A stretch of DNA of 64,000 bases from Prasinococcaceae sp. CCMP 1430 (Eukaryota; Plantae; Prasinodermophyta): assembly GCA_013416795.1 (NCBI GenBank), contig RQSC01000002.1:472145-536144 (forward strand), written 5' to 3'. The translations under genes were made by a program, and so were the position numbers. Positions 1-64,000 of the stretch are shown here, piece after piece; positions within the stretch are counted from its first letter, which is position 1, and each line of letters opens with the position of its first letter. Under the pieces are notes generated by a model. The model was not told the DNA's origin and made no database searches. It saw only the letters and a program-made list of their open reading frames with translations.

Positions 1-1463
1 GCCACAGCAGCTTGTTGCCCCACGCCCACGTGCCCTGGGTGCGAAAATGAAGAGAGAGAGAGAGAAGACGGGCGCGGGAGTCAGCGCCAGCGTGAGGGCG
101 ATGCGACGCACGCTCGCGCGCACGCACGGGCGGGCGCTCGCGCGCGCACGGGCCCTCGCGCGGGCGGTTGCGCTCGCGGTCACGCGCGCTCGCGGGGGTG
201 TTTGGGTACAATGCGCGCGCTCGCGCGTGGGATGGCGGTGGCGGCGATGGTGTGTGTGTGTGTGTGTGTGTGTTCGCGCGCGCGCGATTGTGGTGGTGAC
301 GGTGGGGGAGGACGACGCAAGCGCATGTGCGCCTCCGTCCGTCGCAGCTAGTCCTCGCGGAGAAGCCCGCGGTGGGTCGCTCCTGCTCCGGCGGCGCGCG
401 CGCGCGCTCGCACCACTCCCATGGGCGACGCCAGGACGTCTGACGCCCCGAGCTTGCGGTACTGCGAGCGCGGAATGGTGCCGCCGCTCCCGATCTTGCC
501 GCGCCCGAGCAGCCCCTCCAGCGACGGCGCCTGCGGAAGCTGCAGGCGCGGCCAGTCCGCCGCGCGCGCCGGCGCTCGGCGGGCAGTATATGTACACGTT
601 GTGGTCCTCACCGCTCACCGGCTTCTCCTCCTGCCGCGCCTGCCGCGCCTGCCGCGCGGAGGAGTAGGGGGCGGCGGCGCGAGCGCGCGGGCGCGTGCGC
701 GCCCCCGCCACCGCATGCGCGAGTGTCCCCATCGTTCCCCCCCCCTTCCTGCTCACCCCGCGCCCCGCCTCGCCCTCCGCGCTCGCGCTCCGCTGTGGCG
801 CCGCGTCCCCGCGGCGGCGTCACTGCTGCGGATCGGGTGCGGATGTGGGAGAGGAGAGGGCAAACAAAACAAACCCCCCCTCCGCTCCCGCTCGCTTTTT
901 GTATTGGTATCGGCATCGGCATCGGCGCGCCGCGGCGGGCTCGCGCGATGCGCCCGCAGGCGTTGTGGCTTTGGCTTTGAATGTACGTGGACCCTCTGTA
1001 CAAACATACCCAAATACAATGTACTGTACTGTACTGTACAGTGCAGTCCCTCTGTTCCGCAAAAAACTATCTCATTTGTTTTGATATATAAATAGGGTCT
1101 TACCCCAATGGCGCGTAAATTCGTGTGCGATACGTCACTTATAATCCATATCGGTTAGGGTTATGACCTAACCGCAACTCGAAACCGGGCGCTCGGAAGC
1201 CCCGAACGTGGCGCCCGCGGACGCCCGCGCGCGCGGAATCGCCGCCATCCGTTTTGATGGTAGTCGGCCGTCACGCCGCGCCCGCGGACTGCCATCAAAA
1301 TACATTGTGGAAAAGACGATGGTTTTTCTATCAATCCTAATGAAAAGGGGCTCCGCGCTCGCGCTCTCGAGCGCTGCGAGCTCGTCGCGCGCCCGTGTGT
1401 CGGCGCGCCACGCGCGCGCGGCGTGCACCGGCGCGAGCGCGCGGGGCGCGCGCGCAGGCCGCG

Positions 1464-3271
1464 ATGGTCGAGGGGCACTCGGTGCACCGCGTGTGCCACC
1501 AGCACCGGCGCGCGCTCGCGGGCCTCGCGTTCCGCGCGACGAGCCCCAACGGGCGATTCGCGGAGGGCGCCGCAGCGATCGACGGAAAGGTGCTGGAGAG
1601 GGTCGAGGCCATCGGCAAGAACCTGCTCTACTTCTTCGGGGGCGATGGCCGCGGCGGCACGGGGGAAGACGTCACCGTCATGCACGTGCACTTCGGCATG
1701 TCCGGCCGCTTCGGCGTCTTCGGCGCGGACAGCGCGCCAGAGCCGAAGCCGACCACGCGCCTCCAGCTCCAGACGGCCGAGCGCGGAGGGCTCATCGCGC
1801 ACCTCAGCGCGATGACCGTGCAGCACGGCGGAATCGAGCTGTTCCACGAGCGGCGCGCGGCGCTCGGGGAGGACCCGCTGCGAGACGGTGCGTGCGCCGT
1901 GAGTCCGACTGCCGGTCGGCGGGGTGCGCGCGCGCGCGATCGGCGCGGCGCTCAACGACGGAAGCGGCGCGAGCCAACGCGCGCGTCGCAGCTGACCCCG
2001 ACCCCTCTCGGCGACCGCGACACTGCTGGCGCGCTCGCCCCCCTCCGCGTCCGTCCGATCAGATGCCGACCCAGGGGCCTTGCGCGCGAAGGCTGCGCGC
2101 AGCTCCAAGCCGGTCGGGCTGTTGTTGATGGACCAGGCCATGATGGCAGGCGTAGGCAACATCTACCGGGCAGAGATCCTATGGCGCTCGAAGCTGCACC
2201 CAGAGATGCCATGCTCAGCGCTCACCGACGCGCAGTTTGCAGAGGTGAGTGCCGCGCTGGCGGGGGATCGTGGGTTGGGGATGGGTGGGGGCGGAGGTGG
2301 GGCGGGTGGGCGAGGGATCGCACGACGGATGGGGCGCGCACCAACGAGCGGAGCTGCTGCGCGAGCGCATGCGCGAGCTGACCCGCTGGTACTGGCGTCC
2401 GCGCACGTCACGATCGCGAGCGCAGCTCTGGCGGCAATCCGTGCGCATGCTCCGCAAGGGCTTCGAGTGCGGCTCGATCATTACCGTCGACGATGAGTGC
2501 GGGCGGTACGGCGCCCCCTGGTCGAGGCGATACATCTACAACCAGAAGCAATGCCCCGCGTGCAAAGGCCCGGTCCGCTCGTGGAGCATGTCCAACCGCA
2601 CGGTTTACTGCTGCGAGACGTGTCAGCCGCTGGACACCAACCAGCGCGCCGCACTGCCGGCTGCGCGTGCCAAGGCGCTCGGAGCGGCGAGAGGCGCCAA
2701 GCTGTTTGCGTCGCACTGTGCGCCCGACCGCGGCGCGGACGTGCTGCCCGAAAAGATGAGGGTGGCCGAGCTCAGGAGCGCGCTTGACGCGCTCGGGCTG
2801 AACACGCAGGTGAGTCCTCGCGCGCTGCTCGTTCGCCTGGGCGCGCGCGCGCGCGCGCTGCGTTCGTCTGCGACTCGCGCGCGCAGGACACAGCGTGCGC
2901 GGTGCGCGCACGCTTCGAAGTCTTCGCGAGTGGCAGGGGCCGCTGACACCCGCGCGTCGCCTGCGCTGCTTCGCCAGGGCAAGAAGGCCGACCTCCTCGC
3001 ACGCCTGCTGGCGGCTGAGCGCACTGGCACTGCAGGGATCGTGCCGAAGTCAGCCGCGGCCGCCGCTGCCGAAAAGCTTGCGGCCGGCGAGAGCCGCGCG
3101 GTGGAGCACATCGCCGAGCTGGACGACGAGATGGCCGCCGTCATCGGCGTTGGCAACGCGGGAGCGCGCGCGGCAGCGGGGACGCCAGCTCGCGCGAAGG
3201 GGGAGCGGGCGCCCGCACGCCCACGGGCGGGAGTGAGGGGCGTGAAGCGCGCCAGGCGGTCCCTCAAATGA
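1464..3271 (+). CDS. Fpg/Nei-family DNA glycosylase/AP lyase with H2TH, C4 zinc finger and C-terminal SAP domain; exons about 1464-1887, 2063-2244, 2426-2809, 2978-3271
   Basis: N-terminus MVEGHSVHR; GKNLLYFF and HVHFGMSG; H2TH motif LLMDQAMMAGVGNIYRAEIL; zinc finger CPACKGPVRSWSMSNRTVYCCETCQP; SAP-like MRVAELRSALDALGLNTQ|GKKADLLARLLAAE. Three GT..AG introns restore the frame. Confidence 0.9.
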
Positions 3272-3399
3272 GCGCACGCCTGCGCCGGTCTTGCGACGTA
3301 AGTGTGTCGTTCAGTGTTGTCGCTTGCGTCTTTCCATACTGTAATCGCACCCTTAGCTGCTGTGTTGTCTACTTCTTGCTACCGCGTGCACACCAACGG

Positions 3400-3808
3400 C
3401 CCGAGCTCCCACAACTCGTTCGAGTACTCGTTCGGTACTGACGAAAATGGCCAGCCCACTTACCTGCGCTCGGACCTAGTCATCACCGACACCACCACAG
3501 GACGCAGACACTGTCTGGACGTCACCTTCACGGACCCGTCTGCCCTGGTGAACATGGCCGGCGCGAATCCGTCCACGTCGGCGGGCCTGGAGCGCCTCTA
3601 CAAGGCCCACGTCCAGCTCTACGCACACATCTGCGCGTACCACAACATCCAGTTCCACCCGCTGGCGTTCGACACCCTGGGGCGTGCGCACAAGTCAACC
3701 GTGGGCGACATCGCTCACCTCTTCACCAAGCGGGACAAGCGCGTCGGATCCTTGCTGACGGCCTGCATAGTTCATCGCCGGCATGCGTTCTCCGTGCGTG
3801 CTGCGTGA
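3400..3808 (+). mobile_element. Degenerate fragment resembling the restriction-like endonuclease (RLE) C-terminus of a non-LTR retrotransposon (CRE/R2-like)
   Basis: Translation YLRSDLVITDTTTGRRHCLDVTFTDPS...YAHICAYHNIQFHPLAFDTLGR fits the R-x-D...D-V...P...Y...F-x-P...(E/D)-T-x-G pattern. No RT domain is adjacent. The match is by eye only. Confidence 0.55.
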
Positions 3809-4107
3809 ACACACACGACCGCCCAAGGCGCCGCTCACGCGGCCGCGCTGCGGGTGGATAGCTAGCTTTTACACAGGAACCTCGATCTTAGCTAAGGGTG
3901 CGATTACGCGCGCTACGTAACCTTGCGCTTGCGTCTTCTAGCACTGTAATCGCACCCTGTGTAACGGTAACCGCATTCGCGCGGGGGGCTGCCCTGTGTA
4001 CTCGGTCTGGCGCCCTCCGGCCGGAGAGAGGATGGGCGCTTCTCACGATCGATCGTCGCGCCGCCGGATGGGTGTGGGGGCGATCGCCGCAGGTCCATCA
4101 GTGGCGT

Positions 4108-5836
4108 TCACTCAGAGGTTTCATCGGGCGGCCGTTTCATGGCCGCATGCGCATCAATCATGATGGCAGCGGCGCTCCTCCTCTCGCTGAGTGGGAGCGC
4201 TGCGTTGTCGGCATGCATCGTCTTCAGCAGGGTCGCAAGACGCTTGTGGTACGGGCTCTGACCCTTCTTCTTCGTTCCGGCTTCGAGTCCGGGCGTCCTT
4301 GGCTCGAGGTCCTGCTGCTGGGCCTTCTCGAGGTCCTGCTGCTGGGCCATCTTCGTCACAGCCGCGGCGCGCTCCTCACTCTCCAACCATCGCTGGTTGC
4401 AGGCCTTTAAGACGTCCCCCGGGCCCACAGCAGCGCCACCAGACCGCTCCTCGCACTCCTTCTTCACGGACAGATACACCGCTCTTTTGAAGTCCGCGTG
4501 CGCCGCCTGCAGGATCGACGGCGGTTGCCGCTTTCGTTTCTTGTCATTGACGTCGGCAGCGCCAGGCGACTCCGGCTCTCCTGACTTTGACTTTGTAGAC
4601 GCTGGCTTCCCAGACGGCTTTCCAGACGCTGATGGAGGTGGCATCTTGCGGCGGAGCGCGCCCCGAGTGTATGCAGCACCGACCATAGCGGCCGCCTTCG
4701 CGCAGTTCTCCTCGCTGAAGGTTGGGTCTCCGATAAGGAAGCGCCGCACGTCCGTCGAAGAACGAAACTCGCTTCGGCAGCCCCCGTTGTCAAACTCCGG
4801 AGGGTAGAAGTACCAGTCCCCGGTGCCTGCTGTCTGGATGCCGGCAAGACTGCGCGGGAACCACTTCATGGTCCAATCCTTCGGGATGCCGCTGAGCTCG
4901 TGCGACAGCCAATCAGTGATGGGCTGGAAATCCCCTGTCGGCTCCGCGTTGTTCCAGTACTTGCCAAGGACAACCGAGGGTCCGCGCTCGCCGTAGATGT
5001 CGACGTAGATTCTCGGGTGGCCGTCCGTGCCCCGCGGGAAGAGGCACCGATTCCCCGCGGGAATTGGCACGTTGTACTCCTGGCAATATTGTGCCAAACT
5101 GATGCCTTCCGTATCCCCTTGCGTTCGGCTGGGCTTGCTGTCCCTAGTGCCGGCGCCAGCACTGCGCGCGCCGCTGCGCGAAGGTTTGCGGACGAGGTTC
5201 TTGACGGTGCCAGCCGCGCACTCTGTGCCTAGCACCCGCACGCTCATCCTCCACTTCTTGCTGCTACCCCTGCCACCGGCCTTCTCGAACTCCCCCATTT
5301 CCATCACACGCCCATCCTGCAGCACGACCTGGAGCTTGTGCGGCCGCATCGTCCCCTCGAGGGTACCGCAGCGTACGCGCAGCTTCGTGAGCGCCGACCT
5401 GAGCGGGCGGCAGCGCGCCGCGGTCATAGTCGCCTCCTCGTCCACTTCTTGTTGCCGCATGAGGGCCTCGTTGTCCGCCTGCGGATGCGATGGCCGAGTC
5501 AGCTCTCGCGTCTCGCACGGCGCACAGGCAGCAACGACAGACGAGGCGGGCAAGACCAGGCGGCGCTGTGAGACGTACCTTGCTGCGGCAGCGCGCGCAG
5601 TCTGGCACCAGCTTCATTCTCGGGTTGATTTTGGTCTCATCACGCGCTTTCTTGGTTGTGACGACGTTGCTGCGCTCTTCATGCCCTCGCGCGGCGTCCT
5701 GCGCCTGGCGCTCCTCGAGGGCCCTGCGCAACCAGACAGCGTGCTCCAACGTTCGCAGGTCGAGGCGGAGCGCGGCCAGCTCCGCTTCCCTCCTTGAGGC
5801 GCGCGCTGCGACGCCTTCCGCGGACACGTCGTCCAT
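4108..5836 (-). CDS. Chromatin-reader-like protein with SAND domain, MBD domain and a C-terminal HMG-box-like helical region; exons 5836-5579 and 5478-4108
   Basis: SAND-like LRVRCGTLEG...MEMGEFEKAGGRGSSKKWRMSVRV; MBD-like IPKDWTMKWFPRSLAG...GDWYFYPPEFDNGGCRSEFRSSTDVRRFL; HMG-like AAHADFKRAVYLSVKKE...VLKACNQRW. A 100-nt intron with GTACGT donor, GCTGAC branch site and CCGCAG acceptor joins the frames. Confidence 0.7.
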
Positions 5837-5848
5837 GGCGCCCGCTTC

Positions 5849-6203
5849 GTGCACCAACACCCCCTCGGCGGCACTGCGCACGCGCCAAAACGTGCGGGCG
5901 CGGCGCGCGAGTTCGCGCGCGCCTCCCGCCCCACACACACACACACACTGCTGCAAAGGGTGCGATTACAGTGTGAGAAGACGCAACACACACACACACA
6001 CACCTCCCCCTCCCACTCTTCCTGCCCTCCTCCCCTCTCTGCGCGCCCGCCACGCAGCGCGTGCGCCAACACCCCCTCGGCGGCACTGCGCACGCGCCAC
6101 AACGTGCGGGCGCGGCGCGCGAGTTCGCGCGCGCCTCCCGCCCCACACACACACACACACTGCTGCAAAGGGTGCGATTACAGTGTGAGAAGACGCAACA
6201 CAC
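5849..6203. repeat. Tandem duplication, ~143-bp unit with 212-bp period (5849-5991 and 6061-6203), ending at a single N
   Basis: Near-identical copies with at least 2 substitutions. Each contains (CA)n-TGCTGCAAAGGGTGCGATTACAGTGTGAGAAGACGCAA-(CA)n. Confidence 0.85.
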
Positions 6204-6593
6204 NCCCCGGCCCCAATTCCGCCCCTCCCGCTCCCTGCTGGACCCGTGTGCGCTCGCGCGCCCGCGGCGCGGCACACGCCTGCGGGCGGCGTTCGTCCGA
6301 GTGGCGCGCCCGTGGCCGGGCGGGGAGGGAGGGGGGGCGCTGGGGCCCCGGGGCGGCCGCGGCGCTCGACCATCCGACGCGGGGCCTGCGCGCTTACAGC
6401 GCCATCGACGTGGACTGAGAGGCGGGCGCGCGCGAGGCAAAGGGGCAGCGCTTCGACTGGGATGCGTGATCGTGCGCCTCGGCAGAGCTCGGGCCTGCTG
6501 GCAGCGTCGGACGCCAGCCGGCGAGCCGCCGCCGCCGTGCGCCCCACTGAGTAGTGGCCGCGTTGCGCCCCCGACGACCCCCATCCCGTCACG

Positions 6594-8921
6594 ATGATGG
6601 CATGGAAAGGCGGCGCGCACCGCCACCACCAGCCGCCGCAGCAGCGACCGCGCCGACGAGGCGCCCGTGCGCTTGCCTTCGCCGCGTGCCTCGCCGCAGT
6701 GGCCGCATGCGGGGGCCTGGCGACGCATGCGGCGCTGGTGGCGCGCGCAAGAGCGGCGCCTGCGCGAGCATCGCCTGCGCGAGCGGCCCCGGTGGGAGCG
6801 ATGCCCCAGCAATCCCAGCGGCAGCAGCACCCCCATCTCGACTCACAGCTCGTCGCACAAGCCCTCAAGCGCAACAACATCAGCGTTGGCAACGTCGACC
6901 TGCCCGTAGGCCTGGACTCCTCGAAGCCGATCTTCCTCACATGCGCGACGGTGCGAGCGCCGCGCCGCCACGCTCGACCTTCACCCTCCTCGTGCGCGCG
7001 GGTCTGAACGCGTTGCCCCCACCGCCGTTCCGCACGACCCGACGAGGGCTGCGTCACCGCCCTGCTCGAGCGACGCGCGTTCGGCACCAGCTCACGCACG
7101 CCGCCCCACCTCAAACCCCCGCGCCCCAAACCTCACCCCCTCTCCAAACAGGCGTCCATGCAGGACTTCCTGCGCAACTGGGTAGCCCACGTCCGACGCG
7201 CCGGAATCGCCAACGTCCTGGTAGGCGCCTTCGACGCGGCGACAGTCTCGCTGTGCCGTGAGCTCGACCTGCCACACGTGTCGAGCCTCGTGTGGGAGTA
7301 CGAGGGAATGGCCACCGGCGGCGCGTCGCTGCACTCGGACAACGCGCCCGTCATCCGACACTCGGCGCCGCTGCACGCGCTCGGCATCCTGCGCGCACAG
7401 CTGCTCGTGCAACTGCTAGCCCGCGGCCACTCGGTGTTTGTGAGCGACGTGGACACCGTGTGGCTGCGCGATCCAGCGGATTTCCTCGCGTCGCACTCCA
7501 GCGCGGCGGCGGTCGACGTCGCACTCGGCAACGACTGCGTGAGCGTGAGCGGCGACGAGGAGCGCGAGGGCTGGCTCAACTCGCAGCTCAACGTGGGGCT
7601 CGTCTTCCTGCGCCCCACGCCGCGCGCGCTCGAGCTTGTGGCGCGCTGGCAGGGGCAGCTCGAGCGCCCCGGCACGGCGCATGTCAATGACCAGGATCTC
7701 ATGTGGAGGGTGCTGCAGCAGCTCAAGCACGTGTCGCGAGAAGGGCCGTGGCGGTTCAGTGTGCGGATGCCCACCAGCGGCCGCGCAGACGACCCCTCGG
7801 CCTTCTTCACCGCCGAGGAGGCGCCGCACCTTCTCGGCAGCGCGGATGGCAGCGGCGGCGCGGCCGCCGTCCCAATGCCGGCTTCGGCGGAGACATACAA
7901 GGGCGTCAACGGCCTGGTGCTGGGCGTGCTCCCCGTGGCGCTATTCATGGGTGGCCACCCCTACTTCTGGCAGCGGCTGCACGAGCGCCCGGGCGCGGCG
8001 CAGCCCATCGTGGTGCACGCCACCTTTCAATTCAGCCACTCTCACGGCAAGCGGCAGCGCTTTCGCGAGGAGGGCCTCTGGCTGGCGGACCCCCCTGAGT
8101 ACTACTCCGGGCCGAACTACCTGACCTTCGAGCCAGAAGAGCCAGCATGGGAGGAGATCGAGCGGGCGGTCGTGGAGCGGCGACGAGAGGAGCGGGAGCG
8201 GGCAGGGGACGCCAGCGCGGCGGGTGAGCCCAGTGACGCGGCTGGCGGCACGGATTCTCTCGCGCTCATCGACCGCCACATGCTGCAGGCGCACCTCCAT
8301 CGGTTGGAGACATACAACGCCTTGGCCCTCTCGCGCGCGCTCAACCGCACGCTCATCCTGCCGCGGTCGCCGTGCTGGTGCGAGCGCTACTGGGGGACGG
8401 CACTGCCTGCGTGCTTGCTCCCTCACAGCGAGGGGAGCCTGCCGTACAAGTGCCCCACTGACCACCTGTACTTCCTCGCAAACCTCGATGGCCTGCCCTG
8501 GCGCGAGGACGGCCTGCTGCGCAACGAGCGCACCCCGCGCGAGGTCAAGGAGGACGTGCAGCGCGTGGCGGTCGGCGGCGGGACGGAGCCGTCGCTCCCA
8601 GCCTTCGCCTCGGACGCGCAGGCTGCGGCGCTGCTGGGGGATTCGCCTCACCGCGTGCTGTCCGTCTCGGGGGCCTCGCGCGCGTTCGGGCGCTTTGTGG
8701 ATCCGGCCGCGCAGTCCGACTTCCAGCGGCGGATGGACCGCGCGCTCGACGCCAGTGTCTTCTTCTGCGCGAAAGACAGGCAGTGCAGGGTGGGCTATGA
8801 GGCGCCCGCGCAGCTCGAGGGGGACGGCGCCTCCTCCCTTGAGGGGGCGGCGGGCGGCTGGTGGCGCGAGCGCTTCCCGAGGAGCGGAGGTCTCGGCGTG
8901 GTCCAGGCGCACGGCCGCTAG
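6594..8921 (+). CDS. GT77 nucleotide-diphospho-sugar transferase, XEG113-like extensin arabinosyltransferase; exons about 6594-6950 and 7152-8921
   Basis: N-terminal signal anchor; FLRNWVAHV; DxD motif VSDVDTVWLRDP; LNVGLVFLRP; GHPYFWQR...VVHATFQFSHSHGKRQRFREEGLWLADPPEYY; CWCERYW. The intron gives a clean FLTCAT|ASMQDF junction. Confidence 0.8.
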
Positions 8922-9122
8922 CGAATCGGCGAATCGCGCGGTCGCGCCGACAGTGCAGGTGCGAGTCGCTCGAAGAGGCTCCCGTGGTTTACTCTGAGGT
9001 TATTTTGAATGTATCTTCTATGTCCTCTATTTCAACAGACTTCTGAGTTCTCTTCACGTACCCACGGGCGGCTGCTTCTGCAGCTGCGGCGGCGCGAGCG
9101 GGCGCGTTCGTTTTGATGGCCG

Positions 9123-10685
9123 TTGCGCCGAGGGGGCCGGCGCGGCGCGCCACAGCGCGCGCACGTGGCACACGCCGCGGATAAACGCGCGAGGGGGGCG
9201 CGATGGGCGTGCAGCGCGCGACGCGGTGCGCGCCGGCGCGCGACGTGCGCCGGAGCGGGCGCGACAAGGGGCGGCTCAGCCTCATGGGACGATGCCTTTC
9301 CGGACCCCACTGCCAGCCCCGCCGGGGACGCAGGCGCAGGCGTCGCCGCCACTGCGGATCCTCCGTCGGCCTCGCTGCGCTCATTTGCCCGCGAGGCCGC
9401 CAACCGCGGCGAACTCGCCGGCGAGCTCCTCTTCCGCGCGCGCGCGCCCCAGCCCGTGGCCTTCCCTCGGCGCAGCGTGCGGCTGCGGCTCGCCGTGCTC
9501 CTGCTCCGCTCCACGTACGAGTCCGTGAGCTCCGCCGAAGTGGTGAGCGACGCAGACTTCCAGCGCTTCTTCTTCTTGGAGCGTCAGTCGGCGTGGCAGC
9601 CGTACCTAAACCTGTACTCGCCATCGCGCATCGACCAGGGCGACCTGTCTGACCCTCTGTACTTCGACTACATATCCGCCGCGCAGTACCTCACGCTGGC
9701 CAGGATCCTGCGCGACGCCTCCTCGGGCGCGCTGCCGCTGCTCTACGAACGCACCGTGTACGTGCCGCCTGACGAGGAGGCGGGCACAGAGGAGCGGTGG
9801 GAGACGTCGGTAGCTCGGCGAAATCCGGACCTCGACGATGCGGGCGCGCTGCAGGCCTTCATCGAGAGGGCCGTGGGAGACACCATCCTGGGGCACGCGG
9901 AAACCGACTTCGCGGACGCCAAGGTCACCGTGCCGCCGGCGTGCGAGGACCCGAGGTGCGCGGGCGCGCGCGCGCTGATTTGTGTGTGGCGTGACGCGTG
10001 TGGGCATCGACCGCGTGTTTGGGGGGGAGGGAGGCATTTGCGCCACCGTAGCCCGCCTCATCGGCGCGGACATCGAAGCGCATGCGAATGTTCGCTAATG
10101 TCAGCGCGCGGGCGCTTGCGCGCGTGCGTCCCCCATCACCACGGCCACTTGGCCCGTTCGCCCGCGTGCTCGCGTCCGTAGCCTGTTGGAACGCGAACGC
10201 TGCGTGTACGCCGGCGCCAAGCAAATCCTCGCCTCGCTGGTGGATGGCGGCTTCGCGCTGAAAGCTGAGGTGTCTGAGCTCGAGCCCTCGACGGAAGACG
10301 TCGGCGGTGCCACCTTTGCTGTCAGACTGGAAGGTGAGCACAGCGAGTGTGCTAGCGCTCTGCGTCCACGCGCTCTGCGCTGCCAAACGCCCACGTTCAC
10401 AGGATCGCGCCGCGCCTTGGCGCACGTCCGCGCCCGTTCTTACGTGCCTGCTGCCCACGCGCTCGCTCGCCCCCGTCCGCTCCTCGCTCGCATCGTTGCG
10501 CAGGCCCGTGCACGCTGTGGTCCTCGCAGCAACTGCGCGCCCAGCAGGTGCCGCTTGCCAACGACCTCGACGCCTTTCTCCTGGCGGCGTGGGCGCGGCG
10601 CAGCGGTGTGTTGCTCGAATGGAATACCCGCGTCGGCACCAGTAGCGTGGAGAGAGCATTCAGGATATCGGAGCTCACAGGCTGA
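9123..10685 (+). CDS. Conserved hypothetical, probably plastid/cyanobacterial-type protein; exons about 9123-9955, 10182-10333, 10504-10685; start uncertain
   Basis: Well-formed globular segment LAVLLLRSTYESV...FQRFFFLERQSAWQPYL...QGDLSDPLYFDYISAAQY; two GT..AG introns keep the frame to PCTLWSSQQL...NDLDAFLLAAWARRSG...TG*. The nearest ATG (9116) is out of frame. Confidence 0.6.
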
Positions 10686-10777
10686 CCGACCCCGCAGCCC
10701 TCGGCACTGGTCGTACGTGCACATGGTCATGTAGAGCGCGCGCACGCCGGTCACTATCATTCATCTCATGTCATTTC

Positions 10778-13700
10778 TCACATACGCGCGCGCGCGTCCT
10801 CGGCATCAGCAGCCAGCACAACCTGGGGGGTGTTCATGGCATTCAGGTTGCCGCTCTCGGTGCCAGCTGAGGGGTCAATCGTGATGTCAATCACTGTGGG
10901 AGAAGCCCGCATCGAAGAGGTCCCATCGCGGGCCCCTGCACGAGCCATCGCCTCGCCGAGCCTTGCACGGAGCTCAGCTGGGTCGCGCGCGCGCACGCCA
11001 ACAGCGCCGAGTGCTGCGCCGAGCAGGTCGTGTCGCGCGCTGAGCTCCGTCGGCGCCGGGTCACGCGAGAAGGGAGGCGGATTGCCCGCGGGCGATCGTC
11101 GATCACCGCCATATACGCCGCCGTTGTTGAAAACCAAAACTACCAAATTTCTCAAGCTGAAGCGCGCAGCCGTCTCCACCTCGCACGCCGAGAAGCCGAA
11201 AGCCGAATCGCCTTCGATCGCGCATACCACGCGCTCTGGGCACTGCAAGGCGGCGGCGATCGCGTACGGAATGCCGACGCCCATGGTGCCCCAGTTCCCA
11301 GCGTCGAGCTTCTTGAGCGGACTCTCATGCTGGAGGACGATGCGGCACATGTCCATGGTGTTGGCACCCTCGCTCACGATGATAGGCTCAGGCGCGACCC
11401 GCGAGAGCACGGAGCGCACCACTCCGAAGGCTGAGAAGAAGCTCATTGGGGACGTGCGCGTGATGTCGCCACTCGAGGGCAGAGGCGTCAGGCGGGCGTC
11501 TAGCGCCGCGCGCCTGCGGGCAGCCTCAGCCTGCAGCTTCGAGCGCCACTCCGTCCGTTGCTTGTTCACCAGCGCCTCCTGTGCAGATGGCCTGCCACCG
11601 TCGTTTTGTCCAATTCGTGCCTGGTTCGCCAAGGCACCGACGACAGCATCGCAATTCTGCGCTATATTGCCAGTGAGGGTCAGCGCATGCACACGTCCGC
11701 CCCGTGACGCTTCGCTCTCCACGCTTGCGTCGCCGCCTGCCCACGCGTGCTTGCTCGCCTCTTTGCAATCAGAGGTGATCAGGATGAAGCGCGCATCATG
11801 GGCGAAAACGGGGGGTCTTCCGAGGCCCAACATCCAATTGAGTTGCCCACCCACGACGACCGCAACATCGCAGCCCCGAAGCGCCGAGCCGCGCGCCGCC
11901 GATGCGCACAATTCGTGCGAGTCCGGCAGCACGCCTTTGCCCATTGGGAGCGGCACAAACGGCGCGTCGAGTGCCTGGACCAGCATGCGCACGGAGCGGT
12001 CTGCACCTGCGCTCATCGTTGAACCAGCGCCAACGCACATACTTGAGGCCTCCTGCCCGACGATGACTGCGCGGCCGCGTCCGTCAGCTATTACTACTGG
12101 TAAGTGCGCAGCAGCACGGTACAAGCGCGGATGCGATGGGAGCGACCTTCATCAGGCAACTGAAAGAGACTCACCGACTGGCCTTCGGCTGCTTCTGAGT
12201 AGCATGGCCGCCTCTCTGACCACTCGTTCGTCGGCGGGTCGCGCCATGGTGGCCTCCACCATGTGCATGCGTCCAACAAGCTCCTCCACAGCGGCAATAC
12301 TTGCATCGCTGCCATCGCGCCTATTCGCGGTGCTTGCTCCAGAGGAGGACGGCTCATCGTCTGCGCTGCCTGGCCGCGGAAAGCGTGACATGAGTAGGTC
12401 TGCAGGCATGTCTATATACGCAGCGTGTGGCACCCCTGGGTTTGTCAGCCCGCCGGTCAGTGACGCCTTGATTGCGGCGTCCACAGCAGCGGCGATGCCT
12501 TCAGGGTGCCTGAAGTGCGGGCGGAGCGCAATGGCGCAGTGCGGGCGCATGAGCGCCAGCTGGTCAAGTTGCTGGAACCCCCCCAGGCCATCCTCATGCG
12601 TGTCGCAAGCACCGGAGAGCACGAGCAAAGGCATGCCGTTCGCACGCGCATGGCACGCCCCCGCAAGGGCGTTCACGGCGCCAGGCCCAGAAACGGTGAG
12701 AAGCGCGGCCGGCACGCCGCTCAGGAGTCCACTCGCACACGCCGCGTAGCCAGCGGCTTGTTCGGTGCGCATGCCGATGAAACGGATGCCCTCTGCTTGC
12801 GCGGCCGTCGCGAGTTGCGTCACGGGGATGCCGACCACCCCGAACATCATACGCACGCCTCCTTTGGCCAAGGCGCGCGCGACGAGCTCATACCCTGAAG
12901 TTCCTGCTTTGGACGTGCGTTCTGCGACAGAAGATGGGCCGTGCGCGCCCTCCCCGGACGCTCCTTGTCCCTGATTTGGCGTCGAGTCCGAGTCGGACGC
13001 GCGCGCGCCCCGCAAAGATTTCGACTGCACATTTTCGCGATGCGAACCGGTGCGCGCGAAATGCGCGGCGACCATGCGCCGCTGTATCTTGCCAGTAGCA
13101 GTGCGGGGCAGCTCATCGGTGATGTGGATGACCTCGGGCACCTTGTGCGCTGCCAGGCGTTCCCGGCAGTGCGCTTGTATGGCTGCTACCGACGTGTCCC
13201 TCTCGCTGGGGCGCAGGACCACGGCCGCGTGCACTCTCTCGCCGTATTTGATGTCTTTGCCCGCAAACGATGCAGCTTGTGCCACCGCGGGCATCGCCAA
13301 CAAGGCCGAATCCACCTCTAGTGGGCTTATCTTCTCTCCGCCGCGGTTGATGAGCTCCTTGATGCGCCCCTCCAGCGTGAGGAATCCGTCGTGGCTCATG
13401 GACCCAATATCACCAGTGCTAAACCATGAGCCTTCGGCCGCCTGGCGCTGCAGATGTGTGACGGCCACGCTGCCGCCCGCGCTGTCCTTGGTCGGCACGG
13501 GGCCAAACCAAACCGCGCGCGTGAAAGACTCAGCATTGGCTTTGCTCGCTGATGGGCCCACGTACCCTGCAAACAGCGTTGCACCTTGGATGCATACTTC
13601 ACCAGATTCGTTTGCCGCCGTCGTTGCATCGTCGCCAGGCAGAAGGTCGGGAGGCGCCTGCGCCAAGGTCGAGGCGGCCAGCATGCGAACGGGGCTTCCA

Positions 13701-15169
13701 GCAACGGCTGAAGGACCGAGCGTGTCGAGGACGCCCACGCGCACGCCGAGGCGCGTGGCACGTCCCACCGTTCCCGGCCTGCGCGCATTGCGAGGCGCGA
13801 GTGGATTTGACGTCATCTGGTGGCACGCCTCCGTCATCGCGTAAGCTTCGCAGACAGTACTGCCACAGAGTGACTCAAGCTCTGCCAGCACCGACGGCGC
13901 GAGCGACGAACTGCAGCTGCGCACGAACCGAATGCGCGACACAGCATCGGCCATGTACCCGCGCTCTGCCGCGGTCGCTGCGGCCGACCTCGTGCGCGCG
14001 AGCAAGATCTGATGTATGGTCGGCACGGCCGTGTACCACGTTGCCGAGCACGCGTCAAAGTCGCGCCAGAACGCCGCAGCAGAGAAACGGCCGCCCGCGG
14101 GCAACGCCACGGCTGCGCGCGCGGCCAGGGGCGCCATCAGGCCCGCCATCAGGCCGTGCACGTGGAACAGAGGCATCACCAAATATGTCGAATCCTCTGG
14201 CCCGATCGAGTACGTGTCCACGATGTTTCGCATGCTGTGCACCATGTTCGCGTGGCTCAAAGGGACTTGCTTGGGTCGCCCAGTCGTTCCTGAAGTGTGA
14301 AGCATGAGCGCAGCATCGGATGGCCGCGCGAGGCGATGGCGGTGGCGCGCGTCTCCTGTGCTTCCAAACGCGTGCAGTGGCTGCAACCACGGCAGCGGCG
14401 TGAGAGGGCGCAGAGCGAGGCGGCTCATCGATGCCGCTTCTTCTGCATGCTTCCCTCGGCGTCCGCTCGCCGTGATGTGCGATGCTCCGCCCGTGGTGGA
14501 AGGGTGCAGCGACGCCCAGTCGTCCCTGAGCACAACCTCAGCCAGGGGCACGTCGGCGGCGTTACAGGGCCCGCGCGCCGCGTCGAGCGTGGCCGCCGCC
14601 GCCCCCGCGCGCTCGTGCTCGATTTTTGATGCGCTCGTTTTGGCGGCACCTGCGAAGAGCATGAGCTTGGGGCACAAGTCTTTGACGTAAAAATCGAACT
14701 CTGCCGCGGTGTACGCTGGGTTGAGCGGGGCGACGGCGAAGCCCTCGCTCCAGGCCGCCAGCATGCCGGCAACGAGCTCGACACCGTTGCGCATGGCAAA
14801 TGCAATGACTGGCGGGCTGCCGGGGCGAAGCATGTCTTCGGCTGCGGGCAGCCCCGTGCGGCCCGAGCGCGTCTCCACGTGGCTTGAGGAAGGCGTGACT
14901 ATCGCGCGCACAGCTGCCCCGAGCTCAGCGGCCGCTGCAGAGAGCTCCGATCGCGTGAGTGCGATGCCACCATCGAAGCCTGCTGCATAGGGAGGCGGTG
15001 AGGTGTCGCTGTTTGGTGCGACGTCATCGATGGCGGGCATGACCCGCACTGCGGGCGATCTCGGCGCGTCGTAGAACCCCTCCGCCAGCCCGCTGCGGCG
15101 GCCGCCGTCGGCATCCGCGACGCCCTCGATGCCCAGCGCGGCGGCGACCGTTGACGCGCCCCCGCGCAT
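10778..15169 (-). CDS. Fusion of oxalate-CoA ligase (AAE3/Pcs60-like) and TPP-dependent oxalyl-CoA decarboxylase/2-hydroxyacyl-CoA lyase, with PTS1; exons 15169-12175 and 12096-10778 (~1,437 aa; alternative start at 15304)
   Basis: Ligase motifs LHTSGTTGRPKQVPLSH, MPLFHVHGL, GGRFSAAAFW, TWYTAVPTIHQI, FVRSCSSSLAP, EAYAMTEACHQMTSNPL, GRIKELINRGGEKISPLEVD, LPRTATGKIQRR. TPP-enzyme motifs MFGVVGIPV, MRTEQAAGYAA, LTVSGPG, SEGANTMD, LDAGNWGTMGVG, EGDSAFGFS...NNGG. Ends ...ARARM*. Confidence 0.92.
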
Positions 15170-15614
15170 GGCAGCCGCAGCGAGCAAGCAGTGAGCAAGC
15201 CCCGCCGCCCGCGCCGGTGCGCCGCAGCGCGCCAGGAATGGCAGGGGAGCGCGGCCACCCCGCGCGCAAAAATGCGCTGCCGGCCGGCAGCGCTGCATTT
15301 TCATGCATATCACCCGTGCCTCCACACGTCAAATTGCACAAGACTTGGTGCCAGTGATGGTGAGGCATGACATGCAGGGGTGCGGGGTGGGGGTAAGGAC
15401 AGCGAGAGGTCGCCAGAGGCGCGCTCACTCTGCGCCAGAGGCGATGCGGCGCAGCAGCACTCACGCGTGGAGCAAAAAATCGTGCATTGTTCCCGTTACA
15501 TTCGCCCCGATAGGGGCCCGCGCGAGAGCCAGCAAGGCGTCTCCCCGTAGAGAGCGCCCGCGTGGACGCAGTCGCACGCGGCACGCCCGACACGTACACG
15601 GCACACCGACCGCG

Positions 15615-16718
15615 TCAGCCTTCCTCCTCCTCCTTGTTGCGCCTGCGCCGCGCGCTCAGCCCGCTGGCGACCTCTTCGACCTCGTCCCACGCCGCAGCAC
15701 ACTTGTCCGGCGTTTCCGCGCAAATCTCGGCGGCGGCGCCCACCGTGCGCTCGAGCAGCTCGGAGTCGGCGGCGCGCTCGGCGCCGCTCGCATCATCGGC
15801 GCGCTCGGCGCTCGAGGCATCGGCCGGCGCGTTGAGCATGCGCTCGAGCGCACCCGCAGTAGCGAACGATCCCGTGGGGACGTCGCAAGCCTCGCCGTCC
15901 GTGCCACAAGGGTCGAGCGCGCGCGTGCCATCGCCGGCACTGAACTTCTCCTGCGCGCGTTTGAGCAGCGGGAGCTGCGGCGTCTCGCGCCGCAGCGCCG
16001 CAGCGGCCGCGAGCTCGGCGCTCAGGTCGGTACCCGCGGCGGCACTGTCCAGCGGAGCAGCGGCGGGGTCCACCTATGCGATCGTGCGCGCGGCGCAGCA
16101 CGCCGACATCGGCGTTGGCGCCAACCGGGCGCATGTCAGCGCGTGCGGCGAGGCGCCACGCGCAGCGCGCGCATCGCCGCGCCGCGGGCGGACGCGCGTC
16201 CCGCACCTCTCCGTCCTCTCGCCTCTGTCTGCGCCTGGCTGCATCGAGTTCTTCGTACGTCTCCCATGCCACCGCACACTCTGGACCGACGCCCGCCTCC
16301 TGCAGCGGGCCGGCGTGGGCGGGGGGATCGCCGTGGTCAGGGGTGGGGGGGATGGGGGTGAGGCGGTGCGGAAGGGAAGAAGGAAGATCGGATTTCCGTG
16401 GTCAGTCGAGGCGCGGTCGCACGCGCCGCTCGCTCCGCGCGGTCGCACGCGCCGCCCGCTGCCGGGCGCCCGGCGGCTGGCGCGGCCAGCGCGCGGCACA
16501 CGCGGCGCACCTTGCACGCCGCGTCCGCCTCTTCCGCGGCGCGTTCGACGTCCGAGTCGCCGACCGTGCTGCGCTCGAAGAGGTTCGCGTAGCGCGCGAG
16601 CTCCTCCTCGATATCCCCCGCGCCGGCCTCGCCCGCGCCCCCGTCGCCCCCGCTGCCAGCCGCTCGCGCCGNNNNNNNNNNCGGGGCGCGGCGGGTGCGG
16701 GTGCGGGGCGGCGCGCAT
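15615..16718 (-). CDS. CP12-like plastid protein with two CP12 N-terminal modules; exons about 16718-16511 (N-gap inside), 16299-16207, 16073-15615
   Basis: Spliced product has DVERAAEEADAACK|EAGVGPECAVAWETYEELDAA and a second AAAEICAETPDKCAAAWDEVEEVASGLS (CP12 C...C-x-x-AWD-x-VEE motif), with an LDPCGTDGEAC Cys pair between them. The phase-0 introns have canonical ends. Confidence 0.7.
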
Positions 16719-16867
16719 GGATGAATTCCCAGCTCGCGCGCGCGCGCGCGCGGGCGCGCCCCCCGCCGAGAGCGAGCAGGCCTCGGAACCACGCAAGGGA
16801 GCCGCGAGCGCATTGGTCATTTCATTTCGACGCAACACAAATTGAAATTTACAAAGGAGAGGGTTAC

Positions 16868-16875
16868 AAACCCTA
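16868..16875 (+). promoter_or_regulatory. Telo-box AAACCCTA in the AT-rich divergent intergenic region upstream of the CP12-like gene
   Basis: Exact plant telo-box octamer followed by CCCCTAACCC. Confidence 0.4.
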
Positions 16876-17069
16876 CCCCTAACCCACCATTTCCGCAAGC
16901 GCGGCTCCCCGGGGTCAAGAAGAAATCGTGGGGCGTTCCCCACAGACGGGGGTTCGGAAAGCAGGACACGACCACGTGCGTGACCGGGCCCCAGTCACCT
17001 GGAAAAAACAGGTGAGGATGGGGTTATGCGGGGGTGGGAAGAGAGCGATAGCGCGGGGATAGCGATAGC

Positions 17070-17918
17070 GTGCGTCCCCGTGCGGGCGGGGCGGGGTGCC
17101 GGCGGCGCGGCGCGCCGCGGCTGGGCCGCGGGCTGCGCGCCATTGACGGGGAGGAGATACAGGGCGATATGAGCCGCCGCTCGCCCAACGACGTGGACGA
17201 GAGCGACCCAGAAGAGCGCGCCATGCTCGATGCGGAGAACGACATGCTCGCGGCCGACCTCGACTTCCTCGAGAGCACGGGGGCGCTCGCGGAGGGCGCG
17301 CAGCAGGAGGAGGTGCGCGGCGCGCGGGCGCGCGGACAGGTGGGGCGGAGTGGGATGGGCGGAGGCGCGCGCGCGCTCGAGGACCCGCGCGCGAGCGTGC
17401 GCGCTCAGATGCGGCCCTGCTGACGCGTCGTCGCCTCCACTCGCGCAACTGACCGACCCCTCCGCCGCCCGTAGCCCGACGACGTCTGGTACAACGTGAA
17501 GCAAGCCATCGACACGTTCCTGCTATACGACTTCGGCGTCATCTGCGTCATTCTGTTGTGGCTGGTGGTTGGAGTGGCGAAGCGAGTGGCGCTGGATGGC
17601 GGCCTCGAGGTGGACGAGCCGGTGGTTGGTCTCTGGCTCACGCTCTGGCCGGTCATCTTCCTTCCGCTGCTGAGCATACACATGGGTACGGCAGCGCGCG
17701 CAAGCGGACGGGCGCACGCACGCCTGCAGACACTTGCGCCTCACGCAACGCACCTATGAACCCCAGTGCTGACGACGGCGGCCACGCCCGCGACCACACA
17801 CCTACACATCTCTCGCGGCACGTTCACGCGTGGGGCATGCACAGGCGCCACGCTGCTGAGTCCCGCCCTCAGCTGGGCGAAGCGGAACGGCTACTTGGGC
17901 GAGAACACGTGGGCATGA
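17070..17918 (+). CDS. Small conserved hypothetical membrane protein, probably plastid; exons about 17070-17312, 17475-17685, 17845-17918; start uncertain
   Basis: Acidic N-terminal part followed by TM segments FLLYDFGVICVILLWLVVGVA and LWLTLWPVIFLPLLSIHMG|ATLLSPALSW; canonical splice sites. Confidence 0.5.
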
Positions 17919-18885
17919 GCGCGCTAGCGAGTGCGAGCTGCGCTGATGCGCTCGGCTGTCGCGTCCGTGAGTTCTTTACTACTGTCATCGGCTGCCACGC
18001 GTCGGCGCGCCTGCCCGTGCGCAACACTCCTCCTCGCGGTCGTGCAGCCTCCTGTGCACTCGCGTGCCTCCTCTTGATGGGAGTGACTCCGGATGACAGT
18101 CCGGTCCTCATCCCGAACATGGACCGCACATGCGTACAAGATCTGACGTTGGGGTCGGCGCGGGGGCGGCAGGCGCAGTTGCGGTCAGGGTTTCATGTTT
18201 TGATATGCGATTCGCACATGAGGAAAAAGCATGCGTATTGAGGTCACTCGCGGGGTCGCGGCGCGGCTGGTCCGTGAAATTCCAGATCGCGTGTCGCGCG
18301 CGCATCTACTGTACCGTACCATGCCCCGCAAAAACAAAAAAATGATGGACCCTCTTGTTGGAGACAGCAACGCCGGGCCGGCGCGCGTCAACCCCATGTC
18401 CGCGGCTCTATCCGACGAGTGCGCAAGGTTAGACTTGAGTGTGGCCATTGCCATGGACGCCATGAACGGCAAGCGCCTCAACAGGAACATGGAGTGTTGC
18501 GCTGATGACGCTGACGTCGACTCCACCAATGATTGCGCATGGGCGGCTAGCAACGTTGGCGGCGGCGTTTGCGTTGCTAGCATTGCGCCGGCAGGCATGC
18601 GCTTCAACATAGGCCTCCGCAGAAAACAAATGAGGGCATGGGTAAGTAGGCCCAACGCCACTCAGGTGTTATCGTGAGGGCCACAACACACTCTCCACCA
18701 CGGGTAACGGCAAAGACACGCGGCGCACCACAAAGCTAATGACCAAATCAAGAGCCAATACACTCCGCAATGACCCAATCGCACGTCCACAAACATGACC
18801 GCAACGCGTCAAGACAAACGAAAATAGATCATATCAAAATCTGCAACGACAAATCGTGCGAAGGGTGGCTGCCACTCGTATTTAG

Positions 18886-21006
18886 TCATTGCATTTCGTG
18901 GCCAAGGCGAGCGCGCTTTGCCAACGGCTGAAGGCTTCGGCACTCGTCAGACTCGCAGCATGTACCGGCGTTGCCATTGCCGTTGCCATGAGCTCCCCCA
19001 TTCTCTTTTGACTCTGTTGGCCGTAAGGGCGGCAATACGACCAGCTTGACGAGCGATCTCATCAGCGCAATCGCACCATTTTCCCGCGCCGCCTCCACAG
19101 TTGCGCCGCGGCCGATGCCCATCGCAAAGCCTCCGAGTATCACCCTGCACGCAAATGGGCAGCTTGAAGCTTCGAGCGTGTGATGCTGCGCGCTCTCGCA
19201 TGCCACGTCCTCTTGAGGATCCATCATGCGGCCCAGGCGTTCCAACAGCGCAAAGGCTTGCCCCCAATACACCTCTGGGACTTGCCCTTTCTTGGCAACC
19301 TCACGCAGGCTCTTGATCACACGGCGATGCTCAGGTGTGAGGGGCTTGATCTTGGAGACATTTGGTGGCGGCTGTGCGGGAGACAGTGCCATATCACTGC
19401 TCCAGCACGCCTTCAGAACGTCCTCAGGCTTGAGCGGAGCTGTTGGCCACGCGCCCTCGATCACTCTCTTCTTTTTGTAGGCTGCCACTGACGTGGAATC
19501 CGGCAGCTGCTCCTCGCCAAAGGGCTTGTCTGCACTGGCTCTCACGGCCTTGCACGCCGGCAGCAGCGTGTTCTCATACCACAAATAAAATTTCCGACGC
19601 GCTTGCTCCAACTCATGGGCCACCGACTGCAGCTCACCATCAATGCGCTCGGGCTTCTTTTTCAGGTTCAAGGGCTGGTAGGGCTCCACCTGGATGATGT
19701 TTGGGCCATCACTCGGCTGCCACACGTCCACGCGGTCATCCAGCACGAAGGTCAACCCATGCGAAAGCGCGCCTGTTGCGTGCCCCCCATGCTCCCTGCC
19801 CATAGCCAGGATGGACTTTGGGGCCGGCAGGTCCCTCGCGCCACCCACCAATGCGTTCAGGTCCTGCACACAAACGAAACGCCTGGGGTCGAGGGCGTCC
19901 TCGATGAGCTCAAGCCTGCGGTCGAGGAGCCGCCACATCTCACGTGCGTAGTTGGGTTCTGCAGTCGTGCAAACGTGGCACTCAAACAAGGCCCTACTGC
20001 CTTCCTCGGTGCTCTTCAGGGTCTCGCGCAGGGACGCCCACGAAGGGCGCAGGTATGCGACCATGCTCGTGTTTCTTTGGTCGGGGATGATGCGGGTGCA
20101 GACGATCTCCTGCTGCGTGACCTTTTTCAGGTCCTCTGTCACGCGCACAATTGGCCGCTTGTCGACATCGCTTGAGAAGCGCGGGCCGACGTCTTCGTGC
20201 ACGCACTTCATGGGCTCCACCTGCCCGTTGCCTGTCTGCAGCAGGATTTTGTCGTCCGAAGTGAAGAGCTCTAACCAGCTCTTGTTCTGCTTTGCCGCTT
20301 CCACCTTGGTGTCGGCCTCACCGCCCGCCTGCAATTTTTCGAGCCTGCTCATAAAGTAGGCCTTGACGAGCGTCTCGTCGAGGTCCAAGATGACGTCGAG
20401 CATCCTCCCCCGCATGAGGTACATCGCGTGAGCGAGCCGGCGTGCGGGCATCTCAAACACCCACCACACGCCCTCACCGCCGCCGCTCGCGCCGTCATCC
20501 TGCGCCTGATCGCCGCCGCCCTCGGCGGTGCTGCCAGGCACCGCCACCGCGCAGCACTCGGATTCGTGCAGTGCCCTGCCGCCGTCCCCAACATCCCATT
20601 CGACGTCCCTGGGCCATGAGACGCGCATCACAGCAGGGCCCTCCCACCCCCCGCGCAGCGCCGCCTGGTGCGCCTGTCGTCCCGCCTGGCTGTTCGTGAT
20701 GAGGGCAGCGATCCACGCATTCCCACCGCCGGCCACGTGCCCCGCTGCGAGCGCGAGCGGCACGTCGGAGCCGATGTTCGGCACTCCGCGCCACTCGGCT
20801 CGTGCGTCTGCGCACGGCTCGAGCCGCAACTCGCCGCTCACTGCGATGCTCTCATGTGCCTCCCCCCACTTGTTGCCGCAGAGCTCGAAAACGCGCTCCG
20901 CGCGCCCCTCGCAGGGGACGAGCCGCGCCGTCCCACCGCCCTCCCGGCCGTCGCTCGCGCCGCGGCCGTCGCCCACCACGAGCTTCAGCCTGACTTCCCC
21001 GCCCAT
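18886..21006 (-). CDS. RNA Pol II CTD phosphatase-like protein (CPL1/CPL2-type, FCP1/HAD family) with a C-terminal dsRBD-like segment
   Basis: HAD motif LDVILDLDETLVKA (20371-20385); FECHVCTTAEPNYAREMWRLLD; FVLDDRVDVW; C-terminal FACRVILGGFAMGIGRGATVEAARENGA. Confidence 0.8.
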   Translation of the reverse strand: MGGEVRLKLVVGDGRGASDGREGGGTARLVPCEGRAERVFELCGNKWGEAHESIAVSGELRLEPCADARAEWRGVPNIGSDVPLALAAGHVAGGGNAWIAALITNSQAGRQAHQAALRGGWEGPAVMRVSWPRDVEWDVGDGGRALHESECCAVAVPGSTAEGGGDQAQDDGASGGGEGVWWVFEMPARRLAHAMYLMRGRMLDVILDLDETLVKAYFMSRLEKLQAGGEADTKVEAAKQNKSWLELFTSDDKILLQTGNGQVEPMKCVHEDVGPRFSSDVDKRPIVRVTEDLKKVTQQEIVCTRIIPDQRNTSMVAYLRPSWASLRETLKSTEEGSRALFECHVCTTAEPNYAREMWRLLDRRLELIEDALDPRRFVCVQDLNALVGGARDLPAPKSILAMGREHGGHATGALSHGLTFVLDDRVDVWQPSDGPNIIQVEPYQPLNLKKKPERIDGELQSVAHELEQARRKFYLWYENTLLPACKAVRASADKPFGEEQLPDSTSVAAYKKKRVIEGAWPTAPLKPEDVLKACWSSDMALSPAQPPPNVSKIKPLTPEHRRVIKSLREVAKKGQVPEVYWGQAFALLERLGRMMDPQEDVACESAQHHTLEASSCPFACRVILGGFAMGIGRGATVEAARENGAIALMRSLVKLVVLPPLRPTESKENGGAHGNGNGNAGTCCESDECRSLQPLAKRARLGHEMQ

Positions 21007-21675
21007 CGCCTCCCGCGGGTAATGGGTGTGTGTGGGGGGGGGGGGGCGGCGGCCCCCTGCGCCGCGCGCCCGCCGAGTGTCTCGCCTCCCCCCTCTCCCG
21101 CACGCACATCGCATTCTCTCGTCTCCCACAGCGCGGCCCTGCCCGCAAACGCACACGCAAACAGCCGCGCCAAATCCCGCCCTCGCGCGCGCTCGCAATC
21201 GCCGGAGTGATCAAGGATTTGATTCGGATTTCCCGAAGTCGCGCGCGAACCGTAGGCGGGCGCCGCAGCGCTGATGACGAGCGTGTGAAAGAAGCAGTCC
21301 CTGTCCCATCAATCGCAACGCATCTGGATGTATGAATCCGTTTCGAGGTCAGATCCACCCACGGGGACACGCTCGAGTATCCGAGCCTGAGACTCTCGAC
21401 CGATGCGAACCGAACTGGAGTCGCGCCGACGGGGAGGCCCGCCCGCACGCACGTGCCAGCGGGGTGCTCGGAGCGGCGGCTGACCTCCTTGCTGGCCGCG
21501 AGGTGGGGGCTGTACACGATGACTGCCTCCTCGAATCGCGCGTCGTCGCGGCGCCACACGTCGCGCGGCGCGCGGGGGAGAGCCAGGGCGCAGGCCGCGC
21601 CATCGATCGATCGCGCGCGTGCGAGAGAGGGGGAGTCGGAGGTAGGGGCCGCGGAGCGAGCGGCCGCGGGCCGCG

Positions 21676-22500
21676 ATGGCGGGCGCCGCCGGCAAGAAGA
21701 GGCTCGCGGAAAACGCGCGAAGGCTCGCGACGCTGCGCGCGATCGTGCTAGGGTGCCTTGCGGCGCACGTCTTGACCAGCTACGTCGTGTTCAGGGCCAG
21801 CACGGGGTGGAAGGACTACGTCTTCACCGTTGTGACAGGTGAGCAGCGCACGGATCCCTGTAACTTGCGAAGGCATGCGAGCCGCGCCCGCATGCGCATC
21901 CGTGCAACCGCACGGGCCGGCTCTCCGACGGCCATTGGTGCTGACCCGCAACGCGCCCCCCACCCACCCACCCACCCACCCACACCCGCACCCACCACCA
22001 ACCTACCCACCCTCAAGGTGCGGCCGGCCTTACCTGCTATTCGATGATAGTGGCGTATGGCCGCCCCAAGTACGCGGTGAATGGCTCCATCGTGGACGCA
22101 GGCGGTGACCTCTCGGCGGGTGGCATGACGCAGTACTACTTCGACGTGGTCTACCTCATGGCTGTCGCTCAGGTGCGTTGGGCGAGCACGCTCTCTCGCG
22201 CGTGCTCGCGCTCTCGCACGCTGGCGTGCGCCTGCTCACCCCACACTCCCTCCCTCGCGTGCGCACGCTGCGCACGTGCAGGTGGGCGGCATCCTCAGCC
22301 GCTGGTTCTGGTGCGTACTTTGGGCGATCCCAGCGTACGCGGCGTACAAGGCGTGGACGCTCGTCATCAAGCCGTACATCTTCACGCCTAGGGAGGGCGA
22401 CGACGGCTACGAGGCGGGCGGGCGGGCGCAGGGCATGAGTAGGAAGGATGCACGCAAGGAGGAGCGCCAGAGGAGAAAGGACGCCAAGCGCCGGGCGTAA
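21676..22500 (+). CDS. TMEM208: TMEM208/SND2-family ER membrane protein (two introns)
   Basis: MAGAAGKKRLAENARRL; GSIVDAGGDLSAGGMTQYYFDVVY; WCVLWAIPAYAAYK; basic C-terminal tail RKEERQRRKDAKRRA. Confidence 0.85.
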
Positions 22501-22671
22501 GCACTGCTGCTCTGTGATCGTGCCCACCTTCGCACAGAGCGCGCCCATGGCCCTGCGCGTTACCCCCGGCGCTCGCTCCCGTGCAGTCCAGCAGCGCTGG
22601 TGGGCGCAGGTCGCGCCCTCCGTGTGCAGCGGTGCGTTTGAATGGGCGCGGCGCATTACAGGAGCATTGAA

Positions 22672-24225
22672 TTAGTCGCTGGCGCCACCGTCGGCAGCGG
22701 CGCCGTCCTCTGGCGGCACGTTGGCAGTCGAGATGAGCAGAGACCGGCCCGCCCAGAGCAGGTCTGTGTTCTCCCACGTGAGCGTGTACACGCCAGCGGC
22801 GGGCGACAGAAAGTCGCCGCGGTGAGACGTCGCGGACACATCAGGCAGCATAGGCATAGGCGCCCCGCCCTCCGCGGCAAACTCTACACGGAAGGTCGTC
22901 TCGCGGTCCTTCTCCTCACGCCAGTCCCAACCCACCATCGTCCCCTCGCTCGACACGCGCAGCTGGACGATGTGCGTTGACTGCAGGACGCGGGCGCGCC
23001 GCGCGCGCGTGTCAGCACCGCAGCGGCGCGTTCACGAGGAGAATGCCCAGCGCCCCCCACGCGCAGCATCCCAACGCACCCTCTGGGCGATCTCCACCCG
23101 CTCGCGCTCGCCGCCTGCCGCCGCGCCGCCCCCTTCGTTTCCACCCATCGCCGCGCGCGCCTCTTCGGCCGTCACCAGGAACGGGCTCTTCTCGAAGACG
23201 TCGCGGAAGAACTGGAGCCACTTGCTCATCTCCTCGCGGTAAAGCGCCGCCGCGCTCTCGAGCAAGGCCGTATCCTCGTCCGAAGGCGCCGCGGACGCCG
23301 CCGCGCCCTCCAGCGCTTGCACAAACACGCGCAGGCGGTTGGCGAAGGTGGTCACGGCATACAACGCCGGCCCGTACAGCTTGCGCTGCACCGCCACAGG
23401 GCCGTCGTCGTCGTTGATGGTCGTCACGAAGTCGAGCAGCACCTGCGGCACGCCGGCAATGTACGACAGCAGCGTCTGCGTGGCGCGAGCGCGCCAGCAT
23501 CGGGCGCGGATGAAGCGCGAGCGCGGCGGTGGCGCACAGTCAGCGCCGAGCGGCTACCCGAGCTCGCACGCGCGTGGCCCGCGCGAGCGGGCCCCATAGC
23601 GAGGGCCATTAGCGCCGCTGATCAGCCCGCAGCGCCCGCGCACCTTGAAGGCCCCCGAGGACGATCCGAGCGACGCCAGCATTGCCCGCCTGTCCTGCTG
23701 CTGCCTCCACAACATGGCGTACTTGTCCGCCACGCTACCACCCGCCGCCATGAGCGCGTCCACCTCCGCCTGTTTCTTCACCTCGCTGCGCTTGCGCTGC
23801 GACATCAGCAGCGAGCCGCGGAAGTCCGAGGGGAGGAACTTGGTGATGAGATTGACCACCTTCTCCGAGTTGAGCTTCTGATTGGTCTCAATTGTGTCGT
23901 GCACCTCCCGGACGCGCGCCCGCGCCGCTGCTGCGCGCGCGGCGCACACGTCGCCGTGCGCGGTGCGCAGCGCGCACTCCTCGACCAGCGTGGTGAGTAT
24001 CTCCTCGCACTGCTCGCGCTGGCGCCAGAGGTTCTGGTCGATCGACGCCGGCGGCTCACTCAGCCGCGACAGCACCGAGCCGTCTCGCCCCGCGCACAGC
24101 CGCTCGGCGGCAGCCTCGAGCGCGGCGGTGGTGTCGGCGAGCCCGGGGTCGCTCTCGGGCGCGTCATACTTGGAGTAGAACGCCTCCATGAACTCGCGGG
24201 TGATGGGCACCATGCCGTCCGCCAT
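22672..24225 (-). CDS. Plant-type GOLD-domain protein (At5g01010-like), multi-exon
   Basis: GMVPITREFMEAFYSKY; IDQNLWRQREQCEEIL; LPSDFRGSLLMSQRKRSEVKKQAEVDALMAAGGSV; GVPQVLLDFVTTINDDDGP; GOLD C-terminus VGWDW...GVYTLTWENT. Confidence 0.8.
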
Positions 24226-24310
24226 GGCGGATGCCTCCGAGCCCCCTGCCCCCGCCGCTCCGCTTCCCCCCGCGCGGCGCGCGGGCACCGCGCGGTCGCG
24301 CCGCCGCCGC

Positions 24311-24922
24311 NNNNNNNNNNNNNNNNNNNNNNNNNNNNNNNNNNNNNNNNNNNNNNNNNNNNNNNNNNNNNNNNNNNNNNNNNNNNNNNNNNNNNNNNNN
24401 NNNNNNNNNNNNNNNNNNNNNNNNNNNNNNNNNNNNNNNNNNNNNNNNNNNNNNNNNNNNNNNNNNNNNNNNNNNNNNNNNNNNNNNNNNNNNNNNNNNN
24501 NNNNNNNNNNNNNNNNNNNNNNNNNNNNNNNNNNNNNNNNNNNNNNNNNNNNNNNNNNNNNNNNNNNNNNNNNNNNNNNNNNNNNNNNNNNNNNNNNNNN
24601 NNNNNNNNNNNNNNNNNNNNNNNNNNNNNNNNNNNNNNNNNNNNNNNNNNNNNNNNNNNNNNNNNNNNNNNNNNNNNNNNNNNNNNNNNNNNNNNNNNNN
24701 NNNNNNNNNNNNNNNNNNNNNNNNNNNNNNNNNNNNNNNNNNNNNNNNNNNNNNNNNNNNNNNNNNNNNNNNNNNNNNNNNNNNNNNNNNNNNNNNNNNN
24801 NNNNNNNNNNNNNNNNNNNNNNNNNNNNNNNNNNNNNNNNNNNNNNNNNNNNNNNNNNNNNNNNNNNNNNNNNNNNNNNNNNNNNNNNNNNNNNNNNNNN
24901 NNNNNNNNNNNNNNNNNNNNNN
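24311..24922. other. Assembly gap. Other N-runs: 16672-16681, 35548-35733, 36098-36489, 63133-63232; single Ns at 6204, 47243, 57369
   Basis: Runs of N in the sequence. Confidence 1.
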
Positions 24923-25372
24923 CTGTGCCGCGCCGCCCCGCGCCGGCGCGCTGCAGCGCACCGGCGGCTGCGGCAGCGCCGCCGCAGCGCCACATCAGCG
25001 CAAAGGAGCCAGGCGCAATGGTAATTTTATCATTCTTTACTACGTCATAACTACCCACGGGAATGCACGGGAATGCACCGCATCGGATGGCGTGGTGGCG
25101 CTGCCCGAACGTGTGCTCGCACATGTCAACACGCGCGCGCGGCTGCTGGCGGGCGAGACGTAACGCGGACGAGACACAACGCGGAGGCGACGGCGACCGT
25201 GCTGTTCAGGCGTTCCGCCAGGAGTGAGGCTGCGCAGGCTGCGCGCATGCAGACATGACGCCCGGCACACGCGTGTGCTCAACGCTCGTCTTCCGCGTGC
25301 GGGCTCGCGAGGGCGGCGCCTGGCAGGGGTTCCAGTGGGCCGGAGGTCGTTCGTGCCGCCGCGCACGACCAC

Positions 25373-28300
25373 GTGGACGCGGGCGCGGAAAGTCGGGCGC
25401 ATCCGCCCACACTCAGTCTCGAGTTGGATGTGGAGGCAAAGCCCAAGCGTGAGCCAGAACCCGAGCCTGCGCCCGCACCCGCGGCCGCGCCTGCTACTGC
25501 TGCGTCGGCGGAGATGATGAACAGCCTCCCGCAGGCGGACGCGCGCCGAGGCGCCACATGCGACGCTGATACCCGAGCTGCGAAGGATGTGCCCGAGACG
25601 TCGCCCGAGCCCAAGCCTGCCGTGGCTGCTGAGTCGCTGGAGCCCGAGCTGGTCCTAGCTGCGGTGCGCGTCGAGCACCTCAAGTCAACGGACGTAGTCA
25701 CGAAAGGCCCTAAGGCGGACGGGAAGGCGCTGCGCGGCCTGAAGCGCTTCTATATGAAGGAACGTTCCGGAGGGAGCGAGGAGCTCCTGCTCGAGGCACA
25801 GGACTCCGAAGCTGGCGATGGCCACTGGAACTACGTCGCCGTGGGCCGCTTCGAGTACCTGAACGCCAAGTCTGGTCCTGGTATCATGGAAGGTGAGCGT
25901 GCACGGTTGAAGCGCCACCCCACACACTCCCACCCCAAATGTGCTTACCTCGTGAATTCATACACGCACCTGTCCCCGCGCACACGGCCACGTGGTGCCC
26001 TGCGCGCATGGCGTGGCGATAAACAATGCGCTGACGCCGCGGTGGCGCCTGGCCGGCCATCGGCGCATGCAGTCAAAAACAACGCCGATCTGTTGGAGTG
26101 GTTCAAGACGACCTTCACACGGATCTCCGTACCGGATCTGCCGAAGGCGCTCAGAGCATTTGTGCGTGGCAAGCGAGACTTACCGTCGACGGATTCCAGC
26201 GTGGACGCGGTGCGCGCAAAGTGGGGTTTGCCGCGCGCCGCGCCGAAACCAAGGGCGGCCACGAAGCAGGCGAAGAAGGTGGCCGGCAGCAAGCCGCATT
26301 GGATGCACCCAGACTACCCACGCACGGGCAAGGCTTCGGAGCTCACAAAGGAGGAGCTTCTGCAAGGGTTGCCGGCCACGTTGAAGGAATCCCGATGGGA
26401 CGAAGGTCACATGCGCAAGGTGGTCAAAGGTGCGCTCGCGCGCGCTGCGTCGCGCCGAACGCACGTGGTGGTGCGTGGCAAGTACTCTCTCCCGCGCGCT
26501 TTGACGACTCCATGTCCTGACAGCGCGTGCGCGTTCCTTCTTCCCGCGTAGGCCACGCGCGCGTGAGCGTGTACTGGTCGGCCGAGGGAGCGTGGTTCGA
26601 TGGTTCGGTCTTGTCCATTGGAAAGGACGGGTACATGACCGTCTGGTTCGACGACGACGAGGGCTACGCATATGACCTCGATAAGTGGTCCAACTGTGGC
26701 GCTATCGAGTTCGCGTCAGCAGTGAAGGACAAAAGCGTCCCACCTAAAGCCCTACAATGCCGAGCAAGCGAGTATCCTGAGCTCCCGGACAGACAACTTT
26801 GGGTGCCAGGAGGGAAAAGAGCTCCACCGGCCGAGCAAGGCGATATCGACTCCCCTCCTTCGCGGCGCTCCTCGCGGCCTACTTCCCCTCCAACGGCCTA
26901 CTGGGACGCCGCCACGAACAAAGGCAAGGTCACGCTGAAGGGAAAGTTCGGATCGCCCAAAGTCAAAAAGCGTGGACCCAGCGAGTCGGACGACACGGAG
27001 TTGAGCGAGGGCTGGGGGGAGGAGTTTTTGACGCCGGAGAAACGATCGAAGCGCGCAGGCGACGACGTCGCTGCGAGCGTTGAGGCCGCTGCCAGTGTCA
27101 AGCGGCGGAAGAAGCAGATTCGCAGGGACGGCGTGCACAGCAGAAATGTGACCGTGACAGGGGCCCTGGCTGCCGTGGGCAAGAAACCGGCGGGCGCGGC
27201 AGGGGCTCAAAAGGAGATCAGGAAGGCGGTGGACCCCCGCTCGCGTGGTGTCGGACACAAGCAGCTCAATCGTGCCCTTAAGGGGAAAGGCCCTGCGATC
27301 GAGTCTCGTATGGATGCGGGCAAGCCCAAGCAACCGACGAGGCCAGTTGCAGTGCCGCCCGAGCCAGCATCATTGAGGAGAGGGGAGAAGACGGCAGCGG
27401 AGGATGCCCCGCGCGCCGCCCTGCCCAAGCCCAAGCCCAAGCTGAAAGTCCTGCATGCAGCGAAGAAGACTTCTGTGCTCGGATTCCTCAAGAAGGATGC
27501 CACCACAGTGAAGTCAGCAGCGCGTATGCCAGCTCCGACTCAGAATCCGCCGGGCCCGGCGGCTGCTGCTGGTGGTTGGGACGAGTGGGGCGACCCGGGC
27601 TCTGGCGCCGGGAAGGAGACAGCATCGAGGAGCGCCGCGGACGGCGCAGTCGACCCAGCTTCGCTGAAGACCTCCAAGGAGGCCTTGCACACGCTGCTCA
27701 CTCTCATGCAGCGCCCAACCGAACTGAATGACGACTCTCGCCTGCCAGCTCTGAGCCGCGTAGCGGCGCGTGCGTACGCCCTCGGCTCCGAGACTGTGGT
27801 GGAACACATTCTCAAGACCATGGAGGTCGGCGCGCACCCGCGCACCAGGGTGCAGAAAATCAAGCTGATCGACCACATTCTCTTCCGCGCGTTCGAGGCG
27901 CTGTCGGCGCCCGGGGCCGGGAACGTCGATCCTCCTGCTGCTGGGAATGCGAGTGAAGAGTGGGCGCTCGCCGCTGAACATGCGAAGGGGCTTTGCAAAC
28001 GGATTGGCAAGGCGGTGGGGCGAATTGCCATAGCGGGCTGCCCCGAGGAGAAAGGCGGTTCTTATGGCAAGGTCCGCTCGCACACGCAGAAGGTGCTGAC
28101 GAAGTGGATGAACGCGAAACCGCTGCTCGCTGCGATGTATCCCGACGCTGCGAGCGCGGACGAAACGGCAGGCAGCATCAAAGCGCTCGACGACGCCATT
28201 GTCCGGGTAGCCGCGATGGTCTCCAAGCTCGATGGCAAGCTGTGCACAGATATGCAGCGTGCGCAACGCGACCACCGGAAGAACGACGCGTCGGTGCTCG

Positions 28301-29658
28301 ACATCTTTTCCGACATTGACCAATTCGGCCGCAATGCCGCGCCGAGGCCCGACGCGGCCGGGGTGAACGGCGACGAGAAACTCATCCCCAACGATGATAT
28401 CGCGGAACTCGGCAGGGCGCTCTGGGATGGCGAAGTCCCTGACGACCTCGGCGATGCGTACCTCTTTGAGGACGACCTCGGCGGGTGCGGCGTCGACGAG
28501 GAGGAGGCGGAGCGGCTCAGGGCGGAGGAGATTCGCGCGCTGGCAGAGAGCGACGCGGCGCCCAAACTGCAGGGAGCCCAACCGGCGCTCGTTGGCCCTC
28601 CCTCTCCACTCTCTCCGCAGACCCAACCCACAGCTGTCCCGGGCATCGGGCCTTCAAACGCGCATCAGGCGAAGCCGGTGCAAACGTCAATCTTTCCGTC
28701 AGCCCCAGCGATGGCCCTGGCTCCACCCTCATCTGAGCAAGCGCCCGTTCCGCCTCCCGTACAGCAGCATCCACCTGCCTTTGTGGGGGCGCAGGCCGCC
28801 AAGGTAGCGCAGCCGAAGATGCAGATACAGCTGACCGTGCCAAAAGAGGCCGTGCACGCGGCGATAGCGCGAGAGGCCTCCAGGGGGGGCGATGCTGGCG
28901 CGCACTTGGAAGATGCCGGGCCTGCCGCCGCTGGCCGTGCGCTCGTGGACGCTCGGAGGGATAAGGAGGCGGCGCGCGAGTTTCGTCAGCACGAGCGCGA
29001 GGAGCTGCAGGTCGCGCGTCAAGGCGAGCGTGATCACCGCGGTCATGGCCGTGGCGAGGATCGTGACCCCCCTCGGCAGTCTGATGGCCACTGGCGGCAA
29101 CGCGAGCGCGAGGACGGTCGTGGTTATGGTCGCGAGGGCGGACGCGATCGCTACGGCGGCGGCGAGTGGGATCGCGAGCGCGAGCGCGAGCGCGAGTGGG
29201 ATCGCGAGCGCGAGCGCGAGCGCGAGCGCCGCGATGGTCGTGATCCTTACCGCAGGCACGACGAGCGCGAGCGCGTCGATGGCCGCGGCATTGTGCGTCA
29301 CGAGAACAGGGAGCGTGGCAACATGTTCGGCGGAGGGCGAGGCAGCGGGCGTCCAGGGGGCGACCGCGGCCCTGGTCATTTCCCGAATGCCGGCCACCCT
29401 GGGGAGCGCGGCGGTGGTCGCTACGACCGCTCGGCGCCTCGGCACGACGGGCCTCGCGCCAGCGACATGCGCGGTTGGGCCAGGCACGAGCACGAGCGCC
29501 GCCGTGATCAGGGCCCTGCGAGGTGGAGTCAAGGCGGCGACTTCGGCCGGCGCAGCAGCGACGGTGGCAGGCGCAGCAGCGGCGGCGGCAGCGGGCACGG
29601 CCCGGGAAGTCGCCCACCAGGCGCCTACGACCGCGGCGAATCCGCGCTCGGCCGCTAG
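25373..29658 (+). CDS. Large nuclear protein with Tudor/Agenet-like domain, CID (RPR)-like domain, Pro-rich region and RE/RG-rich tail; exons about ?-25892, 26073-26429, 26552-29658; 5' end uncertain
   Basis: Tudor-like RVSVYWSAEGAWFDGSVLSIGKDGYMTVWFDDDE; CID-like TVVEHILKTME...KIKLIDHILF...QKVLTKW; WDRERERERE repeats; splice sites keep the frame. Confidence 0.6.
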
Positions 29659-29764
29659 TCGGACTTCGAGCGCATATCACTCACACGCTCTGCCCTCCAC
29701 TATAAGTATACTTTACAGAGGCATTTCGATTGTCGGCACCTCTAAGCGTGCACCTTCCGTCGAA

Positions 29765-32170
29765 TCACGCCGTCCCATCGGCGATGATCTTGTAGATGGC
29801 GTGTGTTTTGTTGGCCTTGATGGCCGCGCGGCACGCGCTCACCACCTTCACCTTGTGCGCGCCGTTGCGCAGTTTGGCTGCTCGCTGGATCATCTGGTTG
29901 ACCTCCTTGAGCGAGGCAAGCAGCTCTGAATGGTTTGTAGCGCGCTTCGTGTGCTCGAGCACGAGATCTCTGTTCGCGTCGCGCATGGCGCCATACATCT
30001 TGCACATGTGCGGCATGTTGCCCATCAGGCGCGCATCTTCGGCCTTCACGACGAGTGCCTTCACAGTGTTGGTGATCTCCGCCATCTCTGCTGTCATTCG
30101 CACGCGAGTGTCGTTGTACTGCTCGACGCGTGCGAGCACCTCAGCGAATGTATCCATCTGCGTGGGAAAGTCCGCCTGCGACTCGAGGTCGGTGATGTCA
30201 AGCACCGCACAGATGTCTTGCACGATGTTGCCCGCCACATCCATATCCTCGCAACGCACCGTGACCTCCCCCACCGCAGCGTTCGCCCGGATGGCCAACG
30301 CGGAGCCGTCGCGCAAGCTCACGAAGACCTCGTTGACGTTGCCAGAATCGTCAACCACTCTTGCCGGCGCCAAAGCCCCCTCTTTCTCCGCGCCCGATGC
30401 CAAGGAAGTACCAATCCAATGCGCAAGCATCGGTATGGCGCTGGGCGACAGTGAGAACGTGACGCCGGCGTTAGGCACGGGCACCTGGCCCGGCGCTGCA
30501 CGCTTGTACATCGCGTACGCGCCCAGGGTCTCCTCAAGCTCGAACACGTGGTACCCCGCCGCGCCGGGCATGGACACAATGACTTTGCCGACGATGGCAA
30601 CGGGCTGGTCCACCTTGGGGCGCAGCTGAACTCGGAACTCGGAGGCCGGCTGGGAGGGCACAGCATAGAGGCTCTCGTCGGTGAAGATGCGCTCGCCAAA
30701 AATCAGTGCCCCAGTGATGACTGCAGGTGGCGTGCAGTTCAGCACGAGGTCGATGGCGCCTGCGCGAACGTTCTGCTCGAGGCGGTGATCAAGGCGCGTT
30801 GAGACGGGGATGACCGACGATGTGTTGGAGGAGGCACCCTTGCCTACACGCGCGTCCAGCGCCTGCAGCTGGAAGAGCAGCTCGGCGCGAGTCTGGGCCA
30901 GCGATTGGATCCGCTCCTCGTTGGCGTCAGCGTCCATCAACGAGCCGGCGCCATCGCCACCGATGTTGTTCAAGCCTGCATCGTCTGCCACACGCTCGGC
31001 GGGCAGGTAGCCCTTGACCTCACCGTTCACACTGCACACGATCAGCTCGTCCTTGCCGTCCATGCGATAGTCGGCCACATCTACCGCCGCCACCGCCGAC
31101 CCGAGGTTGTCCTTGTACACAATCTCGCCCGTGGACTCGAGGCGCACCTCAAGTTTGCCGTTGGACCATCCGGAGACAAGCTCAGGGACGCCATCGTCGT
31201 CGAGATCGTACGCGCCTAGCGCTTTCACCTGATATTTGGACTTCACGCGCCACGCGCGCGCCCCGCGACTGTAAACGCCAACCGTGCCGTTGCCTAGCGC
31301 GTAGCCGTAGGTCACGCCAGACAGATCGGTCAGACCAACGATCCGCTCAGCTTCCGTGGTCTCGGCGATGACCTCCTCGCCACGGAAAACGCGGATGTCA
31401 AAGTCGTCCGAGCCCACCACAAGCTCCTTCTTACCGTCACCGTCCACGTCCGCAAGGCACATTGCGCCCACGTTATCCCCCGTCACCGTCCACAACGCCT
31501 CCTCGCCCGCCGCGTCGAGACCGATCACCGAGCAGTTGCCACCCACGATGGCGAGCGGCGCGCCATCGCCGGCGCCATGCAGCGGCCCCACCGCCAGCCG
31601 AGACACGCCATCCTGCATCTCCTTGAACCAGCTGTCGGCATTGCGGTGCACGTCATAGGCCAGCAAGTTGGACGCGGTCCCGACAAGCAGTACGTCGCGC
31701 CCGCCGGCCGCGCTCGCCGCTTGCACGCCCGCCCCACCGCCACCCCCACCACCCCCGCCGCCGAGCGACCCCGCCGCTAGCGCTGTCACTGCCGCCGCCG
31801 CGTTCAAGTAGCTCACATCCGAGCCCGCCGCAGCAGCAGCAGCGTCGCCGTTCGCCACCTATGCTCCCCGCCGCGACGGACACGTCGGGGATCGGAGATG
31901 GCAATGCGGGCGCAGTGGTTAGCACACACTGCGCGCTCAGAGTCGTTCGCGGGCACGCACCCGGAGGCGCAGGGGCGCCGCCACGCGCGCGCGCGCACGC
32001 TGGCACGCGTCCGCTGCTAGCACGCTGCGCACCTGGCGCGCGCGATGTGGGTTGTGTACGAATATCTTGCCGCCGGTGGTCGCGGCCGTCAGGCAGGGGT
32101 GCTCGCCGTCATACTTGCCGACCGTCGCCAGCCCAGGCTGGATGGAGTCGCTCAGATGCAGCTGGAACGC
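29765..32170 (-). CDS. BBS2: Bardet-Biedl syndrome 2 protein (BBSome subunit); first exon not located
   Basis: AFQLHLSDSIQPGLATVGKYDGEHPCLTAATTGGKIFVHNPH; LLVGTASNLLAYDVHRNAD; IVGGNCSVIGLD...LWTVTGDNV; ELVVGSDDFDIRVF; C-terminal NHSELLASLKEVNQMIQRAAKLR...CRAAIK. Confidence 0.92.
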
Positions 32171-32617
32171 TGCGGTCGGGTGGGCGCGCAGGCAAACGCA
32201 GGTGAGCACGCGCGGAGGGGGGAAGCGGCGCGGCGCAGCCACGCAGGCGCATAGTCGGGCGCCACTGCGGTCAGCGCGCGCCCTCGAGCTCGGTCGCGCG
32301 GACGCGCTCACATGCATCCACGCGCTCCCTCGCGCTCTCTCTCTCCCTCTCTCTCTCTCCATTCACAAGCACGCGTTTGAACGGGGCGTGCCGCCGCACG
32401 CGCTCGAGCGCACGCCGCGCCCCGCCCCGAGCGCGCGCGCGCGCTGGGGGCGGAGCCGGGCGGGGCTGCTGCGGCCGGGCGGGGCCGAGCGGCCGCACCT
32501 TGCGCCCACGCACGGGCGGAGGCGTGGGCGGGCGAGAGGGAAAGAGGGCGCACGGGCTGCGGCCGTCGCGGCGAACGGCCGCAGCGAGAGTTGGGGGTGA
32601 GTGGGGGGAGCGCAGCC

Positions 32618-33360
32618 ATGTACTCCTTCCTCAATCGCCTCAACGCGCTCGCGACCTTCGGGGTGTTCGGTCTGCTTATCCTCACGACGCTTGCGAGCCT
32701 CAGCGACTACATGCATGAGCCCAAGGTCCGCGGCCCGGCCGCGCGCGCGATGCTGCCGCGCGCCACCAGCGGCCCCTGCGATCTGCGCGGTGCGAGACGC
32801 CCTTCTGACACGCCCCCTCCCCGCCCGTCCGCCCTGCGCTTGCGCTCCTCCGTCCGAGCGCTGCGCAGCCCCAGGTCACGCTCACGCTGCGAGGTGTCGA
32901 CAGATTGAGTCGGCTCGGCGCCGAGCGCGGCTCGGGGGGCAGCGGCGCCGACGAGGCACAGCTGAGCATGGCGCTGCAGGCGGACATGCGCTCGGTGTTC
33001 TCGTGGAACACCAAGCAGATTTTCATGTTCGTGCAGGCGGAGTACGCCACCGAGGACAACAGGCGCAATCAGGTGAGCGTATGGGACCGAATCATCGAGC
33101 ACAAGGAGGACGCCGTGCTCAACCTGCCGCACGTGCGCAACAAGTATCGCTTCATCGACGCCGACGCCGACCTGCGCGGGCGGCCCTTCAACCTGACGCT
33201 CACATGGAACGTCATGAACAAGGTGGGCGGCACGTACTTCGACTCGCACACCGTGCCCGATCTCGTGCTACCGACGGAGTACGATACCGCGCCGCCGCCG
33301 CGGAATAGCCCGGGGCGCGGCCGGCGCGGCGTGCGCGGCGGGAACGGGGCTCTGCGATAG
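32618..33360 (+). CDS. SPCS3: Signal peptidase complex subunit 3 (SPC22/23), one intron
   Basis: MYSFLNRLNALATFG; LQADMRSVFSWNTKQIFMFVQAEY...NQVSVWDRII; KYRFID; LTWNVM. Confidence 0.92.
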
Positions 33361-33531
33361 TAGCGGCGGAGGAGCCTTCGGCGCTCGCAAGCGGGCGCGC
33401 GCACGCTGGCTGGCGCGCGTGCTGGTACCCGCGCTCGGCTGCGTGGGTCCGACGCGCGCGTCGTGGCGTGCCCGGCGGGCTCGCTCTGCGAGATCGGTGC
33501 TAAGCTAGGACTTGTTCTTTATCTCGCGGCG

Positions 33532-34434
33532 TCACAGTCCCACCTTCTTCTGCAACTTGAGGAACTCCTCGAGGATGACCCAAGTGAGCGCGATGGTGGG
33601 CGCGATGCGTGAGACATACACGGGGTAGCCCGAGTAGAACTGCAGCGGCCCGCCGGTCTTGAGCGCGTGGCGCGCGCACTCGAGGCTCGAGCTGAACTTG
33701 GAGCTCGCCTGCATCTGCGTCTTGACGTAGTCGAACGGCAGGCTGAAAGTCGCGCCCACCACGCCACTCACGAGCGACGCCGACACCACGGCGGTGCGCG
33801 AGCCGCTCGTGCCCATCTGCGCGTCCACGATCTCCTTGACCTGGTCATAGCTCGCGAGGCTACCCGCGTTGAGCGCCATCGCGCGCGCGATGGTGGGCCC
33901 GACGCCCGTCCACAGGCTGAGGATGCCGTCGTTCCTCACCGCCGACGCCACCACGCCACCGAGCGACGCGCCGCCGCCGGCCGCCTGCAGGCGGATGAGC
34001 GCGACCTCCGCAGGGCAGCCCACCGTCGCGCCGAACGCACCCGCGACGAGACCGCAGCCGGCCTTGGTCGCGAGCGGCAGGGGAAGCGCCTTGCCCGTCT
34101 TTGGGTCGCGCTCGGCGACGCGGTCGGTGAGCGCGCGGTACGCGCCGAGGCGGCCCGTGGTGTACGTCGCCTGGCGCAGCAGGCCCGCGCTGAGGCCCGC
34201 CCACATGCCACCGACGCCGCGCGTGGCGATGATTTCCTTGACGATAGCGAACGGGGAGGTGCCGCCGGTGGCCCCCGACGCGGCCGCCAGCTGCAGCCGC
34301 GTCTTGACGACGTCGACGGGCTGCATGAAGCACATCGCCGTCATGCCGCTCGCGCCGCCGTTCACGAAAGGCTTGACCGCCGCCCACACCGACGCGAGCG
34401 CCGACGGCTGCGCGGCGCTGGCATCGGCCGCCAT
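33532..34434 (-). CDS. DTC: Mitochondrial dicarboxylate/tricarboxylate (2-oxoglutarate/malate) carrier
   Basis: KPFVNGGASGM; QPVDVVKTRLQL; GLSAGLLRQATYTTGRLG; GPTIARAMALN; SLPFDYVKTQMQ; three carrier repeats. Confidence 0.85.
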   Translation of the reverse strand: MAADASAAQPSALASVWAAVKPFVNGGASGMTAMCFMQPVDVVKTRLQLAAASGATGGTSPFAIVKEIIATRGVGGMWAGLSAGLLRQATYTTGRLGAYRALTDRVAERDPKTGKALPLPLATKAGCGLVAGAFGATVGCPAEVALIRLQAAGGGASLGGVVASAVRNDGILSLWTGVGPTIARAMALNAGSLASYDQVKEIVDAQMGTSGSRTAVVSASLVSGVVGATFSLPFDYVKTQMQASSKFSSSLECARHALKTGGPLQFYSGYPVYVSRIAPTIALTWVILEEFLKLQKKVGL

Positions 34435-34671
34435 CGCGGGCGCCGGCCGTCGCTCGGCGTCGCGGGAGTGGCTACGCCCGCCACTATCCCCTCCCTTCAC
34501 GCCCCCTCCTCCCCGTGTCCCCCCCCCTCCCCCCCTCGCTCCCACGCGCGCGCGCGCGGCACGCGCCGCAGCCCAGCCGCCACGGCCGATTCCCCCCCGG
34601 CTGCAGCGGATCGCGCCCGGCGCAGATAGATAATGTGGCGAATCGGGTTCGAAACGGTATCGATGCCGGAA

Positions 34672-34726
34672 GAGACCGAACCCTAACCATCATCGACGCA
34701 GGAGGAGACCGAACCCTAACCATCAT
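34672..34726 (+). repeat. Two direct copies of the 22-bp GAGACCGAACCCTAACCATCAT (34672-34693 and 34705-34726)
   Basis: Exact repeat containing telomere-like AACCCTAA, upstream of DTC. Confidence 0.85.
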
Positions 34727-34756
34727 GGTTTTTTACGGTGGTGTTCAGTGCACAGA

Positions 34757-35520
34757 CTACGCACGTACGTCGGAGGCACCTGTACCTGTACCTGTGCTCT
34801 CATCGACGTCGAGGCCGCCCTCTCCGTCCTCGCTCTTCTCCTGCGGCGCCTGCACGCCCTCGCTGGCCTGGGCTGTGGCAGCCGGCGCTGCGGGGGCCTC
34901 GGCGGACGCTCCGCTGTTGCGCGCGCGGCGCGAGGTGCGCCCAGGCGGCGGGACCGCGCCGGGCGCGCCGAGGGCCTGATAGGATGTGATGCTCGCGGCG
35001 ATGAAGAACGCGCCGGCGAATACTATCTCGGCCACGATCTGAGCAGGGTGAGCAAAAGAAGCGTCAGTGGCGAGTGGGTGGCGGGGAACCAGCGAGGAGC
35101 GCCGGCCCGGGGCGCATCGGGGAGGCTACTCTGCGTCGCGCGCGCGCCGTCACCTTCCCCTCGAAGCTCGCAAGCCCCGCGACGAGCCCCATTAGCAGCA
35201 CCTGCCAGTGTGTAGCGCAGTCGCCGGGCATTTGAAATTCCGACGCGGCGCGGAGGTGGCGCGGCCAGCCAGTCCAGTCAGCACAGGCACTGCCAGTGGC
35301 AGCGCACGAAGCGAGCACTCCTTCGAGCGAGGGGACTTCGAGGGGTTCTACACCTGCGCGCGCGCAGAGGGCGCGCATAGACATCTGTGGAGCGCACGCG
35401 TACCGCCGAGGCCATCGCGAGCGCGGGCGCGCTCTCCAGCTCGTCCAGGTGGTGGAGCGCGTGCTGCAGGCTCCTTTGTGCGCCCTTGGACAGCGGAGCG
35501 CCGCTGGGGCCGCCGCCGCT
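34757..35520 (-). CDS. Hypothetical small membrane protein; 5' part lies in an N-gap
   Basis: Plausible spliced frame ...HWQVLLMGLVAGLASFEGK|IVAEIVFAGAFFIAASITSYQALGAPG... with canonical splice sites; no family recognised. Confidence 0.35.
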
Positions 35521-36518
35521 GCTGCCGCCGCCGCCGCGCGCGCGCGGNNNNNNNNNNNNNNNNNNNNNNNNNNNNNNNNNNNNNNNNNNNNNNNNNNNNN
35601 NNNNNNNNNNNNNNNNNNNNNNNNNNNNNNNNNNNNNNNNNNNNNNNNNNNNNNNNNNNNNNNNNNNNNNNNNNNNNNNNNNNNNNNNNNNNNNNNNNNN
35701 NNNNNNNNNNNNNNNNNNNNNNNNNNNNNNNNNTCCTCCACACAAGGCGCGCTCCACACGCCACGCCAACGCAACCTCCCTCACCCCCCCCACCACCACC
35801 CTCCCGTCGGTGCTCCATACGGCGCTTGCCCCTCGGCGCCTCGAACGGCGCGCACACGCCCCTGCCTGCAGCTGCCCCGCGCTCCTGCCGCTGCTCGCGA
35901 CGAGCCCACGCTCGGTCGTCGGTCTCAGCCAGCCCAGCCTCTGCCTGATGAGCGTCCCCACTCACTCATCACCCGCCGGCCTGCAGGGCCCGCCTTTCCC
36001 CCCTTCCCCCCCCACTGTGCTGCTGCGTCCGCCTGCCTGCTGGCGGTGCGCCTGCGTCCACCAGCCAGCGAGCCAGCCCGCCCCCCCCTTCCCCCCCNNN
36101 NNNNNNNNNNNNNNNNNNNNNNNNNNNNNNNNNNNNNNNNNNNNNNNNNNNNNNNNNNNNNNNNNNNNNNNNNNNNNNNNNNNNNNNNNNNNNNNNNNNN
36201 NNNNNNNNNNNNNNNNNNNNNNNNNNNNNNNNNNNNNNNNNNNNNNNNNNNNNNNNNNNNNNNNNNNNNNNNNNNNNNNNNNNNNNNNNNNNNNNNNNNN
36301 NNNNNNNNNNNNNNNNNNNNNNNNNNNNNNNNNNNNNNNNNNNNNNNNNNNNNNNNNNNNNNNNNNNNNNNNNNNNNNNNNNNNNNNNNNNNNNNNNNNN
36401 NNNNNNNNNNNNNNNNNNNNNNNNNNNNNNNNNNNNNNNNNNNNNNNNNNNNNNNNNNNNNNNNNNNNNNNNNNNNNNNNNNNNNNNNNCGCCGCGCCCG
36501 CGCGCGCGGCGGTGCGCA

Positions 36519-37615
36519 TGGCGGCCGCCGGCGGTGCCAACGGCGACGCCGAGCTGTCGGCCGCCCCCGTGGAGGCCGGATCGTCCAAGGTCAAGGTCGC
36601 CGCCGTGTCCGCGGAGGAGGAGGACAACATGCCCAAGGAGAAGCTCGTGCTCTTCGGCATCACCTGCCCCGACAACCGCGCCGCGCAGTTCGCCATCCTC
36701 ACCGTGGGCTCGCTCGTCTGCTCGATCGGCTTCTCGGCGCTGCAGGAGGGCGTGACGCGCGTGCCGGGCTTCAAGTTCTCGGGCTGGATGACGCTCATCA
36801 CCACCCTGTCCTACGCCGTGTGCGCGCTCATCGAGATGGTCGCCACCAAGGGCAAGCTCGAGAAGAAGGGCAGCTGGGGCAACTACGTCCTCCTGTCGAC
36901 CCTGACGTTCGGCGGCATGTACGCGACCAACTACGCGCTCAAGTTCCTCAACTACGCCACGCGCATCGTGGCCAAGTCCTCCAAGGTCATCCCGGTGATG
37001 CTCTTCTCGACCATCATCAACGGCAAGAAGTACAACTGGCGCGAGTGGGGCGCCGTCGGCCTGCTCGTGGCCGGCATCATCCTCTTCACGCTCGGCGACG
37101 TCGCCTCGATGCCCTCGTTCTCGCCGATCGGCATCGTGCTCATCACCGCCGCGCTCTGCATTGACGCCATCACCTCCAACTTCGAGGAGAAGGTCTTCTT
37201 CCGCGTCAAGAACCCCTCGAGCCACTCGGAGGTGCTGCTCTTCGCGTCGCTCTTCGGCTCCATCTGGTCGTTCGCCTCGGTGTACCTCACCGGCGAGCTC
37301 GCCCCCGCCATCGCGCACTCCATGGCCAACCCCCAGGTCGTCCCCTCCATCATGGTCTTCTCCGTCCTCGGCTACGCCTCGGTGTCCTTCATCCTGGGCA
37401 TGATCAAGTTCTTCGGCGCGACCGAGGCCGAGATCGTCAAGTCGTGCCGCAAGGTGCTGTCGATCGTCATCTCGTTCATCCTCTTCCCCAAGGCGCTCAA
37501 CTGGAAGTACATCGCGGGCTTCGTCACCGTGGTGGGCTCGATCGCGTGGACTTTCCAGCTCAAGCAGGAGAAGATCAAGGCGAAGGAGGCGGCCAAGGCT
37601 GCGGAGGCCGCGTAA
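36519..37615 (+). CDS. Nucleotide-sugar/PAPS transporter, SLC35B (UAA) family
   Basis: About 10 TM segments; TNYALKFLNYATRIVAKSSKVIPVML; DAITSNFEEKVF; FGATEAEIVKSCRKVLSIVISFILFPK; strong GC3 codon bias. Confidence 0.88.
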
Positions 37616-38006
37616 AGCAAGCACCCATAGGCTGGCCGTGGGCGACGTCGCACTCATTTGTAATCTAAAGCGGATACGCGCCGTTCACACACACACACAC
37701 ACACACACCAGGGCCCCACGCGTGCGCGCGCGAGAGAGAGAGATAGAGAGACAGAGAAAGCAGGCAGGGAGTGGGCGGCATCGGGCCGCCGATGGTCCCG
37801 AGCGCAACATGTCGCGTCGCCGAGCCGACACAGCGCTGAGCTGACGTGCAGCGTGGGCTGCGCGGACGATGCACGCCGCGGGATCCACGGCAGGGCGCGC
37901 CGAGCGCGCGCGCGCGCGCGCGCGTGCCCTTCCGTCGTCGCCTTCAAATATCATTAACCGCCGCAACACACGCCCCGCCGTTTCTCGCACGTCCTCCCTC
38001 GCGCGC

Positions 38007-38570
38007 TCAATACAGCGCCTTCCTGGGCGTGAGCACATTGTCGATCAGGCCGTACTTTTGCGCCTCCTCCGGCGAGAAGAACTTGTCGCGCTTGAAGTCG
38101 TTGGCGACCTCCTCCTCCTCCTTGCCCGTCATCTGCGCGATCCGCTGCCACATGAACTGCCTCAGCCGGAGCAGCTCGCCAGCCTCCACCTGGATGTCGC
38201 TCGCCTGGCCGCGCGCCGCGCCGCCCGGCTGCCCCATGATCAGCCGCGTGTGCGGCAGCGAGTACCGCGAGCCCTTCTTGCCCGCCGCGAGCAGGAACAG
38301 CGCCATGTTGGTGGCCTGACCGAACGCGAGCGTGGCGACGGGGCTCTTCACGTGGTTCATCGTGTCGTACAGGCAAAGCGCAGGCGTGGTCTCGCCGCCG
38401 GGCGAGTTCACGTACAGCGTGATCGGCTTGTCGGACTCGCTGTCCAAGTACAGCATGGTCGCAACCATCTTGTTACCGAACTCCTCGTCGATCTTCTGTC
38501 CGATGAAGATGATGCGCTCGCGGTACTGTGGAGACGCGTGCGCGGCGAGGAGCGCAAGTGGTGGCAGGAA

Positions 38571-38602
<32 letters not shown>

Positions 38603-39138
38603 TGGAAGGGGAGGGTGGAGGTATGCGACAGGCGAGCGCACTCAGCGCGTCAGCGCGTTGCCTTCGGGCAGCCCGCACTCGGCGCGGACGCGCTGGCGGC
38701 ACGCCGGACCCGCCATTGGCGCGCCGCGGGCCACCTAGCGAAGTAGTCAGGCGTTCTCGCGCCTCCGAGTGGCGGGAGCGCGCGTGCATGTGCCCTCCAT
38801 CCCTCGCGGGCCGCGGGCGCACCCGCCCCAGGCCAAACCCTAGGGAGGCCGGGTTGCGCGAGTGCGCCGGGCTTGCGCCGTGCTCACGCTCGGATTGCGA
38901 GCGCGCGCCTGTGCGTGGGGGCGCGGGGGCGAGCGCATGCGCGCGGGCGCGGGCGCGCGCGAGAGCTCGAAGCGTGCGCCGCTCACCAGGCAGTCCCAGA
39001 GGTCGGCCCACTGCCACAGGTTCTCCCCCGGCGACTTGACGGGCACTTTGGGCACGCCGACGGGCATCATGCGCGCGGCGGCGCGGCGCGGCGCGCGTCG
39101 GCGGCGCGGCCGCGCGCCCCCATCGCCACCGCCGCCAT
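38007..39138 (-). CDS. CLPR2: Plastid Clp protease non-catalytic subunit, ClpR2-like; one intron (about 38990-38529)
   Basis: MPVGVPKVPVKSPGENLWQWADLWDCL|YRERIIFIGQKIDEEFGNKMVATMLYLD; catalytic Ser and His are absent (QATNMA, IMGQP); AARGQASDI. The transit-peptide ATG at 39138 is out of frame in this assembly. Confidence 0.85.
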
Positions 39139-39820
39139 CGCTCCCGCCGCGGGCGCGGACAGAGGCGCGCGGGGAGGAAGGGAGGGAGGGGGCCAGGGAA
39201 AGAGGGCGAGGGCCGCCCGCTCGCGCGCGCGCACGCTCTGGCGCACTCTCCGCGACACCCCTCCTAAAAAAAAAACGCAGAAAAAAATCCTCGCGCCGAA
39301 TTCGCGGAGCGCCCGGCCCAAACCGCCCCCATCCCGTCGCCCCGCGCGCCCCGCCCCCGCCGACAAATCCAACCCCCCGAACCTCGCCCGTGGCCGCGCG
39401 CCGCCGCACGCGCCCCCGCTCGCCACCATCGCGAAATTCGTTCCGTAAAAACGCGTGCTTATCCGCGCCGGCGCCGCCGCCTCCCCCGGCGCTGCGCGCC
39501 CCACCGCGCGACCGCCCCCCCCCCACACACACGTGCGTTTTGACGTAGCCACTATCAAAACGCATGCGATGTCGCGCCCCGGGAGCGCCGGCATGGCACC
39601 ATCAATCAAGGTGCACGCCGGCCGGGCGGAGCGAAGCGAAGCGAAGCGAAGCGGGTGATTGATGGACTGATCGCCGAGCGCGACGCCGGTTGCGCCGCGG
39701 CGCGCGCCGGTCGCGGATCCGTGTCGGGGTTCCGACGCGGGATCGGGGGGGACGGGGGCGGCATCGCGCGCGGGCGGTGCGGCAGCGCGCGCGCCGCCGG
39801 GCGGCGGCGGGGCGCGCGCG

Positions 39821-41451
39821 ATGGACTTTTCCGAGTCGTACCAGCACAGCGGCGCGGTGGCGTGGAGCCCCGGCGGGACGCTGCTCGCGACGGCGGTGGA
39901 CTTCCGTGTGGTGGTGCGCGACGCGGACTCGCTGGCGGTGGAGCGCCTCTTCTCATGCCTCGACCGCGTGGCCGCGGTCGCGTGGTCGCCCGACGGCCAG
40001 TTCCTGATGGCGAGGCTCGCCAAGCGCGCCGTGCTGCAGGTGTGGTGCGTGTCGCGCCCCGAGTGGACGTGCCGCATCGACGAGGGCGCCGCGGGGCTCG
40101 GCCACGCCGCCTGGGCGCCGTGCTCGCGTCACATCATCACCGTGTCCGAGCTCGGCGTCCGCGCGACCGTCTGGTCGCTCGGCGACCGCGCGCGCGCGTC
40201 CATCGGCGCGCCCAAGCACGCCGACGGCGCCGGCATCAGCTTCGGTGGCGAGCGGCCCGGCGCGGGCGAGGACGAGCTGGGCGTCGCGGCGACGCCCAAG
40301 GTGGGCGCGTGGCTGGCGGTGCTCGAGCGCAGGGCGTGCAAAGATTACGTCGCTGTGTACGATGCGGGAACCTTCGAGCTCGCCGCCAGGTTCAAGGCGA
40401 GCACGGCGGACGGTGAGGGGCGCGCGCCCCGCCTCGCCGCCTCACGGCGCCGCGGCGCCGCCGCGACGCGGCAAAGCGCGTGCACGCGCCTTCCCCAGCC
40501 CCCACCGCGCACAACACGCGCTGACGACGACCATAACCACCTTCGCCTCCTTTCGCGCGCGCTGGTTGCTCGCGCATGCGGCCTCGCACGCCACGCCCGC
40601 CCCCGCGCGCGCGCGCAGCGTCGGACCTGGCGTGGTCCCCCGACGGGACGGCCATCGCCGTGTGGGACTCGCCGCTCGAGCACCGCGTATGCCTGCACGC
40701 CCCGGATGGGGCGCTGCTCGGCGAGTACAGCGCGTACAGCGGCGCCCTCGGAATCAAGTGCGTGCGCTGGGCGCCCAGCGGGCAGCTGCTCGCGGTGGGG
40801 TCGTACGACGAGCGGCTGCGCGTGCTCAACCACCTCACGTGGCAGCCGCTGGCGGAGTGCGCGCACCCGTCCAACGTACGCTCGCCCGAGGACGCGGTGG
40901 TGTACAAAGAGGTGGTCGAGCGCCCGCAGGTGGAGCCCGAGGAGGTGGTGGAGACGGAGAGGCACGGCGGCGACGGCGACGGCCTGGCGGCGGCGGCACG
41001 CCGCGGACGCTACGTCGTGTGCGCGCTGCCTGAGGCGGTGCCCGTCGCGCGGCCGCCGCAGGCGCGCGCCAATCCCAAACTGGGGGTGGGCACGGTGGAG
41101 TGGTCGCCCGACGGGAGCTACGTCGCGACGGTGAACGACAACATGGCGGGAGCGGTATGGGTGTGGGACATGCGCAGCCTCGCGCTGTCGGCGGTGCTGC
41201 TGCACGCCGAGCCTGTCGCGGCGGCCCGCTGGGAGCCATGCGCGGAGCGCGGCGCGGCGCCGCGACTCGCCATAGCCACGGGCGAGGGGCGGGTGGGCCT
41301 GTGGACGCCCGAGGGCGTCAGCTGCGTGCACGTCCCGCTGCCGGGCTTCAGGTGCAGCGACCTGCTGTGGAACCCGGCGCCGCCGGGTGGCGCGCCCAGC
41401 TTCGTGCTCATCGACCGTGGGAGCCTCACCGTCGCCTTCCTCGATGGCTGA
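39821..41451 (+). CDS. WRAP73: WD40 centriolar protein WRAP73/WDR8; exons 39821-40412 and 40619-41451
   Basis: MDFSESYQHSG...WSPGG; LFSCLDRV; EWTCRIDEGAAGL; LGIKCVRWAPSGQLLAVGSYDERLRVLNHLTWQ; RANPKLGVG...WSPDG..VATVNDNM..AVWVWD. Confidence 0.88.
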
Positions 41452-42017
41452 CGAGTGACAAGGCGATCAGCCACGGGTTCCCACACGCATGGGGCGCGCA
41501 CACACACACACAGAGACGCGCGCGCGCGCGTACACGTACGCGCGCGCACACGCACACGCGCACGCACACGCGCCTTCCATCGGTGGCGAGGCCGCGGCGT
41601 GCGCCTTCAGCCCTGCAGGCGCGGTACACCCAAGACGACCTCTCGTCCCGGGTAGGACACTGTCAATCCCTGATTGAAGGTACTGTCAGAATGAGATTGC
41701 CCACCCAAACTCGCGCGGGGGAACGCACCGCAACGCGTTTCCAATTTGGCGTGCATTTCGAGCCTTTTGTGAAGGTAAAATGACACAAAATAGTGATGTT
41801 TCGTCGCGTCGATTCTGCCAACGGCGCAGCGCGCCCGCTGGCGCGCCCGCTCCGGAGCGCCCCTCCCCCCGCGCCACACTCGCGCCTGCGGGCAGGGCAC
41901 CGGACGCGAGGCGCGCCGCGCCTCGCGGACCGAGGGGAGCGGGCGGCGGAGGGGTCGAAAGGCGCCGCGTTGGCGCGGCGATGGGCCTGGCTCGGACGCC
42001 CGGCAGCACGGGCGGCC

Positions 42018-45000
42018 ATGCCCCCCAACGTGCGCTCGCAGTCGGAGCCTGCCTCGCGGTGGCAGCGGCCGGCGGGCTCGAAGGGTGCGAACTCACCGGA
42101 GGGAGGCTCTGATGCTGCGCAGGCCGGCCCGGGGTCGGGGTCGGGGCGGGCCGGGCGCCGCTCGGCGTCGTCCTTGCTGCGCCGCGCGTTGTCGCCTTCT
42201 GCGGCCAAGCACTCGCGTTCGGCTCGCTCGACTTCGTCGCGCGAGCTTGCAGCAACGGCGCGTAGCAGCGGCGGTCGCGTGGGTCTGCCGCCGTGCGGGT
42301 GGCTTTATGTGTACCAGGGACGCGTGCGCCGCTGGCGGAAGCGCTTCTGCGTGGCGCTCACGCCGGGCGTGCTCGTGCAGTACCGCGACGAGACTCGCCG
42401 CTCCAAGCCGGTCACACTCAACCTCGCGGGCGCCAAGGTGTTAGTCGACCACTCACGCAACGACAGGCAGTTCATGGTGGCCACGCCTCTCGACGCCTCG
42501 CTCAGAAGGAAAGGTTCGATGGATGGTGTCGGCCCCGCAGTCGTGGGTGCCGGCGGCGGCGCGCACGCGCGCGTGACCTCAGACGGGACACAGCCTGCAG
42601 ACGCGCGCCCCTCGCTGAGCTCGGCGGGTCCCAGTTCGCAGTCCCCCACACACGAGCGCGCCTCAACGTCCGAGTCGCAATCGAAGGCCATGGCCTCGGC
42701 CAACGTGGCCAACAGCTTCCAGTACTTTCGAGTACTCAAGCGCCCCGCAGGCCTGCGCGACGCGTGGACACGCTGCCTGCAGGAAAACGTCGCAGCCTTC
42801 GCAGAGGCGGAGGAAATTGCGGGTGGCGCTGCTGGAGCGAGCCACGGGCAAACATTGCAGGACCGCACTGCGTCCCGTCGCGCTCCCAGCGGTGACGAGG
42901 TCGCGTCGCCACCACAGGTGCTCCTCGACGCCGAGTTGGAGCGTGTGATGGCCCCAATTGAACAGGCGCAGGCGCGCGCCGAGGGTGCACTCGAGCGCAC
43001 TCGCCGAGCGCTGGCGGAGCTAGGGCTGAGCGTCGTAGGCGGTGAGGGTGGCGAGGGTGGCGCGCAGAGCCGTGCCAACAGTTCCGACGAGGGAGTCAAT
43101 GGACGGACCAATGGTGACGGTGCCCACTTGCGCGCTCCCGTCTTGACAGCCGCTCAACACGTGCTACGCGAGGAGGTGGCGCGCCGGCTCCGCCTGCAGA
43201 CGGAGCTTGTTGTGCTGAGACGTGCCGTGAAGGAGCTCAGCACCGAAAACTTCGCGCTTCGCGAGTTCCGCAGACAGGTGGAGACGGGTGTAGGCGATCG
43301 CGCGGAAGGGTTGCAGTCGGCGGCGGGGCCCAACAGTGGCAATTGGATTGGGCGGCGGCGAGAGATTCTGGCCGGGGCGAGCGCGGGAAATAGCGCGACA
43401 TCGGCTGTCTCCAGCATCGGAACCGCAAGCGACGGTGCCGACGCCGAGGCGATCGATGCGCTCGAGTCGATAAGTGCGGTGGGCGATGGCGGTGACGCGC
43501 ACTCACGCAAGGACGGCGCGTCTGTGCTTGGCGAGGGGGACGGCGCGCTTAAGCTGTTCGAGGCAATGAATGCGCTCGCACAGCGCGAGCACATGCTGCG
43601 GCGCGGCGGCTCGATGCTGGACTCGGACATCGAGGGTGGTGACACGGGCTCAGACACCGAGCACTCCAATGACGAGTTGAGCAGCGCGTCGGACAGCTTT
43701 TCCGATGGCTCGGAGCAGTCGCACGACTACCTGTCGCGCTTCGCCAATGTACGCAGCCGACTGCCGTCGGGGCCGCCGCCAAGCAGCCGAATCGCTTTCC
43801 CGCAGGCGCTGTTGCGGTACCTCGCCGGTGGCGACCTGTGCGCTTCGCGGCTCAATGGCGCGGCGGCTGCAATCAGCCTGCCCTGCCAGGTCAACGAGCC
43901 GCTTTCGCTTCTGCAGCGCATCGGCGAAGAGATGGAGCATGCGTATCTGCTCGACGCCGCGGCTGCCGCGTCAACCGTGGATGAGGCGGCCATGTGGGCG
44001 CTCCTCTTCGCTGTAGCGCCATACGGCGCGTGGGCGGCGCGCACGCGCGCACCGTTCTCACCGGCGCTCGGTGAGACATTCGAGTGGGCGAGCCCGGAGG
44101 GTGCGTGTCACTTCTACGCGGAACACGTGGGCCGCGACCCGCTCACCTCTGCGTGGCACGCGGAGGGCCACTCGCGCACAGGCAAGCGCTGGCGTTACTA
44201 CGGCAGCGGCTCGCTCTCGGGATACTTCTCGGGCAAGGACATCGAGTTCGGTGTGCATGGCGAGTGCGTGCTTGAACTGTACGACTTGCCTGTGGCGGCG
44301 ACGGCGCACGACACGGCCATAGGCCCGAACGGCGGAGGAGGTACCCCTGACAGTGACAGGCAGTCGTCGGCCGATGTCGTCGTGCTGCGCTGGAGCAGAC
44401 TACGCGGCCGTCTACGGGACGTGATTTTCGGCACGGTCGCAGAGCGCGCTGATTTCACAGGGGAGTTGCGCGTTGAGAGCGAGTGCGGCGCAAGCGCGGT
44501 GGCCACGCTGCTACCCCCAGTCACGGGCACGGCGAACGCCCAGGTCGCAGCCGGCGCTGGCGACATCGGAGGGCGCTCGCTCTCGATGCCGATGCGCGGC
44601 GCTGTGAGCGACGCCGCTGGTGCGACACAATACGAGCTGGTAGGCGACCTACGCGCCTCGATACGCTGCATGGACGTCGGGAGTGGAGAAAGCGAGCTCG
44701 ACCCCTCGGCTGACTTTGCCGAAGGAGTGGGTGGGCTGGGTGGCAGCAGACGACCAACCCCATCGACTCGCCGGAACATAGGAGGCGGTGTGGAGCTTTG
44801 GCAGTCCTCGGCGCCGCCTGAGGGCTTGCGTGGAGACGACCAGTACTCGTTCAGTGCCTTCGCGATTGGGCTCAACGAGCCGCCCGCTGACGGGAGCGAA
44901 CTTCCCCGCACGGACTCGCGCTTCAGGGAAGACATGCGCCTGATGGAGACTGGCGACTTCAACGGCGCCACGCGCGCGAAAGCAGCGTTGGAGCAGCGCG

Positions 45001-45125
45001 AGCTGGCCGCCGAACGCACGCGCGCGCAGCGCGGTGAAAAGTGGGCGCCGCGTTGGTTCGAATGCGACCCTGCCAGCGGCGCGTGGCGCTCCAATGGGAA
45101 GTACTTCGAGCAGCGCCGCGCCTGA
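42018..45125 (+). CDS. Oxysterol-binding-protein-related protein (PH + OSBP domain, ORP1-like), with a degenerate ligand signature
   Basis: PH domain CGWLYVYQGRVRRWRKRFCV...LVQY; OSBP domain ISLPCQVNEPLSLLQRIGEEMEHAYLLD, PFSPALGETFE, LPRTDSRFREDMRLMETGD...KAALEQR...WAPRWF. Confidence 0.85.
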   Translation: MPPNVRSQSEPASRWQRPAGSKGANSPEGGSDAAQAGPGSGSGRAGRRSASSLLRRALSPSAAKHSRSARSTSSRELAATARSSGGRVGLPPCGWLYVYQGRVRRWRKRFCVALTPGVLVQYRDETRRSKPVTLNLAGAKVLVDHSRNDRQFMVATPLDASLRRKGSMDGVGPAVVGAGGGAHARVTSDGTQPADARPSLSSAGPSSQSPTHERASTSESQSKAMASANVANSFQYFRVLKRPAGLRDAWTRCLQENVAAFAEAEEIAGGAAGASHGQTLQDRTASRRAPSGDEVASPPQVLLDAELERVMAPIEQAQARAEGALERTRRALAELGLSVVGGEGGEGGAQSRANSSDEGVNGRTNGDGAHLRAPVLTAAQHVLREEVARRLRLQTELVVLRRAVKELSTENFALREFRRQVETGVGDRAEGLQSAAGPNSGNWIGRRREILAGASAGNSATSAVSSIGTASDGADAEAIDALESISAVGDGGDAHSRKDGASVLGEGDGALKLFEAMNALAQREHMLRRGGSMLDSDIEGGDTGSDTEHSNDELSSASDSFSDGSEQSHDYLSRFANVRSRLPSGPPPSSRIAFPQALLRYLAGGDLCASRLNGAAAAISLPCQVNEPLSLLQRIGEEMEHAYLLDAAAAASTVDEAAMWALLFAVAPYGAWAARTRAPFSPALGETFEWASPEGACHFYAEHVGRDPLTSAWHAEGHSRTGKRWRYYGSGSLSGYFSGKDIEFGVHGECVLELYDLPVAATAHDTAIGPNGGGGTPDSDRQSSADVVVLRWSRLRGRLRDVIFGTVAERADFTGELRVESECGASAVATLLPPVTGTANAQVAAGAGDIGGRSLSMPMRGAVSDAAGATQYELVGDLRASIRCMDVGSGESELDPSADFAEGVGGLGGSRRPTPSTRRNIGGGVELWQSSAPPEGLRGDDQYSFSAFAIGLNEPPADGSELPRTDSRFREDMRLMETGDFNGATRAKAALEQRELAAERTRAQRGEKWAPRWFECDPASGAWRSNGKYFEQRRA

Positions 45126-45376
45126 GATGCCTCGCACCTCTGTGCGCTGTAGTTGTGACACATCGACTGGTCATTATTATTCGCCCGCGTCACTAGAGTG
45201 CCGGTCCGCGCGCCCTCCTTCAGAAATTTGAGAAGTTCCCGTAGCCGCCCGACTGCTTGCTCTTCTTCTGCGGCGGCGCAAAGGAGCCGCCCGCGCCCGC
45301 TCCTCGACCGGCCGCGGCAGCAGCGGCGGGAAGGTATTTACCCACGCCGCTGCCGCGCTGGGCCGGCGCCGAAACC

Positions 45377-47154
45377 TTAGGAACGCCAAGCCAAGACTGG
45401 CCATCGTCTAGATCGATCTGCGTGCGATGAGCTTGTTCGGCCTGCTCGCGCTGCGCGTCGGCGCTCGCTCGCGTCCGCGCCTCCTCTTCTTCCTTGATTT
45501 TCTGGTACGGGTCGACGAAAATGGTCACCTTCTCGATGGTGACGGGTTGCGTTGGCCTGTCGCCCTCGCCCGTGGGCACCGCCTCGAGGGCGTTGAGCAC
45601 ATCTAGACCGCCCACCACTCGGCCGAAGACGCTGTGCTTGTTGTCGAGGTGGCGCGCCTGCCGGTACAGCACGAAGAACTGCGACTTGTTGGTGTGCGGC
45701 CCCGAGTTGGCCATTGACAGCACGCCACGCGCGTCGTGCGCGAGGCGATTGTCGAACTCGTCTTTGAAGGGCTTCCCCCACATGCTCTCGCCGCCACGAC
45801 CGCTGCCGGTGGGGTCGCCCCCCTGTATCATGAAGTTGCGGATAGACCGGTGGAAACCAACACCGTCGTAGTAGCCCTTGCGGCAAAGCCCCAGGAAATT
45901 CTCGCAGGTGCGCGGCACCAGGTCGCAGTGCAGCTCCACGTTCAGGTCGCCGTGTGACGTGTGCAGCCGCACGTAGCCCTTTTCCTTGGGCGTCTCCACC
46001 TTCCGAACAAGCACCAGCTCCTGCCCTCCCGCGATGGGCGCCGCGCTCGATGTGAAGCAAGCGCCAGCGGCGCCCGTAGCGCGACGCTTGAGCTCGTATC
46101 CCTCCGGCACGTTCATCTCCTCAAGCCTGGCGGCCTTGGAGGCCTTGGCGCCGCGCTTGTCTAGATGGTCAAGCAATACCGGCTGCGGGCGGTTGGGCCC
46201 CCCGTCGCCACTTCCGCCCCCGAAGACGATGACGTCCTCACCGCGCTGCGCGGCGAGCGCGGCGGCATGCTCCGCTGTGCCGGGAGCATTCCCACCGAGC
46301 GCGTTGCGCGCGCGAACACGCCGGCCTGCAATGACGATCGAATCGTCGTCGCCGTCGACGGCGTCGCGGCCCTCCGCAGCGCGCTTGCGCGCGGCGCGTT
46401 CGGCGGCGCGGCGCGTCTCCTTTGCGCCGCCAATGGTGCCAATGTCCAGGGGGATGGCAGCGGGGCGCTCGCCGCTGGCCGCCAACTTGGCTGCCGCTGC
46501 GAGCGCGGCGCGCTGCCGACGCGGCGGCGGAGGGCGGGCCGCCGCCGCCGCCGCCTCGTCCGTGCCGAGCGCGCCCAGCGCCGCCTTGACGTCGGCGCTC
46601 ATGCCGCCGGCGTGAACCGTCGCCCCATTTTGCTGCGCGCCGCCGACGCCCGAGCCGAGCTTCTTGCGCACGTGGTAAAATGTGTCGGGCGCCGGCCGAG
46701 CGGCGAGGGGGTCGCGCAGCGTGATCACGTCGGCGCGCGTGAACTTTTCGTCGCTCAGGAGGTCGCGCAGGTTCTTGGCGCGCAGGTTGAGCTCCTCGAC
46801 GGCCTTGTAGCTGAAGACGTTGCCCGTGGTGCGTATGGCGGCGATCTTGGTGTGCTGCGTGAACGCCTCTCCAAGCACCGGGCAGCAGAGCTCGCCACCG
46901 GCGTTGCGCGCGTAGGTAAGGCGCACCAGCTCCTTGACGCGCAGCGGCGCGCCGCTCACCGGGTCGACGCCGTGCGCGCGCACGAACGGCACGGCGTTAG
47001 AGAGGTCGTACACTGTGCCGTCCGCCGGGTTACAGCACGGGTCGCGGAAGGGCTGCAGCGACAGAGCGCAGCAGTCGAACGGCACGCCCGTCGCCGGCGC
47101 CGCGTGGTAGGTAGACACGCCGCCGCCGCCAGCCTTGCCGCCGCCGGACGCCAT
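45377..47154 (-). CDS. PPIL2: U-box/RING cyclophilin PPIL2 (Cyp60/CYP65)
   Basis: PFDCCALSLQPFRDP; CPVLGEAFTQHTKIAAIRTTGNVFSYKAVEELN; LLSDEKFTRADVITL; KGYVRLHTSHGDLNVELHCD...FHRSIRNFMIQGGDPTGSGRGGESMWG...HLDNKHSVFG. Confidence 0.92.
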
Positions 47155-47285
47155 TGCGCTCTGCGCCCGAGCGTTCCACCCCTCCACCACCACCACCGCC
47201 ACCCTGCCGCCCGCCCCTCCGCACGCCCGCGCGGGCGGGCGGNCACCGCGAGCGCGAGCGCCGGTGCTGCCGCGTGGGCGGCGCG

Positions 47286-48411
47286 ATGGCTCCCGCGCGC
47301 GTGGAGGTGGCGTCGGCGGCGGACCTCGCGGCACGGCTGGCGGCCGCGCCGGCGGCCGCCGTGCACTTCTGGGCGCAGTGGTGCGAGCCGTGCGGCGCGG
47401 TCGACGAGACGCTCGCCGCGCTCACCGCGGACAGCGGAGACGCGGGCGCACTGCTGCGCGTGGAGGCGGAGGCGCACTCAGAGATCGCCGAGGCGCACGG
47501 GGTTGCGGCGGTGCCGTGCGTGCTCGTGTTCAAGGGCGGTAAGCGAGTGGCCACTATCGAGGGGGTCAACCCACCCGCCCTCGCCGCCGCTGTTGAGGGC
47601 GCGTTCGGCGCTGCGCCGCCGGCGGCCCCTGCCGAGCCAGCCGCCGCTCCCGCGGCGCCTGCAAAGCGTCCTGTGGACGACCTGGCGGGCCTCGTTCGCT
47701 CGCACGACGTGATGCTCTTCATGAAGGGCAACCCCGACGCGCCACGCTGCGGCTTCTCGCGCAAGGCGGTGGAGCGCCTGCAGGCGACCGGACACAAGTT
47801 CGGCACCTTCGACATCCTCGAGGACGAGGACGTCCGGCAGGAGCTCAAGAAGTTTTCGCAGTGGCCCACCTACCCGCAGCTATACCTCAAGGGCGAGCTG
47901 CTCGGCGGCAACGACATCATCCAGGAGATGGCTGAGAGCGGCGAGCTGCAGAAGACATTTGATGAGGTGCGCATGCTCCTTGCGCCGGTGGCATCGTTCC
48001 TGCTCACGCGCCAAGCCGCCCGCCGCATGCAACCCTGGACCCGGACACGGGCGCGCTGACCCCTGTCATCCCGAACCCTCTCCGCTGCAGGCGCTCAAGC
48101 GTCCTGTGGACGACCTGGCGGGCCTCGTTCGCTCGCACGACGTGATGCTCTTCATGAAGGGCAACCCCGACGCGCCACGCTGCGGCTTCTCGCGCAAGGC
48201 GGTGGAGCGCCTGCAGGCGACCGGACACAAGTTCGGCACCTTCGACATCCTCGAGGACGAGGACGTCCGGCAGGAGCTCAAGAAGTTTTCGCAGTGGCCC
48301 ACCTACCCGCAGCTATACCTCAAGGGCGAGCTGCTCGGCGGCAACGACATCATCCAGGAGATGGCTGAGAGCGGCGAGCTGCAGAAGACGTTCGACGAGG
48401 CGCTCAAATGA
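47286..48411 (+). CDS. GRXS17: Multidomain monothiol glutaredoxin (GRXS17/Grx3-4/PICOT type): Trx domain plus two CGFS Grx domains; exons 47286-47966 and 48091-48411
   Basis: Trx-like [11 protein letters not shown]; two copies of [19 protein letters not shown]...[21 protein letters not shown]. Confidence 0.9.
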
Positions 48412-48643
48412 GGCGGGCCACGGGCCATTGTAAAGTGTCAACAATTTTGGGGCTGCGCAGGAGTCTGCGTGTCTCAGAGCTGGAGAGAGGGGTATCAGTG
48501 GACCTAGGCTGGCCGCGCGCGTGGCGTCCCATCGAGTACCATGGTGAGCTTATTAATGGGGGTGGGTTTGGGGGGGAGGCCGCCGCTGCGGGCGCCCTTT
48601 GTGACCGGACCACAAGCGCCGCGCCGGCAGTCGTGGGTAGCAG

Positions 48644-49336
48644 TCAGATGAGCTCAATGTCGCCCGCCTCAACGAGGTGCCCGATCTTGTCGTGCTGCGT
48701 GATGCGCCTCATGCCCTGGCCCATTTCGACGGGGTCCACACCCTCCTCCAGCTCGACCATGCCCAGGTCCCTGCGGACGTGACACCACACGTGCACGTCG
48801 TCCTTGGGGCTAGGCACGAGGTTCCACTGTCCCTCCCCCCTTCCGTCCTCGCCAACAGTCTCGTAGAGCATATGCCCAAAGTCTCGCGGCAGCGCGTCCA
48901 GCACGTTGGCCCCTACCAGCTTGGAGTGGCTCTCGAGGAGGCCCATGGCGAACGCTCGCTCGGGGTCGCACAAGAGCGGCGCCTCACCGGACTTTTGTCT
49001 GCCCAGGTCCTGCATGATGAAGTGGGCGGTGTACCTCTCGATCTTGCGCAGCCGGCAGCGCATGTACGAGTTGAGCGCAAACTTGTTGCGCTCGACATCC
49101 GCGTGCAGCTCGGCGTGGAAGAAGTTCGCTGCCACGCCCGTCGAACCCTTGGCCTTCCTCTCCGCCTCCTCCTGGTCGCGCACTGTGGCCCGCACGCTCT
49201 CAACGAGCTCCTCGTCGTACGGCAGCAGCCGCGGACAGAACTTTTCGTTGAGCCACGCGCGCTTGACCGCACGTCCCAGCGCCGCGAGCGCGGCGGATGG
49301 GTCCGACGGGTCAAGGATGTCGTCGAGCTGGCTCAT
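48644..49336 (-). CDS. SLD5: GINS complex subunit SLD5 (GINS4)
   Basis: RAWLNEKFCPRLLPYDEELV; DVERNKFALNSYMRCRLRKIERY; LCDPERAFA; C-terminal VPSPKDDVHVWCHV. Confidence 0.88.
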   Translation of the reverse strand: MSQLDDILDPSDPSAALAALGRAVKRAWLNEKFCPRLLPYDEELVESVRATVRDQEEAERKAKGSTGVAANFFHAELHADVERNKFALNSYMRCRLRKIERYTAHFIMQDLGRQKSGEAPLLCDPERAFAMGLLESHSKLVGANVLDALPRDFGHMLYETVGEDGRGEGQWNLVPSPKDDVHVWCHVRRDLGMVELEEGVDPVEMGQGMRRITQHDKIGHLVEAGDIELI

Positions 49337-49803
49337 GCTCGCCGGCAGGGCGCGGACCGGCAGCGGCCCGGCGCCCCGCGCCCCGCCCCGCCCGAAGCTG
49401 CCCGAAGCTGCCCGAAGCTGCACGCGCGCGTTCGCGCGCGGTCGCCCGGCCTGCCGCCCTGCAGCCGAGCAGCCGAGCGGCGCAGAGCGAGCGAGCGAGC
49501 GAGGAAGCAAGCGCACCTGCCACTCAGCGGTCGGGATCTCGCTCTCCCACGCGCGTGGATCACGCCACGGGCAGCGCGCTACCGCGCGGCGGGGCGCCCT
49601 GTGGCGCCAGCGCAAGCGCGCGCGCGCGCGCTCGAAAATCGCCCGATCGGAAGCGGCAGAGTCAAACCCGGATTCGCGCCCGATCGGCTGCAGCTTTTCC
49701 CCCGTCTGACCCGCATATTTGGGATGAATGCATCCGAATACCCCGGGTCATTTCAAATTAGACCCGGTCTCTTCACGCACATTTCCATCTCTGCCATCGC
49801 TCA

Positions 49804-49811
49804 TTTGGCGC
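49804..49811 (+). promoter_or_regulatory. E2F-type site TTTGGCGC in the AT-rich SLD5/NUP160 divergent promoter
   Basis: Exact match to the TTTSSCGC consensus, upstream of a DNA replication gene. A single site only. Confidence 0.35.
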
Positions 49812-49931
49812 GCGCATTTTTGCGCCTTTTTTTTTGCGTGAGCCGGTGCGATTTGATGGATTCGCGAGTGCTTTTTCCCCACGAGTTTTTTATTTTTAGG
49901 GCGTGCGCCGCCCGCCGCCTGCGTGCGATTT

Positions 49932-52900
49932 GATGGCCTCGATCGTCAACATCAGTGCGCGTTCGGCCTCGTGCCACAGCGTGCGCGCGCAGGCAGGGGG
50001 GCGGGCACCACCCCTGGCCGCTGGGGCGGCGAGGGGAGGGGGGGTGGGATCCCCATCCGCGGCGCTGCGCGAGGGGCGCGGAAAGGGAGGGGAGGACCAG
50101 ACCGCGCCGCGCAGCGGCGGCGTTCGCGCGCGCGCGCGCGTGCGCGTGCTCGAAGCAAGCGAAGGCGGCGACAGGGGCGCAGCCGGCGGCGGCGGCTCGC
50201 GCGCGGTGTGCTGGCGCGTGCGCGCGGCGCTGCCGCACGTGATCGAGCTCGTGGAGTGGGCCCTTGGAGGCGCAGCGGAGCGCCCGTCCGCGCTGCGGCT
50301 AGCTCTTCCTGGCACCATCCTCCCCGGTGGCGTCGCGCTCGCGCCATCCCGCTCGCCGGGCGGCACAGTCGTCGCCGTCGCGTGCTCTGACGGTGCCGTG
50401 TACGTGCTCTCGCTCGGCGGAGGCGGCTCGAGCAGCCTAGACGAGGTGCAGCCCGAGTCCGTCGCCCGCATCGACCTGCCAGAACTGCTACACGAGGGCT
50501 TTGTTCCCACTGGCGTCGAGCTTGCAGGCGACACCCTGTGCCTCGGCGCGTACGGCGCCGATCGCGCCGGCGTGCTCTGCGTGCCGTTGGCGGGCGATGC
50601 CGTGGGTGCGTATGAGCTGCGTGGCTCGGCGCTCAACAAGGTGTGGGAGGGCCTGCGATCCTTCGCGCCCCAGAAACTCCTGGGCGCGGAGCCGCGCGTG
50701 GTTGCGCTCGCCGCGCGCGCGTTCGTGGGCGTCGCGCGCCCGCTCGTTCTCGCGCTGCACGAGGACGGCTCGCTGCGAGCGTGGGACGTGTCGGGCAGGC
50801 AGGTGGCGTTCACGGCGGCGATGGACCCCACGGCGGTGGACCCGGACGTCCACGCCGACGGGCTGTCTCCGGCCGGCATGTGGGTAGACGCGCCGCCCGC
50901 CGCAGGCAATGCCTCGGCCATCGCGGTGGTGCATTACAGCAACGCGTCGGGCGGCGGCGCGCGCGACGTGTCCTTCGCGGTACGCACATCCGCGTCGGGC
51001 GGCGCGGTGAAAGGCAGCGCCAAAGCTGTTGCAGCTCTGCGCGGGGTGTCAGCGGGCGCGGCGGGCACACCGCTTGGCGTCGTTGTCTCGGACGAGAGCT
51101 GCTGGATGCTCGTGGAGCTCGCTGCGACTGGGGGGCACGAGGTGCGCTGTGTGGCCGTCGCGGGGAGCGCCGCGGCGAGGCGTTGCCATCTCCTCGGAGA
51201 TGACGTCTGCGCGCTGGCGCTGTCTGGTGATGGAGAAGGTGACGGCGCTGATGACATTGGCTTCGCCGAGCGCATGCTCGACACCCTTGGCGCGACAGAT
51301 GAGGCCATGGACGGAGATGGCAGCGTCGACGACGCACTCAAGGTGCAGCGGAACGCGCAGATCGCCGAGGTCTTCCTCGAAGGCCTTCTTTCGCCCGTGA
51401 CACTGTGCGGGCGAGCGCTGCGTGCTGCGCTTGGCGGCACTGGCGCGAGCGCGGCAGAGCTTGGTCGCGCCGCCACGCGCGCGGAGCTGCGCGCCATTGT
51501 CATCGGAGCTGTGCGCGCCGCCGCCGCCGGACACCACGCGAGCGGGGGAGGGGCTGCCGCTGCTGAGCTCCACGCGTGGCGCGCACTGTGCCGGCGATAT
51601 GCACACGAGTGGACGATGCAACGTGCGCCATGTGGGCTCGTGGGGCTCGGATGCTACTCGGGAGGAGCGGTGGTAGTGTCCGCCACGGCGGTGTCGGTGT
51701 TGCGCCCGCAGGTCTTCCACGAGACCCTGCGTGACCTCGCGTCCGAAATGGCTGGCAGCGTGATTGCACCACGAGGCATTTCCGCGGGCGGGGCGGGCGC
51801 TGGGCGCACAGTCCTGCAGCGCCCTGCCAGCATGAGTGCTTCGGACTGGCAAGATGTGCAGACGGTGTGCGCGTGCGCTGCGGCAGCAGAAGCCAGCCTC
51901 GGCCCTCTGCCGCTCGCGGCGTTTGCACCGGCGCTCCTACGTGGTGCGGAGACGCCGGATCTTGCATGCGAGTACGCCCGCCTGCTGCTCAGTGGCCAGC
52001 TCGGTGGCACCGGCGCTGGCATGCGTGTGTCGGGCACTGCCGTGAGCCGCGCGCGCGCGGCTGGCCGGCGGCTCGGCGTGGCGATCGCCGGCAGGCTTGC
52101 AGCGCTTCGTGACCCAGCCAGAGCCGTCGCGCTCGCGCTTAGATGCGCCGAGCTGCCCGTTCCTGCGGCTGGGGAAGACAACGATCAGGGCGCCAAGAGC
52201 TTTGTGGAGGCGCACGTCATGGCGGCGACGGCCGCTCAGGCCGCAGATGCGTCTCTGGCGCTCGGCCGGTCGCTGCTGCTCCTGTCGGCGTACGCGTGCT
52301 TGCTGCGCGGCACTCCGGGTGCGGATGCAGCGCCGGGGGTGACTGCCTCGGCGCGTGCGGCTGCGCTCCCCGAGGCACAGGCGCTTGTGGCGCGCCTGGC
52401 GCTCGTGCGCTGGCTGGCCACATCGCCGTGCGTCGCACCTCCGGCAGGGAGCCCGGCCTCGCGCATGCTAATGAGCACCAGCGGCAAGCTGGGCGGTGCG
52501 ACGATGATTTTGCCCCCTACGCTTGCGGCGCTGCTGGTGCGCGTCGGCCGCGGTGGTGCGGCGCTGCAGCGCACGCCGGCCTGCCGGCCGGGAGACCTAC
52601 CGAGTGCAGCCATCGTCACTCTGGCCGTGCTGCGCTGGGGGGCGATGCCATCGGACGTTTCGATGGGGTCACAGTGCGTCGGCATTTCGACAGAGCTGTA
52701 CGAGCTTGGTCAGGCCGCGGAATTGCGTGACTTCATTGGAGCAGCGGTCCGCGTGCTGCCGCCCCCGCGTGGTTCCTGCCTGGGCGGTGGTGGTGAGGCT
52801 GCCGCGCTGCACTTCGTGCAGGGGCTGTGCCATCTCGCCAGCGCTGATGTCGGCGTGGGGCACGAGGCGGCCGCCGCGCGCTGCTTCTTCCGCGCGAGCG

Positions 52901-54672
52901 CCGCTATCGAATCCATCGACTCGGCTGCGGGGAATGTGCAGGGCGGTGCGAATGCCCCTGTCAGCAACGCGCTTGCCCTCGTTGAGCCGCTGCTAGCTGC
53001 AGCTGCCGGTGCCCCGATCGACTCGCCCATCCCCGCGCTGCGGCGGCTCCAGTACTACGAGGCCTCGCTGCGTCTGTTCGAGCGGCGTGGGGCACAGCGC
53101 GGTGCGGCGGCGTTTGCGCGCTCTGCTGCGGGGGCTGTAGCGGCAGCCGAGCGCGCGGCGGCAGACGCGGGCGATGAGGAAGGCCTGGCGGCGGCGCGTT
53201 CCGCTGGCGAGCGCCTGTGGACCTCAGCATTTCGGCATGCGTGCGATGTCGGCGAGTGGACGGACGCGTACGTAGCTGCGGCCGCAAACTCCAACCCTGA
53301 GCGGGCGGTGGAGTGCGTCCGAAGGCTCGCCAGCGTCATGGCGGAGGACACTCCTCGCGGCGCGGCTGAGGCGCTGGTTGCGCTGCCGTTTGCGCGACCA
53401 GGGCTGGCAGTGGCCGCCGCGGCTGCGGTGCGGCGGCGTGCAGAGGCGGCAGGCATTGAGGCGTGCCCGCCGCTCTTCGAGCTCGCGTACAAGCTGCTCA
53501 TCCGGCGCGCGCAACGCCGGCCAGCCGCAAGTGCCGCGCTGCGCTGCGCTCGCCGCCTGGCGGTGGAGGCGCCTCAGCGCTCCGCCGAGCGCCTGCGGTT
53601 CCTCACGCTCGCAATCGATGCGCTCGAGCAAGTAGAGGAGGGCTTCCAGTGGCTCGATGAGGGCGAGAGCACAGAGCTGGATGATGCAGCGGAGGGCGGC
53701 GGAACGATGCGCGTGTCCTTGGGCGCAACTGCCGCGGGTGGCAGCGAGGATGACGCGATGGATCTGGGCGATCTGGCCGATGGGGCAATCGGTGGCATCG
53801 GTGCGATGCAAGCACTGGCGGCGGTCGTGGCGGGCGCGCCTCAGCCGACGACGCTGCCAGAGCTGCGGCGCGAGCGAGCGCGGGCAGCCGCTGGTGGTGA
53901 GGGCGCTGCGGCGCAGGACCTCGCTGGTGTCGCCGCGGCGCTGGCGCGTGCAGGCGACGTCGACTTGGCCTCGCACGCGGCCAGCGCGCTGCAGGCGCAC
54001 TCGGAGCGGCCGGCCGCATTGGAGCGTGTCGCTGAGGAGCTCGCGCGCTCCGCCGTCGTGGCGCAGCTCTCGGGTGACTCAGCGCCCACCGCGCGCATCG
54101 CAGAGCGCGCGTGGAGCCGCCTGCGCGCTTTCCTGCGCTCCTTCGGGACCGCGCCCTTCGCGGCGGCGCTTGCTGCCGCGGCGCTCGAGGCCGTGCTCAC
54201 GCTCGAGCCTCGCATCGTGGCGCCCGCGTGGCTCGAGTCGCTCGCGTCGGCCGATGTGGCCTCGCTCGTGCGCGTGCACATGCGCGCAGGGCGCCACGCG
54301 GCGGCCGCTCGTGCAGCCGCGGCCTCGCTGCGCACGTTTGCCGCGAGGACCGATGCGCGCGCGCGCTCGAGGCCGGCTGCGGCGGCATTTCCCTACACCG
54401 TCTTCGACGCGGCCCTCGAGGCAGTGCGCAGCGCGGATGGCAGCGAGAGCGGCGGCGCGCCGCGCGAGGGCAAGGCCGCGCGCGCCTCGGCGGCGACCGA
54501 GCTCGAGGCCGCGCTTGCCGAGCGCCTGCAGACGGCCGCTCGCGACCAGGAGGCGGCGCTCCGCGCGATGGGTGGCGCCTCGCAGCTCGCAGTGATGACG
54601 GGCGGCGGCCACTCGCAGCTCGCTATGGATGCTGCGAGCCCGGCCATGGCGCTCATGCCGGCCGTCGAGTGA
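49932..54672 (+). CDS. NUP160: Nucleoporin Nup160 (Nup120/160 family); true start may lie downstream
   Basis: ~1,580-aa ORF: propeller-like N-terminus (LALHEDGSLRAWDVS) then helical solenoid with LQYYEASLRLFER, LWTSAFRHACDVGEWTDAY...NPERAVECVRRL, and C-terminal FPYTVFD. Confidence 0.75.
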
Positions 54673-55056
54673 TATCGCCCATTCGATGCCCAACGTGCGC
54701 GCGCGCGCGCGCAGCGCGAGTGTAACCACGGCTCGCTTCTCAACCCACGCGCACTAGCGTCCACGCCTCCCACAGCCCGTCGTCCTTGCCCGCCGCGCCG
54801 GTCCCCTCTTTCACGGCTCGCGAAGGCCCGCGGCGCCAACCAGCTGTGCATTCGGAAGCTCTCTTCGGTCCCCTTCTGTGCCGAGAAGCACCACAAAATA
54901 GTGGGACTTTTTCTGCGCGGAAAAATAGCGCGAGCGCGCGCACGGGACACACGGCGCGCGCGCTGAGCTGCCCATCCACCCGCCCCAAAAACCCGCGCGC
55001 GCTCACTCGCGCGCTTGGGGGCGTGGCGTCACGCGCGCATGGGCTGCTGCAGCAAG

Positions 55057-56513
55057 ATGGGCGGAGGGATGGCCTCGTGGTTCTCTAAGGTAGGTGCTGG
55101 CGAGTTTATGCACGCAGAGGTGGCGACATTCTAATTAGCTTGGCACGCGATGGCAACACCCGCGGCCGGCACAGTGCCTGGACGCGCGCGCGAGCGAACA
55201 GACTGGCATGCACGGCCGCGCGCATGCGCTGACGGGCTGCTCGCTGCTCTGCGTGCGTCCCAGCTTGGTCGCCGCACGGGTGAGCGAATGCGCGGCAAGG
55301 GCGGTGGTGCGTCGGCCGGCGCGGCGGAGCCCATCGAGCGCGAGCTCAACGAGAAGAGTGTTGCTCTCGATCGAGTCGCTGTGGTTGTGAGGTGCGTTCA
55401 TGCGCACGACGTGGGCGCCCGAGCCAGCGTCGCCAACAGCGCGCTGAAGCGCAGGAGCATCGCTGACATCACGTCGCACCGCGTCGGGACCTGACTGGGG
55501 CACTCGTTGTTCAACACAGGCAAGTTCTAAAGGACGCCCCTGCTCACAAGAAGGTGCTGCACGCCGTTGCGGGATCCGCCGCCGCGCTTGGTGGCCGCGA
55601 AGGGAGCGCGATGACCGACGCCGTGAAGTCGGACGCCGTGCTCGCAGGTCTGCCAGAAAGCCCACCAGGCTCCCCCGTTGATACCACGGTGAATGTCCGA
55701 CGGCCGCCTAGTGGCCGTGGCAAGGAGCTCCCACAGGTCAGGAAGTTGCAAACCTGTCTGAAGCAGTTCGATGTGGCCGTCGAAGGAGATGTCACCAGGC
55801 CCCTGCAGGACTGGCTCCTGAAACACAAGGCCCTGAAACCGAAGCTGGACAAGGTGCACAGAAAGCGCATCGATCGCGAGTACTTCAGGCGCCAGTATGC
55901 CGCCGCGCTCGCGAAGCACCCCGACGACGACAGCGCGCTAGCCCTGCACGCGCAGCGTCGCGACGACGCCACTGCGGCCGTCACGGTGCACGTGAACGAG
56001 GCGGCGGCGCTGGCATCGCAGCTGGCCGCTGACTTGCCCGCGGTGTACACCGCGGCGAGCGGCCTGATGTCGCGCTGGTCGACGACGCTCGCGGAGGTCT
56101 CCTCTGTGACGTCCTCCATGGCGTCCGACCGTGCGCGCGCGACGGACGCGAGCGCGCAGCACTCCATGCAGGAGTTCGCGGCCGGCGTATCAGACCTTGC
56201 GGCGCGAACGAGCCACAACGCACAGCAGGCGGCCGCGGGGGTCGCGTCCCCCGGCGCTGCCGCCGGCGCTGCCGCTGCCGGTGGAAGTGGCGGCTCGCCT
56301 GGGGCGCCTGCCGAGGAAGAGTACGTCGTTCGTGACGAGGAAGCAGAGCCGGTGCCTCTCTCCAGCCCCGCGACGCCCGTCGCCACCTACGTGCGGGAAG
56401 GGGCGCCCCCGAGTGGAACATCGCAGGCTGCCACGCGCGCCGGAGACTACCCCGCGTCAAACGCCCAGCTTGCGGCGTTCGCCAGGGGGGCGACACCCCC
56501 TCCACCACACTAG
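55057..56513 (+). CDS. Hypothetical coiled-coil protein, possibly BAR-like; multi-exon, 5' structure uncertain
   Basis: MGGGMASWFSK|GT donor; helical FDVAVEGDVTRPLQDWLLKHKALKPKLDKVHRKRIDREYFRRQY segment; disordered tail. Confidence 0.4.
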
Positions 56514-57369
56514 CGAATCAGAGTAGTGCTGGCCGAGAGGGACGCGGGTGCAGCGACGGCCCCCTCGCTCGGGGTGGCGCACACATGGAACGCTACATCA
56601 TGCTTTACAGACGCACTGGGTACCTCAGTGCAGTAGTACGAGGGGCGGCGGGCGCGACAGCAGCTGGTGCGCGCTGGGCGCGTCGATATGCAGGCGTCCA
56701 TTCGTCGACGTTCTCTCTCTATACGTACTCACTATGTAGGTCTCTCTCGCTCTTGGTCTCTCGGGGCTTGGTTCGTTCGCTCCTCGAGTCCTTCGTTGCG
56801 GCGCCCCGATTTGCCTGGGGCGGCTCCGTGCATGCAGTCGTTGCAGTCGCCACGCGCCAGCTCGGTGCCGCTGCCCCTTCATTACTTGGCGCCCGCGCGG
56901 TGGTCCGGCCACCACGTTCCCGACATCCCGATATTCACCCACACGGCGAATGCCGCGAAGAGCAGGCCCTTTGCGCACATGGCGCTCGCCCGGGATGTGG
57001 GCGCCCACATGGCGTTGGCGGCGACGGTGGCGACGCTCCCCTCAGTCGCCACCTGCGTGGTCTGCGCGCTGGCGCCGCCGTTGCTGACGGTCGCGATGGG
57101 CAGCTCCGCCTTGGAAGCGGCGGCGCGCACGCGCACGCGGAGCGCTCACACACGGGCTCACGGGCACGCCACGTAGGCACGCGCGCATGCAGCACAGCAC
57201 CGCACGCGCGTGGCGTGCTCGCCGGCTCCGCGCTGGCGACGTGTTGGTCCTCGGGCTCCCTATCCGCTCCGCCGCACCGCTCCGCTGCTGGCCTCTTCGC
57301 GCGCGGCCGGGCCAGCGCCGGCTGCGTAGACGACGAAGTAGGGCTTTGCCTCGGGGTGGCCGAGGGCAN

Positions 57370-57800
57370 ACGACGTTCCGCGGTCTGGGCCTCGTCGAGA
57401 ACATAATGAGCTGCCTCTACGTGTACCCCGAGCCGGGCGGGACGCGGGTGCCGGGCGTCGTCGACGACGACGGCGGCGGCGACGCTGCTGACGGCCACGG
57501 GGCGGTCGGCGCGGTGCGCTGCGCGAGCCCTGAGGGCGCGGGCGTCATCAACGTGACGGTCGAATGGGGCGTCGACGGCGCCTACGGCGTGGGGTGCGCG
57601 GTGACGGTGCCGTTCGTGTACTACCAGCAGCCGCTCGTGAGGAAGGTGGCGCCGCCGGAGCTCACACGGTACGGTGCGCAGGATGTCACCGTGTACGCGA
57701 GCAACCTGCAGTACATGCCTGAGCACTCGACGCCGGTGTCACACGTGGGCGTCGTCCCGGGCAGCATCCGCGCGACAGCTGGCAGACCTCGCGGAAGAGG
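57370..57800 (+). other. Coding fragment with an IPT/TIG-like Ig fold, next to a single-N join
   Basis: VRCASPEGAGVINVTVEW...VPFVYYQQPLVRKVAPPELTRYGAQDVTVYASNL fits the IPT/TIG F-x-Y...P-x-V-x-x-V-x-P...G-x-x-x-V-T-V pattern; no complete gene model. Confidence 0.45.
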
Positions 57801-58699
57801 GCGCGGCCGTACCGGCGAGCCGCGCGGTCCGTGCCGCGAGCGAGCGCGAGCGCGTTGGTGAGGTAGACACACCACACACGCACACACCGCGCCCTCGCTC
57901 AGCAGCCAGCCAGCCATGCTTTCTCGTGTCAGAACCTGGCCCGCGCGCGGTGCGGCGGCACCCAGCGCCGCACCCAGCGCCGGTCACCGCCCGGCGCAGA
58001 TCCACCGCGCGGCGACTCAGCGCAGGCGGTCACTGGCCCGTCTGGCCTGGGCCTGGGTCCTGCTGGCGGCCCGCCGGCAGTCGGTCGATGGTGATGATGA
58101 ATAGTAGGACTACGCACAGAATGATGCCTCTCCTGAAAAAATGGTATCAGGCCAGCTTTCATTCGTTCGCGGTTCCGTTTCGGATCGGATCCGGGCGCAC
58201 GCGCGGGGGCGAGCCGGGAAAGCTCGCAACCGCCACGCCGCAAAAGGGCAAAACGCGCTTTTTTCCAGTTGAATTTGATACGACCAACGCAATTAGGAGT
58301 GACCTATCGAGGTCACTTCGAATGCGTGCTCGAAACAATGCGGAGGACGCACCGAGGTCAAAATACATTGCGCTTTCAAATACACTTCGAACGCTTTTGC
58401 CCCTTTGCTTGCGATCGAGTTTTTGGTCGTGCAGAGTGTGCTTTTTTACGTGCGTTGCATTCGTGTTGAATTGCATTCGATTCGGGCCGGCCGGCCGGCG
58501 TGCGAGTTGTAACGTCTCATCAAAATGCATCTGATTTTCGACGCCACGTGTGTCGTGATATATTCCGATCGAAGTGGTCTAGCTAGTACTGTATATATTT
58601 AATTTACTCACGGGCGAGTCGAAGTTGCGCGGCGCGCGCGCGCGCGCGCGCGCGGCACACGCCGTGGCGGCGAGCGCGCACGCACTCGAGTGCGGAAGC

Positions 58700-59842
58700 G
58701 TTCGCAATGGGCGACTCGCGGGCCGCGGCTGGCGCGCGCAGGCGTGGGTGGGCGGCGCCATCGCGACGTGGCCCGAGCTCGTGGCGCTGCGCGTGCGCAC
58801 CGCCAAGGCGGTCTACCCCTGGTGGGTGGGCCCGTCCGCCCTCGGCGTGCCCACCCTCGCGGCCATCAAGTACTGCCCGCCGTGCGGGGAGGCGGGCGCC
58901 CGCGCTTGCGCGAGTGGGGGCTCCTTCGTCCGCGCTCGCCGCGCGCCCTCTGTCGGCGCCACCGCGCTAGGCCTGGGTCCCGCGGGGACCGCTGGTGGCA
59001 AGCCCGCGGGGAGAAGCGCGGTGCCGAGCGTGGTGATGGCGTGCTGCCCGCCGGGCAAGCACATCCACACGCCCGACGCCGTCTTCCTCGAGCGCAAGCT
59101 GAGCTTCGTCCACGAGGCGTCGGGCCTTGCGCTGCACTTCGACCCGGAGGACGCCGTGCGCGGCTGCGTCTTCGACGCCGCCGGCGACGACCTCGCGCCG
59201 AAGGACATGATGCCACCGCACGTGCAGTCGCAGTACGCAGAGCGATGGAGGAGCATCAACCTGATCAAGAAGGAGATCGACTGGGCGTACGACTGGACGT
59301 ACTCGACGCGGTGGTGGGGCTGCCCGGTGCTGGACGGCGTCGAGCTCGAGGGCGTTGAGGACCCCGATGGCGCGCTGCCTATGGCGCTGCTGGTGGCAAG
59401 GGACGAGATCCTGTGGTACGAGGAGCTGGAGCAGTACTACGACGACCTGCACGACGAGGGCACCGTGGCGTTCACCGTGCGCGCGCGCGTCATGCCCGGC
59501 TTCTTCTTCGTGCTGGCGCGGCTCGAGCTGCGCGTGCTCAACGTCGTCGCACGCCAGATCGACACGAGGTGGCTGCACGTCTACGGCTCCGGCGAGCTGG
59601 TGCGCGAGTGGAGCTGGCGCGAGCGCCCCATGTCGGAGCTGCGCCGGCGCGCGCGGCCGGGCGAGGCGGTCGGCCCGGAGCTGCTCGTGCCCATGGACAC
59701 GCAGCGGCGCGCCTTCCACAGGTTCCGTATGCCTGAGGCGCAAGCGCGCTCAAACACACACACACACACACAAAATGACCTCTACTTCAGGTATGCTAGA
59801 CTAGACTACTGTAGAGTTATTAGTCTGCTTCAGGCATGCTAG
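58700..59842 (+). CDS. TIP41/TIPRL-like PP2A regulator (divergent); both ends uncertain
   Basis: PDAVF...HEASGLALHFDPEDA; AYDWTYSTRWWG; RDEILWYEEL..YYDDLHDEG...RVMPGFFFVLARLELRV...IDTRW...VREWSWRE. Confidence 0.8.
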   Translation, partial: VRNGRLAGRGWRAQAWVGGAIATWPELVALRVRTAKAVYPWWVGPSALGVPTLAAIKYCPPCGEAGARACASGGSFVRARRAPSVGATALGLGPAGTAGGKPAGRSAVPSVVMACCPPGKHIHTPDAVFLERKLSFVHEASGLALHFDPEDAVRGCVFDAAGDDLAPKDMMPPHVQSQYAERWRSINLIKKEIDWAYDWTYSTRWWGCPVLDGVELEGVEDPDGALPMALLVARDEILWYEELEQYYDDLHDEGTVAFTVRARVMPGFFFVLARLELRVLNVVARQIDTRWLHVYGSGELVREWSWRERPMSELRRRARPGEAVGPELLVPMDTQRRAFHRFRMPEAQARSNTHTHTQNDLYFRYARLDYCRVISLLQAC

Positions 59843-59990
59843 AGGCAGGCCTCTCGCTGCTGTACTGTGGCTAGAGTAGCTACAGGGAGCCCCAAAAGAG
59901 CTCGCTTGCGACTGCAGCACGCGCGCAGGCACGCCTCCGCCGCCCGCGCCGCCGCCTCCCTCGCTCTAGCTAGCGACAGTGGCTTGCTGG

Positions 59991-62900
59991 CTAGCGCAGC
60001 ACCCGGCGCTGCGCGTCGAAGAGCTGCGCGGCGGACTCGAAGCCGAGCGCGCGCGCGAGCGCGCGCGCGGCGGCGGTCTCGACGACGCCCATGCCGGCCG
60101 GCGCACCCGCGCCGTCGGCGCGCGCCCCTTGGATGTCGTCCATGAGCTCCTCCATGATGGCGCTCGGCAAGTTCTCCTCCGCGTCCTCCTGCGAGTAGTG
60201 CCTGCGCCCGCCGAACTTGGGTGGCGCCAGCAGCGCGTGCACGGCGTACAGCCGCGCGCGCGCGCGCGTCATGCCAACGTACGCGCAGCGAAGCTCCTCC
60301 GCCTCCTCGGTCGGCCCGGCCGAAGCCATGGGCAGCGTGCCATCAACCACGCCGACCATCAGCACCACGTCGAACTCCAGGCCTTTCGAGCTGTGCAGTG
60401 TCATGAGGCGCACTTTGTCGGCGAGCTCGGCGTCCTCCTCCTCCTCGCCGAGCACCGAGTCCTGCAGAAACAGCGACAGCCGCGAACGCGGTCCGTCCAT
60501 ATCGACCATGTCCTCTGCCTCGGCGGCATGCAGGGAGCTCGCCAGGGTGTCGGCTGCGCGCGAGTCAAACTGCCCGCAGAGCTCGATCAGCCGCGCGACG
60601 TTGTCGAGCCGATTGTCCAACAGGGCTGCATCCTTGCCCTTGGAGCGCTGCCTTGTGTACTCCTCGTACCCGACGTCAGCCACCACGCTCCGCAAAAGCT
60701 CCGACACGCTGCCAGGCGGCACCTCGCCAGGCGGTGCCTCCGTCAGCGCGGACGCGCCCGCACGCCACCGCGAGGCGAGATCCGAAAGCTGCTCAAGCCC
60801 CTGGTAGGGCCTCTTAGTGGCAAACTTGTCGCCGAAGGCGCTCGCGGCGAGCGCCTCCAGCGCTTCGCCGCCAGCGCTCACGGCCCGCGCCACCGCCGCA
60901 GCTTCTCCGCCGGCGGCCGCGACGAGCTTCTCGAGCGAGGCGTCGCCCACCCCTCGCTTCGGCACACCTAGGCAGCGTTTAAAGGCCGTATAGGCGGAGG
61001 GATTGTCGAGCCAAAGCAGGTAAGCCATCAGGTCTTTCACCTCCACGCGTTCGGCGAATGCCTTGCCCTGCGACACCGAGTACGGCACCCCCATTTTGAG
61101 CAGCGGCTGCTCGAGCTCCAAGGCCTGCATGTTCTTGCGGTAGAGCATCGCCACGCTGAGCCCACGGGCGTGCGCGTCCGCTGCGACGGCCGCCGCGAAG
61201 GCCGCCTCGTCGCGCGAGTCGGCCGCAAGCACAAGCGACACCGGCGGCGCGCGCGCCCCTCCCTGCTCTCGCGCCGCCGCGCGCAGCAGGAGCTGCGATC
61301 GCACGGGGCTCAGGCGGAGCGGCGCATCAGCGGCGCGCAGAATGGGCGCGGCGCTGCGGTAATTGAGCGGCAGCTCGTACGTGCGCGCCCCATCGAAGTC
61401 CGCCTCGAAGGTGCGCAGCATCAGTTCTGGCCTCGAGCCGCGAAAGGCGTAAATGGACTGGTCCACATCGCCTACCACGAAGAGGCTGCGCGCGCCGTCG
61501 CGTTCGTGCGCGTCGCCCACACCCGCGCCCGCGTTCGCCACAGCGCGCTCGGCAGCAGCCGCCTGCGCGAGCGGGTCGTCGCCCAGCATGGACACGCTGG
61601 GTCCCATAAGCTCGGGTAGCGGGAGCGCGAGCAGACGCAGGAACTCGTACTGAGCCACGTTGGTGTCCTGAAACTCGTCCACCAGCACGTGCCGGAAGCG
61701 CGCGCGGAACCTGTGCAGCGCGGCGCTCGGCCTGGCGGCCTCGCCGTGAGGCGCCCCCCGAAGCGCCCACACGGCATGACCCAGCAGGTCGTCGAAGTCG
61801 AAGGCGTCCTGCGAGCGCAGCTCGTCCTCGTACGCGCCCGCAATGTGCTCGAACCAATCGAGCGGGGTGGGTGCAGCGGGGTCCGCAGGGTTGACGAGCG
61901 CGCCGCGCGCGGAGAGCGTCTTTGACCACCTTCGCCGGTAGCCTGCGCGCACGAGCGCTGCGTGCAGCTGCTTGGGGCTCGCGCCTGCGGAGCACTTCAT
62001 GGCGTTCTTGGCGAAGCTCAGCTGCGCGCGCATGTCGGCGGCGTCGCACTCGTCCTTTGCGAGGCGCCCCTCCTTGACGAGGCGCGCGAGCACCGCGCGC
62101 ATCGCGCCGTCCGCGCCCTCCTCGTCGAGGATGGAGAATGACCGCGTGCGCGTGCAGCCGGGCAGCTCGGCGACGGCCGAGCGCAGCACTCGCGCGCACA
62201 CGGAGTGAAACGTCCCGACGTGCATCGCGGCCGCGCGGTCGCGCCCAGCGAGCGCCGCTGCGCGCCGCCGCAGCTCGCCTGCCGCGCGCCGCGTGAATGT
62301 GATGGCCAGGATGTGCCAAGGCGGCACGCGCTCCGTCTCGAGCAGGTGCGCCACCCGGCTGATGAGCACGCGCGTCTTGCCCGAGCCTGGGCCGGCGAGC
62401 ACACGCACCGGTGGCACGAGCGGCGCAGCCGCCGCGGCCAGCTGCTGCACGTTGAGGGCATCGAGGTGCTGCGAAGAGGCGTCCTGCGGCGCGGGTGGGG
62501 CGGGAGCGCAGGGGACACCGAGGTGCGCGAGCAGCCATGTCAGCGCACGGCCGCCGCGAACATGGCGCACTCGCGCTCGCGACCGCAGCCACACCTCCTC
62601 GCCGACCGCTCGGTACCCTCGCGCGGCGTCGCCGCCCGGCCACGCACTGCCCGCCCGTGTCCCCGGCGCGCCCGCTCCCGCGCGCGGCGCGGCGCGGCGC
62701 AGCGCCTGGTAGTCGTGGCCCCTGTCGCGCCGTCCGCCCGCGCCAAGCATCGGCCGCAGCAGCGCCCATCCAGCGACCGCCTTCATCGTGCCCGGCGTGC
62801 GCGGTGTGGCACACAGAGGCGGCGAGGAGGGGCTCGGGGAGGCAGAGGTGGCAACGGGGTGCTCTGGAGGTTGAAGGAGAGGAGATCAGCGTGCACGCGC

Positions 62901-63094
62901 GCGTGCGTCGTGCTGCGCCTCTGGGGGCGCCGCGCCGCGCGCTCCGGCGCGGCTGTGGTGCTCGGGGCGTGTTCGGCTCGTGCGGCCGCGCTCGCCACAG
63001 CGCGTGCGCGGAAACGCACGGTGCGCGTGGGTAGCCTCCCCAGGCGGCGGCACGTGGGGGGGGGGCGGCGGGGCAGGACCTGCGACGGCGCCAT
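59991..63094 (-). CDS. UvrD/PcrA/Srs2-type superfamily 1 DNA helicase with a probable N-terminal targeting extension (main ORF 59991-62786; putative first exon from 63094)
   Basis: All SF1 motifs: VLAGPGSGKTRVL, ILAITFTRRAAGEL, GTFHSVC, DFDDLL, VLVDEFQDTN, VVGDVDQSIYAFRGS, LNYRS, EVKDLMAYL, LMTLHSSKGLEFDVV, EELRCAYVGMTRAR. Confidence 0.92.
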
Positions 63095-63264
63095 GTTTGC
63101 GCGCCGCGCTCCCTTCGCCGCCGCTGCCTCCGNNNNNNNNNNNNNNNNNNNNNNNNNNNNNNNNNNNNNNNNNNNNNNNNNNNNNNNNNNNNNNNNNNNN
63201 NNNNNNNNNNNNNNNNNNNNNNNNNNNNNNNNTCGGATTAGGGTGTGCTGGGTTTTATTTTCTC

Positions 63265-63322
63265 GCACCAGGGTCGACGGATTAGGGCACCAGGGTCGAC
63301 GGATGCACCAGGGTGAGTCGAC
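63265..63322 (+). repeat. Three tandem copies of GCACCAGGGTCGACGGAT (the third interrupted)
   Basis: Units at 63265-63282, 63287-63304 and 63305-63322, immediately after an N-gap. Confidence 0.85.
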
Positions 63323-64000
63323 CCGAATCCGATTCTGAATTTTCCTCCGAGCGACGCGTCGCGTAACCTCCGTTTCGTTGGAACGACCAGTCCGGGTCTC
63401 CGCCGGCATTTCGCAGATGCGGACATGCGGCAAAATTCAATCAGTGGGGACATCCACCAACCAACACCCGCCCCTGCGGTTTTTACACGCTCCCGTGGGG
63501 GTGCATGCCGTGCCGTTTCACGTGAGGCCTCAACGGGTCGGGAGCCTCATCGCGCCGAAATGCGCGAATTGGAAAAAAGATGCCTTACGTCTGTTGACTC
63601 AGTTTGTCGTTCGGCGGCGCACCGGTGCCCGCCGGGCCTGTGCCTGCTGCGAGCGGAATCAAAAAAAAAGGCGGAATGAAAGGGGGCGGGGGCCGGGGAA
63701 GGCCGCGGAGCGCGGCGATTTCGCGCGCGCGCCGCCCCGCAAAACGCATGCTTTCCTCCATCTTCGCGCCGCGCTTTCGGCGCGCGCCGTACCGCAGAGG
63801 GGGCGGCGGGCGGCGCGGCGAGGCCATCAAAGCGAACGCGCGAGCGCCACAAAATATCCGCCAATTCGGGTTAAACGTCATTAGGGTTATAGGGTTTATA
63901 TTTCGCGAGGTCGAGCCCGCGGGACCTTTCGTGCTGGGCGAGCGGCGAAGGGGCACGCGCGCGCGCGCGCGCGCGCCCTGCGGGCCCGGCCGGGGGCGGG

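What the first reader, a model, noticed from the sequence alone, without database searches (positions are those of the whole stretch)
10778..15169. Single-polypeptide oxalate-CoA ligase / oxalyl-CoA decarboxylase fusion
Seen: one uninterrupted reading frame runs from a full AAE3/Pcs60-type adenylating enzyme (about 14800-13060), through a ~45-aa Ser/Gly-rich linker, into the Pyr domain of a TPP enzyme (MFGVVGIPV, MRTEQAAGYAA). There is no stop or intron at the junction, so the fusion is not a gene-model artefact. One 78-nt intron later joins the remaining HACL/OXC domains, with an intact GDSAFGFS...NN motif. Known: in plants oxalate is degraded by separate enzymes, AAE3 (oxalate to oxalyl-CoA) and then the HACL/oxalyl-CoA decarboxylase (oxalyl-CoA to formyl-CoA + CO2); yeast Pcs60 is a stand-alone ligase. 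Inference: two consecutive steps are fused, allowing channelling of oxalyl-CoA and CO2 release. I do not know of a characterised example, but cannot exclude that one exists.
Basis: partly seen in the sequence, partly recalled or inferred. Interest (0 to 1): 0.88.

Follow-up and report, generated by a model that had tools for sequence, protein, structure and literature searches.

The report
Fused oxalate-activating and oxalyl-CoA-splitting enzyme gene
This green alga (Prasinoderma coloniale) makes the two enzymes that plants use one after the other to destroy oxalate as a single protein; the fusion is real, but it is old, widespread in algae and mosses, and already in public gene catalogues, though apparently never studied.

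Summary
One minus-strand gene (15169..10778) reads without a stop from an AAE3/Pcs60-type oxalate-CoA ligase, through a 52-residue disordered linker, into a complete oxalyl-CoA decarboxylase (OXC/HACL) enzyme that depends on thiamine diphosphate (ThDP).

It has one intron. Both keep the frame.

The window is Prasinoderma coloniale. The fused protein is already in its public gene set (PRCOL_00004783, 1427 aa).

The same ligase-then-decarboxylase order occurs in 50 protein clusters. These cover chlorophytes, streptophyte algae, mosses and liverworts, Galdieria, Chromera and Rhytidocystis. Databases mostly call them "2-hydroxyacyl-CoA lyase". One glaucophyte transcript has the reverse order.

All eight oxalate-pocket residues of Arabidopsis AAE3 are identical here, and the OXC catalytic residues match Arabidopsis OXC.

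In trees, the stand-alone OXC of vascular plants nests inside the fused moss and liverwort clade. The AAE3 tree is compatible with the same history. The separate plant genes therefore probably arose by fission.

The C-terminus ends in ARM, a tripeptide validated as a peroxisomal signal in plants.

I found no paper describing the natural fusion. It is a genuine, uncharacterised variant of a known pathway, of moderate interest. Substrate channelling is untested.

The parts
10778..15169 (-). Whole gene: start codon to stop codon (TGA at 10780..10778). It encodes 1427 aa with the 108-nt intron or 1437 aa with the 78-nt intron, and equals PRCOL_00004783 of Prasinoderma coloniale.
13058..14992 (-). 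Oxalate-CoA ligase (AAE3/Pcs60-type adenylate-forming CoA ligase) half, residues about 60-704. Pfam AMP-binding covers 14809..13562 and AMP-binding_C covers 13318..13088. It has four lineage-specific low-confidence loop insertions (residues 97-117, 222-273, 503-517, 557-578).
14156..14164 (-). H336-V337-H338, matching AtAAE3 H214 (gate residue) and V215-H216 (oxalate pocket).
13910..13915 (-). C419-S420, matching AtAAE3 C288-S289. S289 contacts oxalate and is specific to oxalyl-CoA synthetases.
13820..13840 (-). A444-M445...H450, matching AtAAE3 A313-M314 and H319. H319 contacts oxalate and is specific to oxalyl-CoA synthetases.
13088..13090 (-). K694, matching AtAAE3 K500, the catalytic lysine of the conserved C-terminal (A10) motif of this ligase superfamily (the TGKIQRR motif).
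12902..13057 (-). Inter-enzyme linker, residues 705-756 (52 aa, rich in S, G and A). Predicted disordered (pLDDT 31-42). Orthologues have linkers of 10-62 aa with no conserved sequence.
12551..12895 (-). Pyr domain (Pfam TPP_enzyme_N) of the OXC half. It includes the cofactor-activating Glu803 (12763..12761) and F865-Q866 (12577..12572), which match AtOXC F120-Q121.
12067..12174 (-). Intron, phase 1, GTGAGT...GCGCAG, 108 nt as in the published model.
11744..12220 (-). Middle (R) domain (Pfam TPP_enzyme_M, residues 984-1106), interrupted by the intron.
10934..11368 (-). PP domain (Pfam TPP_enzyme_C, residues 1232-1376). It holds the ThDP/Mg motif GDSAFGFS...NN (11212..11123) and Y1317 (11113..11111), which matches AtOXC Y488.
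10850..10867 (-). C-terminal lid motif AGTESG. The Ser aligns with the serine that is changed to Gly in the engineered MeOXC variant (7AYG against 7B2E).
10781..10789 (-). C-terminal tripeptide ARM, a PTS1-type peroxisomal targeting signal candidate at the end of a low-confidence C-terminal extension.

Best explanation
The gene encodes one polypeptide that carries out the first two steps of CoA-dependent oxalate breakdown. The N-terminal half is an orthologue of plant AAE3 and yeast Pcs60. It adenylates oxalate and transfers it to CoA: oxalate + ATP + CoA gives oxalyl-CoA + AMP + PPi. The C-terminal half is an orthologue of plant OXC. It uses thiamine diphosphate and Mg2+ to decarboxylate oxalyl-CoA to formyl-CoA + CO2. 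A flexible, non-conserved linker tethers the ligase to the N-terminus of the decarboxylase, which in solved relatives forms dimers or tetramers. The fusion therefore guarantees equal amounts, proximity and a shared location, rather than forming a sealed channel. The C-terminal ARM tripeptide probably sends the whole protein to the peroxisome, where glycolate and glyoxylate oxidation can produce oxalate. The fusion is ancient in green plants, and the separate AAE3 and OXC genes of vascular plants most likely arose from it by fission. Shown here: the gene structure, domain content, residue conservation, orthology and distribution. Inferred: the catalytic activities, that the protein stays as one chain in vivo, the peroxisomal location, and any kinetic advantage.
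For: One open frame runs across the junction, and the five Pfam domains occur in order.

Ligase half:
- The best solved relatives are the three oxalyl-CoA synthetases: AtAAE3 5IE0 (E 2e-107), grass pea 6QJZ, and Pcs60 8AFF (6e-88). The next family, malonyl-CoA synthetase, scores only 1e-35.
- The same ranking appears by structure.
- All eight residues that shape the AtAAE3 oxalate pocket are identical, including S289 and H319, which are specific to oxalyl-CoA synthetases (PMC8905533). Six of them are invariant and two are nearly invariant across 36 AAE3-type sequences.

Decarboxylase half:
- The best solved relatives are OXC and HACL enzymes.
- The best stand-alone database relatives are vascular-plant OXC orthologues.
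- The residues matching AtOXC E58, F120-Q121 and Y488 and the Mg motif are identical (PMC8004701).

Trees:
- Stand-alone vascular-plant OXC nests inside the fused moss and liverwort clade (support 100/100, 96/90, 99/94, kept).
- The window's half sits in a 97/97 clade of fused chlorophyte-type proteins.
- Seed-plant AAE3 lies in the streptophyte clade together with the fused ligase halves (97/96).
- Forcing land plants into one clade gives a better likelihood (p-AU 0.76).

Conservation of the fusion:
- 50 clusters share the same order, including transcriptome-derived proteins.
- One glaucophyte transcript has the reverse order.
- A relative 55% identical (P0003, locus L001) and contigs from wild populations keep the fused frame under purifying selection.

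Folds and targeting:
- Both halves fold confidently (core pLDDT 85-97), and the insertions and the linker are disordered.
- ARM was experimentally verified as a plant PTS1 tripeptide (PMC9542071).
- PTS1-like endings (SKL, AKL, SKM, SRL) are common among the chlorophyte, Chromera and Gloeochaete fused proteins.
Against: - No transcript or protein data for this organism were available, so cleavage in the linker or an internal start cannot be excluded.
- No activity was measured. By sequence and structure alone the ThDP half is about equally close to bacterial OXC and to 2-hydroxyacyl-CoA lyases/synthases.
- The window's protein sits on long branches in both trees (about 2 substitutions per site) and carries many insertions.
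- Acidic residues just before ARM may weaken the targeting signal. ARM is a low-frequency, non-canonical PTS1.
- Arabidopsis AAE3 and OXC are cytosolic.
- Neighbouring genes give no pathway context.
Confidence: 0.8

Rival explanations
1. As the database name suggests, the protein is a 2-hydroxyacyl-CoA lyase module for alpha-oxidation. The ligase half would activate 2-hydroxy acids, and the ThDP half would cleave 2-hydroxyacyl-CoA to formyl-CoA plus an aldehyde.
For: UniRef and NCBI name most fused orthologues '2-hydroxyacyl-CoA lyase'. The ThDP half is about as close to solved HACL/HACS enzymes as to OXC. Animal HACL1 belongs to the same eukaryotic family and is peroxisomal.
Against: The ligase pocket is residue for residue the small oxalate pocket of AtAAE3. 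The ThDP half belongs to the green-plant lineage that contains the biochemically proven AtOXC, and is separate from the animal and fungal HACL1 clade. The names are automatic transfers from HACL1.
Confidence: 0.07
2. The gene is translated as one chain, but the cell ends up with two separate enzymes, through proteolysis in the disordered linker or through an internal transcription or translation start. In that case the fusion serves only co-expression.
For: The linker is long, disordered and not conserved. No protein-level evidence is available here. Vascular plants work well with separate enzymes.
Against: With the signal only at the C-terminus, a cleaved ligase half would lose its targeting. 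The in-frame junction is kept in 50 clusters, some with linkers as short as 10 aa, which leaves little room for a processing site.
Confidence: 0.1
3. The fusion is an assembly or gene-model artefact: two neighbouring genes were read as one.
For: GC-rich genomes keep long frames open by chance. Several long antisense ORFs overlap this gene.
Against: There is no stop, and no sign of a second gene start, between the halves. The same junction is present in three independent environmental assemblies and in a relative 55% identical. It is also present in transcriptome-derived orthologues. Substitutions follow the coding frame.
Confidence: 0.02

Closest known systems
Arabidopsis AAE3 (oxalyl-CoA synthetase, PDB 5IE0/5IE2/5IE3), grass pea LsOCS (6QJZ) and yeast Pcs60 (8AFF)
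   Same: They share the fold and the ligase-superfamily motifs. All eight oxalate-pocket residues are identical to AtAAE3. They are the best sequence and structure matches.
   Different: Those enzymes are stand-alone proteins of 514-543 aa. Here the ligase is the N-terminal half of a 1427-aa chain, has four extra disordered loops and an N-terminal extension of about 50 aa, and has no targeting signal of its own. Pcs60 carries its own PTS1 (from memory, not checked here).
Arabidopsis OXC (At5g17380) and maize OCD1, the plant oxalyl-CoA decarboxylases
   Same: In trees the C-terminal half belongs to the same green-plant lineage as these plant enzymes. It has the same F-Q pair, Tyr, Glu and Mg motif as AtOXC.
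   Different: The plant enzymes are free-standing proteins of about 570 aa, cytosolic in Arabidopsis, and end in ...HKN. The algal half is fused to the ligase and has a C-terminal extension ending in ARM.
Fused orthologues already in databases, e.g. Chlorella sorokiniana '2-hydroxyacyl-lyase isoform A', Coccomyxa sp. Obi 'probable 2-hydroxyacyl-CoA lyase at C-terminar half', Marchantia paleacea Mapa_006291, Galdieria sulphuraria and Chromera velia '2-hydroxyacyl-CoA lyase'
   Same: They have the same five-domain order and 38-48% identity, and both halves are orthologous.
   Different: They are about 1100-1240 aa. The Prasinoderma protein is about 300 aa longer because of disordered insertions. 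None of them is described in the literature I could search.
Bacterial oxalate operon (oxc with frc, the formyl-CoA transferase gene), as in Oxalobacter, E. coli and Acetobacter
   Same: It uses the same ThDP decarboxylase chemistry. Identity to the window's half is 34-35%.
   Different: Bacteria make oxalyl-CoA with a CoA-transferase encoded by a separate neighbouring gene, not with an ATP-dependent ligase fused to OXC. Their active site has Y-E where the eukaryotic enzymes have F-Q.
Human and animal HACL1 (peroxisomal 2-hydroxyacyl-CoA lyase)
   Same: It belongs to the same family and fold, and is peroxisomal.
   Different: It forms a separate clade with the fungal homologues (100/100), cleaves 2-hydroxyacyl-CoA, and is never fused to an AAE3-type ligase among the hits seen.

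Membership tests
AAE3/Pcs60 oxalate-CoA ligase (EC 6.2.1.8) | Two-subdomain fold of the adenylate-forming ligase superfamily with its core motifs: P-loop TSGTTGRPK, YAMTE, TGD, hinge GRIKELINRGGEKI, and the catalytic Lys of the C-terminal (A10) motif | tested here: met
   Motifs are at residues 292, 443, 585, 601 and 692. Pfam AMP-binding and AMP-binding_C match. Core pLDDT is 85-97, and the best structural matches are 5IE2, 6QJZ and 8AFF.
AAE3/Pcs60 oxalate-CoA ligase (EC 6.2.1.8) | Oxalate pocket: V215-H216, C288-S289, A313-M314, H319 and K500 of AtAAE3. S289 and H319 are specific to oxalyl-CoA synthetases. | tested here: met
   All eight residues are identical (V337, H338, C419, S420, A444, M445, H450, K694). 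They are invariant or nearly invariant across 36 sequences.
AAE3/Pcs60 oxalate-CoA ligase (EC 6.2.1.8) | Closer to characterised oxalyl-CoA synthetases than to any other ligase family of the superfamily | tested here: met
   E-values are 2e-107 to 6e-88 for AAE3, LsOCS and Pcs60, against 1e-35 for the next family. The half lies among AAE3 orthologues in the tree, although no other ligase family was included as an outgroup.
AAE3/Pcs60 oxalate-CoA ligase (EC 6.2.1.8) | Oxalate-dependent formation of oxalyl-CoA | not testable with these tools
   This needs an enzyme assay.
OXC/HACL ThDP-dependent acyl-CoA lyase family; plant OXC (EC 4.1.1.8) | Pyr, R and PP domains, the cofactor-activating Glu, and the GDS...NN ThDP/Mg motif | tested here: met
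   Pfam TPP_enzyme_N, TPP_enzyme_M and TPP_enzyme_C match. E803 and the GDSAFGFS...NN motif are present. pTM is 0.87, and the target-normalised TM-score reaches 0.92 against EcOXC.
OXC/HACL ThDP-dependent acyl-CoA lyase family; plant OXC (EC 4.1.1.8) | Active-site residues of the plant OXC type (AtOXC F120, Q121, Y488) and the Ser of the C-terminal lid | tested here: met
   F865, Q866, Y1317 and the AGTESG motif are present.
OXC/HACL ThDP-dependent acyl-CoA lyase family; plant OXC (EC 4.1.1.8) | Orthology to biochemically proven plant OXC rather than to animal HACL1 | tested here: met
   The green-plant clade (97/90) contains both the fused proteins and the vascular-plant OXC. Animal and fungal HACL1 form a separate 100/100 clade.
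OXC/HACL ThDP-dependent acyl-CoA lyase family; plant OXC (EC 4.1.1.8) | [quoted passage not shown] | not testable with these tools
   Neither sequence nor structure separates OXC from HACL activity.
Fused AAE3-OXC orthologue group (database proteins named '2-hydroxyacyl-CoA lyase', about 1100-1240 aa) | Single chain with the order AMP-binding, AMP-binding_C, TPP_N, TPP_M, TPP_C, and both halves orthologous | tested here: met
   50 clusters share the order. P0121 has all five domains. Both halves group with the fused proteins in the trees.
PTS1-targeted peroxisomal matrix proteins | C-terminal tripeptide that works as a PTS1, in a permissive upstream context | tested here: inconclusive
   ARM is listed as a newly verified plant PTS1 (PMC9542071). 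It is a low-frequency signal, and the upstream residues here are partly acidic. No localisation data are available.

The most novel reading that the evidence does not exclude
The fused AAE3-OXC protein is the ancestral form of the oxalate-degrading pathway in green plants. It is present in Prasinodermophyta, Chlorophyta, streptophyte algae, mosses and liverworts. The two separate, well-studied genes of vascular plants are products of a gene fission. A second, reverse-order fusion in a glaucophyte, built on a ThDP half of the HACL1 lineage, would show that selection has joined these two activities more than once. That would imply a real kinetic or targeting benefit, such as protecting the cell from labile oxalyl-CoA, or importing both enzymes with one peroxisomal signal.
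Probability: 0.45. Interest if true: 0.55.

Novelty: new variant of a known kind. Interest (0 to 1): 0.4.

Why it matters
- **Independent support for the plant pathway.** The fusion is a natural "Rosetta stone". It supports, independently of the plant genetics, the view that AAE3 and the HACL-like ThDP enzyme act consecutively on oxalate.
- **Better annotation.** It argues that the many algal and bryophyte proteins labelled "2-hydroxyacyl-CoA lyase" are really bifunctional oxalate-degrading enzymes.
- **A datable evolutionary event.** It gives a likely gene fission in the plant lineage that could be dated.
- **A test case for channelling.** It is a ready-made single-chain enzyme for asking whether tethering helps with a labile CoA thioester.
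- **Possible use in engineering.** OXC/HACL enzymes are used in engineered one-carbon pathways, so compact natural fusions that make formyl-CoA from oxalate may be useful parts.

None of this overturns current understanding. The chemistry and both enzyme families are well known.

Tried and rejected
- **Literature.** Ten full-text searches found no description of a natural fusion. They combined oxalyl-CoA synthetase/decarboxylase, AAE3, fusion/fused/gene fusion, algae, Chlamydomonas, Chromera, Pcs60/Pxp1 and Prasinoderma. The AtOXC paper, the 2022 OXC phylogeny paper and the alveolate peroxisome paper do not mention one. Subscription journals are not covered.
- **Second reverse-order fusion.** A search across the Gloeochaete junction found none. 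No other hit spanned the junction: all but one covered no more than about half of the region. That case therefore rests on one transcript.
- **Gene neighbourhood.** The neighbours are a glycosyltransferase-like gene, a NIF phosphatase-like ORF and BBS2. None is related to the pathway.
- **Earlier notes of this scan.** Nothing on oxalate turned up.
- **Not possible here.** I could not search the rest of the genome for separate AAE3 or OXC copies, or for formyl-CoA hydrolase or formate dehydrogenase.
- **Whole-protein fold.** This was not attempted. The protein exceeds the 1200-residue limit and no inter-domain error estimate is returned, so the two halves were folded separately.
- **Free ligase tree.** It placed seed-plant AAE3 outside the group of bryophytes plus zygnematophytes. 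The constrained land-plant tree is at least as good, so I do not read this as evidence for old paralogues.


Full report
**What is in the sequence**

On the minus strand, an ORF runs from 15325 to 12152 (1057 codons, first Met at 15169). A second ORF runs from 12124 to 10778. Pfam places AMP-binding (9e-54), AMP-binding_C and TPP_enzyme_N on the first ORF, and TPP_enzyme_M and TPP_enzyme_C on the second.

A phase-1 GTGAGT...CAG segment of 78 nt (12174..12097) joins the two ORFs in frame. A second acceptor 30 nt further on (12067) is also in frame.

**Organism and existing annotation**

The 90%-identity cluster of the window's protein contains the EukProt entry EP00793 Prasinoderma coloniale PRCOL_00004783-RA (P0121, 1427 aa). 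It is identical to my spliced translation except that it lacks 10 residues. That difference corresponds exactly to the 108-nt intron 12174..12067. Those 10 residues are an insertion relative to all 13 aligned homologues, so I favour the published splice.

The window is therefore P. coloniale nuclear DNA, and the fused gene model is already public.

**Is the fusion real?**

- Three environmental contigs about 99% identical (one Tara metagenome, two sequencing runs) carry the same open frame across the junction.
- Against them, the exons differ by 0.5-1.3%, mostly at third codon positions (26 of 42; 32 of 47). The 78-nt intron segment differs by 3.9-5.1% and the flanks by 2.5-3.9%. There are no indels within the gene.
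- A relative only 55% identical (P0003, locus L001) also runs from the ligase through the linker into the ThDP enzyme in one ORF.
- Fifty protein clusters from other organisms have the same five-domain order. They include chlorophytes (Chlorella, Micractinium, Coccomyxa, Trebouxia, Chlamydomonas eustigma, Polytomella, Chloropicon, Ostreobium, Botryococcus) and streptophyte algae (Closterium, Chlorokybus, Mesotaenium). They also include bryophytes (Marchantia paleacea, Calypogeia, Sphagnum), the red alga Galdieria, Chromera velia and Rhytidocystis.
- Several of these come from transcriptome assemblies, so fused mRNAs exist in relatives.

A gene-model artefact is effectively excluded. Whether the chain stays intact in the cell is not known.

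**The ligase half**

Its best solved relatives are the three known oxalyl-CoA synthetases: Arabidopsis AAE3 (2e-107), grass pea LsOCS, and yeast Pcs60 (6e-88). The next family, malonyl-CoA synthetase, scores 1e-35. The predicted structure gives the same ranking.

The grass pea paper lists the eight residues that form the AtAAE3 oxalate pocket. It states that S289 and H319 are conserved only among oxalyl-CoA synthetases (PMC8905533). All eight are identical here: V337, H338, C419, S420, A444, M445, H450 and K694. They are invariant or nearly invariant across 36 fused and free AAE3-type sequences.

The core motifs of the adenylate-forming ligase superfamily are intact. The N-terminal extension and four Prasinoderma-specific insertions are predicted as disordered loops around a confident core.

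**The ThDP half**

Its best solved relatives are bacterial OXC (MeOXC 8e-63, EcOXC, OfOXC) and 2-hydroxyacyl-CoA lyases/synthases. The two groups score about equally, so these comparisons alone cannot tell OXC from HACL.

The closest free-standing proteins in the large database are all vascular-plant OXC orthologues. The residues highlighted for Arabidopsis OXC (E58, F120, Q121, Y488, the Mg ligands) are identical here (PMC8004701).

Two residues changed in the engineered MeOXC variant can be seen by comparing 7AYG with 7B2E: the Tyr after the NN motif and the lid Ser. Both are kept in their native form here.

The model is confident (pLDDT 82.5, pTM 0.87). Only the insertions and the C-terminal tail are of low confidence.

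**Evolution**

The ThDP-half tree is rooted on two bacterial OXCs taken from oxalate operons.

- Fern, conifer and flowering-plant OXC nest inside the fused bryophyte clade with strong support (100/100, 96/90, 99/94). This holds after animal and fungal HACL1 are added.
- Animal and fungal HACL1 form a separate 100/100 clade.
- The window's half lies in a 97/97 clade of fused chlorophyte-type proteins.
- In the ligase tree, seed-plant AAE3 and Chara fall in the streptophyte clade together with the fused bryophyte and zygnematophyte halves (97/96).
- The free tree put seed plants just outside bryophytes plus zygnematophytes. Forcing land plants into one clade gave a higher likelihood (p-AU 0.76).

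Both halves are therefore compatible with a single old fusion followed by fission on the way to vascular plants. For the ligase half, replacement by an older free paralogue is not excluded.

The window's branches are long (about 2 substitutions per site), so its exact position is uncertain.

**An independent fusion?**

The glaucophyte Gloeochaete wittrockiana transcript P0040 has the opposite order, ThDP enzyme first and ligase second. Its ThDP half groups with the animal and fungal HACL1 clade (100/100). That fits an independent fusion. However, a search across its junction found no second example, so an assembly chimera cannot be ruled out.

**Location**

The protein ends in ARM, on a disordered C-terminal extension. 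ARM is listed as an experimentally verified, low-frequency plant PTS1 tripeptide (PMC9542071).

Most chlorophyte fused proteins, Chromera and Gloeochaete end in SKL, AKL, SKM, SRL or similar. Streptophyte and Galdieria fused proteins end in HRN, HKN or SHN. Arabidopsis OXC also ends in HKN and is cytosolic.

A peroxisomal location is therefore plausible for Prasinoderma, but unproven. If it is right, one signal would carry both activities.

**How it most likely works**

Oxalate is adenylated and thioesterified by the N-terminal half. The oxalyl-CoA is then decarboxylated by the tethered ThDP half to formyl-CoA and CO2.

The linker is 52 aa here and 10-62 aa in orthologues. It is not conserved in sequence and is predicted to be disordered. 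I infer a flexible tether that still lets the ligase's C-terminal subdomain rotate. The tether would provide proximity, a fixed 1:1 ratio and shared targeting, rather than a physical tunnel.

The activities, the oligomeric state and any kinetic gain are inferred, not shown.

**Novelty**

The architecture is catalogued in databases, usually as "2-hydroxyacyl-CoA lyase". One entry explicitly notes the lyase "at C-terminar half". None of ten literature searches, nor the key papers on plant AAE3 and OXC, mentions a natural fusion.

I rate it a new, undescribed variant of a well-known pathway. It is not a new kind of system, and its interest is moderate.

Noticed in passing
P0040 (Gloeochaete wittrockiana, MMETSP1089 transcript), not in the window: Reverse-order fusion: TPP_N/M/C at residues 15-541, then AMP-binding and AMP-binding_C at 609-1098, ending in SRL. 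Its ThDP half groups with animal and fungal HACL1, not with the green-plant fused clade. No second example was found, so it may be an independent fusion or an assembly chimera.
   Followed up: partly
window 12007-12042 (-): An in-frame 36-nt segment, GTATGT...GCGCAG (phase 1), coincides with a Prasinoderma-specific insertion in the TPP_M domain, which the model predicts with low confidence. It could be a very short unannotated intron or simply a loop. This needs RNA data.
   Followed up: no
window 29765-31858 (-): An ORF with the full set of BBS2 domains (ciliary BBSome subunit 2; BBS2_Mid 8e-42, plus the hairpin, GAE, N-terminal and platform domains). From memory, this alga is described as a non-flagellate coccoid, so the gene may hint at a hidden flagellate stage or at another role for the BBSome.
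   Followed up: no
P0054 (Coccomyxa subellipsoidea C-169, 550 aa) against P0011 (Coccomyxa sp. Obi, 1121 aa): The 'stand-alone' AAE3 of C-169 is almost identical to the ligase half of the fused protein of a sister strain (branch lengths 0.08 and 0.07). Some free algal AAE3 entries may be split gene models rather than real fissions.
   Followed up: no
window 16672-16681, 24311-24922, 35548-35733, 36098-36489, 63133-63232: There are assembly gaps (runs of N). None touches the gene studied, but ORFs that cross them, such as 15562..16845, are unreliable.
   Followed up: no
window 10830-12749 (+) and other ORFs overlapping the gene: Long antisense or off-frame ORFs (up to 639 aa) overlap the gene. 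This is expected in DNA of 65-70% GC, and the neighbouring long ORFs that I scanned had no Pfam match. They are not evidence of overlapping genes.
   Followed up: partly
Chromera velia P0045 and Rhytidocystis pertsovi P0064: Two alveolates carry the green-type ligase-then-OXC fusion, and their ThDP halves fall among the chlorophyte-type sequences. The branches are long, so a green-algal origin by gene transfer is possible but not shown.
   Followed up: partly
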